Shown here piece by piece: positions 1 through 64,000 of a stretch of DNA of 64,000 nt. The stretch covers positions 131,617 through 195,616 of the forward strand of contig JAJEBY010000013.1 in the NCBI GenBank assembly GCA_022822305.1, in the 5' to 3' direction. The stretch comes from Anaerolineae bacterium. GTDB lineage: Bacteria; Chloroflexota; Anaerolineae; Aggregatilineales; Phototrophicaceae. The translations under genes were made by a program, and so were the position numbers. The notes beneath the pieces were generated by a model that was not told the DNA's origin, searched no databases, and was given only the letters and a program-made list of their open reading frames with translations. Positions within the stretch are counted from its first letter, which is position 1. The number at the start of each line of letters is the position of its first letter.

Positions 1-638
1 ATGGCATAAATCAAACTGACGCCGACGCTGAATCCCAATTCGGCATATTTCCTGGCGATCGCGTCCGGCGCTTCCAAAGGGAAATGCGGCGCGTTGTACG
101 CCAGTTGCAGGAAAAAGCTGTCGTTATGGCGTCGCTCGATGAAATCAACGGCCGCATCGCTGAAGACATCGGTCAGATAGCGTTTTCCGTCGCCGTATTC
201 GATAGCGCCATTGCGATCCAGACGATAGCGGTAATAGGGATTCCATCCTCCCTGAAAACCGACGAATTCCTGAAAGCCGCGAGACTTGGGATGATAGCGC
301 TTGTCGAGGGCGCCGTTGTGCCACTTGCCGATCAAGCCGGTGGCGTATCCCGCCCCTGACAGCAGATCGGCCAGCGTAACTTCAACGAGGCGCAGCCGGT
401 CCAAGCCGCGCGCTTCCAGGGTGTCGATGCTGCCGGTTCGATGGGGGTAGCGCCCGGTCATCAAGGCGGCGCGCGCCGGCGCGCAAACTGGAGACGCCGA
501 GTAGTGCTGCGTCAAACATTGGCCCGCATCGACCAACGCGTCCAGATGCGGCGTGGGAGAAACTCGATCGTTGAAGATGCCGAAGTCGCCGTAGCCCATG
601 TCATCGGCGATGATGAGGAGGATATTGGGACGCGTCAT
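1..638 (-). CDS. Arylsulfatase (Cys-type, formylglycine-dependent family), N-terminal part; gene continues past the left window edge
   Basis: Absent from the ORF track (no stop in window). Hand translation of the minus strand from ATG 638..636 gives MTRPNILLIIADDMGYGDFG...HYSASPVCAPARAALMTGRYPHRTG...GLIGKWHNG. It contains the sulfatase C-x-P-x-R signature (Cys codon 485..483). Confidence 0.85.
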   Translation of the reverse strand, partial: MTRPNILLIIADDMGYGDFGIFNDRVSPTPHLDALVDAGQCLTQHYSASPVCAPARAALMTGRYPHRTGSIDTLEARGLDRLRLVEVTLADLLSGAGYATGLIGKWHNGALDKRYHPKSRGFQEFVGFQGGWNPYYRYRLDRNGAIEYGDGKRYLTDVFSDAAVDFIERRHNDSFFLQLAYNAPHFPLEAPDAIARKYAELGFSVGVSLIYA

Positions 639-1390
639 CTTGCGCCGCGGCTGCGGACCTTATCCGGGCCAGCGCCCGGATAGCCCACTCGAAACAGGGT
701 GGCGGTCGCGCCGAACATGATGCGATCGCCGTCGCGCAGGATCTGCGCCTTGCCGCCAGTCACCGGCCGCGTATTGACCGATGTGCCGTTGACGCTGCCC
801 AGATCAAAGAGCTTCCAGTGATGCTTCTCTTTGACCAGAAAGGCGTGAGGCCGCGACACGGTGGGATCCTGTAAAGCGATCTCCCAGGTGGAATTGGGCG
901 TGGAGCGTCCGATATAGATTTCGTCTTTCAGCAAGGCGTAGACCTGCCCCTGCTGTGGACCTTTGGTGATGCGCAAGCTGGCTTTGTCGCCCACGAGCAC
1001 CGAGACCAGCGCCGCCGCCTCGTCGCCCGGATCGGCATTGGCGCGGATCAGCCTGAGCATGGTGACGAAGAGATTGATTTCATCGCCCAGCGCCAGCGTA
1101 TTAGAGCCGTCAACGCGATTGCCGTTGACAAAAGTGCCGTTGGCGCTGTCGAGATCATCAATGAGGAACTTGTCGTCGCGGCAGGTCACCACGGCGTGCA
1201 TGCGCGACACATGCCCTTCCGCTATCTGAATATCGTTGGAGGCGGAGCGGCCGATGGTCACGCTCGTGCCTTCTGTCATAAGGTGTTCACGCGTCTCGCC
1301 CGTGTAGGGATCGAGCCAAACCAGTTTGGCGCCCGCAACGTCCATCGACGGTATTCCCATAATCGCCAAAATCACGGGCGATTGTAACAC
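635..1390 (-). CDS. Double FHA-domain protein
   Basis: Two FHA-like units (TIGRSASNDIQIAEGHVSRMHAVV...SANGTFVNG and YIGRS...VSRPHAFL...SVNGTSVN). The stop overlaps the sulfatase ATG as ATGA (635-638). Start is uncertain: GTG 1390, or ATG 1360 or 1345. Confidence 0.8.
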   Translation of the reverse strand: MLQSPVILAIMGIPSMDVAGAKLVWLDPYTGETREHLMTEGTSVTIGRSASNDIQIAEGHVSRMHAVVTCRDDKFLIDDLDSANGTFVNGNRVDGSNTLALGDEINLFVTMLRLIRANADPGDEAAALVSVLVGDKASLRITKGPQQGQVYALLKDEIYIGRSTPNSTWEIALQDPTVSRPHAFLVKEKHHWKLFDLGSVNGTSVNTRPVTGGKAQILRDGDRIMFGATATLFRVGYPGAGPDKVRSRGAR

Positions 1391-1448
1391 GTCAACGCGT
1401 CCGGGGGTAAATTTTGAATGTGGTTGGAATCGTGTTTGTCAGGTGTTG

Positions 1449-1469
1449 ACTGTCTCGATCCGAGACAGT
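1449..1469 (-). other. Intergenic stem-loop (9-bp perfect stem actgtctcg/cgagacagt, 3-nt loop) between the LCP gene stop and the FHA gene start
   Basis: Inverted repeat read directly from the sequence. No U-tract follows on the minus strand, so a terminator role is unproven. Confidence 0.3.
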
Positions 1470-1506
1470 AGCGGCAACTCCATTTGACCCTTGAGGATGC
1501 GATTCT

Positions 1507-3063
1507 CTACCCGTCGATGATCGCCAGCGCGTCCTCGCCCAGCGCGAGCATGACGCCCGCCGCGATCACGCCGTCGCCGGCGCGCGCGATACGCTCATCG
1601 GGAAGGCCCAGCAGCTGCGCCAGGTAGCGCGCCGTCCAGATATGGCGACCGCCATAGTCACGTATCTCGGTCAACCTGAGATCGCTGGAAACGAGATTAC
1701 CCACAGCCGCGATGCTGACGCCGCGCTCGATCAGCCACTCGCGCGTCCGGGTGGCGAGGCCGACCAGTTTGGTGCCGTTATACACGTAAATCGGCGCATT
1801 CTCTACGCGGGCGCGCGCCTGCATGTCCGCCAGCGTAATGTTCAACTGCGGATAGAACACACGTTGGATCAGATCGCTGATGGAGGCGTAATCCGGGTAA
1901 AGCACCTGGTCGCCTTCGGGACTGATCCCGCCCGATACATAGAGGTTGTCCACTACTTCAAAGCGGATGTTCTCGCGATCGATTTCGGTCATCAAGCGCG
2001 CCAGCGCCAAGATATCCTCCAGCGACAAGTTCGTGCGATAGTTATCGTGCAATTCTATCCACAGGCGCGGCGCCCCCGCGATGATATTGAAGATGCCGCC
2101 CGCGCTCAACACTTTGGCGCGCAAGGCATCCAGCACTTGATGCTGCCGCCGCAGGCGGTCGAAATCGCCTCCTTCGGTGGCGCGCGTGCGGGCATATTGC
2201 AGCAAGGTCTCGGCATCCATGCGCTGCTCGCCCGGCTGGAATCGCACGTGGATGTAACCGAAACCCGCATCGGGGTAGGTGGGATCGTCGATGGCTTCCG
2301 CGACTGTGATTGGCACGCCGTTAGGCGCCAACAGATCGACAACCGTCAGGAAAACATCGAAGTTGATCAGCAGATACTTATCGACCGGCACGCCGAAATT
2401 GGTGGAGACGGTTTCCATCGCCAAGGCGGGACCGCCTCCGCCGGGATACGCATCCCTGTCGCCGATGAAGTTGGCAGTATTGATGCGACTTGGCTCATAG
2501 CCCGGGATTGTCACCCAGAGATCGCGCGGCAGCGAGAGCACACCGATCGTCTTGCGCACGGGATCGACGTTCATCAGCATCATGGTATCGGTGCGAAATG
2601 GTCCGTTTTCGCCGGTGGCGCTGCGTTGATCGATGCCCATCAACAGGATGCGAATCTGCCGCGGGTCGGTTATGCGCGGCAAATCGATCGGCGCCGCCGC
2701 GTTTGGCATCGGCGAGGGCAATGCTGTGGCGACGCTCGCTGTGTTGAAATCCGAAGTTGCCGCGGGCGCGACCGGATTCAATGTCGCCACGTCCGTCGGC
2801 GCGGCGGTGAGCATCGGTGTCAAGACCAGCAGCGGCGGATCAGCCTTTGGCGTCGGCGGCACCGCATCCCCGTTTTCGCAGGGGGTTTGGCCCGTCAGCA
2901 GGCAGCGCAGCACCAGCCAGGGGTCTTCCACCGGAACGCCGGTCCGGCTCAGATCGACAACCGCTCGCTGCGTCAGGCCGAAGGTGGTGACCGCACAGAT
3001 GCCCGTGCCCAGCAATAGCGCGACGAATGCCAGGAAACCCAGCAGCCACCTCGGAATACGCAT
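1507..3063 (-). CDS. LytR-CpsA-Psr (LCP) family cell-envelope phosphotransferase with N-terminal membrane anchor and C-terminal LytR_C-like domain
   Basis: ILLMGIDQRS...RTDTMMLMNVDP...LSLPRDLWV motifs; N-terminal hydrophobic helix. Confidence 0.85.
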   Translation of the reverse strand: MRIPRWLLGFLAFVALLLGTGICAVTTFGLTQRAVVDLSRTGVPVEDPWLVLRCLLTGQTPCENGDAVPPTPKADPPLLVLTPMLTAAPTDVATLNPVAPAATSDFNTASVATALPSPMPNAAAPIDLPRITDPRQIRILLMGIDQRSATGENGPFRTDTMMLMNVDPVRKTIGVLSLPRDLWVTIPGYEPSRINTANFIGDRDAYPGGGGPALAMETVSTNFGVPVDKYLLINFDVFLTVVDLLAPNGVPITVAEAIDDPTYPDAGFGYIHVRFQPGEQRMDAETLLQYARTRATEGGDFDRLRRQHQVLDALRAKVLSAGGIFNIIAGAPRLWIELHDNYRTNLSLEDILALARLMTEIDRENIRFEVVDNLYVSGGISPEGDQVLYPDYASISDLIQRVFYPQLNITLADMQARARVENAPIYVYNGTKLVGLATRTREWLIERGVSIAAVGNLVSSDLRLTEIRDYGGRHIWTARYLAQLLGLPDERIARAGDGVIAAGVMLALGEDALAIIDG

Positions 3064-3246
3064 GGATTCCAGCCCTTTTTGTCAAACTGCCGATTGTGGC
3101 AGTTGAGCAAATCTGAAGTAAGAGAACTCGCGGCAGGTCAAGGCGGCGCCGCCGAGCGACTAGCTTCCGCTGAGTCGTAGCTACGCTTAGCGCAACGATC
3201 GCCGCGAATTATAGCATAGCCAAGGCGCGCTGCAGCAGTCGCTAAA

Positions 3247-3813
3247 TCATACGCTTGGGCTGCGCGACCTTTGGCGCAGGCTGCGGATATAGGCATCGCT
3301 GTCGGGCACGTGCACGGGCAGGTGACGATACATCGGTCGCGGCGGCATCACCATGATGCTTTCGATCATGCCGCCCAGATCAGTGGCGGCGTCTGCGGCG
3401 AATGGGGCCGGCTCCCGCCATTGCCCATCGCTAATATCGGCGATTGCCGCTTCCAGCCGCGCGCTGACGTTCCGGTATTCGTCGATTTGCTCAGACAAAC
3501 TCAAATGTCGGCGATCGGCGATGCCTCCATAGTGGATGGCACGACTGACGCGAGCGTCGTTCACCGCATCGACGGCGCCGGGCTTGTGGCCGAGCCGCCA
3601 CTCCGCGATTGCCTCCAGCGTCAGCGCTTCATAGCAGATCAAATGGGCCAGCAGATCTTTGAAGGAGCATTCCTGGTCATAATAGAGACCGTACTTGATG
3701 GTATCGCGGCGGGTCATCTCTTCCTCGGTCAACGCAGCCATCAGCGCCGCAACCGCGTCATGTTCGATTCCCAGGAGACGCAGGGCTTCCGTTCGCTCGA
3801 TTGTGGCGCGCAT
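3247..3813 (-). CDS. DinB/ClbS-like helical-bundle protein (weak assignment)
   Basis: 188-aa ORF with coding-like composition. The segment DLLAHLICYEALTLEAI resembles DinB-superfamily helices. No catalytic motif confirmed. Confidence 0.45.
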   Translation of the reverse strand: MRATIERTEALRLLGIEHDAVAALMAALTEEEMTRRDTIKYGLYYDQECSFKDLLAHLICYEALTLEAIAEWRLGHKPGAVDAVNDARVSRAIHYGGIADRRHLSLSEQIDEYRNVSARLEAAIADISDGQWREPAPFAADAATDLGGMIESIMVMPPRPMYRHLPVHVPDSDAYIRSLRQRSRSPSV

Positions 3814-3965
3814 TTGATTCCTCCGGATGCAGTATTCGACTCCCCCACAGTGTACTCGAATCCTCGGCTTGGTTCGAGTACCGGGTGGTAGGCTCGCCCT
3901 GTGCTGATGGCCGATGCGCCGTTACACTTGCGTTGAATGACCGGCGTGTTAGCGGTGGACAGAGG

Positions 3966-4268
3966 ATGAGCGAAGCAATCTTGTCGGCGGAGCAAGTACG
4001 GGCCATTGCCGATCTGGCGCGGCTGGAATTGAGCGAGGCCGATGTCGCTCGCTACCAGCGCCAGCTCTCCGACATACTGGTCTATTTTCAAAAACTGGAA
4101 GAGCTTGATACGACGCATATTGACCCAACCTCGTCGGTGTTGCCGTTGACCAACGTCATGCGACCGGACATCGCCGGGGCGCCCTTGCCCGTCGACGATG
4201 CTGTCGCCAACGCGCCCGATAGCGACGGCCAGCAGTTTCGCGTGCGGGCTGTGCTCGATGCGGACTAG
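3966..4268 (+). CDS. gatC: Asp-tRNA(Asn)/Glu-tRNA(Gln) amidotransferase subunit C
   Basis: MSEAILSAEQVRAIADLARLELSEADVARYQRQLSDILVYFQKLEELDT...NVMRPD is the typical GatC sequence. I moved the start to internal ATG 3966; the long ORF-track N-extension has no support. Confidence 0.85.
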   Translation: MSEAILSAEQVRAIADLARLELSEADVARYQRQLSDILVYFQKLEELDTTHIDPTSSVLPLTNVMRPDIAGAPLPVDDAVANAPDSDGQQFRVRAVLDAD

Positions 4269-4329
4269 CTTCGATCGGTTAGCCGCAAGGCGCTGTGCCT
4301 TGTCCGCGGCGATTCGGCGGGCTTAGCGC

Positions 4330-5268
4330 ATGAGCGAGTTCGTCAGCGTCGCGATTATCCAGGCGCGGCCGCCCTATTACGATCTGCCTAAATGCGTCGA
4401 CAAGGCGCGTTCGCTGATTCGCGAGGCAGCGGCAAATGGCGCGCGGCTGATCACGATGGGCGAGACCTGGTTCCCGGGATATCCTGCCTGGCTGGATTAT
4501 GTGCCGCAAGCGGCGCTTTGGGATCATGCGCCGACCAAGCAAGTTTATGCCCGGCTCTATCAGAACAGCCCGGCCGTCGACGGCCAAGAGATGTCCGAAT
4601 TGCGGCGACTGGCGCGCGAGCTGGACGTCGTCTTGCTGCTGGGCATCAACGAGCGCGTGGCGCGGGGACGCGGCAACCGCAGCCTCTACAACAGCATTAT
4701 CACTATCGACGCAAGCGGCGAAATCGTCAATCACCATCGCAAGCTTCGTCCCACATTCAGCGAGCAAATGGTCTGGGCGCAGGGCGATGGCGCGGGATTG
4801 AGCGCTGCCGATACGGCGGTCGGCCGCGTCGGCGGCTTGATATGCTGGGAGCACTGGATGCCACACGCCCGGCAAGCCCTGCACATCAGCAACGAGACGA
4901 TCCACGCCGCGCTCTGGCCGGCGGTGAAGGAATCGCACCAGGTCGCCAGCCGTCATTACGCCTTTGAGGGACGCTGCTTCGTTCTGGCGGCCGGCTCGAT
5001 CATGCTCGCCGCCGATTTGCCAAATGAGTTTGAACTCCCCGAAGCTCTGCGCGCTGATCCGGATCAGCTGCTGCTGCATGGGGGCAGCGCCATCATCGAT
5101 CCCGACGGCGAATACCTGGCCGAGCCGGTTTATGGCGAGGAGACCATCCTCTACGCCGAGCTCAATTTGGAGCGCATCATCGAAGAACAGATGACCCTCG
5201 ATGTTACCGGGCACTACGCCCGCGATGATGTATTCAGCTTCGAGGTCAATCGCCGACGCCTGGAATAG
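4330..5268 (+). CDS. Nitrilase / carbon-nitrogen hydrolase family protein
   Basis: Glu-Lys-Cys triad contexts GETWFPGY, HRKLRPT and GLICWEHWMP. Confidence 0.85.
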   Translation: MSEFVSVAIIQARPPYYDLPKCVDKARSLIREAAANGARLITMGETWFPGYPAWLDYVPQAALWDHAPTKQVYARLYQNSPAVDGQEMSELRRLARELDVVLLLGINERVARGRGNRSLYNSIITIDASGEIVNHHRKLRPTFSEQMVWAQGDGAGLSAADTAVGRVGGLICWEHWMPHARQALHISNETIHAALWPAVKESHQVASRHYAFEGRCFVLAAGSIMLAADLPNEFELPEALRADPDQLLLHGGSAIIDPDGEYLAEPVYGEETILYAELNLERIIEEQMTLDVTGHYARDDVFSFEVNRRRLE

Positions 5269-5340
5269 CCACCGGGCGCTTGCCGGCGGACGCGCTCAAG
5301 GCGCGTCGCATAGGTCTGGCCGCAACCAAACTGAGTTTTC

Positions 5341-5370
5341 TTGCGTAATCGGAGTGATACCGTGTACAAT
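5341..5370 (+). promoter_or_regulatory. Candidate sigma70-type promoter for the S8 protease gene (TTGCGT-N18-TACAAT)
   Basis: Hexamers read at 5341-5346 and 5365-5370. An AAGGGGA Shine-Dalgarno precedes ATG 5409. Confidence 0.3.
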
Positions 5371-5408
5371 CAGAATGCGTTGTCATAGCTTGACCGAAGG
5401 GGAATCCT

Positions 5409-6593
5409 ATGAAATCCACTCGGCGCCTCCCAATATTGCTGTTCTGTTTGATCGCGCTTATGCTGCCGTCTGTGCCAGCGTTCGCCAGCGAATTCCCGCC
5501 GCAGCACATCGACGAAACCGTGCTGCTAGGCGCGGATGGCGACAGCACGCGCATCGTGCCGGTTCACGCCGCGCAGCCCACCGGCAATTGGGTGATTCAC
5601 TACGACCCGAATACGCCGCTGAGCGAGAAATGGGAATACGTGCATCGTATCGGCGGCACAATCGTGGAGCGCATAGATGAATTGGAGATCTGGGTGGTGG
5701 ATGTGCCGGAAGATTTCGGCATGAATTTCACCTTCGATAGCGATGTGGAATTGGTCGAGCAAGACTTCGTGGTCAGCGTGCATTTTGACATTCCGCCCAA
5801 CGATCCCGATTACGATCGCCAGTGGGCGCTGCCGCATATTCAGGCCGAGGCTGCCTGGGGCGAAATCGGCGAACTGAGCCCGGTCACCGTGGCCGTCATC
5901 GATACCGGCGTCTGCATGACCCACGAAGACCTGTCGGGTCGCGTATTGGACAATGGCTACGACTTCGTCGACAACGATGACGATCCGGAAGATGTCTTCG
6001 GGCATGGCTGCTCGGTGGCGGGCATCATCGCCGCCAACATCAACAACGGCATCGGCATCGCTGGTTTCGCGCCCAATGCGTCAATTCTTCCGGTGCGCGT
6101 TCTAGGACCGAGCGGCAGCGGTTCCATGGCCGATGTGGCGGCCGGTATCGTTTACGCCGCCGATGAAGACGCCGACATCATCAACTTGTCGCTGGGCAGC
6201 TCGATTGGCTCGCAGGTGACCAAAGACGCGGTCGATCATGCCTTGGGCAAAGGTGTCACAATCATCGCCTCGGCGGGCAACAGCGCGGGCAGTTTGCCCG
6301 GTTTTCCGGCGCGCTACGAAAATGTGGTCGCTGTCGGCGCCATCGATCGAAACGGCGCGCGCAGCAGCTTCAGCAACAAAGGCGGCGATATCTGGGCGCC
6401 CGGACGTGAGGTGCATACGATCTATCTCGATAACGGCTACAAGGCGCTCAATGGCACCAGCTTCTCCGCGCCCTACGTCGCCGCGATGGCGGCTGTGTTG
6501 GAAGGCATGGGCGCGGAGCTGCATCTCGATGGCGGCGACATGACCTGGACCTGTATGCGCCAGGGCGCTTGCGAACTTGTGCCGGGCAGCTAA
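5409..6593 (+). CDS. Secreted subtilisin-like serine protease (peptidase S8) with signal peptide and propeptide
   Basis: Asp/His/Ser triad contexts VAVIDTGV, HGCSVAGIIAA and GTSFSAPYVAAMAA; N-terminal signal LPILLFCLIALMLPSVPAFA. Confidence 0.9.
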   Translation: MKSTRRLPILLFCLIALMLPSVPAFASEFPPQHIDETVLLGADGDSTRIVPVHAAQPTGNWVIHYDPNTPLSEKWEYVHRIGGTIVERIDELEIWVVDVPEDFGMNFTFDSDVELVEQDFVVSVHFDIPPNDPDYDRQWALPHIQAEAAWGEIGELSPVTVAVIDTGVCMTHEDLSGRVLDNGYDFVDNDDDPEDVFGHGCSVAGIIAANINNGIGIAGFAPNASILPVRVLGPSGSGSMADVAAGIVYAADEDADIINLSLGSSIGSQVTKDAVDHALGKGVTIIASAGNSAGSLPGFPARYENVVAVGAIDRNGARSSFSNKGGDIWAPGREVHTIYLDNGYKALNGTSFSAPYVAAMAAVLEGMGAELHLDGGDMTWTCMRQGACELVPGS

Positions 6594-6614
6594 GCTATCT
6601 CGATACCAAAAACC

Positions 6615-6648
6615 AAAGGGGCAGCGTCGCAGCTGCCCCTTTTTGTTT
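6615..6648. terminator. Bidirectional rho-independent terminator between convergent genes
   Basis: Perfect 11-bp stem aaaggggcagc (6615-6625) / gctgccccttt (6632-6642) with a 6-nt loop. It is followed by ttttgttt, and an A-run precedes it for the opposite strand. Confidence 0.85.
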
Positions 6649-6677
6649 GCCGCTCAATTTGTGGCCCCACGCAAAAC

Positions 6678-7334
6678 TTAAGGCTGAGTGCGATTGAGGC
6701 GTCCGCGCCGCCGACGATGGTGGATGTAGACCGGCTGCAATTGCTGCTTCGGCTCGGGTTCGCCGTAAATCGCCCGATCAATCGAATCGTTGAAGCCGCT
6801 GATCAACCCGCGCAGATGCTCACGAGCGTATTGCAGGCGCTTCTTGACCGTCGCCAGCGGGATGTTCAGCTTCTCCGAAATTTCGCGTTGCGATTCGCCG
6901 CCCAGGTAATAGTCGCGGGTGACATCGCGCTCTTTTTCTGGCAGAGCCGCTACGGCGAGGCGCACGCGCTGGCGCAATTCGCTCGCTTCCAGTTGCGCTT
7001 CCGGCGATGCCGCGGGGCAGGGCAGATTCTCGTCCGCTTCTCCGGTTTCCTGTAGCATTTTTGGCCGCCGCGTGATGCGATCAGCCTGGGTCATGACGAT
7101 GCGCTTGAGCCAGGATGGAAACGCCGCGCCATCCTTCAGCTGATGGATCTGCGTATAGGCGGTCAGGAACGCATCCTGCGCGACATCCTCCGCCAGCTGC
7201 GCATCGCTCAGTTTGCTGTAGGCGATCGCGTAGACCAATCCCTGATAATCGCGGACCAGATGATCGAAGGCGTCATTGCGTTCGGCCTTGTCGGCGGATT
7301 GCGCGCGCTGCACCCAATCTTGATAACTGACCAT
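6678..7334 (-). CDS. RNA polymerase sigma-70 family (ECF-like) sigma factor
   Basis: Region 2 (FDHLVRDYQGLVYAIAY...DVAQDAFL) and region 4 HTH (ESQREISEKLNIPLATVKKRLQYAREHL). Confidence 0.85.
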   Translation of the reverse strand: MVSYQDWVQRAQSADKAERNDAFDHLVRDYQGLVYAIAYSKLSDAQLAEDVAQDAFLTAYTQIHQLKDGAAFPSWLKRIVMTQADRITRRPKMLQETGEADENLPCPAASPEAQLEASELRQRVRLAVAALPEKERDVTRDYYLGGESQREISEKLNIPLATVKKRLQYAREHLRGLISGFNDSIDRAIYGEPEPKQQLQPVYIHHRRRRGRLNRTQP

Positions 7335-7396
7335 GCTTGGGTAACCGACCTCTCCAATTTCGGCGACGCCGATCTCTTGTCTGGCGTCCGTTTCCG

Positions 7397-7425
7397 ATTA
7401 TCACGCGGGTGACGCGTATTGTCAA
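7397..7425 (-). promoter_or_regulatory. Candidate sigma70-type promoter of the sigma-factor gene (TTGACA-N17-GATAAT on the minus strand)
   Basis: Plus-strand attatc at 7397-7402 and tgtcaa at 7420-7425 with a 17-nt spacer, about 65 nt upstream of ATG 7334. Confidence 0.45.
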
Positions 7426-7462
7426 TTTGCTTCCGGCCCGCTTCTTTTGTCAACCGCCTTGC

Positions 7463-7693
7463 TCATGCAAGGACCAAATTTGATATCTGGCGTGAGCGCG
7501 GCCGACCTTTTCGCTGCCGCCGAGCAGCTGCGTAAGGTCCGCGCTCAAGCTTGAAAACGCTTTCTTCATAATTACACCGGTACTCGCCAAACGTCTTGGC
7601 TTGTGCGGACAGTTGGCGCTCACGCTCGCAGTAGCGACAGTTGATATTATCTGCCCGACAAATGCTGATTCGCCGCCGGCGCGTCGTCGGCAT
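7463..7693 (-). CDS. Small Arg- and Cys-rich hypothetical protein (possible zinc ribbon)
   Basis: 76 aa from ATG 7693: MPTTRRRRISICRADNINCRYCERERQ...YRCNYEE (C-x6-C-x2-C-x17-C). No recognised family; coding status is uncertain. Confidence 0.3.
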   Translation of the reverse strand: MPTTRRRRISICRADNINCRYCERERQLSAQAKTFGEYRCNYEESVFKLERGPYAAARRQRKGRPRSRQISNLVLA

Positions 7694-7785
7694 GCTGCGC
7701 GCCGTCAACTGGTTTGGTTGTGGACGGTGGGGCGGGGTACAATAGGCTTCGCCAGCGACTCTCAAGATATGCCCGTCGATGAGAT

Positions 7786-8187
7786 ATGGCGTTCGATCAG
7801 ATTTTCCCCTGGCTACCCGGCGAATACATGTTCCTGGCGCTTCCCGTGGGCATCCTCCTGACGGGTCTGCTGCTCTCGATAGCCGTCACTTACGGGATCA
7901 GTTTGTGGCTGATATACGCCAAGGCGGGCCGAGCCGGCTGCCTGGCCATGATTCCCTTCGTCAACGCTTACGTGTTGCTGCGCATCGTCGGCCTGCCCAG
8001 ATGGTCGTTCCTGCTGCTTTTTCTGCCGCCGATCAGCCTGGCGCTGCTGGCCTGGATGTGGCTGCGCCTGGGCAGAGCCTTTGGGCGCAGTCTAATCTTC
8101 AGCATCGGACTGATAGTGCTCAATCCATTCTTCGTTCCATTGCTCGCTTTTGATGAATCCGCGTATGCGCGCGCCACTTACAAGTGA
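7786..8187 (+). CDS. Small integral membrane protein, DUF5684-like
   Basis: LIYAKAGRAGCLAMIPFVNAYVLLRIVGLPRWSFLLLFLP matches my recollection of the DUF5684 core; 3-4 predicted TM helices. Confidence 0.65.
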   Translation: MAFDQIFPWLPGEYMFLALPVGILLTGLLLSIAVTYGISLWLIYAKAGRAGCLAMIPFVNAYVLLRIVGLPRWSFLLLFLPPISLALLAWMWLRLGRAFGRSLIFSIGLIVLNPFFVPLLAFDESAYARATYK

Positions 8188-8536
8188 ACCCGGTTGCCAT
8201 ATCGCCGACCCTGGCATCAGCCGTCAACATGAATGTGACCGGCGAATGACTCGATCCTTTACTGCCCGGATTACCCTTAACGGGCGCCAACCGGCTGCAA
8301 GTACGCAAGTTCTACCGACCGCGCGCTTGTCTTGCTGTTGTTACAAATGTAAGAAGAGAATACGCAATGATCCCTTTAACGATATATATAGCATATGCTA
8401 ATATTAAATGGACTGCCTTGTCCCTCTGTTGTCGTGCGTATTCCCGGTCCTAGATTCGCTATTGTGCTCGCTCGCCGCATTTGATGCACTGGCATAATGT
8501 CCAAAAGGGCCTGGTTGCGCCAGGGTAGAAAGCACT

Positions 8537-9124
8537 ATGAATGAATCCGATCGTCGAGTAATCCGAACACGTCGAGCACTGCTTGATTCTTTTGCAAGAC
8601 TGGCATTGGAAGTCGGATTTGACGCCGTCACGATCAGAGATATCACCAAAGAAGCGAATGTCAGCTATTCCACATTCTTTCGACATTTCAAGAATAAGGA
8701 AGAGTTGACAACGTATGTGTTCAATTTGGCTCGCGAGAGTGTCTATGCGCAGTTCGATGACAGCATGACTCCCTTCGACGAAGCGCTCGCGACATTTAGA
8801 TACATGAGTCGCAATCGCGGCATATTTCAGCTGTGCGCTGCCGTACCGCGCGATCATCCGGCGGTGACTGCATTCCGTAACCAACTCAGTGAAGCGATCA
8901 AGGCGGAATTAGTCGCCGATGATGAGAGCATGGTTCCTGTCGATGCTATCGCCCACCATGTTTCAGCGGCGATGATAGAAATGTTTCGCTGGTGGCTTGA
9001 AAACGATACCAGATTCACCGCCGAGCAGATGGCGACCATCTATTATGAACTCATCGTCAAGACCAAGCTATCCAGGGCCAAATATAGAGAGACGCCTCCG
9101 TCGCAAGAATCCGCAGAAGTCTAA
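8537..9124 (+). CDS. TetR/AcrR family transcriptional regulator
   Basis: N-terminal HTH VTIRDITKEANVSYSTFFRHFKNKEEL. Confidence 0.85.
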   Translation: MNESDRRVIRTRRALLDSFARLALEVGFDAVTIRDITKEANVSYSTFFRHFKNKEELTTYVFNLARESVYAQFDDSMTPFDEALATFRYMSRNRGIFQLCAAVPRDHPAVTAFRNQLSEAIKAELVADDESMVPVDAIAHHVSAAMIEMFRWWLENDTRFTAEQMATIYYELIVKTKLSRAKYRETPPSQESAEV

Positions 9125-9614
9125 GTCGCTGGCTTGAGTCTCAGTTGCCGTCTGGTCCTCGAAGAGTCAATTGCATTCCACTGCCTCAAACGATGGGAAG
9201 GCGTTTGCGCAACGGCTTCAGTTGAGTCAGTGCAGCATTAGGACTTGAGCCCGGCGCGCGGCACTTTGATATGACGGCACGACTAAGGCGCTCAATTTGC
9301 GTTCACGGAATACCGAGCCGTCGCGAAGCGGTCGGCTGCAGCATTCGCTTGACCGCGATGCCCAACTAAAATGCGCTTATGGCTGTTGAACTTAGTAAAG
9401 TATAAGTTTCAAATATAAGCGCATGCTTAGCAATACATGCCTGGCAGAGCCCAATGTGTTGACATTCAGTGTAAATGCGGGCATTGTGAGAAATTGCGCC
9501 GTCCGCAGCGTCATCGTTGGAGATTCAGGTTGAAACGAGTCGTCGCTGCTGTAACCGTGCGTTGGCGTGATCCGGCTGAGATCGTTACGGTTGATCAAGA
9601 CCGTAGGCGCTACA

Positions 9615-10201
9615 ATGAAAAAGACCGACCGCCGAATCCAACGTACTTTACAGTCACTCACAGATGCCAAAATTTATTTGGTCCTTGAAACGGCTATGCG
9701 CAGCTTACAGTCAAAGCGATTGCAAAGCGCGCCAATATCAGCTATTCCACCTTCTTTAGGCACTCCAAGACCATTGAAAGACTTCCGGTGTACGTGCTTA
9801 GGATTGGCCTGGACAACAGTCTAGATTGCTTTACGGATGACAGGTCAGCGCAGGAAGAGGCCTTCGCCGCATTTCGCTACATCAGCAAGAATCCCCGGAT
9901 ATTTCAACTCTTCGCCAGGCTGCCGCGCGATCACCCGGGAATTGAAGAAGTCCGCGTGCATATGGCGGATACGATAAGAACATTTTTTGTTTCTCGCAAC
10001 GAAGATATCGTCCCGCTGGAAATCATTGCACACCACCACGCGACCGCGACAGTTGAGTTGTTTCGCTGGTGGATTGAAAATGATATGAAATACACTCCGC
10101 AAGCGATGGCCGTTATGCACTTTGAAATGATCGTCAAATCTTCGGGTTTGGTCTTAAGGGATTCCCCGCCAGTCGGCACACTCTGCGACGCCGATCGTTA
10201 G
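9615..10201 (+). pseudogene. TetR-family paralog interrupted by a 1-nt frameshift (or sequencing error) in an A-run at 9688-9690
   Basis: Frame 1 from ATG 9615 gives MKKTDRRIQRTLQSLTDAKIYLVLE. The HTH continues in another frame as NGYAQLTVKAIAKRANISYSTFFRH and joins ORF 9788..10201. That ORF's product (FRYISKNPRIFQL...PRDHP...ELFRWWIENDMKYTPQAMA) parallels the upstream TetR (FRYMSRNRGIFQL...PRDHP...EMFRWWLENDTRFTAEQMA). Confidence 0.6.
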
Positions 10202-11196
10202 TGCCGTCCAAGCATCAGTAGGATTGACGCTCCTGCGATGATGCCTGCCTGCGCGACCGCCGCCGCGACAAGCAGCCCGGGCAATGCCAGTTCTTCCAGA
10301 GTTTCGTCCGCTTCCGTCACAGCTTCCGGCGCCGGTGTTGGCGCGCCTCCAATTTGCAGATTTGCGGTCGGGGCAGGCAGCGATGCCGCAGCCGACGGCT
10401 CAGCTGTCGCTGCGCTCGCGACTGTTGCGCTGGCCGGCGCGCTGCTCGGCGTGGCTTCTGACGCGTCCGGGGTCGGCGTGAACGTGCCATCCTTGGGCGG
10501 CACCAGGAAGACGCTGCCGGGCTTCAGCAAGCGGATGTCATCCGCAGACATGCCGTTAATCTCGAGCATGTAGGGAATATCCTGCCAGGTATATCCATAG
10601 ATCAGGGCGATGTCGCCGATGGTGTCGCCGGTTTGGACTTCGTGCATGATATTGCCGGTTTCATCGAGGCCTACCACAAAGGACGGCGCGGCGCCTCCGG
10701 CAGCGTTGCCCGCCGCCGTCGACGCCGCTCCTGAACCCAGCAGGCGCCCGCTGGAGTTCCCGAAGACCAACACATAGGCCTTGCGACCATCGCTGCTGGC
10801 AGATGCAATGCCGATATTGTTGTAATAGGGACTGACGAGGCCAGCATAATGCGCCGGCGAGTTCAGCCAGAAATTCCAGGCCCGCTCGATATTGGCGTTG
10901 AGCCCGAAGAAGTAATTCTCGCTCACCCATGTCGAGCTGTATCCGGCCGCCGGCGCGCGCGCTCTTGGTCCGCTGCCATCTTCTTGATAGTGGCTTGATA
11001 TGCCCGTGCGCGCCAACCAGGTAGCGTGATTCATTGCCGCAGCATTCAGAGCAGTGTGGAGTGTATAGGCGTGCAGCCCCATCGATTGACGCAGTCGGTT
11101 GACGCGAGCCAACAGATCCGCCTGTACGCCTTGCGCGCGCAAGGTCATGATCAGCAGACCAGTCGTCAACAGCAGGAAAACCAAGCGACGTTTCAT
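10198..11196 (-). CDS. Secreted/anchored CAP (SCP/PR-1, YkwD-like) domain plus LysM domain protein with C-terminal TM helix
   Basis: CAP-like AMNHATWLARTGISSHY...WLNSPAHYAGLVSPYYNNIGIA; LysM HEVQTGDTIGDIALIYGYTWQDI...LKPGSVFLVP. Start set at ATG 11196 (MKRRLVFLLL signal). Confidence 0.8.
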   Translation of the reverse strand: MKRRLVFLLLTTGLLIMTLRAQGVQADLLARVNRLRQSMGLHAYTLHTALNAAAMNHATWLARTGISSHYQEDGSGPRARAPAAGYSSTWVSENYFFGLNANIERAWNFWLNSPAHYAGLVSPYYNNIGIASASSDGRKAYVLVFGNSSGRLLGSGAASTAAGNAAGGAAPSFVVGLDETGNIMHEVQTGDTIGDIALIYGYTWQDIPYMLEINGMSADDIRLLKPGSVFLVPPKDGTFTPTPDASEATPSSAPASATVASAATAEPSAAASLPAPTANLQIGGAPTPAPEAVTEADETLEELALPGLLVAAAVAQAGIIAGASILLMLGRH

Positions 11197-11339
11197 GACC
11201 CTTATTCTATCATTCAGCGTCGACAGCAGCATCTGACGGTTTCCCGCCGCTGACGCAGATAGCGGCAGCAATATTGTACTTGTTTAGGCATAGACCGAGT
11301 GCAATAATGGCAGCAACGGTCAGTTCATCCATTCTGGTC

Positions 11340-11798
11340 ATGAACGCTCACAATCCGCATATCCAACGCCTGAAGCAATCCGGCTGTCGGCTGACAAATG
11401 CGCGGCTGACGGTGTTGAGCGTGCTTGAAGCCGAACACGGGCATATCACCTCTGCCGATGTGCTGGACAAGGTGGCGCGCGTCAATCCCGCCATCGGTCG
11501 AGCCAGTGTCTTTCGCACACTCGATTTGTTCACTCAACTGGGCATCGTCCGGCCCACCTATATCGACACCAGCTCGACGCCAACATACGTCTTGATGGAC
11601 GGCGGCCATCATCATCATGTCATCTGCAGCGACTGCAATCGCGTCTTCGAATTTGATGATTGCGGCTTGGAAAGCCTGACCAGCAATCTCGAAGCGACCT
11701 TGAATGTTCAGATCAACGGACACTTGCTGGAATTCTACGGCCGCTGCGGAGATTGCCTGGCATTGGCAAGCGCGGACACAGGGGCAACCTCAACATGA
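11340..11798 (+). CDS. Fur-family metalloregulator (Fur/Zur/PerR type)
   Basis: [13 protein letters not shown]...ITSADVL...[16 protein letters not shown] winged helix; [10 protein letters not shown]...GRCGDC paired CxxC zinc site. The stop overlaps the next ATG as ATGA (11795-11798). Confidence 0.85.
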
Positions 11799-13075
11799 CC
11801 GAAGTTGTCATCGCGAGCGCCGTCCGCACGCCAATCGGCAAGATCCGCGGCGCGCTATCCGCCCTGCGACCGGATGACCTGGCGGCCTTGGTCATCCGCG
11901 CGGCAGTAGAACGGGCAGGCGTCGACCCCAAGCTTATCGAAGAGGTCTATCTGGGTTGCGCCAATCAGGCGGGCGAAGACAATCGCAACGTGGCGCGCAT
12001 GGCGGCGCTGTTGGCGGGATTGCCGGAGCAGGTCGCGGCAGTCACCGTCAATCGCTTGTGCGCCAGCGGACTGAACGCGGTCAATCAAGCCGCGCGCGCC
12101 ATCAAAGCCGGCGAGGGCGACATATTCGTCGCGGGCGGCGTCGAGAGCATGACCCGCGCTCCGTATTCGATTCCCAAGAACGCCTTGGGATTCGGTCCCT
12201 CGGGCAATGTCACCGCTTGGGATACTACCCTCGGCTGGCGTTATCCCAATCCCAACTTGGCCGCGTTGTATCCACTGGAAGCGATGGGCGAGACTGCCGA
12301 GAACATCTACGAACTCAGCTGCGCCGGGGACATCGCGGGCGGAGAGATCAGCCGCGAGCAAGCCGATCGCTATGCCCTGCAGAGTCAAGCGCGCGCGGTG
12401 GACGCTATCAACCGCGGCTTTTTCCAGCGCGAGATCGTGCCAGTGGAAATCCCGCAGCGCAAAGGCGATCCGATAATCTTCGAGACCGATGAACATCCCT
12501 TTTTTCGCCAAACCGACGCCGGATACGAAGTGGCGACCAGTTTGGAGAAACTGGCGCAGCTGCGGCCGGCTTTCCGCGTCGACGGAACGGTCACTGCCGG
12601 CAACTCCAGCGGCCTGAATGACGGCGCCTGCGCCACAGTCTTGATGTCGGCGGAAAAAGCCGACGAGCTGGGCATTAGACCCATGGCTCGCTGGCTGGGA
12701 AGCGCGGCGGCCGGCGTTGATCCGCGACTGATGGGCTTGGGTCCGGTAGACGCTACGCGCAAGCTGCTGCGCCGCCAGGGATTGACCATCGCCGACATTG
12801 ACCTGGCCGAAATCAACGAGGCTTATGCCGTCCAGGCTCTTGCAGTGCTGCGCGAGCTTGGCTTGAGCGAAGCCGTCACCAACGTCAACGGCGGCGCTAT
12901 TGCCCTCGGGCATCCGCTGGGTTGTTCCGGCGCTCGCATCCTGACGACGCTGCTGCACGAGATGGCGCGGCGCGCTGAAGCCGGCGAAGGCATGCGCTAT
13001 GGCTTGGCGACTCTCTGCGTCGGGGTCGGTCAGGGTGAAGCGACGCTGATCGAATATCTGGGTTCGACGACATGA
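11795..13075 (+). CDS. Acetyl-CoA C-acetyltransferase (thiolase II)
   Basis: [16 protein letters not shown]..., active-site context [13 protein letters not shown]-terminal [18 protein letters not shown]. Confidence 0.9.
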
Positions 13076-14409
13076 AAACGGTCCGACGGCTGGACGCGCG
13101 CGACGCCGCGGCTTTAGTGCCGTCGGGCGCCGTGATGATGGTCGGCGGCTTCGGCATGACCGGCGCGCCGGCGCGCGTGCTGCATGCGCTGGCCGAAACC
13201 GATGTGCGGGATCTCACCTATATCGCCAACAATATCGGCGAACCCGGCCTCGGTGGCGGGCGTATGCTGCGCAACGGGCAGATCAAGAAAGCCATCGGCT
13301 CCTTTTTCACCAGCAATCCGGAAGCCGTGGAGGCGGCACAGACCGGCGCCATCGCATTCGAATTGATGCCACAAGGCTCATTGGCCGAGGCCATCCGCGC
13401 TGGAGGCGCCGGCATCGGCGGCTTCTATACGCCGACGGCGGCCGGTACCCTGCTGGCGGCCCGGGCGGAAACCAGAATCATCGACGGCGCGACGCAGGTA
13501 TTCGTACCCGCGCTGCGCGCCGATGTCGCCTTGGTCCGCGCTTGGCGCGCCGATAGCGCCGGCAACCTGATCTATCGCCGCACCGAGCAGAACTTCAACA
13601 AAGCGATGGCGACGGCAGCGGATCTGGTCATCGCCGAAGCGGAAACCATCGTGCCTGTCGGCCAGCTCGATCCCGATCAGATTCATACCAGCGGCAACTT
13701 CGTCGATGTGCTGGTGGAGGCGCAAACCACGCTGGAGGACCTCGGCAGCTCGGCTGACATACGCGCCGCGGACCAGCAAGTCGACGCGACCCGGCTGCGC
13801 ATCGCCCGCCGCGCCCTGGCGGAGCTGAAAACCAGCGATGTGGTCAATCTCGGCATTGGCATGCCCACGCTGGTCGCTAATTTGATCACGTCGGAGCACG
13901 GCATCATTTTGCACACCGAAAACGGTATGCTGGGCGTGGGGCCCGCGCCGGAACAGGGCGGCGCAATGGACTATCCGGTCAACGCCGGCAAGATTCCCGT
14001 CACGGCCTTGCCCGGCAGCAGCTACTTCGACAGCGCCGATTCTTTCGCCATGATCCGCGGCGGACATATCGATGTGGCGATCATGGGCGGCATGCAAGTG
14101 GATGAACGCGGCAATCTGGCGAATTGGGCGATTCCCGGCAGGCCGCTGCTCGGCGTGGGCGGCGCTATGGATCTGGCCAGCGGCGCGCGCCGCCTCATCA
14201 TTACGATGATGCATTGCAATCGCGATGGCAGCCCCAAAGTCGTGCCGCGCCTGACGCTGCCTGTGACGGCGAAGGGCGCTGTCAATCTCTTGATCACTGA
14301 TTTGGCAGTTTTCGCTTTCGAGGATGAAGCTATGCGGTTGGTCGAACTGATGCCGGGCGTATCGCTTGACGAGCTGCGACAAAAGACCGCCGCGACGTTC
14401 TCGATTTAG
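13072..14409 (+). CDS. 3-oxoacid (acetoacetate/succinyl-CoA) CoA-transferase, A and B subunits fused in one polypeptide
   Basis: A-subunit-like N half ([11 protein letters not shown]...[10 protein letters not shown]) and B-subunit-like C half (VNLGIGMPT...ENGMLG...GGAMDL). ATGA overlap with the thiolase stop (13072-13075). Confidence 0.85.
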
Positions 14410-14421
14410 TCCAAGAGCGAG

Positions 14422-15273
14422 TTACTGATAGCCGTCCGACGCGGCGTAGTTTTCGGTCATCTCGCGCCACTGCGCCATCAGCCGCTTCGAGTTTTCCCCC
14501 GGCGCGCCGCCGCCGATGGTCACATCATCCACCTGCACCACCGGGATGACTTCCTTGGTCGTTGAGGTGATAACTATTTCATCGGCGTCGTAGTATTCGG
14601 CCAGCGTGATATCGCGCAGCTCCAGTTGTCCCTCGGCTTCGATCAGCTTGATGACTTCGGCGCGCGTGATGCCCAGCAGCAGTTCGTCGGCGGGTGTGAT
14701 CCAGCGTCCGCCTTTGAAGATGAATGTATTGCTGCGAGTGCCTTCGACGACATTGCCGTTGACGCGATAGATGGCTTCGATCGATTCCGGATTGAGTTTG
14801 AGCGCTTGTTTCTGCGCGGTGATGCCGGGCAGGTAGTTGATCGATTTGATCTCGGGCAGATGACGCGACATCTCTACCGTCGCCACCGCCGCGCCGCTTT
14901 CATAATAGTGGGCCGCCATCGGCTTGACCGGCGTTACCATCACCAGCAAGCGCGAGTCGCCCGCCGGCAGGAAACCGTTGGGGCTGTCCCCGCCAGTGAC
15001 CAGAAGACGGATATTTGATTCCGCATATTCGTTGCGCCGCAGCGTCTCCATGACGATGTCGTGCAGCTCTTCAATGTCCCATGGGCAATCCAGTTCCAGC
15101 AGCGTGGCTGAACGGATCAGGCGGCGCAGATGCGCGCCCAGTTGAAATGGCTTGCCGCCATAGGTGCGCGTGAAATCGAAGATGCCATACCCGCGCAGCA
15201 AGGCAAGATCGCTGGCCGGCACGGACGCCTCCGCCGTCTCCACATATTCGCCATCCATGTAGTAGATGCCCAT
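14422..15273 (-). CDS. Class IV (branched-chain / D-amino-acid) aminotransferase
   Basis: LLRGYGIFDFTRTYGGKPFQLGAHLRRL..., EGTRSNTFIFKGG..., LLGITR. Start moved to ATG 15273 (MGIYYMDGEY). Confidence 0.85.
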   Translation of the reverse strand: MGIYYMDGEYVETAEASVPASDLALLRGYGIFDFTRTYGGKPFQLGAHLRRLIRSATLLELDCPWDIEELHDIVMETLRRNEYAESNIRLLVTGGDSPNGFLPAGDSRLLVMVTPVKPMAAHYYESGAAVATVEMSRHLPEIKSINYLPGITAQKQALKLNPESIEAIYRVNGNVVEGTRSNTFIFKGGRWITPADELLLGITRAEVIKLIEAEGQLELRDITLAEYYDADEIVITSTTKEVIPVVQVDDVTIGGGAPGENSKRLMAQWREMTENYAASDGYQ

Positions 15274-15443
15274 CGTTTTCGCCCCGCTGCTACTAAATTG
15301 CCGCCAATTATAACGAGCGCCGCGCGCCTTGTCATGCGATTGACGCCGCATATTCGACGTTGTACCGGTTCCGCTACCCTGCACTTTGCATGCCATCGAT
15401 TTCCGTTATGATTCTCGCATTGCAGGTCGCGGAAAACACTCAC

Positions 15444-16406
15444 ATGCGCGATGTGGTGGTGATTGGCGGCGGTCTCAGTGGCCTGGCTGCTTGTTACGAA
15501 TTGGAAAAGCGCGGAATCCCCTACACCCTGATTGAGGTCAAAGATCGATTGGGCGGTAGTATCCACTCGCGCGTCGACAAGGGCTTTGTCACGGACGGCT
15601 GCGCCTTCGCATTCGCGCCAATTGAAGACGCGGCGTTGCTGCGCTCGCTCGGGCTGCAGGGCGCGAGTTTCGACTTTGCGCCTGGCCACACGGGGTTTCG
15701 CGCTGGTTCCGGCGCGCTGGTCGATGCCATGTCGAGCAGGTTGACCGGCGGAAAACTACTGCGCATGGCTGTGAGTTCCATTGGACGCTGGAAAGGTCGC
15801 TATACCCTTTGCCTGGAAAACGGCATGGTGCTCGATGCGGGGGCGGTTATCGTTGCCGCGCCGGCTCGATATGCTCAGCGCATGCTCTATAATTTGGCGC
15901 CGGAAATCTCGTCACGGCTGCGCGACTATCAGTACGATAGTATTATCCGCGTCTCGCTCGGTTATCATAAAGATGACCTGCCGAATGCGCGTCCGAGACC
16001 CTTCAGCGCCATCTTCCCCTTTGTCTCCGCGACAGACGCCGACGGCCGCGTGCCGGACGGCGATCACATGCTGCTGCAAGTCGGCGCGCGCTCCCAAGCC
16101 GGCATTGATCCCGATCAGGTGCTGGCGGCGGTCGTCGATCATTATGGTGGGGGCAGAGATCCCGTGATGTGGCGGGTCGGTCATTGGGCGGAGGCCGATC
16201 CCTTGTCCTGTTACGATGATTGCCACTGTGAGAATATGGCTGCGATCCAAGCATCGCTTCCAGCCGGCCTCGGCTTGATCGGCAGCGACTATTGCCTGGA
16301 ACCGCCACAGCGCGCCGGAATCGCCCGGCTTGATGAACGCCTGCGCCAAGGACAAGACGCGGCTCGCAACGCCATTGTCTATCTGCGTGGAAAACAGCGG
16401 CGATGA
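15444..16406 (+). CDS. FAD-dependent oxidoreductase (protoporphyrinogen/amine-oxidase-like)
   Basis: Rossmann dinucleotide motif VVVIGGGLSGLAACYELEKRG...IEVKDRLGGSI. Shorter than canonical protoporphyrinogen oxidases. Confidence 0.6.
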   Translation: MRDVVVIGGGLSGLAACYELEKRGIPYTLIEVKDRLGGSIHSRVDKGFVTDGCAFAFAPIEDAALLRSLGLQGASFDFAPGHTGFRAGSGALVDAMSSRLTGGKLLRMAVSSIGRWKGRYTLCLENGMVLDAGAVIVAAPARYAQRMLYNLAPEISSRLRDYQYDSIIRVSLGYHKDDLPNARPRPFSAIFPFVSATDADGRVPDGDHMLLQVGARSQAGIDPDQVLAAVVDHYGGGRDPVMWRVGHWAEADPLSCYDDCHCENMAAIQASLPAGLGLIGSDYCLEPPQRAGIARLDERLRQGQDAARNAIVYLRGKQRR

Positions 16407-16843
16407 TGCGCAGACTGCGCGCGCTCATCACGGCGCTGAAGATAACATTGCGCGGCGAAAGCTTGACGCCGTCCCATCTGCGGCCGCTGGAAGATTGGAT
16501 AGACGAGGCTTTGAGGATACTTGATGAGACTTTGCGCGCTGCCGACGCGCGCGGGATCAAGGCATCCGCGCGGCGGACGATCGCGCTCGAGATTGATGGC
16601 AGGCCGACCGACCTGGAACTTGCCTTGCAGATGCTGCGCCACAACCTGGTAAACGAGTATCCGCGCTTGATGCGCCTGGATGACGCTAACGCCATGCTCG
16701 TCATTCACGCCAGCAATATGAATGACGAATATCGCTTGAGCCGGTTTCTCAGCGCGGACGTCAGCTTGACCCCGGAGTTGCAGCCGCTGCACGCGCATCT
16801 GCTGGCGCTGCCCGTGATAGAATTCTCGTCGACCGGCGACTGA
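16403..16843 (+). CDS. Hypothetical protein
   Basis: 146-aa ORF with an ATGA overlap with the upstream gene (16403-16406); no recognisable motif. Confidence 0.45.
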   Translation: MMRRLRALITALKITLRGESLTPSHLRPLEDWIDEALRILDETLRAADARGIKASARRTIALEIDGRPTDLELALQMLRHNLVNEYPRLMRLDDANAMLVIHASNMNDEYRLSRFLSADVSLTPELQPLHAHLLALPVIEFSSTGD

Positions 16844-16923
16844 ATCACCTGTCCTGTGGCGCTGCCATCCGCCATGATATACTAGCCTCACTTGACTAGA
16901 CTACAAGAGACCCAGGAACACCC

Positions 16924-18864
16924 ATGCCATTCTTGGCGCCCATCGCCTTTGCCGGGCTCGCCATTGCCATTCCGATTCTGCTGCTGTATATGCTGCGGCT
17001 GCGTCGGCGCGAGGTGCTGATATCGAGCACCTTTCTCTGGCGCCAAGTGGTGCAGGATACCGAAGCCAATACACCCTGGCAGCGGCTGCGGCGCAATCTG
17101 CTGCTCTTCCTGCAGTTGCTGATCTTGCTTGCGATGGTGCTTGCCTTGGCGCGCCCCTTCATCACTGTGCCCACGGTCAGCGCCGGCAAAATCGCCTTGC
17201 TGGTTGACGCCTCGGGCAGCATGCGCGCGACCGATCTCGACGGCGCTACGCGTTTCGAAGCCGCCATCGACGAAGCGCAGGGCATCGTCAACAATATGAA
17301 CCCGCAGGATATCATCGCGCTGATACGCGTCGGCGATGTCGCCGAGCCGCTGACATCTTACACCGACGACAAGGTGGAGCTGCGTCACGAATTGACCAAT
17401 ATGCGCGTCAGCCGGGGCCGCGCCGATTGGGATACCGCCTTGACGCTGGCTGCTGCCGGTGGCGCTGGCGCCGAGAATTTCAGCATCGTTATCATTTCGG
17501 ATGGCGGCGTCGGCGAGGCGCGCAGCTTGCCCGCCAATATCCCGCAGCCGATCTATCTGCCGGTCGGGCGCTCGTCGTCCAATGTCGCTATCACCGCGTT
17601 GGCGACGCGCGCGCTGGCCGGGCAACCTCCACAGTTGTTCGCTCAAGTGACCAACTATGGCGATGAACCGGCCGAAATCTCGCTGGTGATCCGCCTCGAT
17701 GATGTACTGCGTTTGTCGCGCAGCGGCACGGTCCCGCCCCGCAGTCAGTTGCCCATCCCCTTCGACGAGCCGATCGCGGAATCCTTTGAGACGCTTTCCG
17801 CCGCCTTGACCTTCGATAACGATGTCGAAGACTTCCTGGAGCTCGACAATCGCGCCTGGACCGTGCGCAGCGAGGCCAGCACCCGCCGCATCTATTATGT
17901 GTCGCAGGGCGGCAATCTGTTTTTGGAGCAAGCGCTGCGCAGCTTGCCCGGCGTACAGACCTTCCGCGGCGATCCTCAGAATCGCGGCTTGCCGGCAGAT
18001 CCATTCGACCTTTACGTATTCAGCGGCTGGCTGCCCAACAGCCTGCCCGATGGCGATATGCTGCTGATAAATCCGCCCCATACGACGTCGATATTCGCCG
18101 TCGGCGGGTCACAGGATGCCACAGATGATGTTGAAGTCATCGCAGGCGAATCGCCGATCACTGCCTTCGTCAACCTGGAAGAGATGAGCTTGTTGCAGTT
18201 TCGCGATATCCGGGCCGACTGGTCGCGGCCGCTGATTCGCGCAGCCGATGGCGACTTGCTGTTGGCCGGCGAGGTGAATGCGCGTCAGGTGGCGATCATG
18301 CCCTTTGACCTGCGCGACTCCAACTTGCCGCTCTTGATCGCCTGGCCGGTGCTGATGGCGAATCTGCTGGATTGGTTTTCGCCATCGGAAATCGTCTCGC
18401 TGCCCAATGGTTTGAGCGTCGGCGACGCGCTGGTGATTCAACTGCCGCTGCTCGCGGATAGCGTCCGCGTCACCGCCCCCGACGGCGCCGTGCACGACTT
18501 GCCGGCTAGTGATCAGACGCTGGTCTTCAGCGATACGCGCCAGCTCGGTTTGTACCAGCTGGAAATCCTGCAGGCGGGCGAGGTGACGCAACGGCAGCAG
18601 TTCGCGGTCAATCTCTTTGCCACGGGCGAAAGCGACATCGCCCCGGTCGCGGAAGGCGATCTGGCGCTGGGCGGGGGCATGGTCGAAGTCGATACGGACG
18701 AGCAATTGGGATTGCGTGAGTTTTGGACCCTGGCGGCGATATTGGCGCTGCTGCTGCTGTTGATCGAGTGGATCGTATACCATCGGCGGCTGCGAGTGCC
18801 GACCCTGCTGGGCAGCGGCGGATCTTCCGGCGGCCTTATTGCGCGTCTTCGCCGAATTGCTTGA
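16924..18864 (+). CDS. BatA-like membrane protein with N-terminal double-TM segment and von Willebrand factor A domain
   Basis: MPFLAPIAFAGLAIAIPILLLYMLRLRRRE... N-terminus; vWA MIDAS context LLVDASGSM; C-terminal TM helix. Confidence 0.8.
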   Translation: MPFLAPIAFAGLAIAIPILLLYMLRLRRREVLISSTFLWRQVVQDTEANTPWQRLRRNLLLFLQLLILLAMVLALARPFITVPTVSAGKIALLVDASGSMRATDLDGATRFEAAIDEAQGIVNNMNPQDIIALIRVGDVAEPLTSYTDDKVELRHELTNMRVSRGRADWDTALTLAAAGGAGAENFSIVIISDGGVGEARSLPANIPQPIYLPVGRSSSNVAITALATRALAGQPPQLFAQVTNYGDEPAEISLVIRLDDVLRLSRSGTVPPRSQLPIPFDEPIAESFETLSAALTFDNDVEDFLELDNRAWTVRSEASTRRIYYVSQGGNLFLEQALRSLPGVQTFRGDPQNRGLPADPFDLYVFSGWLPNSLPDGDMLLINPPHTTSIFAVGGSQDATDDVEVIAGESPITAFVNLEEMSLLQFRDIRADWSRPLIRAADGDLLLAGEVNARQVAIMPFDLRDSNLPLLIAWPVLMANLLDWFSPSEIVSLPNGLSVGDALVIQLPLLADSVRVTAPDGAVHDLPASDQTLVFSDTRQLGLYQLEILQAGEVTQRQQFAVNLFATGESDIAPVAEGDLALGGGMVEVDTDEQLGLREFWTLAAILALLLLLIEWIVYHRRLRVPTLLGSGGSSGGLIARLRRIA

Positions 18865-19762
18865 GTTTGATCACCGATTCGAACGACTTGACATCGCCGT
18901 CAAAGCGGACGTTTTGCAGGTAGACTTGGCTGATCGCAGTCATGGCCGCGAAGTGGCGATTTGTGTCCATCTCAACCAGCCTGCCCAGGATGACCGCGGG
19001 CCGAACCAGCGCCTGGTTGATGCCCGGAAATGCCTCGAGCTGCTTCGCGACCGAATAATGCGGATCGATCAGGATGGAGTCGCGCAGCGTCTCCAGTGTC
19101 TCGCTGCTGCTATCGGATTGGAGATAGGCGATATCGGCCAGCCAGTCTGCCGCGGTGGACTCCTCATCAATGCTTCGCGCCAGCGCGCGCCGGGCACGCG
19201 CGCCAGTAGCCGATGGCCAGGGAATGCGACCCGGCAACAGATACTGCGCAGCTGGCGAGCCGCCCAGGACCAGGGTGCCGTAGACAAATCGCTCACGCCG
19301 GACATGCCTCGATCTTTGTGCCTTGATCTCGCTGACGCCATGTACTGATGCATCATCGGGCAGCGTCTGCTCCAGACGCACGCCTTTTGCGCCAACGAAG
19401 AGCGTGAATGCCTGCCGATACACCGCGGCGGTGAGTATGTCGATCGTCGGCGGCGCCTGATTGTCCTCCGCCGCATGCACGCGCGCCATAGCCCGAACCG
19501 CATCATGCACGCGGCGACCTTGATAACCCGGCACATGACGCGCGGTCAATCGCGACAGGCCGCACCACATGTCCGATCCCACGCTGATAGGATGGGACTG
19601 CAGGCCGCGCGGAGACGGCGTATTGGCTTCAACCAGCCAGACTTCATCAAACTGAGCGCGGGCGCGATCAAACGCGGCGACCACCAGCACGCCGTCCACG
19701 TTGATGACTTGGTCATCGTAGCGTCCGGGATTATCCAGGATTTGAGCTATCGTGGCTTTCAT
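18836..19762 (-). CDS. Hypothetical protein
   Basis: Long ORF with coding-like composition and no motif I recognise. Start set at ATG 19762 (AGGA 8 nt upstream). The 3' end overlaps the convergent vWA gene by 29 nt. Confidence 0.5.
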   Translation of the reverse strand: MKATIAQILDNPGRYDDQVINVDGVLVVAAFDRARAQFDEVWLVEANTPSPRGLQSHPISVGSDMWCGLSRLTARHVPGYQGRRVHDAVRAMARVHAAEDNQAPPTIDILTAAVYRQAFTLFVGAKGVRLEQTLPDDASVHGVSEIKAQRSRHVRRERFVYGTLVLGGSPAAQYLLPGRIPWPSATGARARRALARSIDEESTAADWLADIAYLQSDSSSETLETLRDSILIDPHYSVAKQLEAFPGINQALVRPAVILGRLVEMDTNRHFAAMTAISQVYLQNVRFDGDVKSFESVIKLKQFGEDAQ

Positions 19763-19847
19763 CAGCCATCCTGCTGCGCGACCGACGAGCAAAAGGACGC
19801 GCTTTCGCGCCATTCGAGTACGCCGATTATATCAGCAAACGCCGCGC

Positions 19848-21071
19848 TCAGGAGAAGTATCGGCGCAGTCGGTTGGCCAGCCGTTTGTGCTGGCACTCCA
19901 CAAGCTCAAAGCTGTCGCAGCCGTGAAAGGCCATGAATTCTTCGATGGCCTCGATCAAGCCGCGGCTCAGCGCCGCGCTGTACTTGACGCCCTTTTCCAG
20001 ATAGAGCGCGTGAAGAGTCAGCCGTCTCCGCACACGGTCGACCTTGGGATCAATGCGCCCGACCAGGTCGCAGCCCTGCAGAATCGGCATCACGTAATAG
20101 CCGTAGCGGCGCTTGGCTTTGGGCGTGTAGACTTCGATGGTATATTCGAAATCCCAAAGCATGGCATCGCGCTCGCGATCCCAAAACAGATTGTCAAAGG
20201 GCGAGAGGAAAACAGTCAATTCGGGCTCATGCCTACCAGACTGGATTTCCTCAAGCAGCGGCAGATCATCGCGATGAATGAAGGCGTTTTCCGCCCAGCC
20301 AGCGACCGCGACGGGCAGCGCCTCACCCGATTCTTGCATATCGCGTAGATGATTGGCTGCGCTGCGCTTGTATTGACGATAATAATCGGAGACTTGATTG
20401 GCCGTGGCGATCCCCAGATGCCGCAAGCCGCTGGCGATTGTCCAGCGCCGATAATCGTCCAGCGTCTTGTCCGTGGAGAATTGCCTGCCCGCCAGCACGC
20501 GCTCGCTGAGATCGTAGTAGCGTTGGAAATTAATGCGATGACTGACCATGAGCTCGCCGCGATACAAGAGGTATTCCAAGGCCACCTTAGCCGGCTTCCA
20601 ACTCCACCAGCCGCCCGGTCCGCGGCGCTCGCCTTCGATATCCTTGGACGACAGCGGGCCGCGCTCGCGCACCAATGCCAGCACCGTTTCCACGATTTCG
20701 GGAAAATCCTCGCCCAGCCGCTCGATTTTCCAGCGCGTTTCCAGCGTGTGCCGCTGCGCTATCCAGGGCCGATACCAGGGATAGTTCGCGAAAGGGATTT
20801 GACACATGGCATGCGACCAGCTCTCGAAGAGGAAGCCGTCATCCAGCAGGGCATCGAGATCGGCGGGGTCGTAAACGCCGGCGCGCGCCAGCATGACCAG
20901 GTAGTGGCTGCGCGCGACCACGCTGATGGAATCGAGTTGCAGCAAACCGATGCGCTCGATGATGCGCTTGAGTCGGGAGGGGTCGTCGCTGGCTGGGCGT
21001 TGGTGCAAGCCCTGCTTGTAAACGGCGAGTCGCTTGACGGTTTCGCGGGTGACGGGGATGGGCGCGGTCAT
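19848..21071 (-). CDS. YcaQ/AlkZ-like winged-helix protein (DUF1006; interstrand-crosslink DNA glycosylase family)
   Basis: LAVYKQGL...IIERIGLLQLDSISVVARSHYLVMLAR...FESWSHAMCQIP... resembles the YcaQ family as I recall it. Start set at ATG 21071. Confidence 0.7.
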   Translation of the reverse strand: MTAPIPVTRETVKRLAVYKQGLHQRPASDDPSRLKRIIERIGLLQLDSISVVARSHYLVMLARAGVYDPADLDALLDDGFLFESWSHAMCQIPFANYPWYRPWIAQRHTLETRWKIERLGEDFPEIVETVLALVRERGPLSSKDIEGERRGPGGWWSWKPAKVALEYLLYRGELMVSHRINFQRYYDLSERVLAGRQFSTDKTLDDYRRWTIASGLRHLGIATANQVSDYYRQYKRSAANHLRDMQESGEALPVAVAGWAENAFIHRDDLPLLEEIQSGRHEPELTVFLSPFDNLFWDRERDAMLWDFEYTIEVYTPKAKRRYGYYVMPILQGCDLVGRIDPKVDRVRRRLTLHALYLEKGVKYSAALSRGLIEAIEEFMAFHGCDSFELVECQHKRLANRLRRYFS

Positions 21072-21116
21072 GGCGGGGATTGTAGCATGGGGTGGCAAAA
21101 TCAACCCCCCTCTATA

Positions 21117-21142
21117 TCTCCCCCCATCGCGATGGGGGGAGA
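21117..21142. repeat. Perfect 26-bp palindrome tctccccccatcgcgatggggggaga
   Basis: Read directly from the sequence; lies in the divergent intergenic region between ycaQ-like and the ATPase gene. It shares the 11-mer gatggggggag with 26030-26040. Confidence 0.9.
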
Positions 21143-21346
21143 CTTTGTCGACGTCAGCGTAGTCCGCCATTTTGCCGCCGTCGGAAGAGACTTTTCGGCA
21201 ATTTGGCAATTTGTTGGGTCTTCGGTTGTTGAGGCGCGGGTTGAGGTCAGGGTAGCGTGGATGGGTGAGGTGGTGGCGTCTGGATGGTCGTGTACTGATT
21301 TCACCAGCGAGGAATTGACACGGATCGCATAGGCAATAGCCAGTGA

Positions 21347-21376
21347 TTGAAAGTCAAGCGACAACCGTGCTATGAT
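21347..21376 (+). promoter_or_regulatory. Candidate sigma70-type promoter for the ATPase/PIN-like operon (TTGAAA-N18-TATGAT)
   Basis: Hexamers at 21347-21352 and 21371-21376, about 33 nt upstream of ATG 21409. Confidence 0.4.
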
Positions 21377-21408
21377 TCACCTGCAAGAGTTAGCAGCCCG
21401 TCGGCGAA

Positions 21409-22773
21409 ATGAGCGCTGCGATGTTCAAGCAGATCAGCATGAAAAACTTCAAGTCGTGGCGCGACACCGGCCCCGTGCGCATGGCGCCGCTGACGGGTTT
21501 CTTCGGCGCGAACAGCTCGGGAAAGAGCAGTTTGCTGCAAATGCTGTTGCTGCTGAAGCAGACGGCGGAATCGAAGGATTTGAACTTGGTATTAGAGACG
21601 GGCGCTATGAGAGACGACTATGTCGACCTCGGTACGCCTTTTGAAATCGCTCAAAATGAGTCAACCGAAATGGAAATGGGTTTTGAATGGACATTTGCGC
21701 CCACAAAAGCAAAACCTACGCTGATACGTGTGCCGATTCCCAACCGGCACGAATCCTTAGAAATAGGTGAGATGTCGTTTAAGTCTAAATTACATGTAGA
21801 TACTCAGCGAAATCATGTTTTACAAATGCAATATCGACATCGAGAAGATGTATTGGTGGAATTTAGGCGTGCGGGAAACAATAGATACACGATTGATATT
21901 TCTATATGTGGAGAACATCCCGTGCGCGCGCAAGGTCGCCCGCGAGTGTACATGAAGCCCGAAAAGTGCTACAGCTTTTCGGACGAAGCTTTGCGGTATT
22001 ATCAGTCAACTAGCTTTTTGAATGACTTTGTTCTTCAATTTGAGCGTCAATTTGAGCATATGCATTACTTGGGCCCGCTTCGTCCTTATCCGCAACGCGA
22101 CTATACGTTGATTGGTGGCAGTCCTCAAAGTGTCGGTTTCAAAGGAGAATTTGCGATCCATGCCTTACTGGCTGCGAAAAACCAAAAGGTCTACCGGGAT
22201 GGTAGGCGGCAGTTCAGCAAGCTCGAATCACGCATTGCGCAATGGCTTGTAGAGCTTGAATTGGCAAATGCATTTGAGACGCGTCCGTTGTTCAAGGGCA
22301 GCAACCAATATGCTGTTTGGCTGAGACGTCACTCGGCGAGTAAAGAAGTTCGAATAACTGACATGGGAATCGGAGTCTCACAGGTTTTGCCCGTACTTGT
22401 TCTCTGCTACTATGTGCCTGAAGGTTCGACAATTATCCTTGAACAGCCGGAGTTACACTTGCATCCATCAGTGCAGGCGGGCTTGGCAGATGTCTTCATA
22501 GACTGCATAAAAAATCGAGGATTGCAGATAATATTAGAGAGTCATAGCGAGCACATGCTGCGACGGCTTCAACTTGGTCTAGCGAAGTCTGAGATTGTTC
22601 CCGAAGATACGGCTCTCTATTTCTGTGATATTACGGACGGAGTATCTGAACTCATATCACTTGACGTGGACATGTTTGGTACTATCCACAATTGGCCAGA
22701 CGACTTTTTCGGGGATCTCGCTGGCGACATGGTAGCGGCTTTTGATGCTGGTCTGAAACGCCAAGTCCACTGA
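21409..22773 (+). CDS. ABC/AAA_21-type (SMC-like) ATPase with C-terminal WPDDFF tail (DUF3696-like, from memory)
   Basis: Walker A GANSSGKSS (21505-21531); signature-like MGIGVSQVLP; Walker B and downstream IILEQPELHLHP (22432-22467); H-loop ILESHSEHM; C-terminal GTIHNWPDDFFGD. Start could instead be ATG 21421. Confidence 0.85.
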   Translation: MSAAMFKQISMKNFKSWRDTGPVRMAPLTGFFGANSSGKSSLLQMLLLLKQTAESKDLNLVLETGAMRDDYVDLGTPFEIAQNESTEMEMGFEWTFAPTKAKPTLIRVPIPNRHESLEIGEMSFKSKLHVDTQRNHVLQMQYRHREDVLVEFRRAGNNRYTIDISICGEHPVRAQGRPRVYMKPEKCYSFSDEALRYYQSTSFLNDFVLQFERQFEHMHYLGPLRPYPQRDYTLIGGSPQSVGFKGEFAIHALLAAKNQKVYRDGRRQFSKLESRIAQWLVELELANAFETRPLFKGSNQYAVWLRRHSASKEVRITDMGIGVSQVLPVLVLCYYVPEGSTIILEQPELHLHPSVQAGLADVFIDCIKNRGLQIILESHSEHMLRRLQLGLAKSEIVPEDTALYFCDITDGVSELISLDVDMFGTIHNWPDDFFGDLAGDMVAAFDAGLKRQVH

Positions 22774-22777
22774 ACGC

Positions 22778-23326
22778 ATGACAGCCAAGATAATTGACAC
22801 CAACGTACCGCTTACCGCGGCGGGCCTCAACTCCAGCGCGTCCAAGCGATGTCAGCTTAGCTGTGTTTCGGTTATACAGGCGGTTTTAGCAGGGCAAATG
22901 AGAGTAGTTATTGACACAAACAATGAAGTTTTGCGCGAATACAATCGTCGTATTCATCCAGATTTCAAAGGCTCGCTGGCTGAACAGTTCATGCTTTACA
23001 TGCTCCAGAATCGCACGGTTGCGAGCCGTGTTCACAGTCAGGGGTTGCGATACAACGACACTGAAAGTTATTTTGATTATCCGGACAATGACGATACTTG
23101 GACTTCCGATGTTCAACGCTGCAAGCGCTTTGACCCGGATGACAAGAAATGGGTAGCGCTTGCCTGCGCCTTCAAACGAGAAACTGGCGACGACGCGCCC
23201 ATCGTAAACGCGGCCGATAGATGTTGGCTGGCATTTGAATCACATCTTGAAGCAGCCGGTGTCCAGTTGGAAGTTCTCTGTCGCGACGAGCGAGAGGGAA
23301 GTAGTCCTCACTCCAACACCAGCTGA
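22778..23326 (+). CDS. PIN-like domain protein (putative nuclease partner of the ATPase)
   Basis: Starts 4 nt after the ATPase stop. N-terminal MTAKIIDTNVP (PIN hhDTNV motif); later acidic positions VVIDTNNEVLREY, FDPDDKKWVALACAF, IVNAADRCWLAF. Fold assignment is inference only. The last ~6 codons lie inside the fetB-remnant repeat. Confidence 0.55.
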   Translation: MTAKIIDTNVPLTAAGLNSSASKRCQLSCVSVIQAVLAGQMRVVIDTNNEVLREYNRRIHPDFKGSLAEQFMLYMLQNRTVASRVHSQGLRYNDTESYFDYPDNDDTWTSDVQRCKRFDPDDKKWVALACAFKRETGDDAPIVNAADRCWLAFESHLEAAGVQLEVLCRDEREGSSPHSNTS

Positions 23327-23436
23327 TACGCGGGATTGTAAAACTGCCGGTAGGTCAGCCAGACCGAGCGGTAAACCTGTACGCCGCCTATCAGTAACGC
23401 TATAATTGCAGTGTAGCTGGCGCAGAAGGCAAGCCC
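23308..23436 (-). pseudogene. Orphan 3'-end fragment of a fetB-like permease gene
   Basis: The minus-strand open frame of 42 codons ends ...VWLTYRQFYNPAYQLVLE*, versus ...AWLTYRQFFTPMHQLVLE* in the intact gene at 24094. DNA 23308-23367 matches 24094-24153 at 48/60 positions (hand count). No gene body lies upstream. Confidence 0.65.
23401..23406 (+). promoter_or_regulatory. Perfect TATAAT -10 box 33 nt upstream of the DUF433 gene
   Basis: tataat at 23401-23406; no convincing -35 hexamer (tgtacg at a 17-nt spacing). Confidence 0.25.
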
Positions 23437-23438
23437 TC

Positions 23439-23744
23439 ATGGAAGAAACCATAGAAAGCATCGACCTCATCACCCGCAAGCCCAATGTCCGCGGCGGTCG
23501 ACCCTGTATCAGAGGTACGGGCTTGCGCGTGACTGACATCGTCGTCGCGATGCGTTATCACGGACGTACGCCGGAACAGATTTCGGAGGGCTTTCAGGTA
23601 TCCCTGGCCGGTGTTTACGCTGCTCTTGCCTATTACAACTTACACAAGGATGACGTCGACGCCGATATCGAGAACCAGATAACAAGAGCGCGAGAGCTTA
23701 GGGACAAAGGTGTTGGCAGCCGCAGAACTACGCTTCTACCTTGA
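23439..23744 (+). CDS. DUF433-domain protein (putative antitoxin/HTH)
   Basis: ITRKPNVRGGRPCIRGTGLRVTDIVVAM...GRTPEQISEGFQVSLAGVYAALAYY is the characteristic DUF433 core. Start set at ATG 23439. Confidence 0.8.
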   Translation: MEETIESIDLITRKPNVRGGRPCIRGTGLRVTDIVVAMRYHGRTPEQISEGFQVSLAGVYAALAYYNLHKDDVDADIENQITRARELRDKGVGSRRTTLLP

Positions 23745-24063
23745 CGAGCATTTGGATGTAGAGATCGCGCGCCAACTCAAGCCACGCGGTATTGATGTCA
23801 TTACTGTGCCCGAAGTGAAAAGCTTCGGCGAAGACGATCTGCTTCAATTGCGTCGTTCTATCCGGATGGGACGCGTATTCTGTACCAATGACAGCGACCT
23901 AATCGAAATAGCTAGCGAAGGAATTGAACACACGGGCATTGTATTTGGTCAGCAGGAGAAGCATTTTATCGGTACGTGGGTCAAGTTTTTGATCAAATTG
24001 CATAAAGAGTTTCGACCAAATGAGCTAGCGAATCTTGTCACGTATATCTCCACTGAGGACTGA
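23710..24063 (+). CDS. DUF5615-family PIN-like protein (putative toxin)
   Basis: LRFYLDEHLDVEIARQLKPRGIDVITV...LLQLRRSIRMGRVFCTNDSDL matches the DUF5615/Mut7-C-like pattern as I recall it. GTG start 23710 overlaps the DUF433 gene by 35 nt. Confidence 0.7.
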   Translation: MLAAAELRFYLDEHLDVEIARQLKPRGIDVITVPEVKSFGEDDLLQLRRSIRMGRVFCTNDSDLIEIASEGIEHTGIVFGQQEKHFIGTWVKFLIKLHKEFRPNELANLVTYISTED

Positions 24064-24093
24064 TTATACGATTATCTCGATTCCAAGTATTGG

Positions 24094-24867
24094 TCACTCC
24101 AACACCAACTGATGCATCGGCGTGAAAAACTGCCGATAGGTCAACCAGGCCGCGATCAGCCCGGTGAAGGTCGCCGCGCCCACCAGCATATACATCACTA
24201 TGATTTGCAGCTGCACCGCCTCCAGCGGACTCGCGCCGGCCAGGATCATGCCGGTCATGGCGCCGGGCAGCTTGATCAAACCCACGGTCTTGGTGGTATC
24301 GATGATCGGCGTCAGCGCGCTTTTGATCGTGCGTTGAAACTGCGTCAGCGAGGCTTGCCGCCCGGTCGCGCCCAAGGCCAGCTTGCTCTCGATCAGGTCG
24401 CGCTGGTCGTGGAAGTCGCTGCTCAGCCGCGTGATGACCAAGGTGGCGGTGGTCATGGATGTGCCCAGGATCATGCCGCCGATGGGGATGATGTCTTTGG
24501 GTACGAACGCGAAGACGCCCAGAGCCACCAGCAGCGCCAGCGTCATGGCCGTGCCGGCGCCGATCGCCAGCAGCGAGATCGTCTGCGCGTGGGGCGTCCC
24601 TTTGGCGCGGCGGGCGGTGGTGCGGCCGGCCGTGAGCGTCATGATCAGCAAGATGCCCACGGTGAAGACCGGAGTATCGATCTCGAATACCAACTCCAGC
24701 ACATAGCCGATGGCGATCAGCTGGATGAAACTGCGAAAGGTGGCGATGAACAGGTCTTTTTCAAGATCGGAATCTTGCCAGCGCGAGACCGCGGCCGCGA
24801 TCAAGATGAAGGCGATCGACAGCAGCACGCGCTCCATACCGGCCATATTCAGGAAAAAGTCGGGCAT
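24094..24867 (-). CDS. fetB: FetB/YbbM-family (UPF0014) ABC-transporter permease
   Basis: Multi-TM protein with ...TVGLIKLPGAMTGMILAGASPLEAVQLQIIVMYML... typical of the family. Start at ATG 24867, preceded by GGGAGG. Confidence 0.75.
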   Translation of the reverse strand: MPDFFLNMAGMERVLLSIAFILIAAAVSRWQDSDLEKDLFIATFRSFIQLIAIGYVLELVFEIDTPVFTVGILLIMTLTAGRTTARRAKGTPHAQTISLLAIGAGTAMTLALLVALGVFAFVPKDIIPIGGMILGTSMTTATLVITRLSSDFHDQRDLIESKLALGATGRQASLTQFQRTIKSALTPIIDTTKTVGLIKLPGAMTGMILAGASPLEAVQLQIIVMYMLVGAATFTGLIAAWLTYRQFFTPMHQLVLE

Positions 24868-24884
24868 TTCAGCCTCCCGTTGAT

Positions 24885-25418
24885 TCACCAGCTCAATGTC
24901 GGATTCTTGAACGGCGCCAGCGCCATGATGACAGCGTGCGCATAATAGGCTTCGCGGTCGATGACGTCGTCCGTGAGCAACCCGATGGCGCCGCTGGATT
25001 GCTTGGAATTCTCGCGTCCGAAGACCTGGTCATCAGCGTGGCCGACCTCCATGCCCGCGCGCACCAGCGATGCCACTTCTTCCGGCAGATAAAAGACGGC
25101 GGTCTGTCCGCGGCCGATGCGTCCGTTTCGACCGATGATATGTACCCAGGCGAAGCAGGTCATGCCCAGCGCGGAGTCTTCGATGCCGCCTTCAATGCCC
25201 AGCCAATAATCGCTCTCGGGATGCCGGGCACGGGCATTCTCCGCGCGATTGCGGGCGCCGGTCATTGTCTCGGCCCGTGACGTCGGCTGGTCAGGGACAC
25301 CTGAAGCGACTGAGACGCCGACAACTTGAAAGTCGTCATTGGGAAAGAGACGCTCGAAGCCGATACCCGCGGCGGCAAGCTTGACCGGATTATGGGAGGC
25401 GACGGTGATCCTGGGCAT
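24885..25418 (-). CDS. yjjX: Inosine/xanthosine triphosphatase (YjjX, DUF84 family)
   Basis: ITVASHNPVKLAAAGIGFERLF...VSVASGVPDQP...TGARNRA...WLGIEGGI pattern. Confidence 0.75.
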   Translation of the reverse strand: MPRITVASHNPVKLAAAGIGFERLFPNDDFQVVGVSVASGVPDQPTSRAETMTGARNRAENARARHPESDYWLGIEGGIEDSALGMTCFAWVHIIGRNGRIGRGQTAVFYLPEEVASLVRAGMEVGHADDQVFGRENSKQSSGAIGLLTDDVIDREAYYAHAVIMALAPFKNPTLSW

Positions 25419-25523
25419 TTGTCCTCGCGCTGGCGGATTTCCAACTGCAATGTAAACGGTACTGTAACAAATTCCCCACCGCGTCCGTAGACCTGTGCGA
25501 TAAATCCCCCAACTGATACACTA

Positions 25524-25982
25524 ATGCCGCATTTGCAGGAGGAGAACGCCGTGCTGGGCGATGCCCTGACCGACATCCAGATTCTTAAAGCGGACAGATC
25601 CGATCTCGACGAGCTCTCGGATTTCATCGTGCCTTTCGTCGACAGCGGCGATCTTTTGCCGCGCACCTTTGACGAGTTGGAAGATCTGCTGGAAACCCTG
25701 TTCATCGCGCGCCTCAACGGCCATATCGTGGGTTGCGCGGCGCTGGAAATCTACAACAGGAAATTGTGCGAGATTCGCAGCCTGGCTGTCGATCCGTCCG
25801 CGCAAGGTTTGGGCATCGGCAAGAAACTGGTGATCGCCTGCGTCGAATTGGCGGAGCAGCGCGGCATCTACGAGATCATGGCTATCAGCGCGGCGGAAGA
25901 CTTCTTCAAATCTTGCGGCTTCGACTTCACGCTGCCCAACCTCAAGAAGGCATTCTTTCTGCAGACGCGCGATACCATGTGA
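25524..25982 (+). CDS. GNAT N-acetyltransferase (ArgA-like small acetyltransferase)
   Basis: Acetyl-CoA motif A context IRSLAVDPSAQGLGIGKKLVIACVELAEQRG. Confidence 0.8.
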   Translation: MPHLQEENAVLGDALTDIQILKADRSDLDELSDFIVPFVDSGDLLPRTFDELEDLLETLFIARLNGHIVGCAALEIYNRKLCEIRSLAVDPSAQGLGIGKKLVIACVELAEQRGIYEIMAISAAEDFFKSCGFDFTLPNLKKAFFLQTRDTM

Positions 25983-26066
25983 GCACAGACAAATCCTCAT
26001 TTGGCGCTGGCGATGACTCCTTTTCCACATGATGGGGGGAGGCCTGGGGAAGGGGAGTATTCTCCC

Positions 26067-26801
26067 ATGAAAATCGATGTCCTGACGCTTTTCCCCGTGA
26101 TGTTCGAGCCGATCATGTCGGCAAGCATGATGTGGAAGGCGCGCGATCGCGGCTTGCTCGATTTCCGCGTCCACGATATCCGCGATTATGCCTTGGACAA
26201 ACATCGGCAGGTGGACGACGCGCCCTATGGCGGCGGCGGCGGCATGATCCTCAAGCCCGATGTGCTGGTGCGGGCGATCGAATCTATCCGACCGACGGCG
26301 GATACGCCGGTGGTGCTGATGTCGCCGCAAGGCCGCTTGCTGACGCACCGCGTCGCACAGGAGTTATCGCGGCGGCCGCATCTGGTTCTGGTCTGCGGTC
26401 ACTACGAGGGCGTCGATGAACGCGTTCGCAACCTCGCCATCAGTGACGAAATCAGCATCGGCGATTACGTGCTGACCGGCGGCGAGCTGGCGGCGCTGGT
26501 GGTGATTGACGCCGCTGTGCGGCTGATCCCCGGCGTATTGGGCGCGGAGGACGCGCAAGAACGCGATAGCCACGCCCAGGGCTTGCTCGAAGGACCGCAT
26601 TATACGCGGCCGGCGGAATTCCGCGGCTTGGGCGTTCCCGATGTCTTGACCAGCGGACATCATGCTGAGGTCGAGCGCTGGAGGCGTCAGCAGGCGCTGA
26701 AACGCACCTGGCGGCAGCGGCCCGATCTGTTGGCGCAAGCCGACCTAAGCGACGATGACAAAGCCTATTTGGCGCAATTGATGGATGAAGCCGGCGATTG
26801 A
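26067..26801 (+). CDS. trmD: tRNA (guanine37-N1)-methyltransferase
   Basis: [16 protein letters not shown]...[28 protein letters not shown]...[11 protein letters not shown]...[20 protein letters not shown]. Start set at ATG 26067. Confidence 0.92.
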
Positions 26802-27542
26802 CTAGTCAGCCTGGTGCAGTCCGGCTTGATCGCCCTCCGCGAAAGCCAGCGCGCGTCTGTCGCCCGTGAGCGGATCAAGCATCGCTTCCACCGTGTCTTC
26901 GCGGATGACGCGACCCTCATCGAGCAACAAGACCCGACTGCCGATGCGCCGCGCCTGCTCAATCGAATGCGAGACCCAGATCATCGTCAGGTCGGTTTCC
27001 TGGCGCAGCCGCAGCAGCGACTCCTCGACGCGGCCGGTGGCGATGGGATCCAAAGCCGATGTCGGCTCGTCCAGTAACAGCAGCGAGGGTTCGAGCGCCA
27101 GCGCCCGGGCAATGGCCAGGCGCTGTTCCTGACCGCCCGAGAGCTTGCTCGCCGGCTGGTCTATCAAGTCTTCCTCCAGCGAGATTTGTCGCATCAAGTC
27201 GAGAATCTCCCCGCGCGAAATCTCTCTGCCCTGCAAAGCCAGGCCAAAGGCGATGTTGTCCGCCACGCTGCCCTCGAACGCGGCCGTCTTCTGAAATATC
27301 ATGCCCACGCGGCAGCGCAATTCGGAAATCGGCAGGTCGAAGACCGATTGGCCATCAAGATGGATGCTGCCCGCGTCAATATCGTTCAGCCGATTGACGC
27401 AGCGCAGCAGAGAACTCTTGCCGCTGCCGCTGGGCCCGATCACGACCAGCAATTCGCCAGCCTCCAGCTCGAGGTCGATATCGCGCAGCACTGGCTTTCC
27501 GCCGCGCGTGAGTTGCAGTTCACTGATGCTCAGTTTGGACAC
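26802..27542 (-). CDS. ABC transporter ATP-binding protein (PstB/FetA-like)
   Basis: Walker A GPSGSGKSS, signature LSGGQEQR, Walker B LLLLDEPTSALD, H-loop WVSHS. Its stop abuts the trmD stop. Confidence 0.88.
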   Translation of the reverse strand: MSKLSISELQLTRGGKPVLRDIDLELEAGELLVVIGPSGSGKSSLLRCVNRLNDIDAGSIHLDGQSVFDLPISELRCRVGMIFQKTAAFEGSVADNIAFGLALQGREISRGEILDLMRQISLEEDLIDQPASKLSGGQEQRLAIARALALEPSLLLLDEPTSALDPIATGRVEESLLRLRQETDLTMIWVSHSIEQARRIGSRVLLLDEGRVIREDTVEAMLDPLTGDRRALAFAEGDQAGLHQAD

Positions 27543-27687
27543 GTGGTTCGTTTCTTATGCGCCTCTATCGGCAGATCAATTGTAGCGCGACTTGGCCGAT
27601 CCGCTAAGCCGGTGGCGTCGACGCCTCACAAGATAGCGGGACGACGTCATACGTTTGAGACCGCGCGCATGGTAAACTTGGATCAAT

Positions 27688-28650
27688 GTGACAATGAACG
27701 GAGCAAGCGGCATGATGACGATGAGCTGCGCGGAAGAATCGCGGACGTCCGGCGAAAACCTGGCCGGCACCTTCAAACCGGCTGATACGTTTTTCCTGCT
27801 CGAAAGCCGCTTGACAGCATACGGCGGTTGGGGAGGCGCGATCGTCAAGACGGCTGAGTCGTCGGGTGAATTGGCGCCGATCCTGCGCCACCTCAAACAG
27901 GCGCCGCGCTCCAAGACACTCTTCATCCGCCGTCCAGGTAGTGCTGGCAACAACTTTTTCGTCGCCCTGACCAATCAGGCGCGTCCGAAACTCTATCACG
28001 CGATGCTATCCGGCTTTGACGAATTGCTGACGCTGGATATCGATGCGAAAGCCGACGGGCGAGCGCCGACAATCGCCGGTCGCGAATTGGACGAAATCGA
28101 CGAGCTCTACGCCATCTGCACCAACGGACGACACGATCCCTGCTGCGCGGCGCATGGCGTGCCGGTATATCAAGCTCTGGTCGAGTGCGCCGGCGCGGAC
28201 GCGGTCTGGCAGACATCTCATATCGGGGGGCACCGCCTGGCCGCGACTATGATCGCTTTTCCTCAGGGCATCGCCTACGGGCATCTTGACCCGTTTGATG
28301 CCGAGGCCATTGTGACCAATCATCGCGCCGGGCATTTGCTCGCGCACAAGTTTCGCGGACGCGGCGCCTTCGCCGGTCACGCGCTGGATACGGATGCGCA
28401 CCTGGCCGCCTGTGCCGCCGAGGCCGATCTGCGCGAGACGGAACGGCTCTACGCCTATGACGATCTGCATTTGCGCGCTGTCGTCCCGCATAATCAGGAT
28501 CGATATCTTGTCCGCTTCGAGACGTCCAGCGGTCAACAGTATGAACGTCAAGTGAGGACGGGGATGTCGGCGCCGCGTCAGGCCTCCTGCGGCGACGCGC
28601 CCAAACCGATGCCGCAGCACCAAGTCCTGGCGCCTTCTGCGCCTGTCTAG
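27688..28650 (+). CDS. Sucrase/ferredoxin-like (thioredoxin-like [2Fe-2S]) family protein
   Basis: CTNGRHDPCCAAHG...WQTSHIGGHRLAATMIAFPQGIAYGHL matches the Suc_Fer-like pattern. Start is uncertain. Confidence 0.6.
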   Translation: MTMNGASGMMTMSCAEESRTSGENLAGTFKPADTFFLLESRLTAYGGWGGAIVKTAESSGELAPILRHLKQAPRSKTLFIRRPGSAGNNFFVALTNQARPKLYHAMLSGFDELLTLDIDAKADGRAPTIAGRELDEIDELYAICTNGRHDPCCAAHGVPVYQALVECAGADAVWQTSHIGGHRLAATMIAFPQGIAYGHLDPFDAEAIVTNHRAGHLLAHKFRGRGAFAGHALDTDAHLAACAAEADLRETERLYAYDDLHLRAVVPHNQDRYLVRFETSSGQQYERQVRTGMSAPRQASCGDAPKPMPQHQVLAPSAPV

Positions 28651-28681
28651 AGTTTCGCGGCAGATTTCACCGGAGACGCCG

Positions 28682-30556
28682 ATGTCTGCTTCGTCCGGCA
28701 GCTGGGATATCGCACCGCCGAAAACGCCGGCGCTGGTCTGGTTGCTGCGGCTGCTGATTTTGACCGGCATTGGCGCGGCACTGCTGGCGCTGTTATTGGC
28801 GTTGATGCTGTTGGCGCTGCAACTGGCGTTGAGCGACCGCATCGTGCCCGGCGTCCGGGTCGGTGATCTCGAGCTGGGCGGCAGGACCGAAACGGAGGCG
28901 CTGGCCGCGATCGCGGAGCGATTTGCGCCGCTGACCGGCGCCACTATCACATTGCGCTATGGCGAGCACATTTGGCAAGCGCGGGCCGCTGATCTTGGCT
29001 TGCGCGCGGCCACGAACGACATGCTCGCGGATGCCCTCAGTATCGGTCATGGGCATGACGAAATCGAGGGTCTGAGGGGTCAAGCCGAGGCTTGGTTCAA
29101 CGGCCAAAATATAGCGCCGCAACTAACCCTGGACGAGAATGTGGCGCGCAAATACCTGAGTACCGTTGCGGAGCAAATCAACCGCGGTCGGCGCGACGCC
29201 GGACTCAGCATCGTCGGGACCGCAGTGACGATCGATTCCGGGCAAACTGGACGCGCGCTCGATATCCCGGCCAGTCTTGATCGGTTGACCGCGAGCCTGC
29301 TGAGGGGCGAAGATGCCGAAGTAGAGCTGGTTGTGCGCGAAAGCCCGGCGCGATTGTGGAACGTGGCGGAAGCGGCGCTGCATGTGGACGCGGCTTTATC
29401 GGGCCCAGTCCAGTTGGTCGCTATCGATCCGGGCGGTGAGCCCTTGCAGCCCTGGACCATCACGCCGGCGCAAATCCGCGCCTTGCTGAGCGTTACCTTG
29501 ACTGATCTCGGCGACGACAAGCGCTATGATGTGTCGATCAACATGGAGGCGTTTGCGGACTTCCTGCATTCGCTGGCGTCCAGCTTGATGATCGTGCCCG
29601 CCGAAGGCCGCTTCGATTTTGATCCGATCAGCCAGCAGCTGACCGCGATAACGCCGTCGAGCGGCGGACGCGAGTTGAACGTGCCGGAAACCATCGCCGA
29701 CCTTGAAGACGCCGTCTTTAGCCGCGACGCGCGCGTTGTGCCCATGGTCTTCGATTATCGCCCGCCACGCTACCATTCCGGCGTCACGGCTGCGGAGTTG
29801 GGCATCACTGAGTTGGTGGCGCAGGCGACGACCTATTATTGGGGGTCCTGGCAGAACCGCCGCGATAATATCGAGCTAGGCGCTGGCAAGCTGCACGGCA
29901 TCATCATCGCGCCCGGCGAAGAATTCTCTTTCAATCGCCACCTCGGCCCAATCACTTCCGCAGCGGGCTATCAAGACAGCGCCGTCATCGTCGGCGGCCG
30001 CACGGTCAATGGCATCGGCGGCGGCATCTGCCAGGTCAGCACGACCATGTTTCGGCTGGCCTTCAGCGGTGGTTACGCCATCACCGAGCGCAATAGCCAC
30101 GGCTACCGCGTCGGGTATTATGAATACGCCGGGGCCGGACCGGGCCTGGACGCGGCTATCTGGCAGCCGACCAGCGATTTTCGCTTTCTCAACAATACGC
30201 CGCATCATCTCTTGATCGAAAGCGAATTCATGTCGGCCAAAGACGCCCTGCAGTTTCGCATCTATAGCACGCCGCATTGGCGGACGGTGATCGAAACACC
30301 GATCATCCGCGACGTTGTGGAAGCGCCGCCGCCGCATTTTGAAGAAAATCCCAACTTGCTGCGCGGGCAAATCCAGCAGGTGGATTACGCGGCCGCTGGC
30401 GCTGATGTCTGGGTCTATCGCAATATCTACGACACGGCAGGCAACTTGATCAAGCGCGATCAAGCCTACACGCATTATCAACCCTGGCAGGCGGTATTCG
30501 AGGTGGCGCCCGGCGACCCGCGCCTGGAAGTTGAGGAAGAGGACGAATCCGAGTAG
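28682..30556 (+). CDS. VanW-family protein with N-terminal TM anchor and peptidoglycan-binding-like repeats
   Basis: VanW core GEEFSFNRHLGPITSAAGYQDSAVIVGGRTVNGIGGGICQVSTTMFRLAF...RNSHGYRVGYYE. Confidence 0.85.
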   Translation: MSASSGSWDIAPPKTPALVWLLRLLILTGIGAALLALLLALMLLALQLALSDRIVPGVRVGDLELGGRTETEALAAIAERFAPLTGATITLRYGEHIWQARAADLGLRAATNDMLADALSIGHGHDEIEGLRGQAEAWFNGQNIAPQLTLDENVARKYLSTVAEQINRGRRDAGLSIVGTAVTIDSGQTGRALDIPASLDRLTASLLRGEDAEVELVVRESPARLWNVAEAALHVDAALSGPVQLVAIDPGGEPLQPWTITPAQIRALLSVTLTDLGDDKRYDVSINMEAFADFLHSLASSLMIVPAEGRFDFDPISQQLTAITPSSGGRELNVPETIADLEDAVFSRDARVVPMVFDYRPPRYHSGVTAAELGITELVAQATTYYWGSWQNRRDNIELGAGKLHGIIIAPGEEFSFNRHLGPITSAAGYQDSAVIVGGRTVNGIGGGICQVSTTMFRLAFSGGYAITERNSHGYRVGYYEYAGAGPGLDAAIWQPTSDFRFLNNTPHHLLIESEFMSAKDALQFRIYSTPHWRTVIETPIIRDVVEAPPPHFEENPNLLRGQIQQVDYAAAGADVWVYRNIYDTAGNLIKRDQAYTHYQPWQAVFEVAPGDPRLEVEEEDESE

Positions 30557-30652
30557 GGCTAGATGGCGCTCTCGGTCACTTGTAGCGCACTCAATTATTG
30601 ATTGGCAATGTGACTGGTATGAGGCGTGGCCTCGCGACCCAGCCGGATGACT

Positions 30653-31150
30653 TTATATGACGGGTTGCACGCGGACCGGATCCACGAACCCCTTCAGTAT
30701 CTTCTCCAAGGCCATGGTATGGCTGCAGACGCCGCGCTGAGCGAAGAAGGAAGCCGTGCTGTTCCAGCGCCCTTCATCGTAGGACACGTGGTGCGTCTTG
30801 TTATAACCGTCAAAGCTGCAGTCAAAATGGGCGATGCGAATACGGTCCCGTTCCTGCGAATAACGCTTGGCTTTCTTCACATCGCTGACGATGTTTTGAC
30901 CCGGCGAATAGGGGACGGGCCGACGTTTCAGCATCGGCTTAAGCAGCGATTCCAACGCCATGACATGCGGGCAAATGGCGTATGTGTTGAATCCCGCGCA
31001 TGTGCATGACCAGCCGTCAACGCCCAGCTGCACGGTGTAATGGCCGTTGGCGCCGTCAAATTCCACCGTCAGGTTATTGAACGTAGCGCGCTCCGGCTGG
31101 CTGGCGTATTCGCTGGCCTTCTGTATCTTGTTGATCATGCTTGCGTCCAT
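30653..31150 (-). CDS. SWIM zinc-finger protein with an internally duplicated, degenerate second SWIM unit
   Basis: WSCTCAGFNTYAICPHVMAL (CxC...CxH). The second half, ...NSTASFFAQRGVCSHTMAL, lacks the CxC. Confidence 0.6.
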   Translation of the reverse strand: MDASMINKIQKASEYASQPERATFNNLTVEFDGANGHYTVQLGVDGWSCTCAGFNTYAICPHVMALESLLKPMLKRRPVPYSPGQNIVSDVKKAKRYSQERDRIRIAHFDCSFDGYNKTHHVSYDEGRWNSTASFFAQRGVCSHTMALEKILKGFVDPVRVQPVI

Positions 31151-31729
31151 GGCTTTCCCTTCTACACTCGTGCTCCCTTGCTTTGAATTGAATTAGAACG
31201 CGGCATCCGTTGCGAAAAGATGACGAATGCCCAGAATAAAATAAACGCGCGGTCGCCAATCTCGCCTGACGCCGCGCACCGTTTCGAAGTTCTTTTGTGT
31301 TTCAGCAACGTGCTTTGGATGTAGCGGTTTTATCCTGTTCAAGCGCTTGAATTGTCCCCACTTTCGAGCGCTCAATTTCGTGGCAGACGGCTCGGGTAAA
31401 TTGGTCCCGTATGCCGCTTGTGATTATGCTAACAAGTCTAAGACAGTGTTAAATGAATGTCAAATGAGGAATGGTTAATTTAAGGGTAAATTGTGCAGAT
31501 TTTACAGTAGTGAACTGAATATTGTGCAACATTTGAAAGCGGCGCGAGCGCAGCTGATTTGGCTCGCGCGTCTTGCTTGCGCCGTCCGGCCGCGGCCCTC
31601 GCGCCGGCGTTAGATCTCGGATGCAGTGCGGCCACCGGAAAGCCTCATTTTTGGGCGGACCGGAGGCGTCATCAAACGTGTTGCTGGTCGACGGCGAAAA
31701 TGGGATGATAGATAACGAATTCTGACGGG

Positions 31730-31777
31730 ATCACGGCGCAGGCGACACGGTCTTGATCCGCCCGCCTGCGCCGTGAT
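31730..31777 (-). terminator. Stem-loop with a 15-bp perfect stem, 15 nt downstream of the SBP gene stop
   Basis: atcacggcgcaggcg (31730-31744) pairs with cgcctgcgccgtgat (31763-31777), with an 18-nt loop. No clear U-tract on the minus strand. Confidence 0.35.
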
Positions 31778-31792
31778 ATTGAGATGGTTTTT

Positions 31793-32983
31793 CTATTCGT
31801 CGGCCATTTGATTGCGCTGCTCTTCAATCATCTCATCCGTGCAATGCAGCGTATCCAGGAAGGCGGCGCGATTGGCGCGGCGCTCATCCATGTCGATGTC
31901 CGGATAGTCGGGTTTGACGAAGACTTCGCTGCTTTCACCATTTTCGATGACGAAATCCGCTCTTGCCATCAACTCGTCGGAGATTTCAATGCCCGAATCG
32001 GCGATAGTATCCAGATTCAAGCCCACGGTTACCTTGGGCGCGGCATGGATCCCGATGCGCGCGGCATCCAGATCGCCATCCAGGGCTGCGGTCAACATTT
32101 GTCCAACTACCGCGCCTTCCGAATAGTACGAGTAGAAGCCAGCTGCGATGTGGACGCCGCGCCGCAGGTAAGACATGGCGGTAGCGACGATCGGAACGCT
32201 GGCCGCGTTGGCCGCTTCAATAATGGCGGGCAAGGAACTGGGGTAGCCGAGAGACACGAACATATCGACGCCATCATCAATGAGCGTATCGGCATTGACG
32301 ATGCCGTCGCCGGCGTTCACCCAAGGGGCGGCCTCAACGGTAATGCCCATTGGTTCGGCGTGAAGTTTTATCTGCTCGTAAGCATTTACGTGGCCACCGT
32401 TCCCCGGGTTGAGAAAGCTGCCGATGTAGTCTACGTCAGGATCTTGCATGGGCAGCAGAGCGAGCACTTCCTCGTAGTTGCTAAGCGCGTGACTGCCAAC
32501 AACATTCGGCGGTTTGACGCAGGGCGCGTCTGCGACGCCGGAGTTATAAGGCGCGCCGACCAGGGAAAAGATGACCAGGGGAGTCGGCTCTATGCCGCTG
32601 TCGATGGCTGCCTGGATGGCGTTGAGGGTCACGACAGTAGTTGTGGGAACAAGAATCGTGGCGCCTCGATCGAGCGCGTACTCGGTCATGATGTTCACGT
32701 TCGACACGTCAAGACCCGCATCGCGCCAAATGATATTGAGGTTCTCGCCGTGAAAGTCCTCGTTGGGAAGGATTGAGGCGACTTCATCGTTGCTGAGGTA
32801 TCCATGGTAGTTGAGCACGTCGAAAATGGCTTGCACCAGACGGCCACTTACGGCCCCAGTATTGCCGTAGCTGAGGATGGCCACGGTCGGCGTTTCATCC
32901 TCGGCCATACTGGCCGCCGGGCTGAATATGCCCATGACTAGGCTCAGCGTGAAAAAGAGCGATATGGTTGCCTTGATCTTCAT
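31793..32983 (-). CDS. ABC-transporter substrate-binding protein (ABC_sub_bind/BMP-like), signal peptide, no adjacent permease
   Basis: MKIKATISLFFTLSLVMGIFSPAASMA signal; periplasmic-binding-fold pattern VAILSYGN...VPIVATA. ATG 32983 is preceded by AGGAGG. Confidence 0.65.
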   Translation of the reverse strand: MKIKATISLFFTLSLVMGIFSPAASMAEDETPTVAILSYGNTGAVSGRLVQAIFDVLNYHGYLSNDEVASILPNEDFHGENLNIIWRDAGLDVSNVNIMTEYALDRGATILVPTTTVVTLNAIQAAIDSGIEPTPLVIFSLVGAPYNSGVADAPCVKPPNVVGSHALSNYEEVLALLPMQDPDVDYIGSFLNPGNGGHVNAYEQIKLHAEPMGITVEAAPWVNAGDGIVNADTLIDDGVDMFVSLGYPSSLPAIIEAANAASVPIVATAMSYLRRGVHIAAGFYSYYSEGAVVGQMLTAALDGDLDAARIGIHAAPKVTVGLNLDTIADSGIEISDELMARADFVIENGESSEVFVKPDYPDIDMDERRANRAAFLDTLHCTDEMIEEQRNQMADE

Positions 32984-33260
32984 TGTGACCTCCTGTTGTG
33001 AGTACGTTAGGTACAATGCATCAAAACCGGTTACTTACTTAATCATAGAGTAATGTGAAATATCAGACAATAGTATGACGTCTTGTTGGCATTGCTTTCG
33101 ATTGACCCAAGACGAAGTTCTCGGGCATCCACACCGCTGGACGCGCAATAGCAACCACACTGAAATCAATGTAAAAGTTTCATCAGGCGGCGTTCTGAAT
33201 TGTGCAACTGGCCACAGCGTTGCTGTAGCGAAGGGAGTTGCGAGGCGTTCCGGGTTGCAG

Positions 33261-34106
33261 CTATTGAGATTCCGGAAAATTGCGCCGCGCGCGCGTTTGC
33301 AGCGGTTCAGCAGCGCCGTCCGGCAGCAAGCCGCGCGTCAGCGATTCAACATAGATGCAGTCGCGCCAAGGGATTGCTACCTCGGCTGGAGAACTTGGCT
33401 GGTCGCTTAAACTGATCTCCGCGCCACGCACCAAGGCGAATGGTGTGCCTTCGTCGCGCTCGCCCATGACCACTTGCGCCGCGACCGCCAGGGAATCGGC
33501 CACGCCCACTTGCGTGACCGCCATGGGATTGCCAAAGAGATCCATTTTGCCGCGCTCGTCTCTTATGGGCTTGAATCCCGCTGACGCCAGCGCGATGCCG
33601 GTGGCGCCATAGCGGCCAGGGACGAGCCAGCTGTCGGTCAAAATCACGCCGAAGTGGCAATCCAGCCGTTTGCGCAATTCATCAAAGATGGCGAAGGCGG
33701 TCTTGTAAGGATGCTCCGGCAACAGGACGACCTTGCCGCTGGGAATATTTGAGCGATCCAAGCCGGCATTGGGCGAAATGATGCCGGCGTTGGCGGTGAG
33801 CAAGAACCCCAATTCGATTCCGCCGAAAACGTGTTCCGCTTCTTGCAGCACCAATTGCGCGACCGCGGCCGACATTCGATATCTTTCCGCCAAGGCATAG
33901 GCGCGGACGCTAGGTCGGATGTCGGCCAGGTCAAACATGCGACCTTCAGCGATGGCGGCATACTTGCTCGATATCGCCAGCACATCGCCCTCCTGCACGG
34001 TCAAGTCGGCGCGAGCAAGACTCTGGACCGCCGTATCAGCCAGGTCAAATCTGGCATCGCGGATCGGCGCTCTTACGGGGAAAACGGTGAGTGGACTTGG
34101 CATCAT
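33261..34106 (-). CDS. Coenzyme F420-0:L-glutamate ligase-like (CofE/FbiB N-domain family)
   Basis: GDVLAISSKYAAIAEGR...NAGLDRSNIP...VILTDSWLVPGRYGATGIALASAGF... resembles CofE. Confidence 0.65.
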   Translation of the reverse strand: MMPSPLTVFPVRAPIRDARFDLADTAVQSLARADLTVQEGDVLAISSKYAAIAEGRMFDLADIRPSVRAYALAERYRMSAAVAQLVLQEAEHVFGGIELGFLLTANAGIISPNAGLDRSNIPSGKVVLLPEHPYKTAFAIFDELRKRLDCHFGVILTDSWLVPGRYGATGIALASAGFKPIRDERGKMDLFGNPMAVTQVGVADSLAVAAQVVMGERDEGTPFALVRGAEISLSDQPSSPAEVAIPWRDCIYVESLTRGLLPDGAAEPLQTRARRNFPESQ

Positions 34107-34178
34107 CAGGGCTCGTCGCGCATCTGTGTCTGCGACCGTTATATTATCATAGCTATAAGGGTCTGTCGTCCAGCGCGG

Positions 34179-36728
34179 CTAGGGATCGGCCACACCCAGC
34201 AGCAAGACGCGGTCATTCGCGGGTTGGGCAACGGCCAGCAGTCGGCCATCGGGACTGAAGGCGATAGCGCTGGCAGCCAGCGTCCAGCTGAGTTCCGGCG
34301 ATTCATCGTTCAGCGCATTAAACAGTTGCAGCCGGCCTCGGCCATCGATCGGCGAGCTGGATAGCGCGACCAGGACTTCGGCGCCGGGCAGGATCTGCTC
34401 ACGCACGGCGATTGCCGGCATGATCGCGCCCGCCCAATGAAAGAAGCGGCGGTCGTTCGCAGTCTCGACCTCGATATGATACAAGCTGTCGCCATGGCTG
34501 TAGACAAAATCGCCCATTGAACGGCGCGGTGGCGCGGTCACAAATCCTTGCCCGCCCATATACACCAGCGATTTCGACCAGGCCAGTTCATAGTCGCCGG
34601 CATCGTAGATCCAGAGCGCTGCGCGATGCTTGCTTCCGCTTTCTCCGCTCACTGCCAGCCAGCGGTCGTCAGCGCTGAATGCGAGGCCGGTGAGAGGGTA
34701 GGGGAAGGCGTACCGCAAGATCGGCCGGGCCTGTGCAAAGTCGTCCACAGGGTCGTAATTCCAGATGGCGAGTATGTTCTCCACGCCGGCGACTTGATCC
34801 GTCAATGCGCCGCTCGCCGCCGCCAGTTGCGCGCCGTCATTCGACCAAGCCAAAGCGCTGACGGGGCTCTTGTGCCGCCCGTTAAGGAAGATACCTTCAG
34901 ATTCACCGTAGCTCGAAAGACCACGCAGGTAAACGCGACCATCGTCCGTCCCCAGCGCCAGATAGCGCTCATCGGGACTGAATGCGAGGGCGGTCGCGCG
35001 CAGCTCAGCGGGGATGACTTCACCGTTCAAGACAGGTTCGAAAGCGAGATAATCGTACAGCCCAACTTGTCCGTCCGCGCTGACCACTGCAAGAATCGAA
35101 CTCCGCTCCGACCAAGCCAGCAGCTGCGGGCGCGCCACGGAAAGTACGGCGATAGTATCCAGCTGATTGAGATTGGCGCTGCTGATTTGGCGGAAACCCG
35201 GGGTCTGCGGGTTATCCGCCGGCGCTTGCTGATCGGGTGAGTCAGTTATCTGCGCTGTCGCGGACGCGGCCACCGGCTCCAGATAATAATAATTGGCGTT
35301 AAGATCGCTCTCAACCGTCCAGCCAACCTGGCCGTTGACGCTGACCTGCCACCAGACAAAGCTGCCGTCGCAGGCCGGTCCATCGAGAATGGCGTCCAGT
35401 GTGCTGCGCGGATGAATCTCGCCGATCAACTCGGCTGTGATTTGGGGCTCGGCGCGCAATCGATTGGCAAATGTATGGGAGGCCACGCGCGCGTTCAATT
35501 CGCCCACCTTGATGCGCGGCCGCAGGAATCCGGCATAGGCCGGTGGACAGAAATGGATGACGCCGCTGGCCACGCGCGCCGGATCGAGCAGGGGCAAATG
35601 GTCGCAGGTTCCCGCGAGCGCCAGCGCGGACCGGCTCACCCATCCCAGTCGAAAGAAGAGCCAATCGCCGGCGAAATTGCGGCCCAGCGCCGAGAAACTG
35701 CTCCCGGACGAAATCTGCGCCACCTGTTTGCCTCGTGGCGCTTCCCGCACGTTGACCAATTCGGAATTTGGGCGCAGGAAGCAGCCCGTTCCCGTGCTCA
35801 GCGCAGCATGGGCCAGGGGAATGTTGTAACAGGCGCCGTGCAGCAGCAGTCCTCGGCTGGTCACCCAGCCGCGCTCAAGTTGATACCAATCGCCTGCGGC
35901 CGCGCGCCCGATGACAATATCGCTGCCGCTCTCGTCGACGACGCCGATGATATATGAGGACTCGCTCTTGTTTTCGTGAATCGCTTTGTGAGCGCCGGTG
36001 ACATGGCAGGTCTCGTGATCGCCGCGCCGTCGCGTTGAGCTGCCGCTGCCATCGCCCGGGCAGCCCAGGGCGAAATCGGCGCGGATGACGCCCTGTTCAT
36101 GCGCGCAGACATCATCGTCGTCGGGAACGCCGTCGCCATCGCCATCGCGCAGCAGACCACAGCCATCGGTCGCGCTCGCGCCGGCTTGACGCGGGCAATA
36201 GTCGATGCTGTCGAGCATGCCGTCGCCGTCGCGATCGCCGTCAACGGGCGAAGGACAACCCATGCGCTCGCCGTCCGGCACGCCAGCGATGCGGTGGCAT
36301 TCATCCGCGCTGTTGATGATGGTATCGCCATCGTCATCGCCGGCCGGATCGTAGGCGCGCGGAAGGGAGCCCATACCCAAATCGGTCAATTTCTCGTCGC
36401 AGAGCTGCGTCATCGTTCCGTCGGCGGAGACATGCACCGGGACAATCGCTTCGTTGATGACCGCTTCCAGGCGATGCGCCTCGATGACGGTGGGCAGCGG
36501 CAGTCCCGGAATTAACCGGCAGCCCAGCGCGGTAGTCTTGATGTTGGACAGGGAGGAATGCGACCAGGCGCTGACTTCGCCGCGATGCGAGAGCGCGCCG
36601 TCGGCGGCAGCGAGAATATGAGCCGGAATCTCGAGATTTCCCTGCGCTGCGACGCTGGCGCCGATGAGCGCAAACATCAACGGAAGTATCAATAAACGAG
36701 GCACGCGAACTCCGGCAATACTGGGCAA
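34179..36728 (-). CDS. Large secreted protein: thrombospondin-type-3-like Ca-binding repeats, SH3b-like segments and a C-terminal WD40/beta-propeller region
   Basis: Signal peptide LLILPLMFALIGASVAAQG; Asp-rich repeats DDDGDTIINSADEC, DGDRDGDGMLDSIDYC, DGDGDGVPDDDDVC; repeated LAFSPDxRxLA / LAWSNDGAQLA blades. Confidence 0.8.
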   Translation of the reverse strand: MPSIAGVRVPRLLILPLMFALIGASVAAQGNLEIPAHILAAADGALSHRGEVSAWSHSSLSNIKTTALGCRLIPGLPLPTVIEAHRLEAVINEAIVPVHVSADGTMTQLCDEKLTDLGMGSLPRAYDPAGDDDGDTIINSADECHRIAGVPDGERMGCPSPVDGDRDGDGMLDSIDYCPRQAGASATDGCGLLRDGDGDGVPDDDDVCAHEQGVIRADFALGCPGDGSGSSTRRRGDHETCHVTGAHKAIHENKSESSYIIGVVDESGSDIVIGRAAAGDWYQLERGWVTSRGLLLHGACYNIPLAHAALSTGTGCFLRPNSELVNVREAPRGKQVAQISSGSSFSALGRNFAGDWLFFRLGWVSRSALALAGTCDHLPLLDPARVASGVIHFCPPAYAGFLRPRIKVGELNARVASHTFANRLRAEPQITAELIGEIHPRSTLDAILDGPACDGSFVWWQVSVNGQVGWTVESDLNANYYYLEPVAASATAQITDSPDQQAPADNPQTPGFRQISSANLNQLDTIAVLSVARPQLLAWSERSSILAVVSADGQVGLYDYLAFEPVLNGEVIPAELRATALAFSPDERYLALGTDDGRVYLRGLSSYGESEGIFLNGRHKSPVSALAWSNDGAQLAAASGALTDQVAGVENILAIWNYDPVDDFAQARPILRYAFPYPLTGLAFSADDRWLAVSGESGSKHRAALWIYDAGDYELAWSKSLVYMGGQGFVTAPPRRSMGDFVYSHGDSLYHIEVETANDRRFFHWAGAIMPAIAVREQILPGAEVLVALSSSPIDGRGRLQLFNALNDESPELSWTLAASAIAFSPDGRLLAVAQPANDRVLLLGVADP

Positions 36729-36884
36729 CGCGCGCCATTGTAACAGCCGCTCCGCGCCAACACAGGGGTCGGCTGCGCAGCCTTACCGTCGGGAAACCAC
36801 CCTGTGAGAATCCTGGAACAACTGGTAAATTCAAGCGTTATGCTGTCTCCGCGCGGAGGCTAGCTGGTTGCTTTGGAATCCAAG

Positions 36885-38009
36885 ATGACGCAGCTCCCGG
36901 ACTTATATCGCATCGACAATTTCATCGATACCTTCGCTCTCGGCCACTACGCGCGGGTTCTGGACGCCATGGATCGGCGCACGGGTCAATCGATCGCTTT
37001 TAAGGTTATGCGCCCGGAGCACATTGACGCCGACGGCGATATGCGCTGGGAATACCGCGCCTTCGGCAACGAGGCGCAGATTCTGACCCGACTCTGGCAC
37101 AGCCCCAACGTGGTCAAACTGTATGACTGCGGTTATATCTCCGATCTGGCGGAAGCGCCGCGCAAGGGAGAGATCGTCTCCTTCCAGAACAATATTCGCG
37201 GCTTCGTCGAAACGATGGCGCAGTATGCCGAAGTCGGCTGGCGGCCCTATCTGGCGCTGGAAAACCTGCCCCGGCACAACAGCCTCTTTTATCTGATGAA
37301 ACCGAATCGCCCCAATCAGCGTTGGCGACTGCCCAGCGAAGAAGGCTTGTCGCTGGCAGTGCAATTCAGCGACCTGCTCTCGCTCGCGCATTCTTATCGC
37401 ATCGTCTACCTCGATCACAAGCTGGAGCATGTGTATTGGGACGGCATCAATCTAAAGGTCATCGATTTCAACAGCTCGCGCCAGCTCAACGACGATCGGG
37501 GTGAAGTGCCCGGGCAATACAGCAAAGATGTGCATAACCTGTGCGTGGGTGTGCTCTATACTATCTTCACCGGCATGTCGCCCCAGCAGACGTCCCTGCG
37601 TCCCCAGCCCAGCAGCCGCGACGCCGTCGAGGCGCGTTACACCGATATCGAGCATCTCGACTTCAGCGAGGAAGGCAGCCTGAGCGACGGCATCTGTGAT
37701 CTCTTGCAGCACGGGGCGGCGCAGCAGATCGAGACCATTCAAGAGTTCATCAACGGCTTGCAGCGGGTCGCCGCCCAGCACGGCTGGGATTTCCCCAACT
37801 ATTACACGACCGATGCCAGTCGTCAGGCGCGCGAACAAACGCGGTCCGGATTACAGCGGCTGCGGCTGGGCCACGAGAACCTGCGCGAGGCGCGCGATCT
37901 CTTTCGCGAGGCGCTGATCCAGGATGGCATCACGCCCGACCTGGAAGACGAACTGCGGCGGCTGGTGCTGGTCATCAACGAGATGCTCAATCAGCGCGCC
38001 CTGCCGTAG
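36885..38009 (+). CDS. Divergent protein-kinase-like protein (possible pseudokinase)
   Basis: VAIK-like IAFKVM, helix-C Glu in NEAQILTRL, catalytic-loop-like VYLDHKLEHVYW, DFN instead of DFG (VIDFNSS). No Gly-rich loop. Confidence 0.6.
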   Translation: MTQLPDLYRIDNFIDTFALGHYARVLDAMDRRTGQSIAFKVMRPEHIDADGDMRWEYRAFGNEAQILTRLWHSPNVVKLYDCGYISDLAEAPRKGEIVSFQNNIRGFVETMAQYAEVGWRPYLALENLPRHNSLFYLMKPNRPNQRWRLPSEEGLSLAVQFSDLLSLAHSYRIVYLDHKLEHVYWDGINLKVIDFNSSRQLNDDRGEVPGQYSKDVHNLCVGVLYTIFTGMSPQQTSLRPQPSSRDAVEARYTDIEHLDFSEEGSLSDGICDLLQHGAAQQIETIQEFINGLQRVAAQHGWDFPNYYTTDASRQAREQTRSGLQRLRLGHENLREARDLFREALIQDGITPDLEDELRRLVLVINEMLNQRALP

Positions 38010-39143
38010 TCAATCCGCGGAAAGCGTCCCCGGCAGCACAAAATCCGAGCGATTAATCACATTCTGTTTCGACAGCAGGTCTCGCACCGCTTCCCTCTGG
38101 GACGTCGGCAATGCCAGGGTGTTGCCGCGGTCATCATCACGCGCGAATACCGTGCCCGCCTGCGCATCCGATTCAAAAGCCCGCAGCATCGCTGGCAGCG
38201 CCGTGCGCGGTAACCGGCTCAAGTCGAGAATCCGCTCTAGTACCGCATCTCGATTTTGCTGCAAATCTTCGTAGCGGATGGCGGCGACGGGCGCGCCCGC
38301 GCCCTGCAGCCTGAGATACTCATCCAGCATATATATCCAGGACAGCGCCCGCTCCTCCAATCCTTTGTAGCTTGCGAAGTCAGGATGGGCGAAGGCTTCG
38401 AGGGCGGCTGGCGGGCATTGCATATATGCGGCTTGGCGCTCAATGGCTTGCGCGCGCGTGAAGCGCAGAATGGGGTCGTTGCGTTTGCTGCGCAGCCGAT
38501 GAAAGGACGCCAGCCAATCGATGACATTGCGATACACGAAAAAATGCGCCGCCGACGGCAGTGCGCCGACAAAGCGTTTCATAATGCTGGTCGCTTGATT
38601 GCGAAACTTGATGGCGACGCGCGAATCGTGCGCGACCGCGGCAGGACGGCAGAGCCAGGCCACGCAGGCGCGCATCAGCTCATATTGTTCGGGCAGCGGC
38701 AACCCCTCGAGTCGAACGCAATTGGTCAGCACGTCCGGCTCGGACAGCGAAATGACGCCCGGGGCTTGGTTGAAGGCGTTGCTCAGCACCGTCGAGCCAC
38801 AGCGCGCGATATTGTGCAGGAGGATCAGGTTCGTTTCTTCAAGCGGGATGCGATTCGCAAGCCGGGTGAACGTCTCAAACGGAAGCGCGACTAAGTATTC
38901 GGCGCTGTCGAATTGCGCCTGATACATGAAGGGCACGCGCGCCAGATTGATGCTCGGAGGCAGGGCGGTGAAGATCGCTCGCTGCCGCGCCTCGTCCAGG
39001 CAATAGAGGCTGAAGCTGCCGTCAGCCAGCAGGGTTTCGGCATCAAACGCGCCGGCCGGGCTGGTATCAAAGTCGGCGAGCGAGGTGATGACGGCGACGC
39101 GGCCGCGGTGGCGCGTTTGAATCCGCAGTTTTTCAGCGTTCAT
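38010..39143 (-). CDS. Sulfotransferase-family-like protein
   Basis: PAPS 5'-phosphate-loop-like LLHNIARCGSTVLSNAF, and C-terminal IRYEDLQQNRDAVLERILDL typical of bacterial sulfotransferases. Confidence 0.5.
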   Translation of the reverse strand: MNAEKLRIQTRHRGRVAVITSLADFDTSPAGAFDAETLLADGSFSLYCLDEARQRAIFTALPPSINLARVPFMYQAQFDSAEYLVALPFETFTRLANRIPLEETNLILLHNIARCGSTVLSNAFNQAPGVISLSEPDVLTNCVRLEGLPLPEQYELMRACVAWLCRPAAVAHDSRVAIKFRNQATSIMKRFVGALPSAAHFFVYRNVIDWLASFHRLRSKRNDPILRFTRAQAIERQAAYMQCPPAALEAFAHPDFASYKGLEERALSWIYMLDEYLRLQGAGAPVAAIRYEDLQQNRDAVLERILDLSRLPRTALPAMLRAFESDAQAGTVFARDDDRGNTLALPTSQREAVRDLLSKQNVINRSDFVLPGTLSAD

Positions 39144-39165
39144 TTTGCAGGTTGACCCTCAAGCG

Positions 39166-39801
39166 TTAAGGTGAGTGATCACGCATCCGCTTGCGCTGGA
39201 AAAGCCGCGCCTCGGCCTCGACGAATTCGACGGCGCCGGCGATGGTGGGATTGGGCGGCATATCGCTGGGCAAGTCATGAAGGTCGAAAGCCGTGATGCG
39301 CGGCGCCGCCTCCAACGCTACCCGTACCGCGCCGATTTGTCCGCCGCAAATGTCTTGCAGGCGTAGCGCATTGCAGGACATTTGAGTACGCTCGCTGGGC
39401 GCCAGGACAATCTGAAAGCGCTGCTCTTGAGCGTCCGGTTTGGCCGTGGCGATGAGGGGCTCGTCGTGATCCGGCAAGCGAAACATCCCGGCACGCGTCG
39501 CATCAATCAATGTCATGGTCGCCTGCGCGGCGAGTTTGTCTCTTTCCGCAATGTCCACTTCGCCGTCAACATGGGCCGCGTGATAACCCATGCCATCGAG
39601 CAGGATGAGCATTGAGCGCCCACCCGTTTCCCGGCAGTGCCAGGCGGTTTCATCGCAGGCTCGTCCCAAGTCGAAGACGAGCGTCGTGCCGGCTGCCGAC
39701 GCTTTCAGGCGCGCCAACAGGGTATAGAGCCGCGGCAGCAGGGCAATATCGCCGCGCAGATTGGACGTGTAAAGGATCGTCAGACTCAGCGGTTCTTCCA
39801 T
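39166..39801 (-). CDS. Degenerate calcineurin-like metallophosphoesterase (5'-nucleotidase N-domain-like) lacking metal ligands
   Basis: TILYTSNLRGD / LVFDLGRACDE / GMGYHAAHVDGE occupy the places of the DxHG / GDxxxG / GNHE motifs, with the ligands replaced. Confidence 0.4.
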   Translation of the reverse strand: MEEPLSLTILYTSNLRGDIALLPRLYTLLARLKASAAGTTLVFDLGRACDETAWHCRETGGRSMLILLDGMGYHAAHVDGEVDIAERDKLAAQATMTLIDATRAGMFRLPDHDEPLIATAKPDAQEQRFQIVLAPSERTQMSCNALRLQDICGGQIGAVRVALEAAPRITAFDLHDLPSDMPPNPTIAGAVEFVEAEARLFQRKRMRDHSP

Positions 39802-40562
39802 ACGGCTTTCCGCTTTTCGATGAAAGCGCGCGTGCCCTCGTCTTTGTCTTCCGAGGCGAAGGCGATCATGAAATTGCGCCGCTCTGCTTCCAGCCCGGCA
39901 TTCAAGGTCGTCTCGTAGGCCTGGTTGATGGCGTCTTTGGTCAGTCGTACCGCCACTTGTGACCGGCCCCCGATCTTGCTGGCGATCTCGATGGCCAGGT
40001 CCATATACTGGTCGATCGGCGCCACGCGGCTGACCAAGCCATGCTGCAGGGCCTCTTGCGCATTCAGTCGGCGGTCGGTCAGCATGACTTCCATCGCCAG
40101 CGCCTTGCCCAGGATGCGGGTCATGCGCTGCGTGCCGCCTGCGCCCGGTATTATGCCCAAGTTGATCTCCGGCTGTCCGAATACGGCCGTCTCCGATGCT
40201 ACGATCAAATCGCAGAGCATCGCCAGCTCGCAGCCGCCGCCCAAGGCGAATCCCGACACTGCCGCGATAATTGGCTTGCCGATGCCTTTGACATCGAAGC
40301 GCTCGATCAGCGATTGACCCGCCAGCATCTCCATGGCTGTCAATTCCGCCAGTTCCTTGATATCGGCCCCGGCGGCGAAAGCCTTGTCGTTGCCGGTCAG
40401 GATCATCGCCGCGATGGTCTCATCATGGTCAAAGGCCTGCATGGCCGCGTTGACTTCGTCCATCAATGGTGAATTTAAGGCGTTCAGCGCTTGAGGACGA
40501 TTGAGCTGTACGCGCCCCACGCCAGCGGCCGGTTGATCGACCAGGATATTTTCGTAGCTCAT
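39786..40562 (-). CDS. Enoyl-CoA hydratase (crotonase family)
   Basis: VGRVQLNRPQALNAL...LTGNDKAFAAGADIKE...AAVSGFALGGGCELAMLCD. Start set at ATG 40562. Confidence 0.9.
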   Translation of the reverse strand: MSYENILVDQPAAGVGRVQLNRPQALNALNSPLMDEVNAAMQAFDHDETIAAMILTGNDKAFAAGADIKELAELTAMEMLAGQSLIERFDVKGIGKPIIAAVSGFALGGGCELAMLCDLIVASETAVFGQPEINLGIIPGAGGTQRMTRILGKALAMEVMLTDRRLNAQEALQHGLVSRVAPIDQYMDLAIEIASKIGGRSQVAVRLTKDAINQAYETTLNAGLEAERRNFMIAFASEDKDEGTRAFIEKRKAVWKNR

Positions 40563-40670
40563 GTCCGCGTTCCTTTTGCTTGAGAAATAGTTGCCGCAAC
40601 GGGTCGATTTTACCATGCGGCTCGCGCCGACGATATGGCGCGGCAATCCGAATGAGACTGACTTTGCGCG

Positions 40671-41762
40671 TCAACGCGGCGGCACAAACTTAAGAACCTG
40701 CGCGGCAGCGTCGTCGGCGCTTATGCCATCGCGCTCCCAATTCCAGCTTCGCGCTGCTGTGGAATCCAGTTCGACGTTGACGTTCGCTCGCGGCTTCCAC
40801 AGCGCCAGATGATTGGGCGTGAAGGGCGCGTAGCGCGCTGGGTCGGTGGGTCCCATGATCATGACGGCGGGAGCGCCGGCTGCGGCGGCCAAATGCGTCA
40901 ATCCGCTGTCATTGCCAATGTAAACCAACGCGCCGGCCGCCAGCGCCGCGATCTCGGCGAAACTCAGCTCCCCGATCCAGCAGACTGCCGGTCGCTTTAG
41001 CTTGTCGGCGACATCCGCGACCAACGCAGTGTCAGCTGGGCCGCCTATCAAGACTATACGCGCGTCGTGCGCCTCCGAAACACTATCGAGCAGTGCCGCC
41101 AATTGCGCCGGCGGATATCGCTTGCTCGCCATGTACATGCCGGGATTGCTGCCGCCGCCGGGATGCGCAACCAGGTAAGGAGGCGGAGTACGCTCAGTTT
41201 TAAGACGCGCGTCAACGCTTTGGCGCGCCTCGGCGTCAACCGGCACCTTGGCATGAGCTTGTAGCTCGCGGCCAGCGATGGCGCTGATTAGCCGCAGGTA
41301 GATCGCGCCTTCGTGCTCTCGCGCTGAGGGATCAACCGCGATGCGCAGATTGTAGCCGAATCCGCGCCCGCCGCTATCCAGGCCGGCCCGCGCAGGTATG
41401 CCCGCCAGGAAGACCGCCAGGCTCATCAGCGGGGAGCGCAAGAGTGACACCGCCAGATCGAACTTGCCGGCGCGCAATTGCCGGATGAATCGGATCATGC
41501 CGCCTTCGGACTGCCAGGGCAGGGCCGCTGCGCCCGTATCCAAAATGGCGTCATGCCCGGGATGATTCGCGATTGCCGGCGCCGACCACGATCCGATCGC
41601 CCAGGTGATATGAGCGTGCGGGAAAACCCCGCGCAATGCCGAAAGCGCCGCCGTCGCCGTCACCACATCGCCGATGCAGCAGGGGCGGATGAATACTATC
41701 CGGCTCGCTGTGGCGAGGCCTTTTCGCTGCGGGAACAGGCGCGCCAGGACGGGATAAATCAT
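40671..41762 (-). CDS. Glycosyltransferase family 9 (heptosyltransferase-like)
   Basis: ILFIRPCCIGDVVTATAAL...HPGGGSNP...KRYP...IGNDSGLTHLAAAAGAP pattern. Confidence 0.8.
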   Translation of the reverse strand: MIYPVLARLFPQRKGLATASRIVFIRPCCIGDVVTATAALSALRGVFPHAHITWAIGSWSAPAIANHPGHDAILDTGAAALPWQSEGGMIRFIRQLRAGKFDLAVSLLRSPLMSLAVFLAGIPARAGLDSGGRGFGYNLRIAVDPSAREHEGAIYLRLISAIAGRELQAHAKVPVDAEARQSVDARLKTERTPPPYLVAHPGGGSNPGMYMASKRYPPAQLAALLDSVSEAHDARIVLIGGPADTALVADVADKLKRPAVCWIGELSFAEIAALAAGALVYIGNDSGLTHLAAAAGAPAVMIMGPTDPARYAPFTPNHLALWKPRANVNVELDSTAARSWNWERDGISADDAAAQVLKFVPPR

Positions 41763-41985
41763 TTGAACGCAGCCCTCCTAGTCCGGCGTCAAGAGCGTTT
41801 GACCTAGCTAAACACCGACGTGCAGTGGAATCTGGAGCGCCGAAAATGTCGAACGATGTCGGGGGAAGGTATCGGAATCTCCCTCCACATTTAGAGAATA
41901 TCTGGATTTGACCATTTGCAAAACTTTAAGTTGTGTTAAGATAACATTAAGTGATGTAGAAATTTTGACTAAGGGAGCGCTTGTT

Positions 41986-42657
41986 ATGGAACTCTCACGC
42001 GCATTCACCTACGTCTTCCGCGATCAGCACTGGATCAGCAAATTGGGCGAAATAGGCCTGCTGTCAGTGCTTTGCCCGACGCCGGTCATGGGGCTTGTGC
42101 CGCTCTGCGCCTTGCTCGGCTATTTTGTGGAAATCGTCCACAACGTCGCCCACGACGATGCTCAGCCACTGCCGGTATGGGACCATATCGGCGAGGACGT
42201 CAAAAAAGGCGTTCACGTGTTGGTGGCTTTGTTGATCTATCACATGCCTCCGATTCTCGTGCTTTCAGCGATCTATCACTTCCGCCCCACTCTCGCGCTC
42301 GGCGCCAATGGCGACTTACCGTTTATTGCTTTCGCTACAGCCTACGCGCCGCTGCTGATCCTTTACCTGCTGGCAGCTTGGCCCATATTCGCCATCGGCC
42401 TGCTTCAATACGCGGAGACCTGGGAGCCGGGTGAATTCTACCATTGGGGGAGGCTCTGCCGCACGATACAGAACAATGCCGTGATTACTGCGCAGTGGCT
42501 AATCTCGGCGATGGCCGCCAACGTCATACTTGTGCTCCTGACGCCCGCGCTGTTGCTGGGAGTAGTTCTCTTCTTGCCGGTGCACGGCTATCTTCTCGGC
42601 AAGTTTGGAAGACGACTAGCAGCGGCAAAGTCAACGTTCCAGCGCGCCGCCGCCTGA
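41986..42657 (+). CDS. DUF4013-like integral membrane protein
   Basis: MELSRAFTYVFRDQHWISKL... N-terminus and multiple TM helices. ATG 41986 is preceded by AAGGGAG. Confidence 0.55.
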   Translation: MELSRAFTYVFRDQHWISKLGEIGLLSVLCPTPVMGLVPLCALLGYFVEIVHNVAHDDAQPLPVWDHIGEDVKKGVHVLVALLIYHMPPILVLSAIYHFRPTLALGANGDLPFIAFATAYAPLLILYLLAAWPIFAIGLLQYAETWEPGEFYHWGRLCRTIQNNAVITAQWLISAMAANVILVLLTPALLLGVVLFLPVHGYLLGKFGRRLAAAKSTFQRAAA

Positions 42658-42708
42658 AATTTGTGCCGGTAGCATAGGGCTTGATCTCCAAGTCTTGCCG
42701 GATTTCCG

Positions 42709-42737
42709 TTGTATCAAACCTAGCAAAAACGTATACT
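42709..42737 (+). promoter_or_regulatory. Candidate sigma70-type promoter (TTGTAT-N17-TATACT) upstream of the PIN/TRAM gene
   Basis: Hexamers at 42709-42714 and 42732-42737. It would give a roughly 175-nt leader. Confidence 0.35.
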
Positions 42738-42918
42738 GTAAGATGAATAACTTGCGCCGCAGCCGTCATTGTTTGTTGCCCTCATCCTTTTTCACTAGGG
42801 CCGCGGCGAGCAGGCAATCGTTTTCTAACTACTCTATTATCGCTGTTTAACCTGAGCTGGGTGTGACCCGAGTTCCAGACTGGCATGCTTGCGGACCAGG
42901 TTGAGCACAGGAGTTAAC

Positions 42919-43983
42919 GTGGTTATGAGCGCATTTCTTGCATTCCGCTTTATTGGATTGATCTCATTTGCCCTTGTCGGTTTTTATATCGGGGCAGAAC
43001 TCTCTACGATGACCGCAATATCTACCCGAGACGCTTGTTTGTTGTTCCTGCTTGTTGGCGCGGTATTCGGTGTGGTGGTAACGCCCTGGATCACCGTAAG
43101 ACCCTGGCAGTGCTGGCGGCGCTCGATGAGCGAAATGCCCGTCTCCAAAGTAATGATTTCAATGTTGGGCGGCTTGGTTGGCTTACTGCTCGCGCTGTTG
43201 TTTGCTTTCCCCTTGTCGCTGCTCGGCGATCCAATAGGACGGCTCTTTCCGGCGATCGTTTCGCTGGCATGCGCCTTCGCTGGCATGACTGTATTCAACA
43301 CGCATTCAGGCGAGATCCTGGAATTGATCGGCGGACGCGTATTGGGACGGCAGCGCCGCCTGCCATCGTCGGGTGGCGCTCGACCATTGCTGCTCGATAC
43401 CAGCGTCTTGATCGACGGCAGAATTGTGGAAATCGCCGAAACCGGTTTCATCGGCGGGACTTTGGTTATCCCACATTTTGTTCTGAGCGAATTGCACCGC
43501 GTGGCTGATTCGTCCGATGCTCTGCGCCGCAATCGCGGTCGGCGCGGGCTGGCCAAGCTCAATGAGCTGCAGCGCAACAATAATCTGCCGGTCAAGATTG
43601 TCGATGACGATCCGGTCGATTTTGCCGAGGTCGATGCCAAACTGGTCGCGCTGGCGATCCAACTGGACGCCTCCTTGGTCACAAACGACTTCAACCTGAA
43701 CCAGGTCGCCGATGCGCAGGGGGTCGATGTTCTGAATATCAACGCCTTGTCAAACGCCGTGCGCTCGGTCTATATCCCGGGCGAAACCTTCGATATTCGC
43801 ATCATCCAGGAGGGCCGCGACCCCAATCAGGGCATCGGTTATCTCGATGACGGCACGATGGTGGTGGTGGAATCCGGGCAAAGGTACATGGATCGCAATA
43901 TCGGCGTCGAAGTGACCAAACTGATCAACCGGCCCACGGGTCGCATGATCTTCGCTGTGCCCGAGGGGGACGCGGCGCGCTAA
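42919..43983 (+). CDS. Membrane-anchored PIN plus TRAM domain protein (YacL-like)
   Basis: N-terminal TM helices; PIN LLLDTSVLIDGRI...LVIPHFVLSELH...LVTNDFNLNQVA; TRAM-like C-terminus FDIRIIQEGRDPNQGIGYLDDGTMVVV. GTG 42919 lies 5 nt after AGGAG (ATG 42925 is an alternative). Confidence 0.8.
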   Translation: MVMSAFLAFRFIGLISFALVGFYIGAELSTMTAISTRDACLLFLLVGAVFGVVVTPWITVRPWQCWRRSMSEMPVSKVMISMLGGLVGLLLALLFAFPLSLLGDPIGRLFPAIVSLACAFAGMTVFNTHSGEILELIGGRVLGRQRRLPSSGGARPLLLDTSVLIDGRIVEIAETGFIGGTLVIPHFVLSELHRVADSSDALRRNRGRRGLAKLNELQRNNNLPVKIVDDDPVDFAEVDAKLVALAIQLDASLVTNDFNLNQVADAQGVDVLNINALSNAVRSVYIPGETFDIRIIQEGRDPNQGIGYLDDGTMVVVESGQRYMDRNIGVEVTKLINRPTGRMIFAVPEGDAAR

Positions 43984-44118
43984 GCCACTTGCAAGCCTGG
44001 CGAATTGCCTGCCTCCCACAGGCAGCCCGGGCGCATGAATCGGTGTACCCAGTGAACGCGGCATCTGTTACGATAGCCGCGTTTTCCTATCTATAGACCC
44101 CATGCGAAAGAGGACTCG

Positions 44119-45942
44119 ATGGCCGAAGCAATCCGAGAGCGCGCCACCGGCGCGGAAGCAGTAATTTGGGATCTGTCAGTATTTTACGCAGGTCTCGACG
44201 ACCCCAAAATTGAAGCCGATATCGAAGGTCTGACCGGGCTGGTGGATGAGTTTCACGATGCCTGGCGCGGTAAAGTCGCGGCGATGAAATCGGAAGACTT
44301 CGTCAGCGCCTACCAAGCGTTGGAAGCGATTTATGACTTGCGCGGTCGCCTGGATTCATACGCTTTCCTGAATTTCTCGACCGATACCGGCGACTCGGCC
44401 TATCAAGCCTTCGTGGCGAGGATGCAAGATCTGGGCGCGGCTCTCAGCCAGAAAACGGTCTTCTTCGAGCTGGAATGGAACGCGCTGGACGACGTTCGCG
44501 CCCAAGCGATCCTGGACGATCCGGCGCTGGCAAAGTATCGCTACTATCTTGAGGCGGAACGGCGTTACAAGCCCTATCTTTTGAGCGAAGCCGAAGAGCA
44601 GATCCTGATCGAGGGGCAGCTCACCGGCAGCAGCGCCTGGACGCGCTTCTTCACGCAGCTGACCGGCGGATTCCGCTTCGATTGGATGGGCGACGAGGTC
44701 AATATGTCCTTCGTCCTCAACAAGCTGCACGATAGCGACCGCGATGTGCGCGAGATGGCCTGGCGCATATTGACCGACAAACTCGATGAGAAATCGATGG
44801 AGCTGACGTTCATCTTCAATACCCTGGCCTTGGACAAAGCCAACAGCGATCGCCGCCGCGGCTATCCCAGCTGGGTCTCCGCTCGCAACTTGAGCAACAA
44901 AGCCAGCGACGAGGTGGTCGAGGCGCTGGTGGAGAGTGTGACGGGCAATTATGGTCTGGTCGCGCGCCATTATCAGCTCAAACGGTCGCTGCTCGGTTTT
45001 GAGGAACTCTTTGATTACGATCGCTATGCGCCGCTCAACTTGAAAGAGAGCGACAGCTTTTATCCCTGGGAAAACGCCCGGGATATCGTTCTCAAGGCCT
45101 TCGAGAAATTCAGTCCGGCCATGTGTTCGGTCGCGCGTGAGTTCTTTGACAACGACTGGATTCACGCGCCGGTGCTGCCCAGCAAACGAGGAGGCGCCTA
45201 TGCCGCGTCCACCGTTGCCAGCGCCAATCCTTTCGTCTTCCTCAACTATCTCGGCGCCACCCGCGATGTCACTACACTGGCGCATGAGCTGGGCCACGGC
45301 ATTCACATGGCGCTATCTGGCCGCGCCAAGGGACTGTTTGCGCTCTACACGCCGCTGACCACCGCCGAAATGGCATCGACCTTCGCCGAGATGCTGGTCT
45401 TCCAGGATCTGATGGCGGCGGAATCCGACCGCGAAGTTCAGCTATCGATGTTGGTGGGCAAGATTGAAGATACCTTCGCCACCGTTTTCCGTCAGATCTC
45501 GATGAATCGCTTTGAAGACAAGATGCACACTGCCCGCCGCAACGAAGGCGAACTGACGACGGAACGCCTCAGCGAATTGTGGCTGGATACGCAGCGCGAT
45601 ATGTTCGCTGACAGCGTGACGATCACCGAGGAATATGGCTTGTGGTGGAGTTATGTGCCGCACTTCTTGCATACGCCCGGCTACGTATACGCTTATTCCT
45701 TCGGCGAATTGCTGGTGCTGGCGCTTTACCGCATCTATCAGGAGGAGGGTGAGTCTTTCGTGCCCAAATATCTCGATCTGCTGGCGGCGGGCGATTCCGA
45801 TTATCCGGACCGGCTGCTGGCCACGGTCGGCGTCGACATCAACGATCCGGGCTTCTGGCAAAAGGGCATCGATGTCATTGAAGCGTGGATCAACCAAGCC
45901 GAAGCGCTGGCTCGGGAACTCTATCCCGATTTGGTCGCTTGA
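44119..45942 (+). CDS. pepF: Oligoendopeptidase F-like M3B metallopeptidase
   Basis: Zinc motif TLAHELGHGIH and overall length/pattern of the M3B family. Confidence 0.88.
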   Translation: MAEAIRERATGAEAVIWDLSVFYAGLDDPKIEADIEGLTGLVDEFHDAWRGKVAAMKSEDFVSAYQALEAIYDLRGRLDSYAFLNFSTDTGDSAYQAFVARMQDLGAALSQKTVFFELEWNALDDVRAQAILDDPALAKYRYYLEAERRYKPYLLSEAEEQILIEGQLTGSSAWTRFFTQLTGGFRFDWMGDEVNMSFVLNKLHDSDRDVREMAWRILTDKLDEKSMELTFIFNTLALDKANSDRRRGYPSWVSARNLSNKASDEVVEALVESVTGNYGLVARHYQLKRSLLGFEELFDYDRYAPLNLKESDSFYPWENARDIVLKAFEKFSPAMCSVAREFFDNDWIHAPVLPSKRGGAYAASTVASANPFVFLNYLGATRDVTTLAHELGHGIHMALSGRAKGLFALYTPLTTAEMASTFAEMLVFQDLMAAESDREVQLSMLVGKIEDTFATVFRQISMNRFEDKMHTARRNEGELTTERLSELWLDTQRDMFADSVTITEEYGLWWSYVPHFLHTPGYVYAYSFGELLVLALYRIYQEEGESFVPKYLDLLAAGDSDYPDRLLATVGVDINDPGFWQKGIDVIEAWINQAEALARELYPDLVA

Positions 45943-45982
45943 TTGGCGCGAGCGCGCTTGTGATGCGTGAGCGCAAAACGGG

Positions 45983-46399
45983 ATGATGACCGCAGGTTAC
46001 TCTGCCACGCCGCTCGTGAAGAAACTCGGCATCAAGCCGGGATTTCGCCTGGCGCTCCTGCATGCGCCGCCGCACTTTCCGGAGCTGCTGGGCGATTTGC
46101 CGGCTGATGTGGCCGTTGATCTCAAGATTGAAGGCGGCGAATATGATGTCGTGCACGCCTTCTATAAGTGGCGCGCTGACTATCAGGCTGAATTCGCCAC
46201 GCTGATGGCGGCCATTGGCGGCGCCGGCATGGTCTGGATTTCCTGGTACAAGAAGGCGGCCAAAATGCCGACCGATATCAGCGAGGATGTCGTGCGCGAT
46301 GTCGCGCTGGCGGGTGGATTGGTGGATGTCAAGGTCGCCGCTATCGACGCGCAGTGGTCGGGATTGAAGCTGGTTTATCGGCTCGCCGATCGTCAATAG
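45983..46399 (+). CDS. DUF3052-like protein
   Basis: GYSATPLVKKLGIKPGFRLALLHAP...MVWISWYKK resembles DUF3052 as I recall it. Confidence 0.55.
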   Translation: MMTAGYSATPLVKKLGIKPGFRLALLHAPPHFPELLGDLPADVAVDLKIEGGEYDVVHAFYKWRADYQAEFATLMAAIGGAGMVWISWYKKAAKMPTDISEDVVRDVALAGGLVDVKVAAIDAQWSGLKLVYRLADRQ

Positions 46400-46419
46400 C
46401 GCAGAAAACGGCTCAGGGC

Positions 46420-46896
46420 ATGGGAACGATTCTCAATCTGAACGGGGCGCTCCAACTGCGCGAATCGCTGCGCCAGACGGGAAAGACCCTCGTCTTCACC
46501 AACGGCCATTTTGACCTGCTGCATATCGGCCATCTCGATTACCTGACCAAGGCGCGCGACCTGGGTGATGCGCTGTTTGTCGGTCTAAACGGCGATGCTT
46601 CGACCAGGCGCCTGAAAGGCGCGGGACGTCCAATCGTGGCGGCATCGCAGCGCGCGCGTCTTTTGGCGGGATTGGATGCCGTCGATGCTGTCATCGTCTT
46701 TGATGAAGACACGGCTGATACGCTGCTGCGCGCGCTCGAACCGGAGATTTATGCCAAAGGCGGGGACTACGCCGAAAAGGACTTGCCGGAGCGTCCCACC
46801 GTCGAGGCATACGGCGGACGCGTGGAATTGATCGAGTATCTGCCAGGCCAAAGCACGACCGAGCTCATCAACAAGATCCGTAATTTGCCCAACTAG
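46420..46896 (+). CDS. D-glycero-beta-D-manno-heptose-1-phosphate adenylyltransferase-like cytidylyltransferase (RfaE/HldE domain II type)
   Basis: VFTNGHFDLLHIGHLDYLTKARDLGDALFVGLNGDASTRRLKGAGRPI...KGGDY. Start set at ATG 46420. Confidence 0.8.
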   Translation: MGTILNLNGALQLRESLRQTGKTLVFTNGHFDLLHIGHLDYLTKARDLGDALFVGLNGDASTRRLKGAGRPIVAASQRARLLAGLDAVDAVIVFDEDTADTLLRALEPEIYAKGGDYAEKDLPERPTVEAYGGRVELIEYLPGQSTTELINKIRNLPN

Positions 46897-46924
46897 CTAG
46901 GGAAACAGGGTGGGCTAGATTCGC

Positions 46925-47551
46925 TCAGGTCAAGCGGTTGTAAAACTCGACCACCTGCTGAATATCGACCGGTGTCTGCACTTCGCCCTCTTCCGGAACG
47001 CGATCCAGCGTCACGCTGTAATTGTCCTTGTCCACGGTAAGATAGGGCGGGAAGTATGCCGATTGCTGGACCCATTCCTGGATGTGCACATTCTTCTTCA
47101 TCTTGTCGCTGACTTCGACGACATCGCCCGGCCGCACCTGATAAGAGGGCAGGTTGACGCGCTGGCTATTGACCATGATATGGCCATGACCGACGATCTG
47201 CCGCGCCGCCCAGATCGTGGCGCCCAAGCCGGATTTGTAGACGACATTGTCCAACCGCCGCTCCAGCAGACCCAACAGGTTGACGCCGGTCGGACCCGCC
47301 ATCAGCGCCGCGCGCTTGTAATAGTTGCGCATCTGCCGCTCGCGCACGTTATAGAGAAAAGCCAGCTTCTGCTTTTCATCCAGCTGCAAGGCGTAGTTGC
47401 TGCGGCGCCCGGAGCGGAAAGATTTCTCTCGTCCGTGTTCGCCCGGCGGATAGGCGCGATTCTCCAGAATGCGCGAATATTTCGGGCGGGGCACCAGCAA
47501 TTCGCCGAAACGGCGCTGCGGTTTTGCTTTTGGTCCGTGATATGAAGCCAT
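46925..47551 (-). CDS. rpsD: 30S ribosomal protein S4
   Basis: MASYHGPKAKPQRRFG...YALQLDEKQKLAFLYNVRERQMRNYY...RLDNVVYKSGLGATIWAARQIVGHGHIMVN. Confidence 0.95.
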   Translation of the reverse strand: MASYHGPKAKPQRRFGELLVPRPKYSRILENRAYPPGEHGREKSFRSGRRSNYALQLDEKQKLAFLYNVRERQMRNYYKRAALMAGPTGVNLLGLLERRLDNVVYKSGLGATIWAARQIVGHGHIMVNSQRVNLPSYQVRPGDVVEVSDKMKKNVHIQEWVQQSAYFPPYLTVDKDNYSVTLDRVPEEGEVQTPVDIQQVVEFYNRLT

Positions 47552-47688
47552 ATTTTGACGCGTCCTCTTTTGTGCGAGGCACTTTTGCCCCGCTTGCTGC
47601 TCGTGTCGAGAGTTAGCTCACCAGAAATCGGCAAGATAGTATAGGCGATTTCGCGCTCCTTGCTAGGGTGAGTTTGCTGTAGATGCGA

Positions 47689-47892
47689 TCAACGGAACAC
47701 GCCAAGTAAGGTACCGCCCGTAATGAGTGCGAACGCAAAAAAAGCTAAACTGAGTACTATTGGCCCGACAATTGCCACTACCAAACAGCCCAGGTAGGCA
47801 GAGATCTTCTTCAACAATCTCTCTTGCACTTCCGTACTCTGGCGGATCAACTGCAACTGCATTAGTTGATGGTCAACATGAGGATCGTGCAC
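47689..47892 (-). CDS. Small hypothetical membrane protein
   Basis: 67 aa with one long hydrophobic C-terminal segment (LGCLVVAIVGPIVLSLAFFAFALITGGTLLGVF), in an AT-rich spacer. Coding status is uncertain. Confidence 0.3.
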   Translation of the reverse strand: MHDPHVDHQLMQLQLIRQSTEVQERLLKKISAYLGCLVVAIVGPIVLSLAFFAFALITGGTLLGVFR

Positions 47893-48073
47893 TTAACCCC
47901 TTTCTACTGTGGTTAGATAATTCATAGTGATTGCTACCACGAGATGCTCCAGTGAACATGACCTCGACTTGTTTCCCATCGCTTAAATGGAATATCATCG
48001 TGTACGTGCAAAGCTAGAGTCAATTGGCTGACAGGCAACATGCGCATTGTCTGCGATCTGTGCAAAGGCCGAA

Positions 48074-48919
48074 TCACGCCGGCACATTCTCCAGCCGCGT
48101 CACCCAGTAATGCACATCAAAGTCTTCATCGCCGGTCAGGAAGCGCCACAACTTGACGCGATTGACAATCTCCAGACGTCCGGAAGCCGCCTCGAACCAA
48201 GGCTCCATGCGACTGAGGATATCCTGTACGCCGCCGTCCGCGTCCCGGCCGGCGAAGATCTCGCGGTGGGCGCGGTAGTCATCGTCGAGATCGTCAGTAT
48301 TCCACAAGCGCAATTGCCGCACGACCGGGTTCAGCCGCACCTTGAACATGTAGCGGCGGCGATCGGTCTGGTTCTGGCGCCCGCAATGCCAGATGCCGTG
48401 ATGCAACACCAGAATAGAACCGGCTTTGCAGACCATCGGGACTTGCCCGCGCATATTCTGATAGGCGGCGATATCCATCTCGTTGACCTTGCGGAAGTGG
48501 CTGCCCGGCAAGACCAAGGTTCCGCCCATCTCCAGCGGCACTTCATGCGGGAAGTACATGATCTGAATATCGAAATGCGTGCGCAGGTCGATGATCGAAT
48601 CGGCATGCAGACCTTGCGCCCTGCCTTGATTAGGCTCGCGCACGTGAATGGCATCATGATCAAACAGCGGATCTTCGCCGACCAGGCTGTGTATCAGCCC
48701 CTGCACTTGCGGAAGATCGAGCATCTCGCGAATGCCGGTGCCGTGATAACACTGCGAAAGCGGCGTAGCGGCCGGCGCGCCCTGGATCGCGTCCTCATCA
48801 ATTTCGCGCATGACGCGTTTGTTGATCGCGTCCGGCACCAGTTCGTCAAAACGCAGGAAGCCTCTGGCGACGAATGCCGCCATCTGTCGGGAATCGAGCA
48901 AATGCTGCTTTAGGGTCAT
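48074..48919 (-). CDS. Phytanoyl-CoA dioxygenase (PhyH) family Fe(II)/2-oxoglutarate oxygenase
   Basis: GLHADSIID (HxD), LVLPGSHF, VLHHGIWHCGRQN, RRYMFKVR pattern. Confidence 0.78.
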   Translation of the reverse strand: MTLKQHLLDSRQMAAFVARGFLRFDELVPDAINKRVMREIDEDAIQGAPAATPLSQCYHGTGIREMLDLPQVQGLIHSLVGEDPLFDHDAIHVREPNQGRAQGLHADSIIDLRTHFDIQIMYFPHEVPLEMGGTLVLPGSHFRKVNEMDIAAYQNMRGQVPMVCKAGSILVLHHGIWHCGRQNQTDRRRYMFKVRLNPVVRQLRLWNTDDLDDDYRAHREIFAGRDADGGVQDILSRMEPWFEAASGRLEIVNRVKLWRFLTGDEDFDVHYWVTRLENVPA

Positions 48920-49203
48920 GCTGATCTTTCCTCCAGTTTTTCAAAGACGAAGCCATATTTCATGAATGAAGTGCTATATTCCTCGCCGGGATAGGGCGGG
49001 ATCAAGATCGGATGCTGAATCAGCCGCCAACCGTCTTTCAAGGCATCCAGTCCCGTCTCGTAGGGCGGCTCAGTGTTGTCGCCGGTAGTGAAGTGATCAT
49101 GGCCCGTGCCATCGTAAATCGCCCATCCCAATACTTGGCTGTCCAGCGCCGAAGTGGAAAGATATAGCGTGAGCACCTTTTGTCGCAGCGATTCTCGCAT
49201 CAT
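48916..49203 (-). CDS. Hypothetical protein
   Basis: 95-aa ORF whose stop overlaps the PhyH start by 4 nt (48916-48919); no motif. Confidence 0.45.
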   Translation of the reverse strand: MMRESLRQKVLTLYLSTSALDSQVLGWAIYDGTGHDHFTTGDNTEPPYETGLDALKDGWRLIQHPILIPPYPGEEYSTSFMKYGFVFEKLEERSA

Positions 49204-49339
49204 TGCCTCGATTTCTGTGCGCGTTTTCAGCTGCTGATGTTAACGTATTCGACACAAGATTTCCAAGACCGGGACTGGCCAATCGTCCGCAAATTTGCGA
49301 TTTGGAGAGACAGTTGCTGGCTGTCTTGCGAATGGAGAA

Positions 49340-49738
49340 TCAGTCGTCGTCCACGTCGACATCGATTAGCAGCCGCGTATCGGGCAGCGGCGAGCGCTCG
49401 CGAAAATAGCGCATCACCGCATCGCCGATTACCTTGGCTTTGGCCGCCATTGCCGCGCTCTTAACCGCCCAGCCGACCAGCGGGACGATCCCGACAACTT
49501 CGGCGATGACGCCGCCCGCGATTGCGCTGCCGACGGCGCCGGAGAGAATCGACAGCAGATGCTCCATATCGAAGGCGTTTACGCCATAGACGCTGGCTAC
49601 CTGATGGATCATGGCGGTATCGGCGGCTGTGAGAAAGAAGGCGCTGCCGGGAATCCATCCGGTCAGCGCAGCGCCGGTGGTCCAGTTGTTGACTAACCTG
49701 CGAGCCTCGCGGTCGGCATCCTGTAACGACTTCGACAT
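49340..49738 (-). CDS. DUF697-like small membrane-associated protein
   Basis: WTTGAALTGWIPGSAFFLTAADTAMIHQVASVYG...IVPLVGWAVKSAAMAAKAKVIG resembles DUF697/YcjF C-domain. Confidence 0.5.
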   Translation of the reverse strand: MSKSLQDADREARRLVNNWTTGAALTGWIPGSAFFLTAADTAMIHQVASVYGVNAFDMEHLLSILSGAVGSAIAGGVIAEVVGIVPLVGWAVKSAAMAAKAKVIGDAVMRYFRERSPLPDTRLLIDVDVDDD

Positions 49739-49990
49739 GCTTGCCTCCTGGCAATTCTGAAGCGCGAACCTACTTACAAATACGCGATGATTGCTGCGAA
49801 GGTTGCGGCGCCGGTTTTGGTTCTCCGCCGTTGTTAAGCGATCTGCCGGGACATTTTGCGGGCCGAGCGCTATGCAATAATCGCCATTTGCGGTGAGTTT
49901 ATCGCACTACGCAAGATTCTGTTGTACTCTATGTTGAGTTTGGTAACGCTGCCAGCTAGCAAAAGTAGACAATAAGAGGATTTGGGCGCC

Positions 49991-51229
49991 ATGCGGCCGG
50001 ACCGAGTGACCAAACGCCTGCTGGTGGTCGACGGGGATGAAGCGGTAACCGCCTGGTTGAGTCGGGCGCTGTCCGAAGATTTTGCGCTGGCGCCAATCCG
50101 CAACGACGGCTCACTGACCGAGAGCATCCAAAAGTCAGCGGCGCGTAGCGATCTTGCGCTGCTCTGCATCGACCGTTATGACGACGCATCCCAAGCGTTG
50201 CTCGGAGCTGTCAGCGAAGCGCTGGCAAGCTGCCAGACGCCGATCGTCTTGGTGACAGACCAGGAGACATCAGCGGAGCGGCTCGTATGCGCGTTAGAGG
50301 CTGGCGCCCGTGATGTCGTCGCGCGCGCGCAGGGTACACGGTTGCTGATGGCGCGGGTTAGGTCGGTGCTGCGCGATGCGGAAACCATCGAGGGCTATCG
50401 TCTGCGGATCACGGAGTTAACCCAAAGCGAAAACCTGCGGCTGCAATCCTTGCGCATGGCGGCGCACGATTTGAAGACGCCAATCAACAACGTGCGCATC
50501 GCGGAAAGTATCTTACGTCTGACCGCGCCCAAACGGAAAGAAGTCACCCAATCATTGAATATGATCCGGCTGATGACTGCCAATATGAACGATATCATCA
50601 ACAATTTTGTCGGGCTATTCGAGGTACGCGCGGGTCAATTGCGAATCCAGCTTGCGCCATTCTACTTGCCCGAAACGGTCAACGACGCTATTAGCGATTA
50701 CGAATTCGCGGCCGCGCAAAAGCATATTCGGCTGAACAACAGCGTTGACGATGGATGGGTGATTGGCGACGCGCCGCGCTTGCGACAGGCCTTGGGCAAC
50801 CTGCTCGGCAATGCCATCAAATACAGCCCAAGCGATTCCGAGGTCAAGATTTACGCCTTTCGCCGCGGCGGCTGTATCTATATTATGGTAGAGGATCAAG
50901 GCTCGGGAATTCCGCGGGCGGAGAGAGAAGAGCTGTATCGTATGTTTGGTGAACTGAGCCCACGACCGTCAACCGGCGAATCCAGCACGGGCTTGGGATT
51001 GTGGATCGTTGATCATCTCATAAAAGCGCAAAACGGCACGGTGGGAGCGAAGTTTCCCGAATCGGGCGGCTCGCGATTTTGGGTGAGCCTGCCGGAATAT
51101 ACCGCACTGGACAGTGCCGCCGCTGGGAGATTGAGCGCGCTTGCGGCTGATCCTGCGGCCTCGGCCAAAGGCGCAACCGTTGCGCTCACGCGCTCCAATG
51201 TCAGTAGCGATAGCGAAACCGGTGGATGA
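49991..51229 (+). CDS. Hybrid receiver-domain / histidine kinase
   Basis: Receiver RLLVVDGDEA...LALLCID...IVLVTD; H-box LRMAAHDLKTPIN; HATPase N and G boxes LGNAIKYSP, VEDQGSGIP, GLGLWIV. ATG 49991 lies 10 nt after AAGAGGA. Confidence 0.82.
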   Translation: MRPDRVTKRLLVVDGDEAVTAWLSRALSEDFALAPIRNDGSLTESIQKSAARSDLALLCIDRYDDASQALLGAVSEALASCQTPIVLVTDQETSAERLVCALEAGARDVVARAQGTRLLMARVRSVLRDAETIEGYRLRITELTQSENLRLQSLRMAAHDLKTPINNVRIAESILRLTAPKRKEVTQSLNMIRLMTANMNDIINNFVGLFEVRAGQLRIQLAPFYLPETVNDAISDYEFAAAQKHIRLNNSVDDGWVIGDAPRLRQALGNLLGNAIKYSPSDSEVKIYAFRRGGCIYIMVEDQGSGIPRAEREELYRMFGELSPRPSTGESSTGLGLWIVDHLIKAQNGTVGAKFPESGGSRFWVSLPEYTALDSAAAGRLSALAADPAASAKGATVALTRSNVSSDSETGG

Positions 51230-52485
51230 AGGTTGCACTGCTTAGCGACCACATTCCGCCAGAGGGCATGGGTGGCGCCGAGGCCGTGGTATGGCGCCTC
51301 GCGCGCGGTCTTCAGGCGGCCGGGCACGATCCGCACGTAATAACAACCACACAGCGCGAGCCGTTTGAAGAAATCCGCAAAGGCATACCGACCTATCATC
51401 TGCATGCGGCCTATCCGGAACGCCTTCGCGCCTGGCTCTCGCTTTGGAATCCGCAAACGATCGGCCCGCTGCGCGAGCTGCTGCGGCGCTTGCAGCCCGA
51501 TATCGTCAACGCGCACAACATTCACCTCTTTCTTTCCTACCGCGCCTTGAAAGTCGCGCGCGACCTCAGTATCGCCACCGTCTTCAGCGCGCACGATGTC
51601 ATGCCCTTCGCTTTTGGCAAGCTACGGCATTATGTCCACCACGACATTGAGCGGATCCGCCTGCCGCAAGACTATCGTCTTCCACGAGGCTACAGCCTGC
51701 GGCATTACCGCTTCCGCTACAATCCCTGGCGCAACCGCACAATCCGGCATTATCTAACGCGATACGCCGACCGGCTCACGGCCTCCAGCCACGCTTTAGC
51801 CCAGGCGTTCTCCGCCAACGATCTGCCAGCGCCGCAAGTCGTGCACACGGGCATTGACCCGACAGATTGGCGGCGGCGCGACGAATCTGTCATTGGCGCG
51901 CTGAGAGACAAGCTCGACTTGAAAGACAAGCGCACGATTTTGATCGCTGGACGCCTTACGCCCGATAAAGGTACTGTCCCGCTGCTGAAAGCTATTGATC
52001 GCATTAAGGATTGTCTGCCGGATATCTGCCTGCTGGCATTGACCGCCCGCGATATCGAAGGTCAGATTCCGGAGGCGTTGCGCTATTTGCGCCGGGATAT
52101 CCGTAGCGCCGGTTGGCTGGTCGGAGACGAATTGCGGGCGGCCTTTCACCTGGCTGATGTGGTGGTCGTGCCATCCCTGTGCCTGGATACATTTCCCACC
52201 GTAAACTTGGAGGCTATGGCGGCCGGCAAACCCGTAATCGCCACTTGTTACGGTGGATCAAGCGAAATCGTGCTTGATGGCGCGACGGGATTCATCGTCA
52301 ATCCTCTTGATACCGTCACCTTCGCCGATCGCTTGCAGCGCCTGCTCAGCGATCCCGCGCTTCGTGAACAAATGGGGCAGAGCGCCCAAGCCCGCATCCG
52401 GGCGAGTTTTACCGTAGACCGCTACGTCGATCAAATGTTGAGGGTTTATGATCGTGCGATAGCCGGCAGCGGCGCGGCCACATAA
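51226..52485 (+). CDS. Glycosyltransferase family 4 (GT-B, RfaG-like)
   Basis: MKVALLSDHIPPEGMGGAE..., C-terminal EAMAAGKPVIATCYGGSSEIVLDGATGFIV. ATGA overlap with the kinase stop (51226-51229). Confidence 0.85.
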   Translation: MKVALLSDHIPPEGMGGAEAVVWRLARGLQAAGHDPHVITTTQREPFEEIRKGIPTYHLHAAYPERLRAWLSLWNPQTIGPLRELLRRLQPDIVNAHNIHLFLSYRALKVARDLSIATVFSAHDVMPFAFGKLRHYVHHDIERIRLPQDYRLPRGYSLRHYRFRYNPWRNRTIRHYLTRYADRLTASSHALAQAFSANDLPAPQVVHTGIDPTDWRRRDESVIGALRDKLDLKDKRTILIAGRLTPDKGTVPLLKAIDRIKDCLPDICLLALTARDIEGQIPEALRYLRRDIRSAGWLVGDELRAAFHLADVVVVPSLCLDTFPTVNLEAMAAGKPVIATCYGGSSEIVLDGATGFIVNPLDTVTFADRLQRLLSDPALREQMGQSAQARIRASFTVDRYVDQMLRVYDRAIAGSGAAT

Positions 52486-52715
52486 TCTTATTCGCTGACA
52501 TCGACCGACCGAAGGACGATATACGGTGAGCGATTAGTGACTTCGAGTCAGAAGGAAATCCTGGCTGGCTTATCCCGCAAAGTGAAATCGGCGCGCTGCC
52601 GGCGCGAGTGTATCCTTTTGCGGGTGACGAAGAGGCGGTTGACGACGTCATTCTGAATGATAGCATCGGCGCTCGTCAAACCGTGCCCGAATTCCTAACA
52701 CGCCAGGGAATTGCG

Positions 52716-53627
52716 ATGCGACAATTTCACTACGCCGAACCGCAGGACTTCTTTCGCGCGCAAGCGGCGCTGATGCGCTGGATCAAACAGCGGGGACACT
52801 GCAACTACTTGCACAAGGGCGATATCGGCCATCGCTTGTACAACAACTGCTATGGATACGACAAACGCGATATCTTTCGCTATTGGCTGGACGACGCCGG
52901 AGAGCTAACCGCCTTTGCCACGCTCTTGCCGCAGTGGCAGTCATTTGAATTGCAGGTCGCGCCTGAGCGCTTGCTGGGTTCGGCACATCGATTGCTTCTG
53001 GAGACTTGCGAACGGGAAACATTGCGGCTCGGCGAGAAGCTCGGGCACAGCATCAAGGAACTCGTCGTGGAAGTGGAAGATTGCGAACCCGCCTTTTCGC
53101 GCTTCATCGAGGCGTGTGGCTATGCGCGAGGCGAGCATCTGTTCAGCTTCACGAGGCACGATCTATCGCGCCTGCCCGAAGCGGCGCTGCCGCCTGGATT
53201 CCGATTCCACCAGGCGACGGAGACTGATGCCGCCTGCCTGGCCGATGTACATAATCACAGCTTCACCAACAAATGGGATGCCAATTCGTATGGGCAGGTC
53301 TTCCGCTCGCCGCATATGGAGTACGAATTTGTCGTCTTGGCGCCCGATGGGCGCTGCGCCGCCTTCACCAACGTTTGGGTCGATACGGTAAATCAGTCGC
53401 TGCTGTTTGAGCCCGTTGGCACGCATGCGGACTTCCGCCGGCGCGGTCTGGCCAAGGCACTAATGACCCACGCCCTGCGGCGGATGCAGCGCGAACGAGG
53501 CATCACATGCGCTTACGTTGGTCACGAACCTATTACGAAGAACCCGGCATCGGGTCCGCTTTACGCGGCAGTCGGATTCAAGCACGCTTTTGATTGCTAC
53601 GCATATAAGAAGTCAGTCTCGCCTTGA
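52716..53627 (+). CDS. GNAT-family N-acetyltransferase (two-domain type)
   Basis: C-terminal motif A context VGTHADFRRRGLAKALMTHALRRM. Start set at ATG 52716. Confidence 0.62.
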   Translation: MRQFHYAEPQDFFRAQAALMRWIKQRGHCNYLHKGDIGHRLYNNCYGYDKRDIFRYWLDDAGELTAFATLLPQWQSFELQVAPERLLGSAHRLLLETCERETLRLGEKLGHSIKELVVEVEDCEPAFSRFIEACGYARGEHLFSFTRHDLSRLPEAALPPGFRFHQATETDAACLADVHNHSFTNKWDANSYGQVFRSPHMEYEFVVLAPDGRCAAFTNVWVDTVNQSLLFEPVGTHADFRRRGLAKALMTHALRRMQRERGITCAYVGHEPITKNPASGPLYAAVGFKHAFDCYAYKKSVSP

Positions 53628-53728
53628 CTGCGCAAATCCCCTTTGCGGGGTCTGACCTTTTCCCCATTGCCGAGCCGATGCTACAATACGCCGAATAGAG
53701 TCTAAAGACACATTGGACAACGCCAGCG

Positions 53729-55192
53729 ATGACCATGCAGATCTATAATGTGCTGGGGCGCCAGAAGCAGGCATTCACGCCCATTGAAGAAGGGCGCGTC
53801 GGCATGTATGTTTGCGGACCCACTGTCTACGAACATTCGCACTTGGGGCATGCCAAAACTTACGTATCATTCGACGTGGTGGCGCGTTACCTGCGTTATC
53901 GCGGCTATGATCTGCTTTATGTGCAGAATATCACGGATGTCGGCCATCTGCGCGAAAACGAAGAGGACCGCGTATTGGCGCGCGCTGCCCAGCTCAATGC
54001 CAAGCCCATGCAAATCGTCGAGACCTATACCCGCAGCTATTTCGAAGACATGGATGCGCTGCGCGTGCAACGTCCGGATATCTCGCCCCGGGCCAGCGGC
54101 CACGTGCCCGAGCAGATCGAAATGATCGAAACGCTAATCGCCAACGGCAACGCCTACGCGATCGACGGCAGCGTCTATTTTGATGTGCGCAGCGATGACG
54201 ACTATGGCAAACTGTCCAATCGCCGATTGGATGAGCAGCAAGACGAATCGCGCGCCTTGGTGGGCGGCGACAAGCGGCATCCGGCTGATTTCGCACTCTG
54301 GAAGAAAGCCGAGCCGGAACATATCTTGCGCTGGAGCAGCCCCTGGGGCGTGGGTTTCCCCGGCTGGCATATCGAGTGCTCGGCGATGGCGCAGAAATAT
54401 TTGGGCGCCAACTTCGATATTCACGGCGGCGGCATCGACAATATCTATCCGCATAACGAAAACGAAATCGCCCAAAGCGAATGCGCCAACGGCGTCGCCT
54501 TCTCCAATTATTGGATGCTGACGGGCAGCTTGAACGTGCTTGATCCGGACGAGGGCATTCCGGTCAAGATGAGCAAGTCGCTGGGCAATTATGAGACCAT
54601 CAAAGACGCCTTGAAACGCTTTCGCCCCGGGGAAATCCGTTATTTCATCCTGACATCACACTACAGCAATCCCGTTCTGTACAGCGAAGAATCGCTTGCT
54701 TCTGCCAAGTCGGGACTTGAGCGCTTGACTAACGTGCTGCGTCTCTTGCGCCAGCAGATGAATCACGCGCCCGAATCCGACGCCGGCGACGCGTTCCGTG
54801 ATCGGCTGGATGCGGCAACAGCCGAATTCCAAAACGTCATGGACGACGACTTCAACTCGCCGCGCGGCATCGCGGTCCTGCAAGACTTGACGCGCGATGT
54901 CAACAGCCTGCTCAATAGCGACAGCGAGGTCGGCCTGCCGATGCTGGCTGCCATCGAAGAGACATTCCGGGCGCTCGGGGGCGATGTGCTGGGATTGCTG
55001 CCCGCCGAGGAAGCGGAGGAAACGGGTGACAGTCAGCGCGAAGCGGCCCTGGTCGAAATGTTGATCGACATGCGAGCGCAGGCGCGCGCCGAGCGTGACT
55101 ATGCCCGCAGCGACCAGATCCGCGACCAGCTGGCCGCGCTGGGCATCGTGCTGGAAGATCGCGTCGATGGCACCATCTGGAAGCTGAACTGA
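53729..55192 (+). CDS. cysS: Cysteine--tRNA ligase
   Basis: MYVCGPTVYEHSHLGHAKT (HIGH), HIECSAM, KMSKSLGN (KMSKS). Confidence 0.95.
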   Translation: MTMQIYNVLGRQKQAFTPIEEGRVGMYVCGPTVYEHSHLGHAKTYVSFDVVARYLRYRGYDLLYVQNITDVGHLRENEEDRVLARAAQLNAKPMQIVETYTRSYFEDMDALRVQRPDISPRASGHVPEQIEMIETLIANGNAYAIDGSVYFDVRSDDDYGKLSNRRLDEQQDESRALVGGDKRHPADFALWKKAEPEHILRWSSPWGVGFPGWHIECSAMAQKYLGANFDIHGGGIDNIYPHNENEIAQSECANGVAFSNYWMLTGSLNVLDPDEGIPVKMSKSLGNYETIKDALKRFRPGEIRYFILTSHYSNPVLYSEESLASAKSGLERLTNVLRLLRQQMNHAPESDAGDAFRDRLDAATAEFQNVMDDDFNSPRGIAVLQDLTRDVNSLLNSDSEVGLPMLAAIEETFRALGGDVLGLLPAEEAEETGDSQREAALVEMLIDMRAQARAERDYARSDQIRDQLAALGIVLEDRVDGTIWKLN

Positions 55193-55330
55193 AGTGGGGC
55201 GCTCGCTATTGATGAAGCCTACAGCGGCAATCCACCGGCTCGTCCGCGCCTCAATACATCAGGTCTGCGCGGGCAGCGCACCGAGTTGCCCCTATTCGCA
55301 TTGACGTTGGGAACCTGAAAGCGTTCAATC

Positions 55331-56092
55331 ATGCCGGAATTTCTCTTTGGACATTGGGCGGTGATCGAAGCCATGCGCTCCGGCCGGCGCGATATGCACG
55401 CCCTGATGATCCACGAACGCGCCGAGAAACGCGGGAGCGTCGGCGATGCCATGGCGCTGGCCGATGAATTGCACGTCCCCGTTCAGCGCGTTCAGCGCCG
55501 CATCCTCGATGACCTGGCCAACAACGGTAATCATCAAGGTTTGGTGCTGCGTGTCAGTCCCTTTCCCTATTGCGATGTGGAAGATATTCTCCAGACCGCC
55601 GCCCGCCGGGGCGAAAAGCCATTCATCCTCCTGCTGGATCTGCTCAAGGATCCGCAGAACGTCGGCGCGCTTATCCGCGTGAGCGACGCCGTTGGCGTGC
55701 ATGGCATCGTCATGCAGGAGCGCCGCAGCGTCGCGGTCACGCCAGCCGTGGTCAACGCCTCTTCCGGCGCCGTGGAACATATCAATGTCGCCCAGGTCAC
55801 CAATCTGGTCTCCGCTATGAAAGAACTCAAGGGCCAAGATGTTTGGCTGGTGGGCCTCGATGTGGGCCCGAATATCCCGCCATTGGACAAGACGGATTTG
55901 AATATGTCGCTGGGATTGGTCATGGGCAGCGAGGGCGAGGGCTTGCGGCGTCTGGTGCGGGACAATTGCGATCTGCTGTTAACGCTGCCCATGCGCGGCG
56001 AGGTGGGCAGCTTGAATGTTGCCACTGCCGGCGCCATCGCGCTCTACTCAGCGTGGGGCGCGCGCGGCTGGACCGGATGGGTTCACGCTTGA
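55331..56092 (+). CDS. rlmB: TrmH/SpoU-family RNA 2'-O-methyltransferase (RlmB-like)
   Basis: LLDLLKDPQNVGALIRVSDAVGV...LVMGSEGEGLRRLV...IPMRGEVGSLNVATAGAIALY. Confidence 0.82.
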   Translation: MPEFLFGHWAVIEAMRSGRRDMHALMIHERAEKRGSVGDAMALADELHVPVQRVQRRILDDLANNGNHQGLVLRVSPFPYCDVEDILQTAARRGEKPFILLLDLLKDPQNVGALIRVSDAVGVHGIVMQERRSVAVTPAVVNASSGAVEHINVAQVTNLVSAMKELKGQDVWLVGLDVGPNIPPLDKTDLNMSLGLVMGSEGEGLRRLVRDNCDLLLTLPMRGEVGSLNVATAGAIALYSAWGARGWTGWVHA

Positions 56093-56195
56093 ACTTTTCT
56101 CGGCAGCGGAAAGATCGTTCGATTGTATTGTTTGCCCGCTCCGATGATGCCAAACTAGGCATAAGCATCGACTCAAGTTTGTATGTGAGATCGAA

Positions 56196-56384
56196 ATGGC
56201 AACCGCTTCGGAAACAACGGCTTTGCAGAACCACGGCGAGAGGATCGCTTCCCTGGAAAGCAACCAGCGGCATCTGGCGACCAAAGCCGATCTCGCAAAC
56301 TTACAGGCGACATTGACGTGGCGCATGATCTTGGCCGTTAGTGTCGCGACCGCCATTCTGGGTTTGCTAATTCGGACTCCTTAG
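56196..56384 (+). CDS. Small coiled-coil plus C-terminal TM hypothetical protein
   Basis: 62 aa; LATKADLANLQATLTWRMILAVSVATAILGLLI. Overlaps the convergent MFS gene end by 4 nt. Confidence 0.35.
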   Translation: MATASETTALQNHGERIASLESNQRHLATKADLANLQATLTWRMILAVSVATAILGLLIRTP

Positions 56385-57727
56385 CGACTTAAACGATTTC
56401 GCGCGCTCAATGGTGTAACGCCAATTACACTCAATACACATAACGCCGCCATCAGCAGGCCGCCGATTGCGAAGGGCGCGGTCGATCCCAGCGATTGGAA
56501 TGTCAAGCCGGCCAGCAGTGGCGCCAGCGCATTGGCTGAGCTGACCAAGGCCGAGCTGACACCCAAGGCGCGCCCATACTCGCTCGGATTCACGCGCTTG
56601 GTTATCAGGCTGTTGAGCGCCGGACGGATCAGCGCGGCGCCGACCGATATCGGCATTACGGCTATGAACATCCAGACCACACCGCCCAAGCCGTTGTTGC
56701 CATTCGCCGGCAATGCGACATTTAATTCGCCGATCAAGGTCTCGGTCGCGGAAGGCGCCTGTTCCAGCAGATCGCGCGCGACCAATTCGCGTACATAGAA
56801 TGGGTGGGGCTGCGCAGGCGTCGTGGCGGTCAGCAGCAAACCCAGCGCCAGCAGCCCCAGCGCGCCCGTCACCAGTCTGGCATCGCCGAATCGCAGGCTC
56901 CAGCGGCCGATATACCGCATCTGTACCGTCACCAGAATGACGCCAATCAGCAAGAATAGGGCGGCGTTGCCTTGTCCGAGGAAGCCGAGTCGACTCAGCG
57001 TGAACAACCCCAGCATGCTTTCGTAGCCGAAAAATATCAGCTGTTGGGCGAACATCAGCAGCAGCAGCATGCCCAGCGCCGGCCGCCACAGATAGCGCAT
57101 GATCAGCAGCGGCCCGATGGCGAGGCGCAGGCGTTTGCCGCGGCGTTCTGGCGGATGCGTCTCGCGGAAGATGAACAGGGTAATCAAGATCGATACGAAG
57201 GAATAGATCGCGGCGGTGAAGGCCGGGACCGCAAGCGAATTGCTCAGCTCGTAGCTTATGATGGCGATGAGCGGACCGAAAATGAAACCGAGACCGAAAG
57301 CGGCGCCCGTGATGCCCAAGCCGCGCGTTCGATTGCTCTCATCGGTAATATCAGCCAAGGCGGCTTGCGCGGTCGAGATATTAGCGCCGAATAGCCCGTC
57401 CAGCACGCGCGACAAGATGATCATCTGCAGTGACCCGGCCAAGCCCAGCAGGATGAAACTGATGCAGGTCGTGACCTGGCTGATCAGCAGCAGCGGCCTC
57501 CGGCCATAGCGATCGGACAGCGCGCCCATCAGCGGCACGCCCGGCAGCTGCGCGAGGGGAAACGCCGCCACTACCAACGCCACATCCAGCGCACTCGCGC
57601 CATAAGCGGCCGCGTACAAATGCAGCAGCGGCAGGATTACGGTCAAGCCGAGCATATCGACGAAGACCATCAAAAAGATGGGACCGACGCGCCGCATATC
57701 CAATGGTGTTGCTGCCGGTTCTGTCAT
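56381..57727 (-). CDS. MFS transporter
   Basis: About 12 TM helices; MFS loop motif GALSDRYGRRPLL. Start set at ATG 57727. Confidence 0.85.
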   Translation of the reverse strand: MTEPAATPLDMRRVGPIFLMVFVDMLGLTVILPLLHLYAAAYGASALDVALVVAAFPLAQLPGVPLMGALSDRYGRRPLLLISQVTTCISFILLGLAGSLQMIILSRVLDGLFGANISTAQAALADITDESNRTRGLGITGAAFGLGFIFGPLIAIISYELSNSLAVPAFTAAIYSFVSILITLFIFRETHPPERRGKRLRLAIGPLLIMRYLWRPALGMLLLLMFAQQLIFFGYESMLGLFTLSRLGFLGQGNAALFLLIGVILVTVQMRYIGRWSLRFGDARLVTGALGLLALGLLLTATTPAQPHPFYVRELVARDLLEQAPSATETLIGELNVALPANGNNGLGGVVWMFIAVMPISVGAALIRPALNSLITKRVNPSEYGRALGVSSALVSSANALAPLLAGLTFQSLGSTAPFAIGGLLMAALCVLSVIGVTPLSARNRLSR

Positions 57728-57936
57728 TTGTCTACAATGTTCCCCGCGTCTGCCAACCAGATTAACTTTAGCAAACACTTATCCCGCTACCAAACGAAAC
57801 GTCCGGCGCCAGCCGACCCATCGCCGACGACTGCCCTAACGGTTGATTAACAAGTCCATTCTCATCTTGGTTGCCCGCAATATGCGATTGTGCTAGCTTT
57901 AACGTATTCGGAGAATTACGCTGCACGGGACTGCTG

Positions 57937-58617
57937 ATGCCCACTTCACGCGAATATACGCGGTTGCGATCGCGTATGGTTGACGAGCAACTGGTGAAGC
58001 GAGGCATCAATGATCGTCGCGTGCTGGATGCCATGCGCAAGATGCCGCGACATCTGTTCGTGGCCGAAGAATTCAAACCCTACGCCTACGAAGACCGTCC
58101 CCTCCCCATCGGCGAAGGACAGACCATTTCCCAACCTTATATCGTCGCCTTCATGTCGGAACGCCTGCGACTCAAATCCGAGCATGTTGTTCTGGAAATC
58201 GGCACCGGCTCCGGCTATCAGACCGCGATCCTTTGCCATTTGTCCAAGTACGTTTACAGCATAGAGCGTTATGGCCGTCTGGCGGATCAGGCCGGCGAGC
58301 GAATCGACCAGCTGGGCTACAACAATATCGACATTCACATTGGCGATGGCAGCCAGGGCTTGCCCGATCAAGCGTCTTTCGACCGCATCATTGTGACGGC
58401 TGCTGTCCCGCGCCTGCCTAAAGTCTTGTGCACGCAGCTGAATACGCAAGAGGGGCGCATGATCTTGCCCATCGGCGACCAGGACGTGCAGGAGCTGAAA
58501 CTGGTCACGCGCAACGGCGAAAAATTCTCCACTCGCACCCTGCTGCGCTGCCGATTTGTGCCGCTAGTGGGCCGCTATGGCTTCGACGACGATATTGATG
58601 AAATCGAGATGCTCTAA
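57937..58617 (+). CDS. pcm: Protein-L-isoaspartate O-methyltransferase
   Basis: VLDAMRKMPRHLFV...TISQPYIVAFM...VLEIGTGSGYQTAIL...GDGSQG...FDRIIVTAA. Confidence 0.9.
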   Translation: MPTSREYTRLRSRMVDEQLVKRGINDRRVLDAMRKMPRHLFVAEEFKPYAYEDRPLPIGEGQTISQPYIVAFMSERLRLKSEHVVLEIGTGSGYQTAILCHLSKYVYSIERYGRLADQAGERIDQLGYNNIDIHIGDGSQGLPDQASFDRIIVTAAVPRLPKVLCTQLNTQEGRMILPIGDQDVQELKLVTRNGEKFSTRTLLRCRFVPLVGRYGFDDDIDEIEML

Positions 58618-59747
58618 CGCGGCTGCGGGACCAACCGGTAAATCGCGCCGCCATCTTCGCCCACGGCGCCGAAATAGATCGCGCCATCCGGACTGACGGT
58701 CACATCAATGCGGCAGCCGACATCCCCCAATGCCAGCGGCCGATCGAATACGGCGCGGTTGCGCCCTTCGTTCAAGCGCACATGATGCAGGATGCCGGTA
58801 TTCCAGCTGCAGAAGAATAGATCGCCCCGCCATTCCGGGATTGCGGCATGATCATAAAATGTGATGCCAACGGGCGCGATTGTCGGCGTGTAGCTGAGCA
58901 GCGGCGGCAAGTATGACCCGAGCCCGGTGACGTAGGTTCGGCCGACGCATTCATAGCCCTCGCGATAGCCGTAATTGAAGCCGGGCAAAATCAAGTTGAT
59001 TTCGTCATCGCAGTTGTCGCCGTTCTCCGTGGCGAAGAGGCGGCCGCTGACCGGATCGAAAGCGTAATCGAAGGGATTGCGCAGGCCGTAAGCGAAGATG
59101 CTGCTATCCGCGAAGGGATTGTCTTCGGGCGCGATGAGGCGGTCGCCATCCACGATGAAGCGATGAATCTTGCCGTGCGGGATCTCCAGGTTTTGCGGCC
59201 GGGCGGCATCTCCGTAGTCGCCGATGCCGACATAAAGATAGCCCTCGGCGTCAAACTGCAATCCACCGCCGTTATGCACAAGGAATCCGCTGTCGATGGG
59301 CACGGAAAGCATCTCAACCACATCTTGGGCACGGCCATCTTCCAGGCGGAAACGCAGCACCTTGTTCGCCGGGTACTCACGTTCCGTGCCCGCAGCCGTG
59401 TAATAGAGCCAGACCTGACTATTGGCGGCGAAATCGGGATCGAGCGTTATGCTTTGCATGCCGCGTTCTTGCAGGGCGTTGACGTCCAGTTGGATGACGG
59501 GAAAGAAGCGGCGGCTGCCATCGGCGCGCACCAGACGCACGGCGCCGGTGGATTTTTCGACATAAAGTAACTCGCCGTGAGGAGTAAAGGTCATGCCCAC
59601 GGGGAATTCAGCGTCAAGGAATTTCTCCACCCGATAACTGACGCCGTCATGGCTGGTGAAGCCCTCTTGCGCGCGGACGACTGCGCTGAGCAGCGCGCAC
59701 AGCAGCATCAGCGAAAGCATCGTTGATCGTAATCGGGAATTCCGCAT
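58614..59747 (-). CDS. PQQ-dependent sugar (glucose/sorbosone) dehydrogenase-like beta-propeller, secreted
   Basis: Signal MLSLMLLCALLSAVVRAQ; HNGGGLQFDAEGYLYVGIGD...GLRNPFDYAFDP...ENGDNCDDEIN pattern. Confidence 0.8.
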   Translation of the reverse strand: MRNSRLRSTMLSLMLLCALLSAVVRAQEGFTSHDGVSYRVEKFLDAEFPVGMTFTPHGELLYVEKSTGAVRLVRADGSRRFFPVIQLDVNALQERGMQSITLDPDFAANSQVWLYYTAAGTEREYPANKVLRFRLEDGRAQDVVEMLSVPIDSGFLVHNGGGLQFDAEGYLYVGIGDYGDAARPQNLEIPHGKIHRFIVDGDRLIAPEDNPFADSSIFAYGLRNPFDYAFDPVSGRLFATENGDNCDDEINLILPGFNYGYREGYECVGRTYVTGLGSYLPPLLSYTPTIAPVGITFYDHAAIPEWRGDLFFCSWNTGILHHVRLNEGRNRAVFDRPLALGDVGCRIDVTVSPDGAIYFGAVGEDGGAIYRLVPQPR

Positions 59748-59964
59748 GATTGATAATCTGGCTCGTCGACAAACTCCAACAGCATACCAGCAATCCGAAG
59801 CTGACAACATACTGCCTGTTAGTCGCGGGTATAAGCGGATAAGGGCTCAAGCGGCTGTATCGAGCTTGTCAATGGCGATACAATGAAGAGGTGACCGATC
59901 TGGCAATCCGCCTGCGTCATCGACCGCCAGAAAAGCCAGCTTCGGAGAAACGGGATAACCGCTG

Positions 59965-60393
59965 ATGACCGAAGACAGACCCACAGAAAATATGGACCTC
60001 GACTTGATCCAGATGGTGCAGCAAGCCCGCATGCTGCATGACGAGAGCGCGCGCCCGTCGGACTACGCGGCGGTTTACTGGATCGAAGCCAAGCGTGAAT
60101 CCGGCGACTATCCGGCGCCTACCGCCAACGCCGGCGAATGGCGCATCCGCTTGACGATCGAGACGGTCGACGCCGTATGGGATGTGGTCAAGCGCGCGAC
60201 CGCGGCGGGTCGGCTCGGTTACAAATCCAAAGTGTCGACGCGCCCGGCGGCGGGGCAGGCTGATCCCGACGAGCGGCTGATTTGCGCCCGCACCTATGAC
60301 GCTGCGGATCAGAAGGATATTGAGCGGGTGAAGCGCGCGCTGCTAGACGCGGGGTTCACCGGGCTGGAGTACGTGGCAGACAAGTCCAGTTAG
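59965..60393 (+). CDS. Hypothetical protein (DUF1917-like, weak)
   Basis: 142-aa ORF; the segment GEWRIRL...VDAVWDVVKRATAAGRLGYKSKVST... is vaguely DUF1917-like from memory. Confidence 0.45.
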   Translation: MTEDRPTENMDLDLIQMVQQARMLHDESARPSDYAAVYWIEAKRESGDYPAPTANAGEWRIRLTIETVDAVWDVVKRATAAGRLGYKSKVSTRPAAGQADPDERLICARTYDAADQKDIERVKRALLDAGFTGLEYVADKSS

Positions 60394-60532
60394 CGGTCAA
60401 GCGAGTATTTTCGCATTCGATTGCGGATCTCGAAATTGATCGGCCAACTGATAACTAGCGCAGCGAAGATAGGCATGTAAGGCCTGTCCGATAATTCGCC
60501 TCGTCAGCGCTTTTTTCTACCCCATCCCCCGG

Positions 60533-60560
60533 CCCCTTCCCCAGCGAGCTAGGGAAGGGG
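60533..60560. repeat. G/C-rich hairpin motif ccccttccc-N10-gggaagggg (member of a small GGGAAGGGGAG motif family)
   Basis: Read directly from the sequence. The 11-mer gggaaggggag (60552-60562) recurs at 26047-26057, and ctggggaagggg (26044-26055) matches the reverse complement of 60533-60544. Confidence 0.8.
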
Positions 60561-60689
60561 AGCAATGTTACGCGGAATTGGTGTTGAATCTATCATTTTC
60601 GCGCTGAACGAGTCTGTTTGTTTCGTCTTTCGCAGGAAGACTTGAGCCAATTGCGGGTGAAACTGCATTATCGGACCAGCCTCGTAGGG

Positions 60690-60706
60690 GCGACCCGGCG
60701 GGTCGC
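60690..60706 (-). terminator. Short GC stem-loop (gcgaccc-ggc-gggtcgc) 24 nt downstream of the metY-like stop
   Basis: 7-bp perfect stem read directly from the sequence; no U-tract. Confidence 0.3.
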
Positions 60707-60729
60707 ACGCAAATGTTAAGGCCTTGGGT

Positions 60730-62004
60730 TTATCTGGCCGCCGCCAGCGCCTGCTCGAGATCTTCGATGATGTCGTCGATGTGTTCAATGCCGATGCAGA
60801 GCCGGATCGTTTCCGGCGTGACCCCGGCCGTCACTTGCTCTTCAGGCGTGAGTTGACGGTGCGTGGTGGAGGCCGGATGCGCCGCCAGCGACTTGGCATC
60901 GCCGATATTCACCAGGCGTTTGAAGATTTTCAGCGCATCGTAGAATTTCACGCCGGCCTCGAAGCCGCCTTTGATGCCGAAGGTCAAAAGCGCAGAGGGG
61001 CGCCCGCCGGTGTATTTCTGCGCCAGTTCGAAATAGGGCGAACTTTCCAATCCAGCATAAGTGACCCACTCGACCTGCGCGTGGCTTTCAAGATATTTGG
61101 CGACGGCCATGGCGTTGTCCACATGTCGCTCCATGCGCAGCGAGAGTGTCTGCAAGCCCTGTAGCACCAGGAAGGCGTTGAAGGGGCTCAAGGCGGAACC
61201 CGTGTTGCGCAAGGCGACGACGCGGGCGCGGGCAATATAGGCGGCCGGGCCCATGGCATCGGTGAAGACTACTCCGTGGTAACTCGGCTCCGGTGTGCTG
61301 AACATGTAGAAGCGCTCGGCATGTTTCGCCCAGTCAAATATCCCGCCATCGACCAGGATGCCGGCGATGCTGTTGCCGTGACCGCCCATATACTTGGTCA
61401 TCGAATGCAGCACGATATCGCAGCCGTGCTCGACCGGGCGGCAGAGCGCCGGGCTGGGAACGGTATTGTCCACGATGACGGGCACGCCGTGCGCGTGCGC
61501 CATATCGGCGATGGCCTCCAAATCGGGAATGTTGCCGGCCGGGTTGCCAATCGACTCACAGAAGACGGCAGAGGTTTTGTCGTCTATCAGTTTCGCCAAG
61601 GCGTCCGGACTGTCATCATCGGCGAAGCGCACATCAATGCCGAGCTTGGGCAGCATGTGCCTGAACAGCGTCCAGGTCCCGCCATAGAGTTGTGGCACGG
61701 AGACGATATTGTCGCCGACCTCGGCCAGATTGACGATGGAATAATTGATCGCGGCTTGCCCGGATGATAGCGCCAGCGCGGCGACCCCGCCTTCCATAGC
61801 CGCCACCCGCTCTTCCAGCACGCCGTTGGTCGGGTTCATGATGCGGGTGTAGATATTGCCTGGCACGGCCAGATTGAACAGATCCGCGCCGTGCTGGGCA
61901 TTGTCAAATTCGTAGGCGACCGTTTGGTAGATCGGCACGGCAACCGCGTGCGTGGTCGGGTCGCTTTCGTAACCCGCATGGATAGCCTTTGTTTCGAGTT
62001 TCAT
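60730..62004 (-). CDS. metY: O-acetylhomoserine/O-acetylserine sulfhydrylase (PLP-dependent, Cys/Met metabolism family)
   Basis: MKLETKAIHAGYESDPTTHAVAVPIYQTVAYEF..., PLP-lysine context HSMTKYMGGHGNS, C-terminal RLCIGIEHIDDIIEDLEQAL. Confidence 0.88.
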   Translation of the reverse strand: MKLETKAIHAGYESDPTTHAVAVPIYQTVAYEFDNAQHGADLFNLAVPGNIYTRIMNPTNGVLEERVAAMEGGVAALALSSGQAAINYSIVNLAEVGDNIVSVPQLYGGTWTLFRHMLPKLGIDVRFADDDSPDALAKLIDDKTSAVFCESIGNPAGNIPDLEAIADMAHAHGVPVIVDNTVPSPALCRPVEHGCDIVLHSMTKYMGGHGNSIAGILVDGGIFDWAKHAERFYMFSTPEPSYHGVVFTDAMGPAAYIARARVVALRNTGSALSPFNAFLVLQGLQTLSLRMERHVDNAMAVAKYLESHAQVEWVTYAGLESSPYFELAQKYTGGRPSALLTFGIKGGFEAGVKFYDALKIFKRLVNIGDAKSLAAHPASTTHRQLTPEEQVTAGVTPETIRLCIGIEHIDDIIEDLEQALAAAR

Positions 62005-62051
62005 GTTTGCCTCCGTCGTCTATGGATGTTTGGCGATCTAAACTACTTTAG

Positions 62052-62080
62052 TGTATATCACACGTGCATAAGAGGGACAA
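62052..62080 (-). promoter_or_regulatory. Candidate promoter for the metY-like gene (TTGTCC-N17-TATACA on the minus strand)
   Basis: Plus-strand tgtata at 62052-62057 and ggacaa at 62075-62080. A GGAGG Shine-Dalgarno precedes ATG 62004. Confidence 0.3.
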
Positions 62081-62093
62081 TTGACCCAAATGC

Positions 62094-63005
62094 TTATATT
62101 GCTGGCTTGCCTTTCCAGCGCGCCTTGCCCTGCTCGATAGTCGCCATCACCACGCCATAAATTACCAGCGCGCTGCCAATGACCTGCAACAGCGACGGGA
62201 CTTCGCCGAAGGTGAAAAACGCGATCACCGCGCTGACGACCACGCCCATCTGCAAGACGATGGACATGGTTGTTGCCGTGACAAATTGCAGCGCCAGATT
62301 CATCGAGATATGCCCCAGCACCTGCGCCAATACAGCCACGACTGTCGCCCACAGGTAGCTCTCCGCAGAGTAACCGGAAATCGGTATCTTGGTGACGGCG
62401 ATGTAAGCCGCAGTCACCAGCGCGGCGAGAAAAAAGACGATGAAGCTATAGAGCACCGGTGGCATAGTATTGTTAAGCTGACGGCCGATCAGCAAATAGA
62501 TGCCGAAACAGAGTGAGCCGAAGATGGCGATGCCGGCGCCAAGCAGGGGATCGCTGCCGCCTTCAATCGCTGTCAATCCACCAACACCAACCAGCACGAC
62601 GCCGACGATGCTGACTGCCAGGCTCAGCCAGAAGCGCCGCGAGAAGATAACGCCGAACAAGATGATCTCCGGCAAGATGATCCAGATCGGGGTGGTGCGG
62701 CGCAAGACGCTGGTGACCAGCACGCTGGTGTATTCCAGCGCCATCAGCAGCATCAGCAGATTAACCGCCAGCCAGAAGCCGGCAATGCCGGATAGCAACC
62801 ATTGCCTCGGCGTCAATCGCAACAGATCGTCACGGTAGCGCGTCCAGATCAAGGGGATCATCGCCAGCGAGATCAGCCAGAGGCGGATGAGCACGATGAC
62901 GGCCGACGGCATGCCTTCGCCCTGAGTGATGCGAATCGCGATCGGCGTGACGCCGGCCGAGAAGACGATCGTGACGATGATCAGCAATCCGCGCCGGTTC
63001 GGCAT
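62094..63005 (-). CDS. EamA/DMT-family transporter
   Basis: 10-TM pattern with two EamA-like halves. Confidence 0.82.
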   Translation of the reverse strand: MPNRRGLLIIVTIVFSAGVTPIAIRITQGEGMPSAVIVLIRLWLISLAMIPLIWTRYRDDLLRLTPRQWLLSGIAGFWLAVNLLMLLMALEYTSVLVTSVLRRTTPIWIILPEIILFGVIFSRRFWLSLAVSIVGVVLVGVGGLTAIEGGSDPLLGAGIAIFGSLCFGIYLLIGRQLNNTMPPVLYSFIVFFLAALVTAAYIAVTKIPISGYSAESYLWATVVAVLAQVLGHISMNLALQFVTATTMSIVLQMGVVVSAVIAFFTFGEVPSLLQVIGSALVIYGVVMATIEQGKARWKGKPAI

Positions 63006-63175
63006 GTTGGCCAGCCATTTGAGCCCTGGATAATCGCGTCATGCTAACACAGCGGTCTGGCACTGCCTAGTCTGCCGCGGATGCCGCAAAGTTTGACAGC
63101 GTCTGGCGACATAAGTAAAATCTCGTGCATTCGTAATCCGTCATCGTGACGGTTGATCCAATTTAGGGAGCAAAG

Positions 63176-63820
63176 ATGGCGAGAGCCGTGAGCGACACGC
63201 GACAACTAACGGCGCTGAAAGAAGAGTTGATTGCCGGCGCGGCCCAGGTGGCGAGTATCGGGTTGGTGCCGCTGACGCAGGGCAACCTCAGCCTGCGCGA
63301 TCCGCAGAGCGGCCACGTGCTGATCACCCCGCACGATTACCCCTACGATGAGTTGACGACTGACGATGTTGTGGTGCTTGATCTCGCGGGAAATGTCGTC
63401 GATGGCTTCCGCGAGCCCTCGCACGAATCGCCGGTGCATCTGGCCGTCTATGAACGACGTCCGGAAGTGGTCGCGATCGTGCATGCCGAGCCGATTTATA
63501 CCAATGTCTTCGGCGTCTTGCACAAGCCTATCGCGCCCCTGCATGTCAATACCTTGATTGATGTCGGCGGCGCAGTGCCGGTCATGCCCTTCGCGCCCAG
63601 CGGATCGCGCCAGTTCGGCTACGACATGCTGGAAGTCATGGGCGACAAGCGCGCGGTCGTCTGGGCCAATCACGGCATGCTGGCGGTCGGCGATAGTCTG
63701 AGCAAGGCGATCCACTGCACCGTCATGGTTGAGATTTCGGCGCAGCTGTATCATATGGCGCTGCAGCACGGGCAGCCGCATCTGATTCCGGATGAATTCA
63801 GCGACCAACTGGTTGGATAA
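63176..63820 (+). CDS. Class II aldolase/adducin-family protein (L-fuculose-phosphate-aldolase-like)
   Basis: GNLSLRD..., SHESPVHLAVY, VHAEPIYTNVF, NHGMLAVGDSL motifs. Confidence 0.85.
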   Translation: MARAVSDTRQLTALKEELIAGAAQVASIGLVPLTQGNLSLRDPQSGHVLITPHDYPYDELTTDDVVVLDLAGNVVDGFREPSHESPVHLAVYERRPEVVAIVHAEPIYTNVFGVLHKPIAPLHVNTLIDVGGAVPVMPFAPSGSRQFGYDMLEVMGDKRAVVWANHGMLAVGDSLSKAIHCTVMVEISAQLYHMALQHGQPHLIPDEFSDQLVG

Positions 63821-63931
63821 ACTGTGAATTCGGATCGCCTGGGCGGCTGAAAGGAGGCCATCAGCGACAAGGATTTCTACAATAGCGTTAGCTCACCAAC
63901 TGCAAATTAAGTTAGTTAAGGAGACAAGAAG

Positions 63932-64000
63932 ATGTACAAAAGAGTACTGCTCGTGCTACTGATCGTCGCGATTAGCGCGCCGATTTTCGCGCAAGACGAA
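63932..64000 (+). CDS. 5' end of a secreted protein gene (signal peptide only; continues past the right edge)
   Basis: ATG 63932 lies after AAGGAGA. Hand translation MYKRVLLVLLIVAISAPIFAQDE looks like a signal peptide. Confidence 0.4.
   Translation, partial: MYKRVLLVLLIVAISAPIFAQDE

Follow-up and report, generated by a model that had tools for sequence, protein, structure and literature searches.

A two-gene ATPase–PIN locus in a Chloroflexota lineage is probably an HEC-03-type anti-phage system

A conserved ATPase–PIN gene pair in a low-GC islet

We analyzed a 64,000-nt stretch of DNA (the window) in which two plus-strand genes, assigned below to HEC-03, follow one another closely: an ABC ATPase gene (21409..22773; 454 aa, stop TGA at 22771-22773) and a gene for a PIN-like effector (22778..23326; 182 aa) whose product begins with MTAKIIDTNVP. 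In the open-reading-frame reading of the window, 4 nt separate the ATPase stop from the PIN start codon (ATG at 22778), and the PIN gene is translationally coupled to the ATPase gene through this gap. The true ATPase start may be the ATG at 21421, in which case all residue numbers would change by 4, as Met5 is kept in at least 95% of the ATPases in the family alignment. In 59 of 62 loci, drawn from at least eight phyla, a same-strand ATPase gene immediately precedes the PIN gene; of the other three, two are truncated at a contig end and one is the remnant of a deletion. With dozens of homologs each and a conserved adjacency, the two genes are not chance ORFs.

The pair stands out by composition, with a GC content of 0.47 against ~0.61 in the window's flanks, and its GC is below that of the flanks in 52 of 53 loci. 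It is flanked in the window by an AlkZ-like glycosylase gene, upstream of the ATPase gene and on the opposite strand, and a gene for a UPF0014 membrane protein. The same low-GC islet holds a plus-strand toxin-antitoxin (TA)-type pair (23406..24063; GC 0.51-0.54) that is not part of HEC-03, in which a DUF433 gene (23406..23744, E 1.3e-15) overlaps a DUF5615/PIN-like gene (23710..24063, E 1.3e-9). No tRNA genes were found in the window. Three PADLOC matches were rejected: the mad3 and mad8 models pick up, in a generic way, an ordinary ABC-transporter ATPase (26805-27542), and the subtilase match is an ordinary S8 peptidase. Matches to mad2, mad6 and PD-T4-6 (E 1e-11 to 1e-20) were recorded at the level of the window only.

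The motifs, coordinates, protein lengths, intergenic gap and N-terminus described in a first-pass annotation of this DNA are all present, and the annotation was also right that the pair is AT-rich relative to its flanks and adjoins a TA-like pair. It also gave the pair a plausible promoter of its own at 21347..21376. A sigma-70-like site (TTGAAA-18 nt-TG-TATGAT, plus strand, 10/12 matches, with an extended -10 TG) does lie there, 33 nt before the ATPase start; however, the region contains two such sites against 3.0 expected from shuffled sequence, and because this count does not exceed the shuffled controls we consider the promoter plausible and nothing firmer. The upstream spacer diverges along with the cassette between close relatives, which would fit a cassette that carries its own promoter.

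The ATPase combines conserved catalytic lobes with a hypervariable insert

Judged from its sequence, the first gene product is an ABC-type ATPase of the AAA_15/AAA_21 kind that bears a DUF3696 tail (Pfam AAA_15, E 1.6e-23; AAA_21, 5.5e-22; DUF3696, 3.9e-9), bearing out the AAA_21/DUF3696 assignment of the first-pass annotation; that ATPases of the HEC-03 family have the ABC fold was known beforehand. When the sequence was compared with solved structures, only one matched, the OLD-family nuclease 6p74 (E 3e-4). The catalytic motifs, all plus-strand features, are nearly invariant across the family alignment. The Walker A motif GANSSGKSS (21505..21531; aa 33-41, with Lys39) has G33, N35, S36, G38 and K39 in 58/58 sequences, and the YLGPLR loop (22066..22083) has G222, P223 and R225 in 58/58. 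A signature-like loop, DMGIGVSQ (22360..22383, with GIGVSQ at aa 320-325), carries GxG in place of the ABC SGG and keeps D318, G320, G322, S324 and Q325 in all 58. In the Walker B/D-loop segment IILEQPELHLHP (22432..22467; aa 342-353), an E345-Q346 dyad replaces the usual D-E; here E345, P347 and the H350-L-H-P run are found in 58/58 sequences, E348 in 57/58 and Q346 in 56/58. The H-loop ESHSEH follows (22537..22554; aa 377-382; E377, H379, S380 and E381 in 58/58). The C-terminal DUF3696 tail (22597..22731; aa 397-441), predicted to be the PIN docking site, includes NWPDDFFGD (WPDDFF at aa 429-434), with N428, P430, F433 and G435 present in 57/57.

Other parts of the protein evolve rapidly. 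Among 39 Chloroflexota alleles, mean pairwise identity falls to 0.47-0.52 in an insert region (21595..22041, plus strand; aa 63-211), a putative trigger-sensing part, as against 0.81-0.87 in the catalytic lobes, and in one pair of loci (L011 and L013) divergence is confined to this insert. The DUF3696 tail is also fast-evolving (0.56). The system thus has three fast-evolving parts: the insert region and DUF3696 tail of the ATPase, and the PIN protein, for which mean pairwise identity among the Chloroflexota alleles is 0.38-0.65.

The second gene encodes a PIN-like protein with a complete acidic set

By the usual cut-offs, the PIN fold call for the 182-aa protein is weak. Pfam PIN_3 scored below threshold (E 0.0015; 19.8 bits against a cut-off of 27), although it is the sole family recurring across the homologs (17/45 members); NCBIfam holds no model for the protein, and an hmmsearch run with the profile of the PIN family gave no meaningful match among PDB sequences. 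The AlphaFold2 model is a single domain (pLDDT 92.9) of alternating beta/alpha topology. The first-pass annotation had called for a PIN fold in such a model: PIN/NYN domains do rank first in a Foldseek search of the PDB, but TM-scores are 0.36-0.50 and no match has E <1e-3.

Six acidic positions lie within a putative PIN active-site span (22796..23218, plus strand), namely D7 (22796-98), D46 (22913-15), E54 (22937-39), D119 (23132-34), D122 (23141-43) and D147 (23216-18), and in an alignment of 60 sequences from many phyla, the experimentally tested protein among them, every one of these positions is acidic in 59-60. Within the model the residues follow beta1 or beta2, lie in helix 3 or where helix 120-136 begins, or follow beta4, and these are the places occupied by the PIN D-E-D-D set (Senissar et al. 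2017, as cited in PMC12065111). The second gene product appears to be a stand-alone, metal-dependent PIN-like nuclease that retains the full conserved acidic set and looks catalytically live. The PIN-like character and acidic residues proposed in the first-pass annotation stand, with a match to the HEC-03 PIN model at E 4.8e-20.

The pair belongs to HEC-03, a validated anti-phage system

Both proteins give full-length matches to the HEC-03 models of PADLOC-DB v2: the ATPase matches PDLC04148 (E 1.7e-121; aa 5-453 on 1-453 of 458) and the PIN protein PDLC04147 (aa 4-170 on 3-153 of 159). By BLASTP they are 38% (E 1e-89) and 33% (E 8e-20) identical to the tested Pseudomonas cichorii proteins WP_025259138.1 and WP_025259137.1, respectively. 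HEC-03 is Hma-embedded candidate 03 of Payne et al. (bioRxiv 10.1101/2024.01.29.577857), who found that the P. cichorii pair cut plaquing of at least two phages in E. coli by orders of magnitude, that protection required both genes (Fig. S3 legend), and that IPTG induction of the system was toxic. The A/B labels in PADLOC are swapped relative to those in that paper.

Gene order (the DUF3696-tailed ABC ATPase first, the small PIN protein second) and catalytic-type residues are the same in the window pair and the tested system. The window pair differs in coming from another phylum (Chloroflexota-type MAG relatives), where it forms a separate ATPase subclade; in having its genes 4 nt apart rather than overlapping by 14 nt; and in sitting in a fixed housekeeping slot rather than within Hma. 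Hma embedding, which was the context of discovery and not a requirement, is absent at the window flanks. Among the sampled loci HmaB and HmaC matched once each, and the locus L054 has a DNA adenine methylase gene upstream; given this gene and the single HmaB and HmaC matches, it is most likely L054 that lies within Hma.

Being homologous to a system validated by experiment, the pair counts as a defense module, and we put the probability that the two genes form an anti-phage system of the HEC-03 type, including the mechanism proposed below, at roughly 0.8. The first-pass annotation was thus right about a defense function and about the coupling of the two genes, but the pairing that it called uncharacterized is not a new defense system: it is already catalogued in PADLOC-DB v2, with a homolog validated in 2024 as protecting E. 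coli. An ordinary PADLOC search would return the pair as HEC-03, whose activity against phages has been demonstrated.

Relationship to other ATPase–nuclease systems

The nearest other ATPase family is NsnB of Menshen (NsnA-NsnB-NsnC; Millman et al. 2022), with E 6.1e-61 and half the bit score reached by the HEC-03 model. NsnB has an Arg for the Q-loop Gln, GxG for SGG and E-N at Walker B (PMC12065111), and the window ATPase resembles it in the DUF3696 tail, the E-[N/Q] dyad, the Arg loop and the GxG, so that unusual motifs common to both tie the HEC-03 ATPase to NsnB. From the order of motifs, Arg225 of the YLGPLR loop would be equivalent to the NsnB Arg at the ABC Q-loop Gln position. The effectors differ. 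Menshen NsnC begins with an inactive PIN-like domain, to which a C-terminal nuclease effector is fused, whereas the window PIN stands alone without a C-terminal nuclease domain and gave no match to NsnC models at E up to 0.1; and all 35 Menshen inPIN families have lost the PIN acidic residues (PMC12065111), whereas the window protein keeps its D-E-D-D-type set. NsnA (ParB-DUF262 plus ParBDB) is absent beside the window pair, and DUF262 was not found in ten other upstream neighbors.

PARIS, Septu and Gabija likewise pair or fuse an AAA_15/AAA_21-type ABC ATPase with a small nuclease effector, which is held asymmetrically by C-terminal parts of the ATPase dimer (summarized in PMC12065111). Their effectors are Toprim (AriB in PARIS AriA-AriB, GajA in Gabija GajA-GajB) or HNH (Septu PtuB), whereas that in the window is PIN-like. 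The window ATPase matches AriA (9e-26) only partially, over aa 305-384, and GajA at 1e-9, a likeness confined to the conserved lobes. We rejected PARIS on this partial match and the PIN-like rather than Toprim partner; Septu on the NCBIfam PtuA score (E 0.0022, 17 bits against a cut-off of 500) and the lack of an HNH domain; and Gabija on the wrong type of effector and partner, the window pair having no helicase. VapBC shares a small VapC-like PIN effector with conserved acidic residues, but was rejected because the upstream gene encodes a 454-aa ABC ATPase and not a small DNA-binding VapB antitoxin; the window PIN also departs from VapC by an inserted stretch of ~30 residues at aa 89-118 and by three conserved cysteines.

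A fixed chromosomal slot with exchangeable alleles

In about 35 Chloroflexota genomes the pair occupies a fixed slot between conserved genes, TrmD and an NTPase among them. Apart from it, the slot holds no accessory genes but the DUF433/DUF5615 pair, which is found in only 8-9 of these loci. This extends the range of HEC-03 to a Chloroflexota lineage. The phylogeny of the pair does not follow that of its flanks (Spearman 0.21), and there are cases of cassette replacement as well as of recent transfer; the Chloroflexota pair behaves as a fixed locus with swapped alleles. All three close relatives recovered through the flanking membrane gene, and not through the PIN gene, carry the pair, a presence that is unusual for an accessory defense gene. 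A metagenome scan by way of the same membrane gene yielded no clean empty slot, and distant relatives lack the entire neighborhood. Losses do occur: at one locus (L041) the ATPase gene and most of the PIN gene were lost in a single deletion, and another (L039) carries a frameshift.

Beyond this lineage, the phyletic spread of HEC-03 is patchy and includes plasmids. Homologs on conjugative plasmids adjoin AbiE, Hok/Gef and GASH genes, and an Aeromonas plasmid copy lies beside Hok/Gef and AbiEii toxins. Low GC, allele swapping within the slot and plasmid homologs beside AbiE, Hok/Gef and GASH together form an arms-race signature. The suggestion in the first-pass annotation that the pair sits in a defense islet must be amended: the low GC and the TA pair agree with it, but the setting is a housekeeping slot, with no defense island in this lineage.

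A model for activation, and alternatives to it

We infer a mechanism in which ATPase oligomers would clamp the PIN protein, inactive, between paired DUF3696 tails. A phage-derived trigger would be sensed through the fast-evolving insert region, a role we assign by analogy, following Payne et al.; ATP binding would then shift the conformation of the ATPase, and this change would release or activate the PIN protein. The natural E-Q Walker B dyad suggests that binding rather than rapid hydrolysis is what matters. The freed nuclease would cut RNA, probably structured RNA such as tRNA or rRNA, stopping translation and phage production. Some PIN-like nucleases cleave DNA. Docking on the tail is modeled on Menshen, in which AlphaFold 3 models of NsnB4-NsnC2 place the PIN-like domain between two DUF3696 tails (PMC12065111); the tail and the PIN protein both change rapidly against a background of conserved catalytic lobes, which we count in favor of the docking model.

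Among other readings, the one we take most seriously, though we consider it unlikely, is that the pair is a TA-like addiction module, with a VapC-like PIN toxin neutralized by the ATPase and kept by post-segregational killing rather than for phage defense. The resemblance of the PIN protein to VapC, the toxicity of the induced homolog, the adjoining TA pair, the persistence of the module at one chromosomal position in all close relatives sampled and the Hok/Gef and AbiEii toxins beside the Aeromonas plasmid copy would all fit. However, the tested homolog protects against phage and needs both genes to do so, and the ATPase is unrelated to VapB antitoxins and has invariant catalytic motifs for which a passive antitoxin would have no need; moreover, the L041 deletion removed the ATPase and most of the PIN gene together. 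Addiction and defense roles are not mutually exclusive.

Less probable still is a reduced Menshen, an NsnB-NsnC pair without its NsnA sensor that would be either inactive or reliant on a sensor encoded elsewhere. The NsnB match (6e-61), the common tail and motif substitutions, and the PIN-like start of NsnC speak for such a derivation. Yet no ParB-DUF262 gene lies beside the pair in the window or upstream in the ten other loci, the PIN protein matches the HEC-03 model and no NsnC model and has no C-terminal effector domain, its acidic residues are those missing from all 35 Menshen inPIN families, and the two-gene form works alone in E. coli; the much better HEC-03 profile score further suggests that HEC-03 ATPases lie outside the NsnB radiation. 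We regard as equally improbable that this Chloroflexota lineage has domesticated the pair as a housekeeping RNA-processing or quality-control complex, an idea prompted by its fixed place beside TrmD and the NTPase in about 35 genomes, its presence in all three relatives found through the membrane gene, and the linkage of an RNA ligase to the pair in another subclade (below). A housekeeping complex sits poorly with a GC content persistently about 9-12 points under that of the flanks, a phylogeny decoupled from them by cassette replacement and recent transfer, hypervariable non-catalytic regions, the L041 deletion and L039 frameshift, and a patchy distribution that takes in plasmids.

An RNA ligase accompanies the pair in a sister subclade

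A gene for a catalytically intact ATP-dependent RNA ligase lies directly 3' of the PIN gene in members of one subclade and on two plasmids; the ligase gene is absent from the window locus. Conjugative plasmids are among the carriers, and the Aeromonas pAsa9-like operon lies at 31109-33737 of NZ_CP085535.1, its ligase having Lys46 in motif I. An operon-encoded ligase in a sister subclade suggests, from gene content, that RNA is the PIN substrate. Cleavage by PIN nucleases yields 3'-OH and 5'-phosphate ends that an ATP-dependent RNA ligase can reseal directly. As these ends are directly ligatable, the ligase subclade could run a reversible, RNA-targeting 'cut and reseal' immunity instead of suicide, a reversible-damage mechanism that is open to test.

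More tentatively, and with the odds against it, HEC-03 and Menshen may be forms of one ancestral PIN-clamping DUF3696-ATPase module, with HEC-03 as a sensor-less form whose PIN is catalytic, the ligase subclade as a reversible variant and the Chloroflexota pair as a ligase-less, allele-swapping one. We found none of these links in the HEC-03 and Menshen papers that we read, although ATPase-PIN-ligase operons may be covered by Krishnan et al. 2020 or Burroughs & Aravind 2016. PrrC and RloC also place an RNase under the control of an ABC ATPase in phage defense, and RNA ligation by T4 Pnk/Rnl is the counter-reaction to PrrC/RloC-type damage (PMC2610378). In those systems, however, ATPase and nuclease form one fusion protein, the nuclease is of a non-PIN type, and the ligase is phage-borne; the ligase subclade of HEC-03 would follow a like logic of damage and repair, with the ligase encoded by the defense operon itself.

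Assignment to HEC-03

The pair comprises an ATPase gene (21409..22773, forward strand, 454 aa) and, 4 nt past its TGA, a PIN gene (22778..23326, forward strand, 182 aa); inspection of the sequence found both reading frames and every motif quoted in the first-pass annotation in place. The 454-aa protein matched Pfam AAA_15 (1.6e-23), AAA_21 (5.5e-22) and a C-terminal DUF3696 (3.9e-9), and the 182-aa protein only PIN_3, below threshold (E 0.0015). Against PADLOC-DB v2, the ATPase aligned end to end with the HEC-03 ATPase model (E 1.7e-121), and the smaller protein matched the HEC-03 partner model (E 4.8e-20) and no other. HEC-03 ("Hma-embedded candidate 03") couples an ABC ATPase to a VapC-like PIN protein; the Pseudomonas cichorii system reduced phage plaquing in E. 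coli, required both genes for protection and was toxic on induction (Payne et al., bioRxiv 10.1101/2024.01.29.577857). Compared with the tested P. cichorii proteins, taken from Table S2 of that preprint, the window ATPase is 38% identical (E 1e-89) and the PIN protein 33% (E 8e-20), and the gene order, ATPase then PIN, is the same. These profile matches and the homology to a validated pair bear out the earlier reading of an ABC ATPase-PIN defence module, and on sequence similarity we assign the locus to the known, validated HEC-03 family as a divergent new member. The earlier label "uncharacterised" must be dropped: comparison with the PADLOC-DB v2 models found the pairing already listed, so that, catalogued and validated as HEC-03, it is not new.

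The subunit labels are swapped between sources: PADLOC-DB v2 calls the 159-position PIN model HEC-03A (PDLC04147) and the 458-position ATPase model HEC-03B (PDLC04148), the reverse of Payne et al. The locus did not qualify as a member of Menshen, PARIS, Septu, Gabija or VapBC. Partial ATPase matches are encoded by Klebsiella phages (OK490394.1, 8445-9125) and a P2-like phage hotspot fragment (AM157364.1, 1188-1832); they cover only the C-terminal half (aa 208-434, 32-33% identity) and probably belong to other DUF3696-type ATPase systems on prophages.

The suggested check was whether the two genes stay neighbours across genomes. When one genome per species was scanned, PIN relatives turned up at 62 loci, in Chloroflexota, Myxococcota, Planctomycetota, Bacteroidota, Desulfobacterota, Deferribacterota, Proteobacteria, Verrucomicrobiota and other phyla. 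At 59 of these an ATPase homologue lies directly 5' of the PIN gene on the same strand; of the other three, two are truncated by a contig end and one is a deletion remnant.

Local setting

The pair is AT-rich as claimed (GC ~0.47 against ~0.61 in the flanks). A sigma-70-like site (TTGAAA, 18-nt spacer, TG-TATGAT) does exist upstream of the ATPase gene at 21347-21376, but such sites are no more frequent in the region than in shuffled sequence, so its reading as the pair's own promoter is only plausible. ATPase homologues align from Met5 (21409-21423 region), a residue that at least 95% of them keep; ATG 21421 may therefore be the true start, which would give 450 aa and shift residue numbers by 4.

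The adjoining toxin-antitoxin-like pair is also real: DUF433 and DUF5615 (PIN-like) genes, overlapping by 35 nt, lie downstream of the PIN gene at 23406-24063 within the low-GC islet. Because they occur in only 8-9 related slot loci, they are a separate, variable passenger. As for the proposed defence islet, the small low-GC islet stands, but no defence island surrounds it, since the remainder of the window holds ordinary metabolism genes and its matches to MADS, which we rejected, are generic matches to an ABC transporter. The ordinary ABC-transporter ATPase at 26805-27542 matches the PADLOC models mad3 (4e-33), mad8 and AriA, a case of generic ABC domains mimicking defence matches.

A fixed slot with exchanged alleles

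The nearest relatives are Phototrophicaceae, Aggregatilineales and Anaerolineae MAGs, and ~35 of these Chloroflexota-type MAGs share the slot seen in the window: a vWA protein, a 325-aa ORF, an AlkZ-like glycosylase, the pair, sometimes the toxin-antitoxin pair, a UPF0014 membrane protein, an NTPase, GNAT, TrmD and an ABC ATPase. In Chloroflexota the pair always sits between the AlkZ-like and UPF0014 genes, both in the window (at 19848-27542) and in comparison loci L001-L041, L044 and L063-L065, and it was present in 3/3 close relatives found independently through the flanking membrane gene. Its GC is below that of the flanks in 52 of 53 loci. The distances of pair and flanks correlate poorly (Spearman 0.21). 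Between L002 and L014, flank proteins differ by 3.9% and the pair by 38.6%, and DNA identity drops from ~96% to 55-65% exactly across the cassette and the spacer upstream of it. In L016 and L017 the pattern is inverted: the cassettes are 94-98% identical and the flanks 70-80%. Divergence between L011 and L013 falls mainly in mid-ATPase. The history of the pair is thus decoupled from that of its flanks, with alleles exchanged independently, and a fixed slot whose alleles are exchanged and diversify is more in keeping with an arms-race gene than with a housekeeping gene. The pair is also dispensable: in L041 (7556-8192) a deletion has evidently taken out the ATPase together with the PIN N-terminus, for all that is left is PIN codons 109-172, the last 64, lying 445 bp from AlkZ.

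In L039 (8001-8503) the PIN gene is split over two reading frames, by frameshift or assembly error. The 325-aa ORF (18836-19813, reverse strand), which has no assigned family, stays in place at 32 related loci but shares just 45-50% identity there, which makes it much more divergent than its neighbours.

PIN protein and associated RNA ligase

Over 60 PIN proteins, including the tested P. cichorii one, D7, D46, E54, D119, D122 and D147 are acidic in 59-60. In a confident AlphaFold2 model (pLDDT 92.9) the acidic residues lie after beta1, after beta2, in helix 3, at the start of helix 120-136 and after beta4, the predicted layout being that expected of a PIN active site. The best Foldseek matches in the PDB were PIN/NYN domains (SMG6, EST1A, Nmd4, PAE0151, VapC and PRORP), but all were weak (none with E <1e-3; TM-scores 0.36-0.50), and PIN_3, the sole recurrent Pfam family, matched 17 of 45 members, each time below threshold. 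Because this direct fold evidence is the weaker, we call the 182-aa protein a divergent PIN-like protein, in agreement with the published assignment. Outside the canonical site, C25 and C29 (22850-22864) and C168 (23279-23281) are conserved across phyla (60/60, 56/60 and 58/60) and might bind metal or make a redox-sensitive contact.

An ATP-dependent RNA ligase gene (Pfam RNA_ligase PF09414, E 1e-31), absent from the window, lies directly 3' of the PIN gene in 12 of 20 non-Chloroflexota loci (L042:734-1429; also L045, L047, L049-L053, L055, L057, L058 and L062), which form one ATPase subclade. In RefSeq annotation the triad is also carried by a conjugative Aeromonas plasmid and a mobilizable Azotobacter plasmid (ligases at L143:6934-7635 and L144:8930-9622), as a DUF3696 protein, a 177-aa hypothetical protein, which is a PIN homologue, and an RNA ligase family protein; the Aeromonas copy has AbiEii, Hok/Gef and GASH genes around it. 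The ligase keeps all nucleotidyl-transferase motifs and is predicted to be catalytically intact. Cleavage by metal-dependent PIN nucleases yields 3'-OH and 5'-phosphate ends, the kind that such a ligase seals, and the triad therefore suggests that the PIN target is RNA and the damage reversible by resealing. The HEC-03 preprint (Payne et al.) makes no mention of a ligase; the idea of a ligase that neutralises PIN or HNH nucleases within operons containing an ATPase has a precedent, cited by Matelska et al. 2017.

ATPase motifs, Menshen and a candidate mechanism

Across 58 ATPases, the Walker A, the YLGPLR arginine loop, the DxGxGxSQ loop, the Walker B E345-Q346-P-E348-xHLHP, the ESHSEH H-loop and the NWPxDFFGD tail are invariant or nearly so. 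The Walker B region (22432-22467, aa 342-353) carries an E-Q dyad in 56 of 58 members, in place of the usual D-E, which puts Gln at the usual catalytic-Glu position. Engineering an E-to-Q change into other ABC ATPases locks them in the ATP-bound state. The Gln suggests slow hydrolysis, and because it replaces the catalytic Glu, the HEC-03 ATPase may be a slowly hydrolysing, ATP-binding switch.

The window ATPase also matches the PADLOC-DB v2 model of NsnB, the ATPase of the NsnA-NsnB-NsnC defence system Menshen (6e-61). NsnB is an ABC ATPase with a DUF3696 tail, in which Walker B D-E is replaced by E-N, the Q-loop Gln by Arg and SGG by GxG, and in AlphaFold 3 models two such tails clamp the catalytically dead, N-terminal PIN-like domain of the effector NsnC (PMC12065111, 2025). 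The HEC-03 substitutions match (E-Q, Arg loop, GxG), whereas HEC-03 lacks an NsnA gene and its PIN protein, unlike NsnC, has no C-terminal effector domain and retains its acidic residues. Menshen is the best mechanistic lead for HEC-03, a connection made in neither the HEC-03 preprint (Payne et al.) nor PMC12065111, and such leads, more than the window locus itself, are where the value of the analysis lies.

Our literature search for an HEC-03 mechanism found no mechanistic study. Based on the Menshen likenesses (the DUF3696 clamp models and matching substitutions) and the HEC-03 differences, we propose that the ATPase tails would hold the PIN protein, that the hypervariable insert region would detect a trigger, and that ATP binding would then release or activate the PIN protein, which would cut RNA. 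Among 39 Chloroflexota alleles, identity is 81-87% in the catalytic lobes, 47-52% in the insert region, 56% in the tail and 38-65% in the PIN protein, a regional pattern consistent with the proposed mechanism.

Follow-up and report, generated by a model that had tools for sequence, protein, structure and literature searches.

Some genomic islands and ICEs insert at the 3′ end of a gene or tRNA and bring a new end with them, and CIME-type derivatives that have no integrase, as well as tandem accretion, are known. Defence hotspots flanked by core genes have been described for the E. coli and P. aeruginosa pangenomes. For the T6SS effector-immunity arrays of V. cholerae and for Rhs/CDI orphans, a combination of anchor homology and illegitimate joining has been proposed, with displaced fragments and orphan arrays (PMC5361080). 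Here, we describe a displaced end of a fetB-like gene in an uncultured Chloroflexota genus, and compare its locus with each of these systems.

The window is the whole stretch of DNA that was analysed: 64,000 nt of contig JAJEBY010000013.1, positions 131,617-195,616 of the forward strand (assembly GCA_022822305.1, Anaerolineae bacterium, Phototrophicaceae; genome label G000). All positions are window coordinates, position 1 being the first letter of the stretch. The features of the locus are as follows.

19848-21209, minus strand: AlkZ-like/YcaQ DNA glycosylase gene (Pfam PF06224, E 1.1e-59).
21104-21148, no strand assigned: G/C-run palindromic element CAACCCCCCTCTATATCTCCCCCCATCGCGATGGGGGGAGACTTT, located at the cargo's left edge; present four times in the genome.
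21409-22773, plus strand: HEC-03B-type ABC ATPase with AAA_15, AAA_21 and DUF3696 (Pfam); PADLOC HEC-03B, E 1.7e-121, full length.
22778-23326, plus strand: HEC-03A-type PIN-like partner (PADLOC HEC-03A, E 4.8e-20; Pfam PIN_3 weak).
23308-23372, minus strand: fetB-like remnant, pseudogenised, the last ~21 codons and the stop (48/60 identities, blastn, nhmmer envelope 23301-23394, seven novel non-synonymous states).
23373-23438, plus strand: left end of the TA cassette with a promoter-like region (edge AAACCTGTAC at 23373-23382; conserved TATAAT at 23401-23406).
23439-23744, plus strand: DUF433 protein, presumed antitoxin, 101 aa (Pfam PF04255, E 1e-15).
23710-24063, plus strand: DUF5615 (PIN-like/Mut7-C-like) protein, presumed toxin, 117 aa (Pfam PF18480, E 1.3e-9; Mut7-C weak).
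24064-24093, no strand assigned: 30-nt spacer separating the stops of DUF5615 and fetB; it forms the right edge of the cassette and has no conserved site.
24094-24888, minus strand: FetB-like (UPF0014) permease gene, intact (Pfam PF03649, E 1.2e-73); 24094-24153 is the live counterpart of the remnant.

The permease is a UPF0014 member that scored 214.5 bits against TIGR00245, below the equivalog cut-off of 410, and is therefore named FetB-like rather than FetB. No FetA ATPase gene adjoins it; the nearest ABC ATPase lies 2 kb off and its best score is PstB-like. At the other end, ycaQ is the conserved left border of a variable interval and stands on the same side in nearly all loci of the genus. 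Alignments of ycaQ among these loci begin at residue ~37-41, and its true start is probably 35-40 codons inside the ORF. Within the interval, the genes of the ATPase and its PIN-like partner are 4 nt apart, and the PADLOC matches make the pair a candidate anti-phage system, HEC-03. The DUF433 and DUF5615 ORFs are co-directional with a 35-nt overlap and are presumed from their domains to form a type II TA pair. PADLOC returned no match for this pair, and our literature search met no paper mentioning DUF433 together with DUF5615.

The fragment that sits between the candidate defence pair and the TA cassette duplicates the last ~65 nt of the permease gene and has become a pseudogene. The original prediction had counted 48 identities of 60 in an ungapped alignment of 23308-23367 with 24094-24153, including the first 14 positions, and 13 of 18 identical residues between the minus-strand translations ending ...VWLTYRQFYNPAYQLVLE and ...AWLTYRQFFTPMHQLVLE; recounting gave the same figures. 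When all 60-mers on both strands of the window were compared with the left copy, the mean was 15.3 identities (sd 3.5), and the best other 60-mer, with the left copy itself and the right copy excluded, had 31. A blastn search of the left copy against the whole window returned the right copy at E 5.9e-9, which bears out the significance of the match. A profile built from 20 intact fetB 3′ ends located the remnant by nhmmer at 23301-23394 (E 4e-15), and in the whole 3.67-Mb genome the remnant was the sole extra copy that it found; there were no copies of the remnant or the cassette elsewhere in this genome. The direct repeat (23308-23372 and 24094-24158) flanks the insert and leaves the target gene intact. 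The notion of a displaced fetB 3′-end duplicate made by recombination at the fetB end is supported.

The orphan frame of 42 codons, earlier read as fetB over its length, closes at 23437-23439 beside the DUF433 ATG at 23439, as predicted. Its fetB origin can be demonstrated for the last ~21 codons only (23308-23372); a profile of fetB upstream of this core gave no signal in the upstream half, which is the antisense of the TA promoter region. We also considered a remnant that would reach the DUF433 ATG and thereby provide a fetB-derived TA promoter. This candidate was rejected: the upstream-fetB profile found nothing in 38 promoter segments. Among fetB-linked TA cassettes, both this cassette edge and the TATAAT box have been conserved, whether or not a remnant is present. 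A consensus promoter scan of the region upstream of the TA genes found no sigma-70-type match because the −35 is poor, and a consensus terminator scan found no terminator in the remnant.

The PIN-like ORF (22778-23326) does end inside the fragment: its final 19 nt run antisense into the remnant, which supplies its last six codons and stop. The suggestion that its native C-terminus was thereby lost did not survive comparison with relatives. The conserved ...LCRDER end of the protein is intact, and in ten TA-less relatives the PIN-like ORF overlaps the intact fetB end by 19 or 32 nt and ends in a tail of the same ...HSNTN* type. Remnant and PIN-like gene are collinear, an arrangement that the intact fetB end shows in ~25 genomes carrying HEC-03 only.

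We surveyed 62 fetB loci of the genus, which belongs to the uncultured Phototrophicaceae (Chloroflexota) and is known from MAGs only. One or two remnants were present in 18 loci, and in every one of these (18/18) an inserted cassette separates the remnant from intact fetB. The cassette has at least one DUF433 gene in 16 loci and DUF559 in two. The composite HEC-03 - fetB′ - TA - fetB was seen in nine species, eight besides G000, so an event specific to this genome, as first supposed, is not supported; with the remnant in 18 loci, this distribution indicates that the arrangement is inherited or transferred as a unit. Relatives carry HEC-03 alone, TA alone, both or neither, which supports the earlier proposal that the ATPase/PIN pair and the TA pair arrived separately. 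The tie first drawn between the fragment and the TA pair holds in part: the fragment is present in two loci that lack TA, namely G059 and copy B of G082, where a DUF559 cassette replaces TA. No relative lacking both TA and any cassette carries a remnant, and none of the ~25 HEC-03-only loci has one. In the 63 genomes that matched the fetB 3′ end, no fetB remnant lies elsewhere than at fetB; within the genus, neither remnant nor cassette occurs away from fetB. Nothing similar was found beside fetB in two other sampled genera or in the divergent G023. In the TA-only genomes G002 and G057, alignment scores for a decayed remnant were no better than those of shuffles.

The interval as a whole resembles the core-gene-flanked hotspots of E. 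coli and P. aeruginosa. A fixed ycaQ-fetB interval holds alternative cargo (HEC-03, TA, DUF559, AAA_13, SLFN/AlbA_2 and unknowns), empty sites exist (G043, G045, G081), and whole intervals have been replaced with breaks in the flanks. Thus, G048 and G068 are 94-100% identical in the flanks and 40-70% across the whole interval, the identity breaking at the ycaQ start and the fetB stop. Unlike those hotspots, the ycaQ-fetB interval has no hallmarks of mobile elements, and it has extra anchor-end remnants and small stacked cassettes. ORF clustering and Pfam searches found no integrase or transposase in the ycaQ-fetB interval of the loci examined. Its recurrence across the genus shows that the scar is genuine, yet also that it is an ordinary outcome of cargo being shuffled at a genomic hotspot.

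The fetB-linked DUF433 genes group in a single clade, split into three subclades (G000 belongs to subclade III) that cut across the flank tree: genomes with sister or near-identical flanks have different TA subclades (G017/G018, G004/G071, G002-G068/G048). Arrays also occur. G007 has two remnants with the same junction, G083 has three DUF433 genes and two remnants, and G083, G004 and G021 have antitoxin-only DUF433 arrays. Remnant length varies from 57 to at least 96 nt; the remnants of G083 are longer, beginning ~96 nt before the stop, and their junction looks different. In some genomes nhmmer extensions ran on to profile positions 130-150, a part unproven as fetB.

The G000 remnant has 11 differences from the genus consensus, and seven of them are states absent from all 59 intact alleles. 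All seven affect first or second codon positions, a sign of decay in place. The remnant matches its best foreign allele at 52 of 61 positions and its own intact allele at 49 of 61, and is no closer to any foreign allele than to its own. Its ~20% divergence, at first attributed to two lineages, is therefore mainly the product of decay in place. Apart from a few private changes, the intact G000 end is a typical allele of the genus. In other genomes the remnant is perfect or near-perfect and matches lineage-specific substitutions of the resident allele (G018, 61/61; G016, 60/61; G059), while in G007 and G015 it has decayed and contains stop codons. Repeats are identical in G018, G047 and G071. 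The G000 remnant is an old, decaying, functionless scar, yet it still gives the PIN-like ORF its end.

The explanation that we consider probable is one old illegitimate join between two alternative cargo haplotypes, followed by spreading, swapping and stacking through homologous recombination. In this genus the stretch from the fetB-like gene to ycaQ is a cargo hotspot with two common haplotypes, both ending at the fetB stop codon. One carries the HEC-03 pair, its PIN-like gene converging on, and often overlapping, the fetB 3′ end; the other carries the DUF433/DUF5615 cassette, likewise convergent on fetB. A single origin of the composite, or a very small number of origins, is most likely. The founding event may have consisted of one homologous crossover in the core flank and one illegitimate join of the TA left edge (GTACAGGTTT|) to a point ~80-100 nt before the fetB stop, which would fit homology-facilitated illegitimate recombination. 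Because both partners carried a fetB end, one copy would have been orphaned beside the PIN-like gene. The direction could have been either TA into the HEC-03 haplotype or HEC-03 plus a fetB fragment into the TA haplotype. Thereafter, vertical descent and homologous recombination in the conserved flanks would have spread the composite, TA alleles would have been exchanged independently of the flanks, and unequal recombination between the repeated fetB ends would have stacked or lost cassettes. Some remnants may have been refreshed from the intact copy while others decayed; the near-perfect remnants of several species would need gene conversion or recent re-formation.

Two junction subtypes were seen, GACAGGCTG|CGCGGC (A) and GTACAGGTTT|ACCGC... 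(B), and both can be derived from one ancestral join through small deletions. Given the longer remnants and different-looking junction of G083, there may have been more than one founding event. The remnant-less TA loci G002 and G057 have the TA edge GTACAGGTTT too, followed by unrelated sequence. This edge shares TTT with fetB ...TTTACCGGG, a microhomology of ~3 nt that is not diagnostic. Downstream of the intact fetB stop, the sequence is conserved with G002 only and is variable in the other TA-bearing genomes.

Several rival explanations were weighed against this join and its later recombination. The earlier note had proposed a recent insertion in this lineage, of a foreign TA pair with a foreign replacement fetB end, the left copy being the native end and the 20% difference reflecting two lineages. 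Collinearity of the left copy with the resident PIN-like gene agrees with this, as do the TA proteins of G000, which are 88-90% identical to those of G002 and G068, genomes that are not its nearest by the flank tree. However, at the nucleotide level the TA genes are no more similar to those of G002 (82-98% identity) than fetB is (85-95%), and the same holds for G068, for which reason a recent TA transfer into G000 was rejected. With the same junction in the eight other species, remnant states that no intact allele has, and an unexceptional intact end, the recent-foreign-insertion version is largely refuted, and we regard it as very improbable. Chance or an assembly artefact is next to negligible as an explanation: the genome is a metagenome-assembled draft, repeats can mislead assemblers, and G047 contigs break exactly at the fetB-end repeat, but no background 60-mer exceeds 31 identities where the match has 48, and assemblies made independently, complete long-read chromosomes among them, show the same architecture.

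Site-specific integration would make the fetB 3′ end the attB of a tyrosine-recombinase element whose attP brings a replacement end, with TA and DUF559 cassettes as integrase-less (CIME-like) or trans-mobilised leftovers and stacks as tandem accretion. Much of the locus has this look. As in 3′-end islands and ICEs, the insert lies between direct repeats of the target end, the gene survives intact and arrays have one repeat per unit; moreover, the insert orientation is always the same and two cassette types are found between the intact end and the remnant. The only recombinase trace is a degenerate tyrosine-recombinase (Phage_integrase) fragment (E 2e-12) in G082, where it immediately follows remnant 1 and lies on the edge of a 39-kb insert. 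This fragment beside a remnant counts against the illegitimate-join reading. Yet, unlike in such islands, neither the element nor the ycaQ-fetB interval of the loci examined contains an integrase, the insert spans only 0.65 kb, repeat length is variable, the right edge has no conserved core, and the same cassette, with the same left edge, also occurs with no repeat (G002, G057). The other side of the G082 insert is bounded by a duplicated NTPase′-fetB segment, not by an att-like remnant, so a homologous Campbell-type insertion fits there instead. The island-like insertion of the original prediction, taken as integrase-driven, is thus unlikely. For the cassettes themselves, a Campbell-type origin would involve a non-replicating circle carrying TA and ~65-100 nt of fetB end, and a single crossover at the chromosomal fetB end; the homology would be duplicated, and loop-out between the repeats would regenerate circles. 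It predicts exactly the repeat-cassette-repeat structure and accounts for remnants with private substitutions of the resident allele (G016, G059, G018) and for stacking with identical junctions (G007), and a large Campbell-like insertion is present at the G082 locus. Nevertheless, 65 nt is short homology, the fetB end of the first circle is left unexplained, so that an illegitimate event is still needed, and, with just 80% identity between the G000 repeats, the process is inactive in this genome. We consider it quite doubtful.

Of the described systems, the T6SS and Rhs/CDI arrays (PMC5361080) share several elements with the join and recombination that we favour. In both, a conserved anchor gene stands on one side, new modules are placed beside it and older material is pushed outward; anchor-end fragments are kept between modules (here the anchor is fetB, and the remnant is distal to the cassette in 18/18 loci); protective genes are orphaned, as in the antitoxin-only DUF433 arrays; and exchange is mostly by ordinary homologous recombination with no integrase. 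They differ in that a housekeeping-type permease, rather than the toxin gene, serves as the anchor here, type II TA and defence genes converging on it make up the modules, the host belongs to an uncultured genus of Chloroflexota, and the mechanism is deduced from sequence only. A further idea, which we put forward tentatively and hold to be rather unlikely, is that the duplicated fetB end serves as a portable homology handle by which small TA and defence cassettes beside fetB are captured, stacked, exchanged and deleted with no recombinase. If true, it would be an integrase-free, integron-like cassette array that retains orphan antitoxins in an uncultured Chloroflexota genus.

The locus shows small defence and TA modules combined at a core-gene-flanked hotspot without mobile-element machinery, and an orphan gene-end fragment can serve to mark such joins. 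The 62 loci form a natural series of empty sites, single and composite cargo, stacked cassettes and decayed states, which serves the study of cargo turnover and orphan-antitoxin retention in uncultured Chloroflexota. For annotation, we suggest that the fragment be labelled a pseudogene remnant, the tail of the PIN-like ORF native and the permease FetB-like. The GC content of the cargo is 0.42-0.55 vs 0.58-0.66 in the flanks, and the palindromic element CAACCCCCCTCTATATCTCCCCCCATCGCGATGGGGGGAGACTTT at the cargo's left edge also terminates the DUF559 cassette beside the remnant in G059, G004 and G082.

The displaced piece of fetB lies within a run of genes that we identified with Pfam, PADLOC and NCBIfam:

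19848-21209, minus strand: AlkZ-like/YcaQ
21409-22773, plus strand: ABC-type ATPase, HEC-03B (PADLOC full-length match, E 1.7e-121)
22778-23326, plus strand: HEC-03A, partner of the ATPase (PADLOC E 4.8e-20; weak PIN_3)
23439-23744, plus strand: DUF433
23710-24063, plus strand: DUF5615, PIN-like (also a weak Mut7-C match)
24094-24888, minus strand: UPF0014 permease, FetB-like
24885-25418, minus strand: inosine/xanthosine triphosphatase

The ORF coordinates of the original prediction were correct. The permease is named FetB-like because its 214 bits fall under the FetB equivalog cut-off of 410. GC content was 0.42-0.55 in the cargo between ycaQ and fetB, against 0.58-0.66 in the flanks. A FetA gene is absent beside the permease (24094-27542); the nearest ABC ATPase (26802-27542) is separated from the permease by trmD and a GNAT gene, and its best-scoring assignment is PstB-like. 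Translational coupling links the permease to the ITP/XTP pyrophosphatase gene, with a stop/start overlap at 24885-24888.

The gene-end remnant is real and statistically solid. Positions 23308-23367 match 24094-24153 without gaps at 48 of 60 bases, including the first 14. Across all 60-mers on both strands of the 64-kb window (self and fragment excluded), matches to the live copy averaged 15.3 (sd 3.5; maximum 31). The fragment had an E of 5.9e-9 by blastn over the whole window, and a nucleotide profile built from 20 intact fetB 3' ends placed it at 23301-23394 (E 4e-15), with no second extra copy in the 3.67-Mb genome. Its minus-strand translation, ending in VWLTYRQFYNPAYQLVLE before the stop, shares 13 of 18 residues with the permease C-terminus. 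The original observation is confirmed. Of the 42-codon frame read as an orphan fetB end, the fetB-like part stood; the half nearest the DUF433 ATG carried no fetB signal and is the antisense of the promoter region of the TA pair (DUF433, presumed antitoxin; DUF5615, presumed toxin).

We took fetB neighbourhoods from virtually all of the 68 genomes in the genus, the compared genomes all being from uncultured organisms, and tallied architectures over 62 fetB loci. Between ycaQ and fetB lies a cargo hotspot.

Architectures of the ycaQ-fetB interval (G numbers are genomes; G000 is that of the window)
HEC-03 abutting fetB directly, without remnant: about 25 loci
HEC-03, remnant, TA and fetB, as in the window: 9 loci (G000, G016, G018, G019, G049, G051, G071, G072, G075)
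Remnant and TA, without HEC-03: 7 loci
TA or lone DUF433, without remnant: 6 loci
HEC-03, remnant and a DUF559 endonuclease-like cassette replacing TA: 2 loci (G059, G082 copy B)
Empty site: 3 loci (G043, G045, G081)
Other cargo (AAA_13 ATPase, SLFN/AlbA_2 proteins, unknowns): the rest

None of the roughly 25 HEC-03-only loci held a remnant, and at every remnant-bearing locus an inserted cassette separates the remnant from intact fetB. In a genus-wide DNA search, extra fetB-end copies sat only ~0.65-1.5 kb from the intact gene, the exceptions being genome G063, whose fetB is split over two contigs or present on both, and the G082 rearrangement. The interval ORFs of the genus loci examined yielded neither an integrase nor a transposase. 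A 776-aa AAA_13 ATPase of PrrC/RloC-like architecture (PF13166, E 6e-40; neighbourhoods L165 of G080, 1117-3513, and L038 of G024) is the sole cargo in two genomes, and SLFN/AlbA_2 proteins fill the same hotspot in five further genomes. The G047 assembly is broken exactly at the repeated fetB end (L166, L181; contigs C40, C212): one contig stops inside fetB and another opens on a remnant, 97% identical, that lies ~0.9 kb from ycaQ. Short-read MAGs become fragmented where the fetB locus holds near-identical repeats.

In fetB orientation, the remnants extend from about ...CGCGGCCTGGCTGAC through the stop codon and straight on into the PIN-like gene's 3' end, as intact fetB does in HEC-03-only genomes. 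The boundary between remnant and TA cassette is a shared junction with two subtypes: GACAGGCTG joined to CGCGGC (twice in G007; G016, G017, G018, G049, G051), and GTACAGGTTT joined to ACCGC... (G000, G068, G071, G075, with small differences). Judged from their sequences, both can be derived by small deletions from a single join of GTACAGGTTT to ACCGGGCTGATCGCGGCC. The cassette edge GTACAGGTTT, with a perfectly conserved TATAAT ~20 nt further in, is present too in the remnant-less TA loci of G002 and G057; unrelated sequence follows it there, with no fetB similarity above shuffled controls. On its right, the cassette ends in a 30-nt spacer ahead of the fetB stop, and this edge is not conserved between cassette lineages.

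The PIN-like protein had been suspected of losing its native C-terminus. It retains the conserved ...LCRDER end, and in TA-less relatives the PIN-like ORF enters the intact fetB end by 19 nt in five genomes (tails such as ...HSNTN) and by 32 nt in five others, stopping just short of fetB in the remainder. The antisense-fetB tail is therefore native and variable, and nothing was lost. Because the PIN-like and fetB ends overlap convergently, any insertion can leave both genes whole only by duplicating the end they share.

Across the genus, remnants range from perfect to ruined. The G018 remnant matches its own intact end at 61/61 positions and that of G016 at 60/61, with the lineage's private substitutions; the unusual ...TVAHQLVFE of the G059 lineage recurs in its remnant. 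Those of G007 and G015 contain stop codons, and that of G068 an insertion. In the pooled remnants, states absent from 59 intact alleles numbered 38, 42 and 7 at codon positions 1, 2 and 3, against 56, 99 and 229 for variation among intact alleles; the remnants are therefore unconstrained. On these comparisons, the near-perfect remnants must be either of recent origin or renewed from the intact copy, and we infer gene conversion or unequal homologous recombination behind them. The G000 remnant differs from the consensus at 11 positions, 7 of them novel states at codon positions 1-2, and matches the best foreign allele at 52/61 and its own at 49/61, which we counted as no closer to foreign. Decay therefore accounts for most of its 20% divergence, with a few private changes in the live copy adding to it; contrary to what had been proposed, the divergence does not mark two lineages.

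The fetB-linked DUF433 genes form one clade, apart from many paralogues elsewhere in the same genomes (as many as 8 in a genome at E 1e-15). Its three subclades are discordant with a tree of four flanking core proteins: the sisters G017 and G018 carry subclades II and III, G004 and G071 carry III and I, and among the nearly identical flanks of G002, G068 and G048, the last has II and the other two III. G048 and G068 are 94-100% identical in the flanks and 40-70% across the whole interval, with breaks at the start of ycaQ and at the stop of fetB. Exchange therefore proceeds mainly by homologous replacement of the interval as a whole. Stacking was also observed. G007 has two remnants with an identical junction, G017 an additional, truncated DUF433, and G083 three DUF433 genes, all without DUF5615, and two remnants longer than in other genomes (L051, 6930-9100). 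Two loci are transitional: in G015 the PIN-like gene is reduced to its C-terminal third beside the remnant, and in G049 DUF433 is frameshifted and the toxin absent. Antitoxin-only loci linked to fetB include G083, G004 (L047; a DUF559 cassette in the toxin gene's place) and G021 (L048; a lone DUF433), and resemble the orphan immunity arrays of T6SS/CDI loci. Away from fetB, tandem back-to-back arrays of 2-3 complete DUF433/DUF5615 pairs, ~620 nt apart, occur without fetB fragments (L059, G006:C215, 4650-6200; L064, G070; L065, G020; L063, G050).

The fragment was inherited and is decaying; it marks where cassettes were joined at a hotspot for defence and TA genes. Two alternative cargo haplotypes, both abutting the fetB stop, were probably merged by a single or very rare illegitimate join in which homology would have secured one end, in the manner of homology-facilitated illegitimate recombination. 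Homologous recombination would then have brought spread, allele swapping, stacking and occasional conversion. The founding direction could be either: TA into a HEC-03 haplotype, or HEC-03 with the overlapping fetB end into a TA haplotype. The longer remnants of G083 would also allow for two or more founding events. Among described systems, V. cholerae T6SS effector-immunity arrays and Rhs/CDI orphan arrays come closest: a sequential displacement model accounts for their anchor gene, displaced pieces and orphaned protective genes, again with no integrase (PMC5361080). The genus offers a clean series of such states, including stacked cassettes with orphan antitoxins.

The complete long-read chromosome of G082 carries two full fetB copies ~39 kb apart (G082:C1:4081500-4126200; L060, L070-L072), in the order NTPase-fetB_A-TA-remnant-degenerate integrase-metabolic genes-NTPase'(28-177)-fetB_B-DUF559-remnant-HEC-03-ycaQ; the metabolic genes encode amidohydrolase, Rieske and SBP_bac_5 proteins. 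This order suggests Campbell-type insertion of a circle in which another strain's fetB region had been captured. The degenerate Phage_integrase fragment directly beside the remnant would suit an unseen site-specific recombinase, but a duplicated NTPase'-fetB segment forms the other border of the 39-kb insert, consistent with homologous Campbell-type insertion, and we consider such a recombinase unlikely. Campbell-type integration of a circle bearing a fetB end, as the general origin of the remnants, is marginally less probable still. The original prediction correctly recognized a recombination scar; its lineage-specific version, a recent island insertion supplying a foreign replacement end, is set against the decayed, genus-wide remnants and appears improbable. 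Chance or artefact, given the statistics of the match, deserves almost no weight.

Upstream of ycaQ (21104-21148) is a palindromic element of G/C runs, CAACCCCCCTCTAWATCTCCCCCCATNNNNATGGGGGGAGACTTT, with only 4 copies in the G000 genome. In relatives, it ends the small DUF559 endonuclease-like cassette, directly against the fetB remnant (L179, G059, about 1790-1835; L047, G004; L072, G082, about 2430-2490), and it may delimit a small, mobile module built around DUF559.
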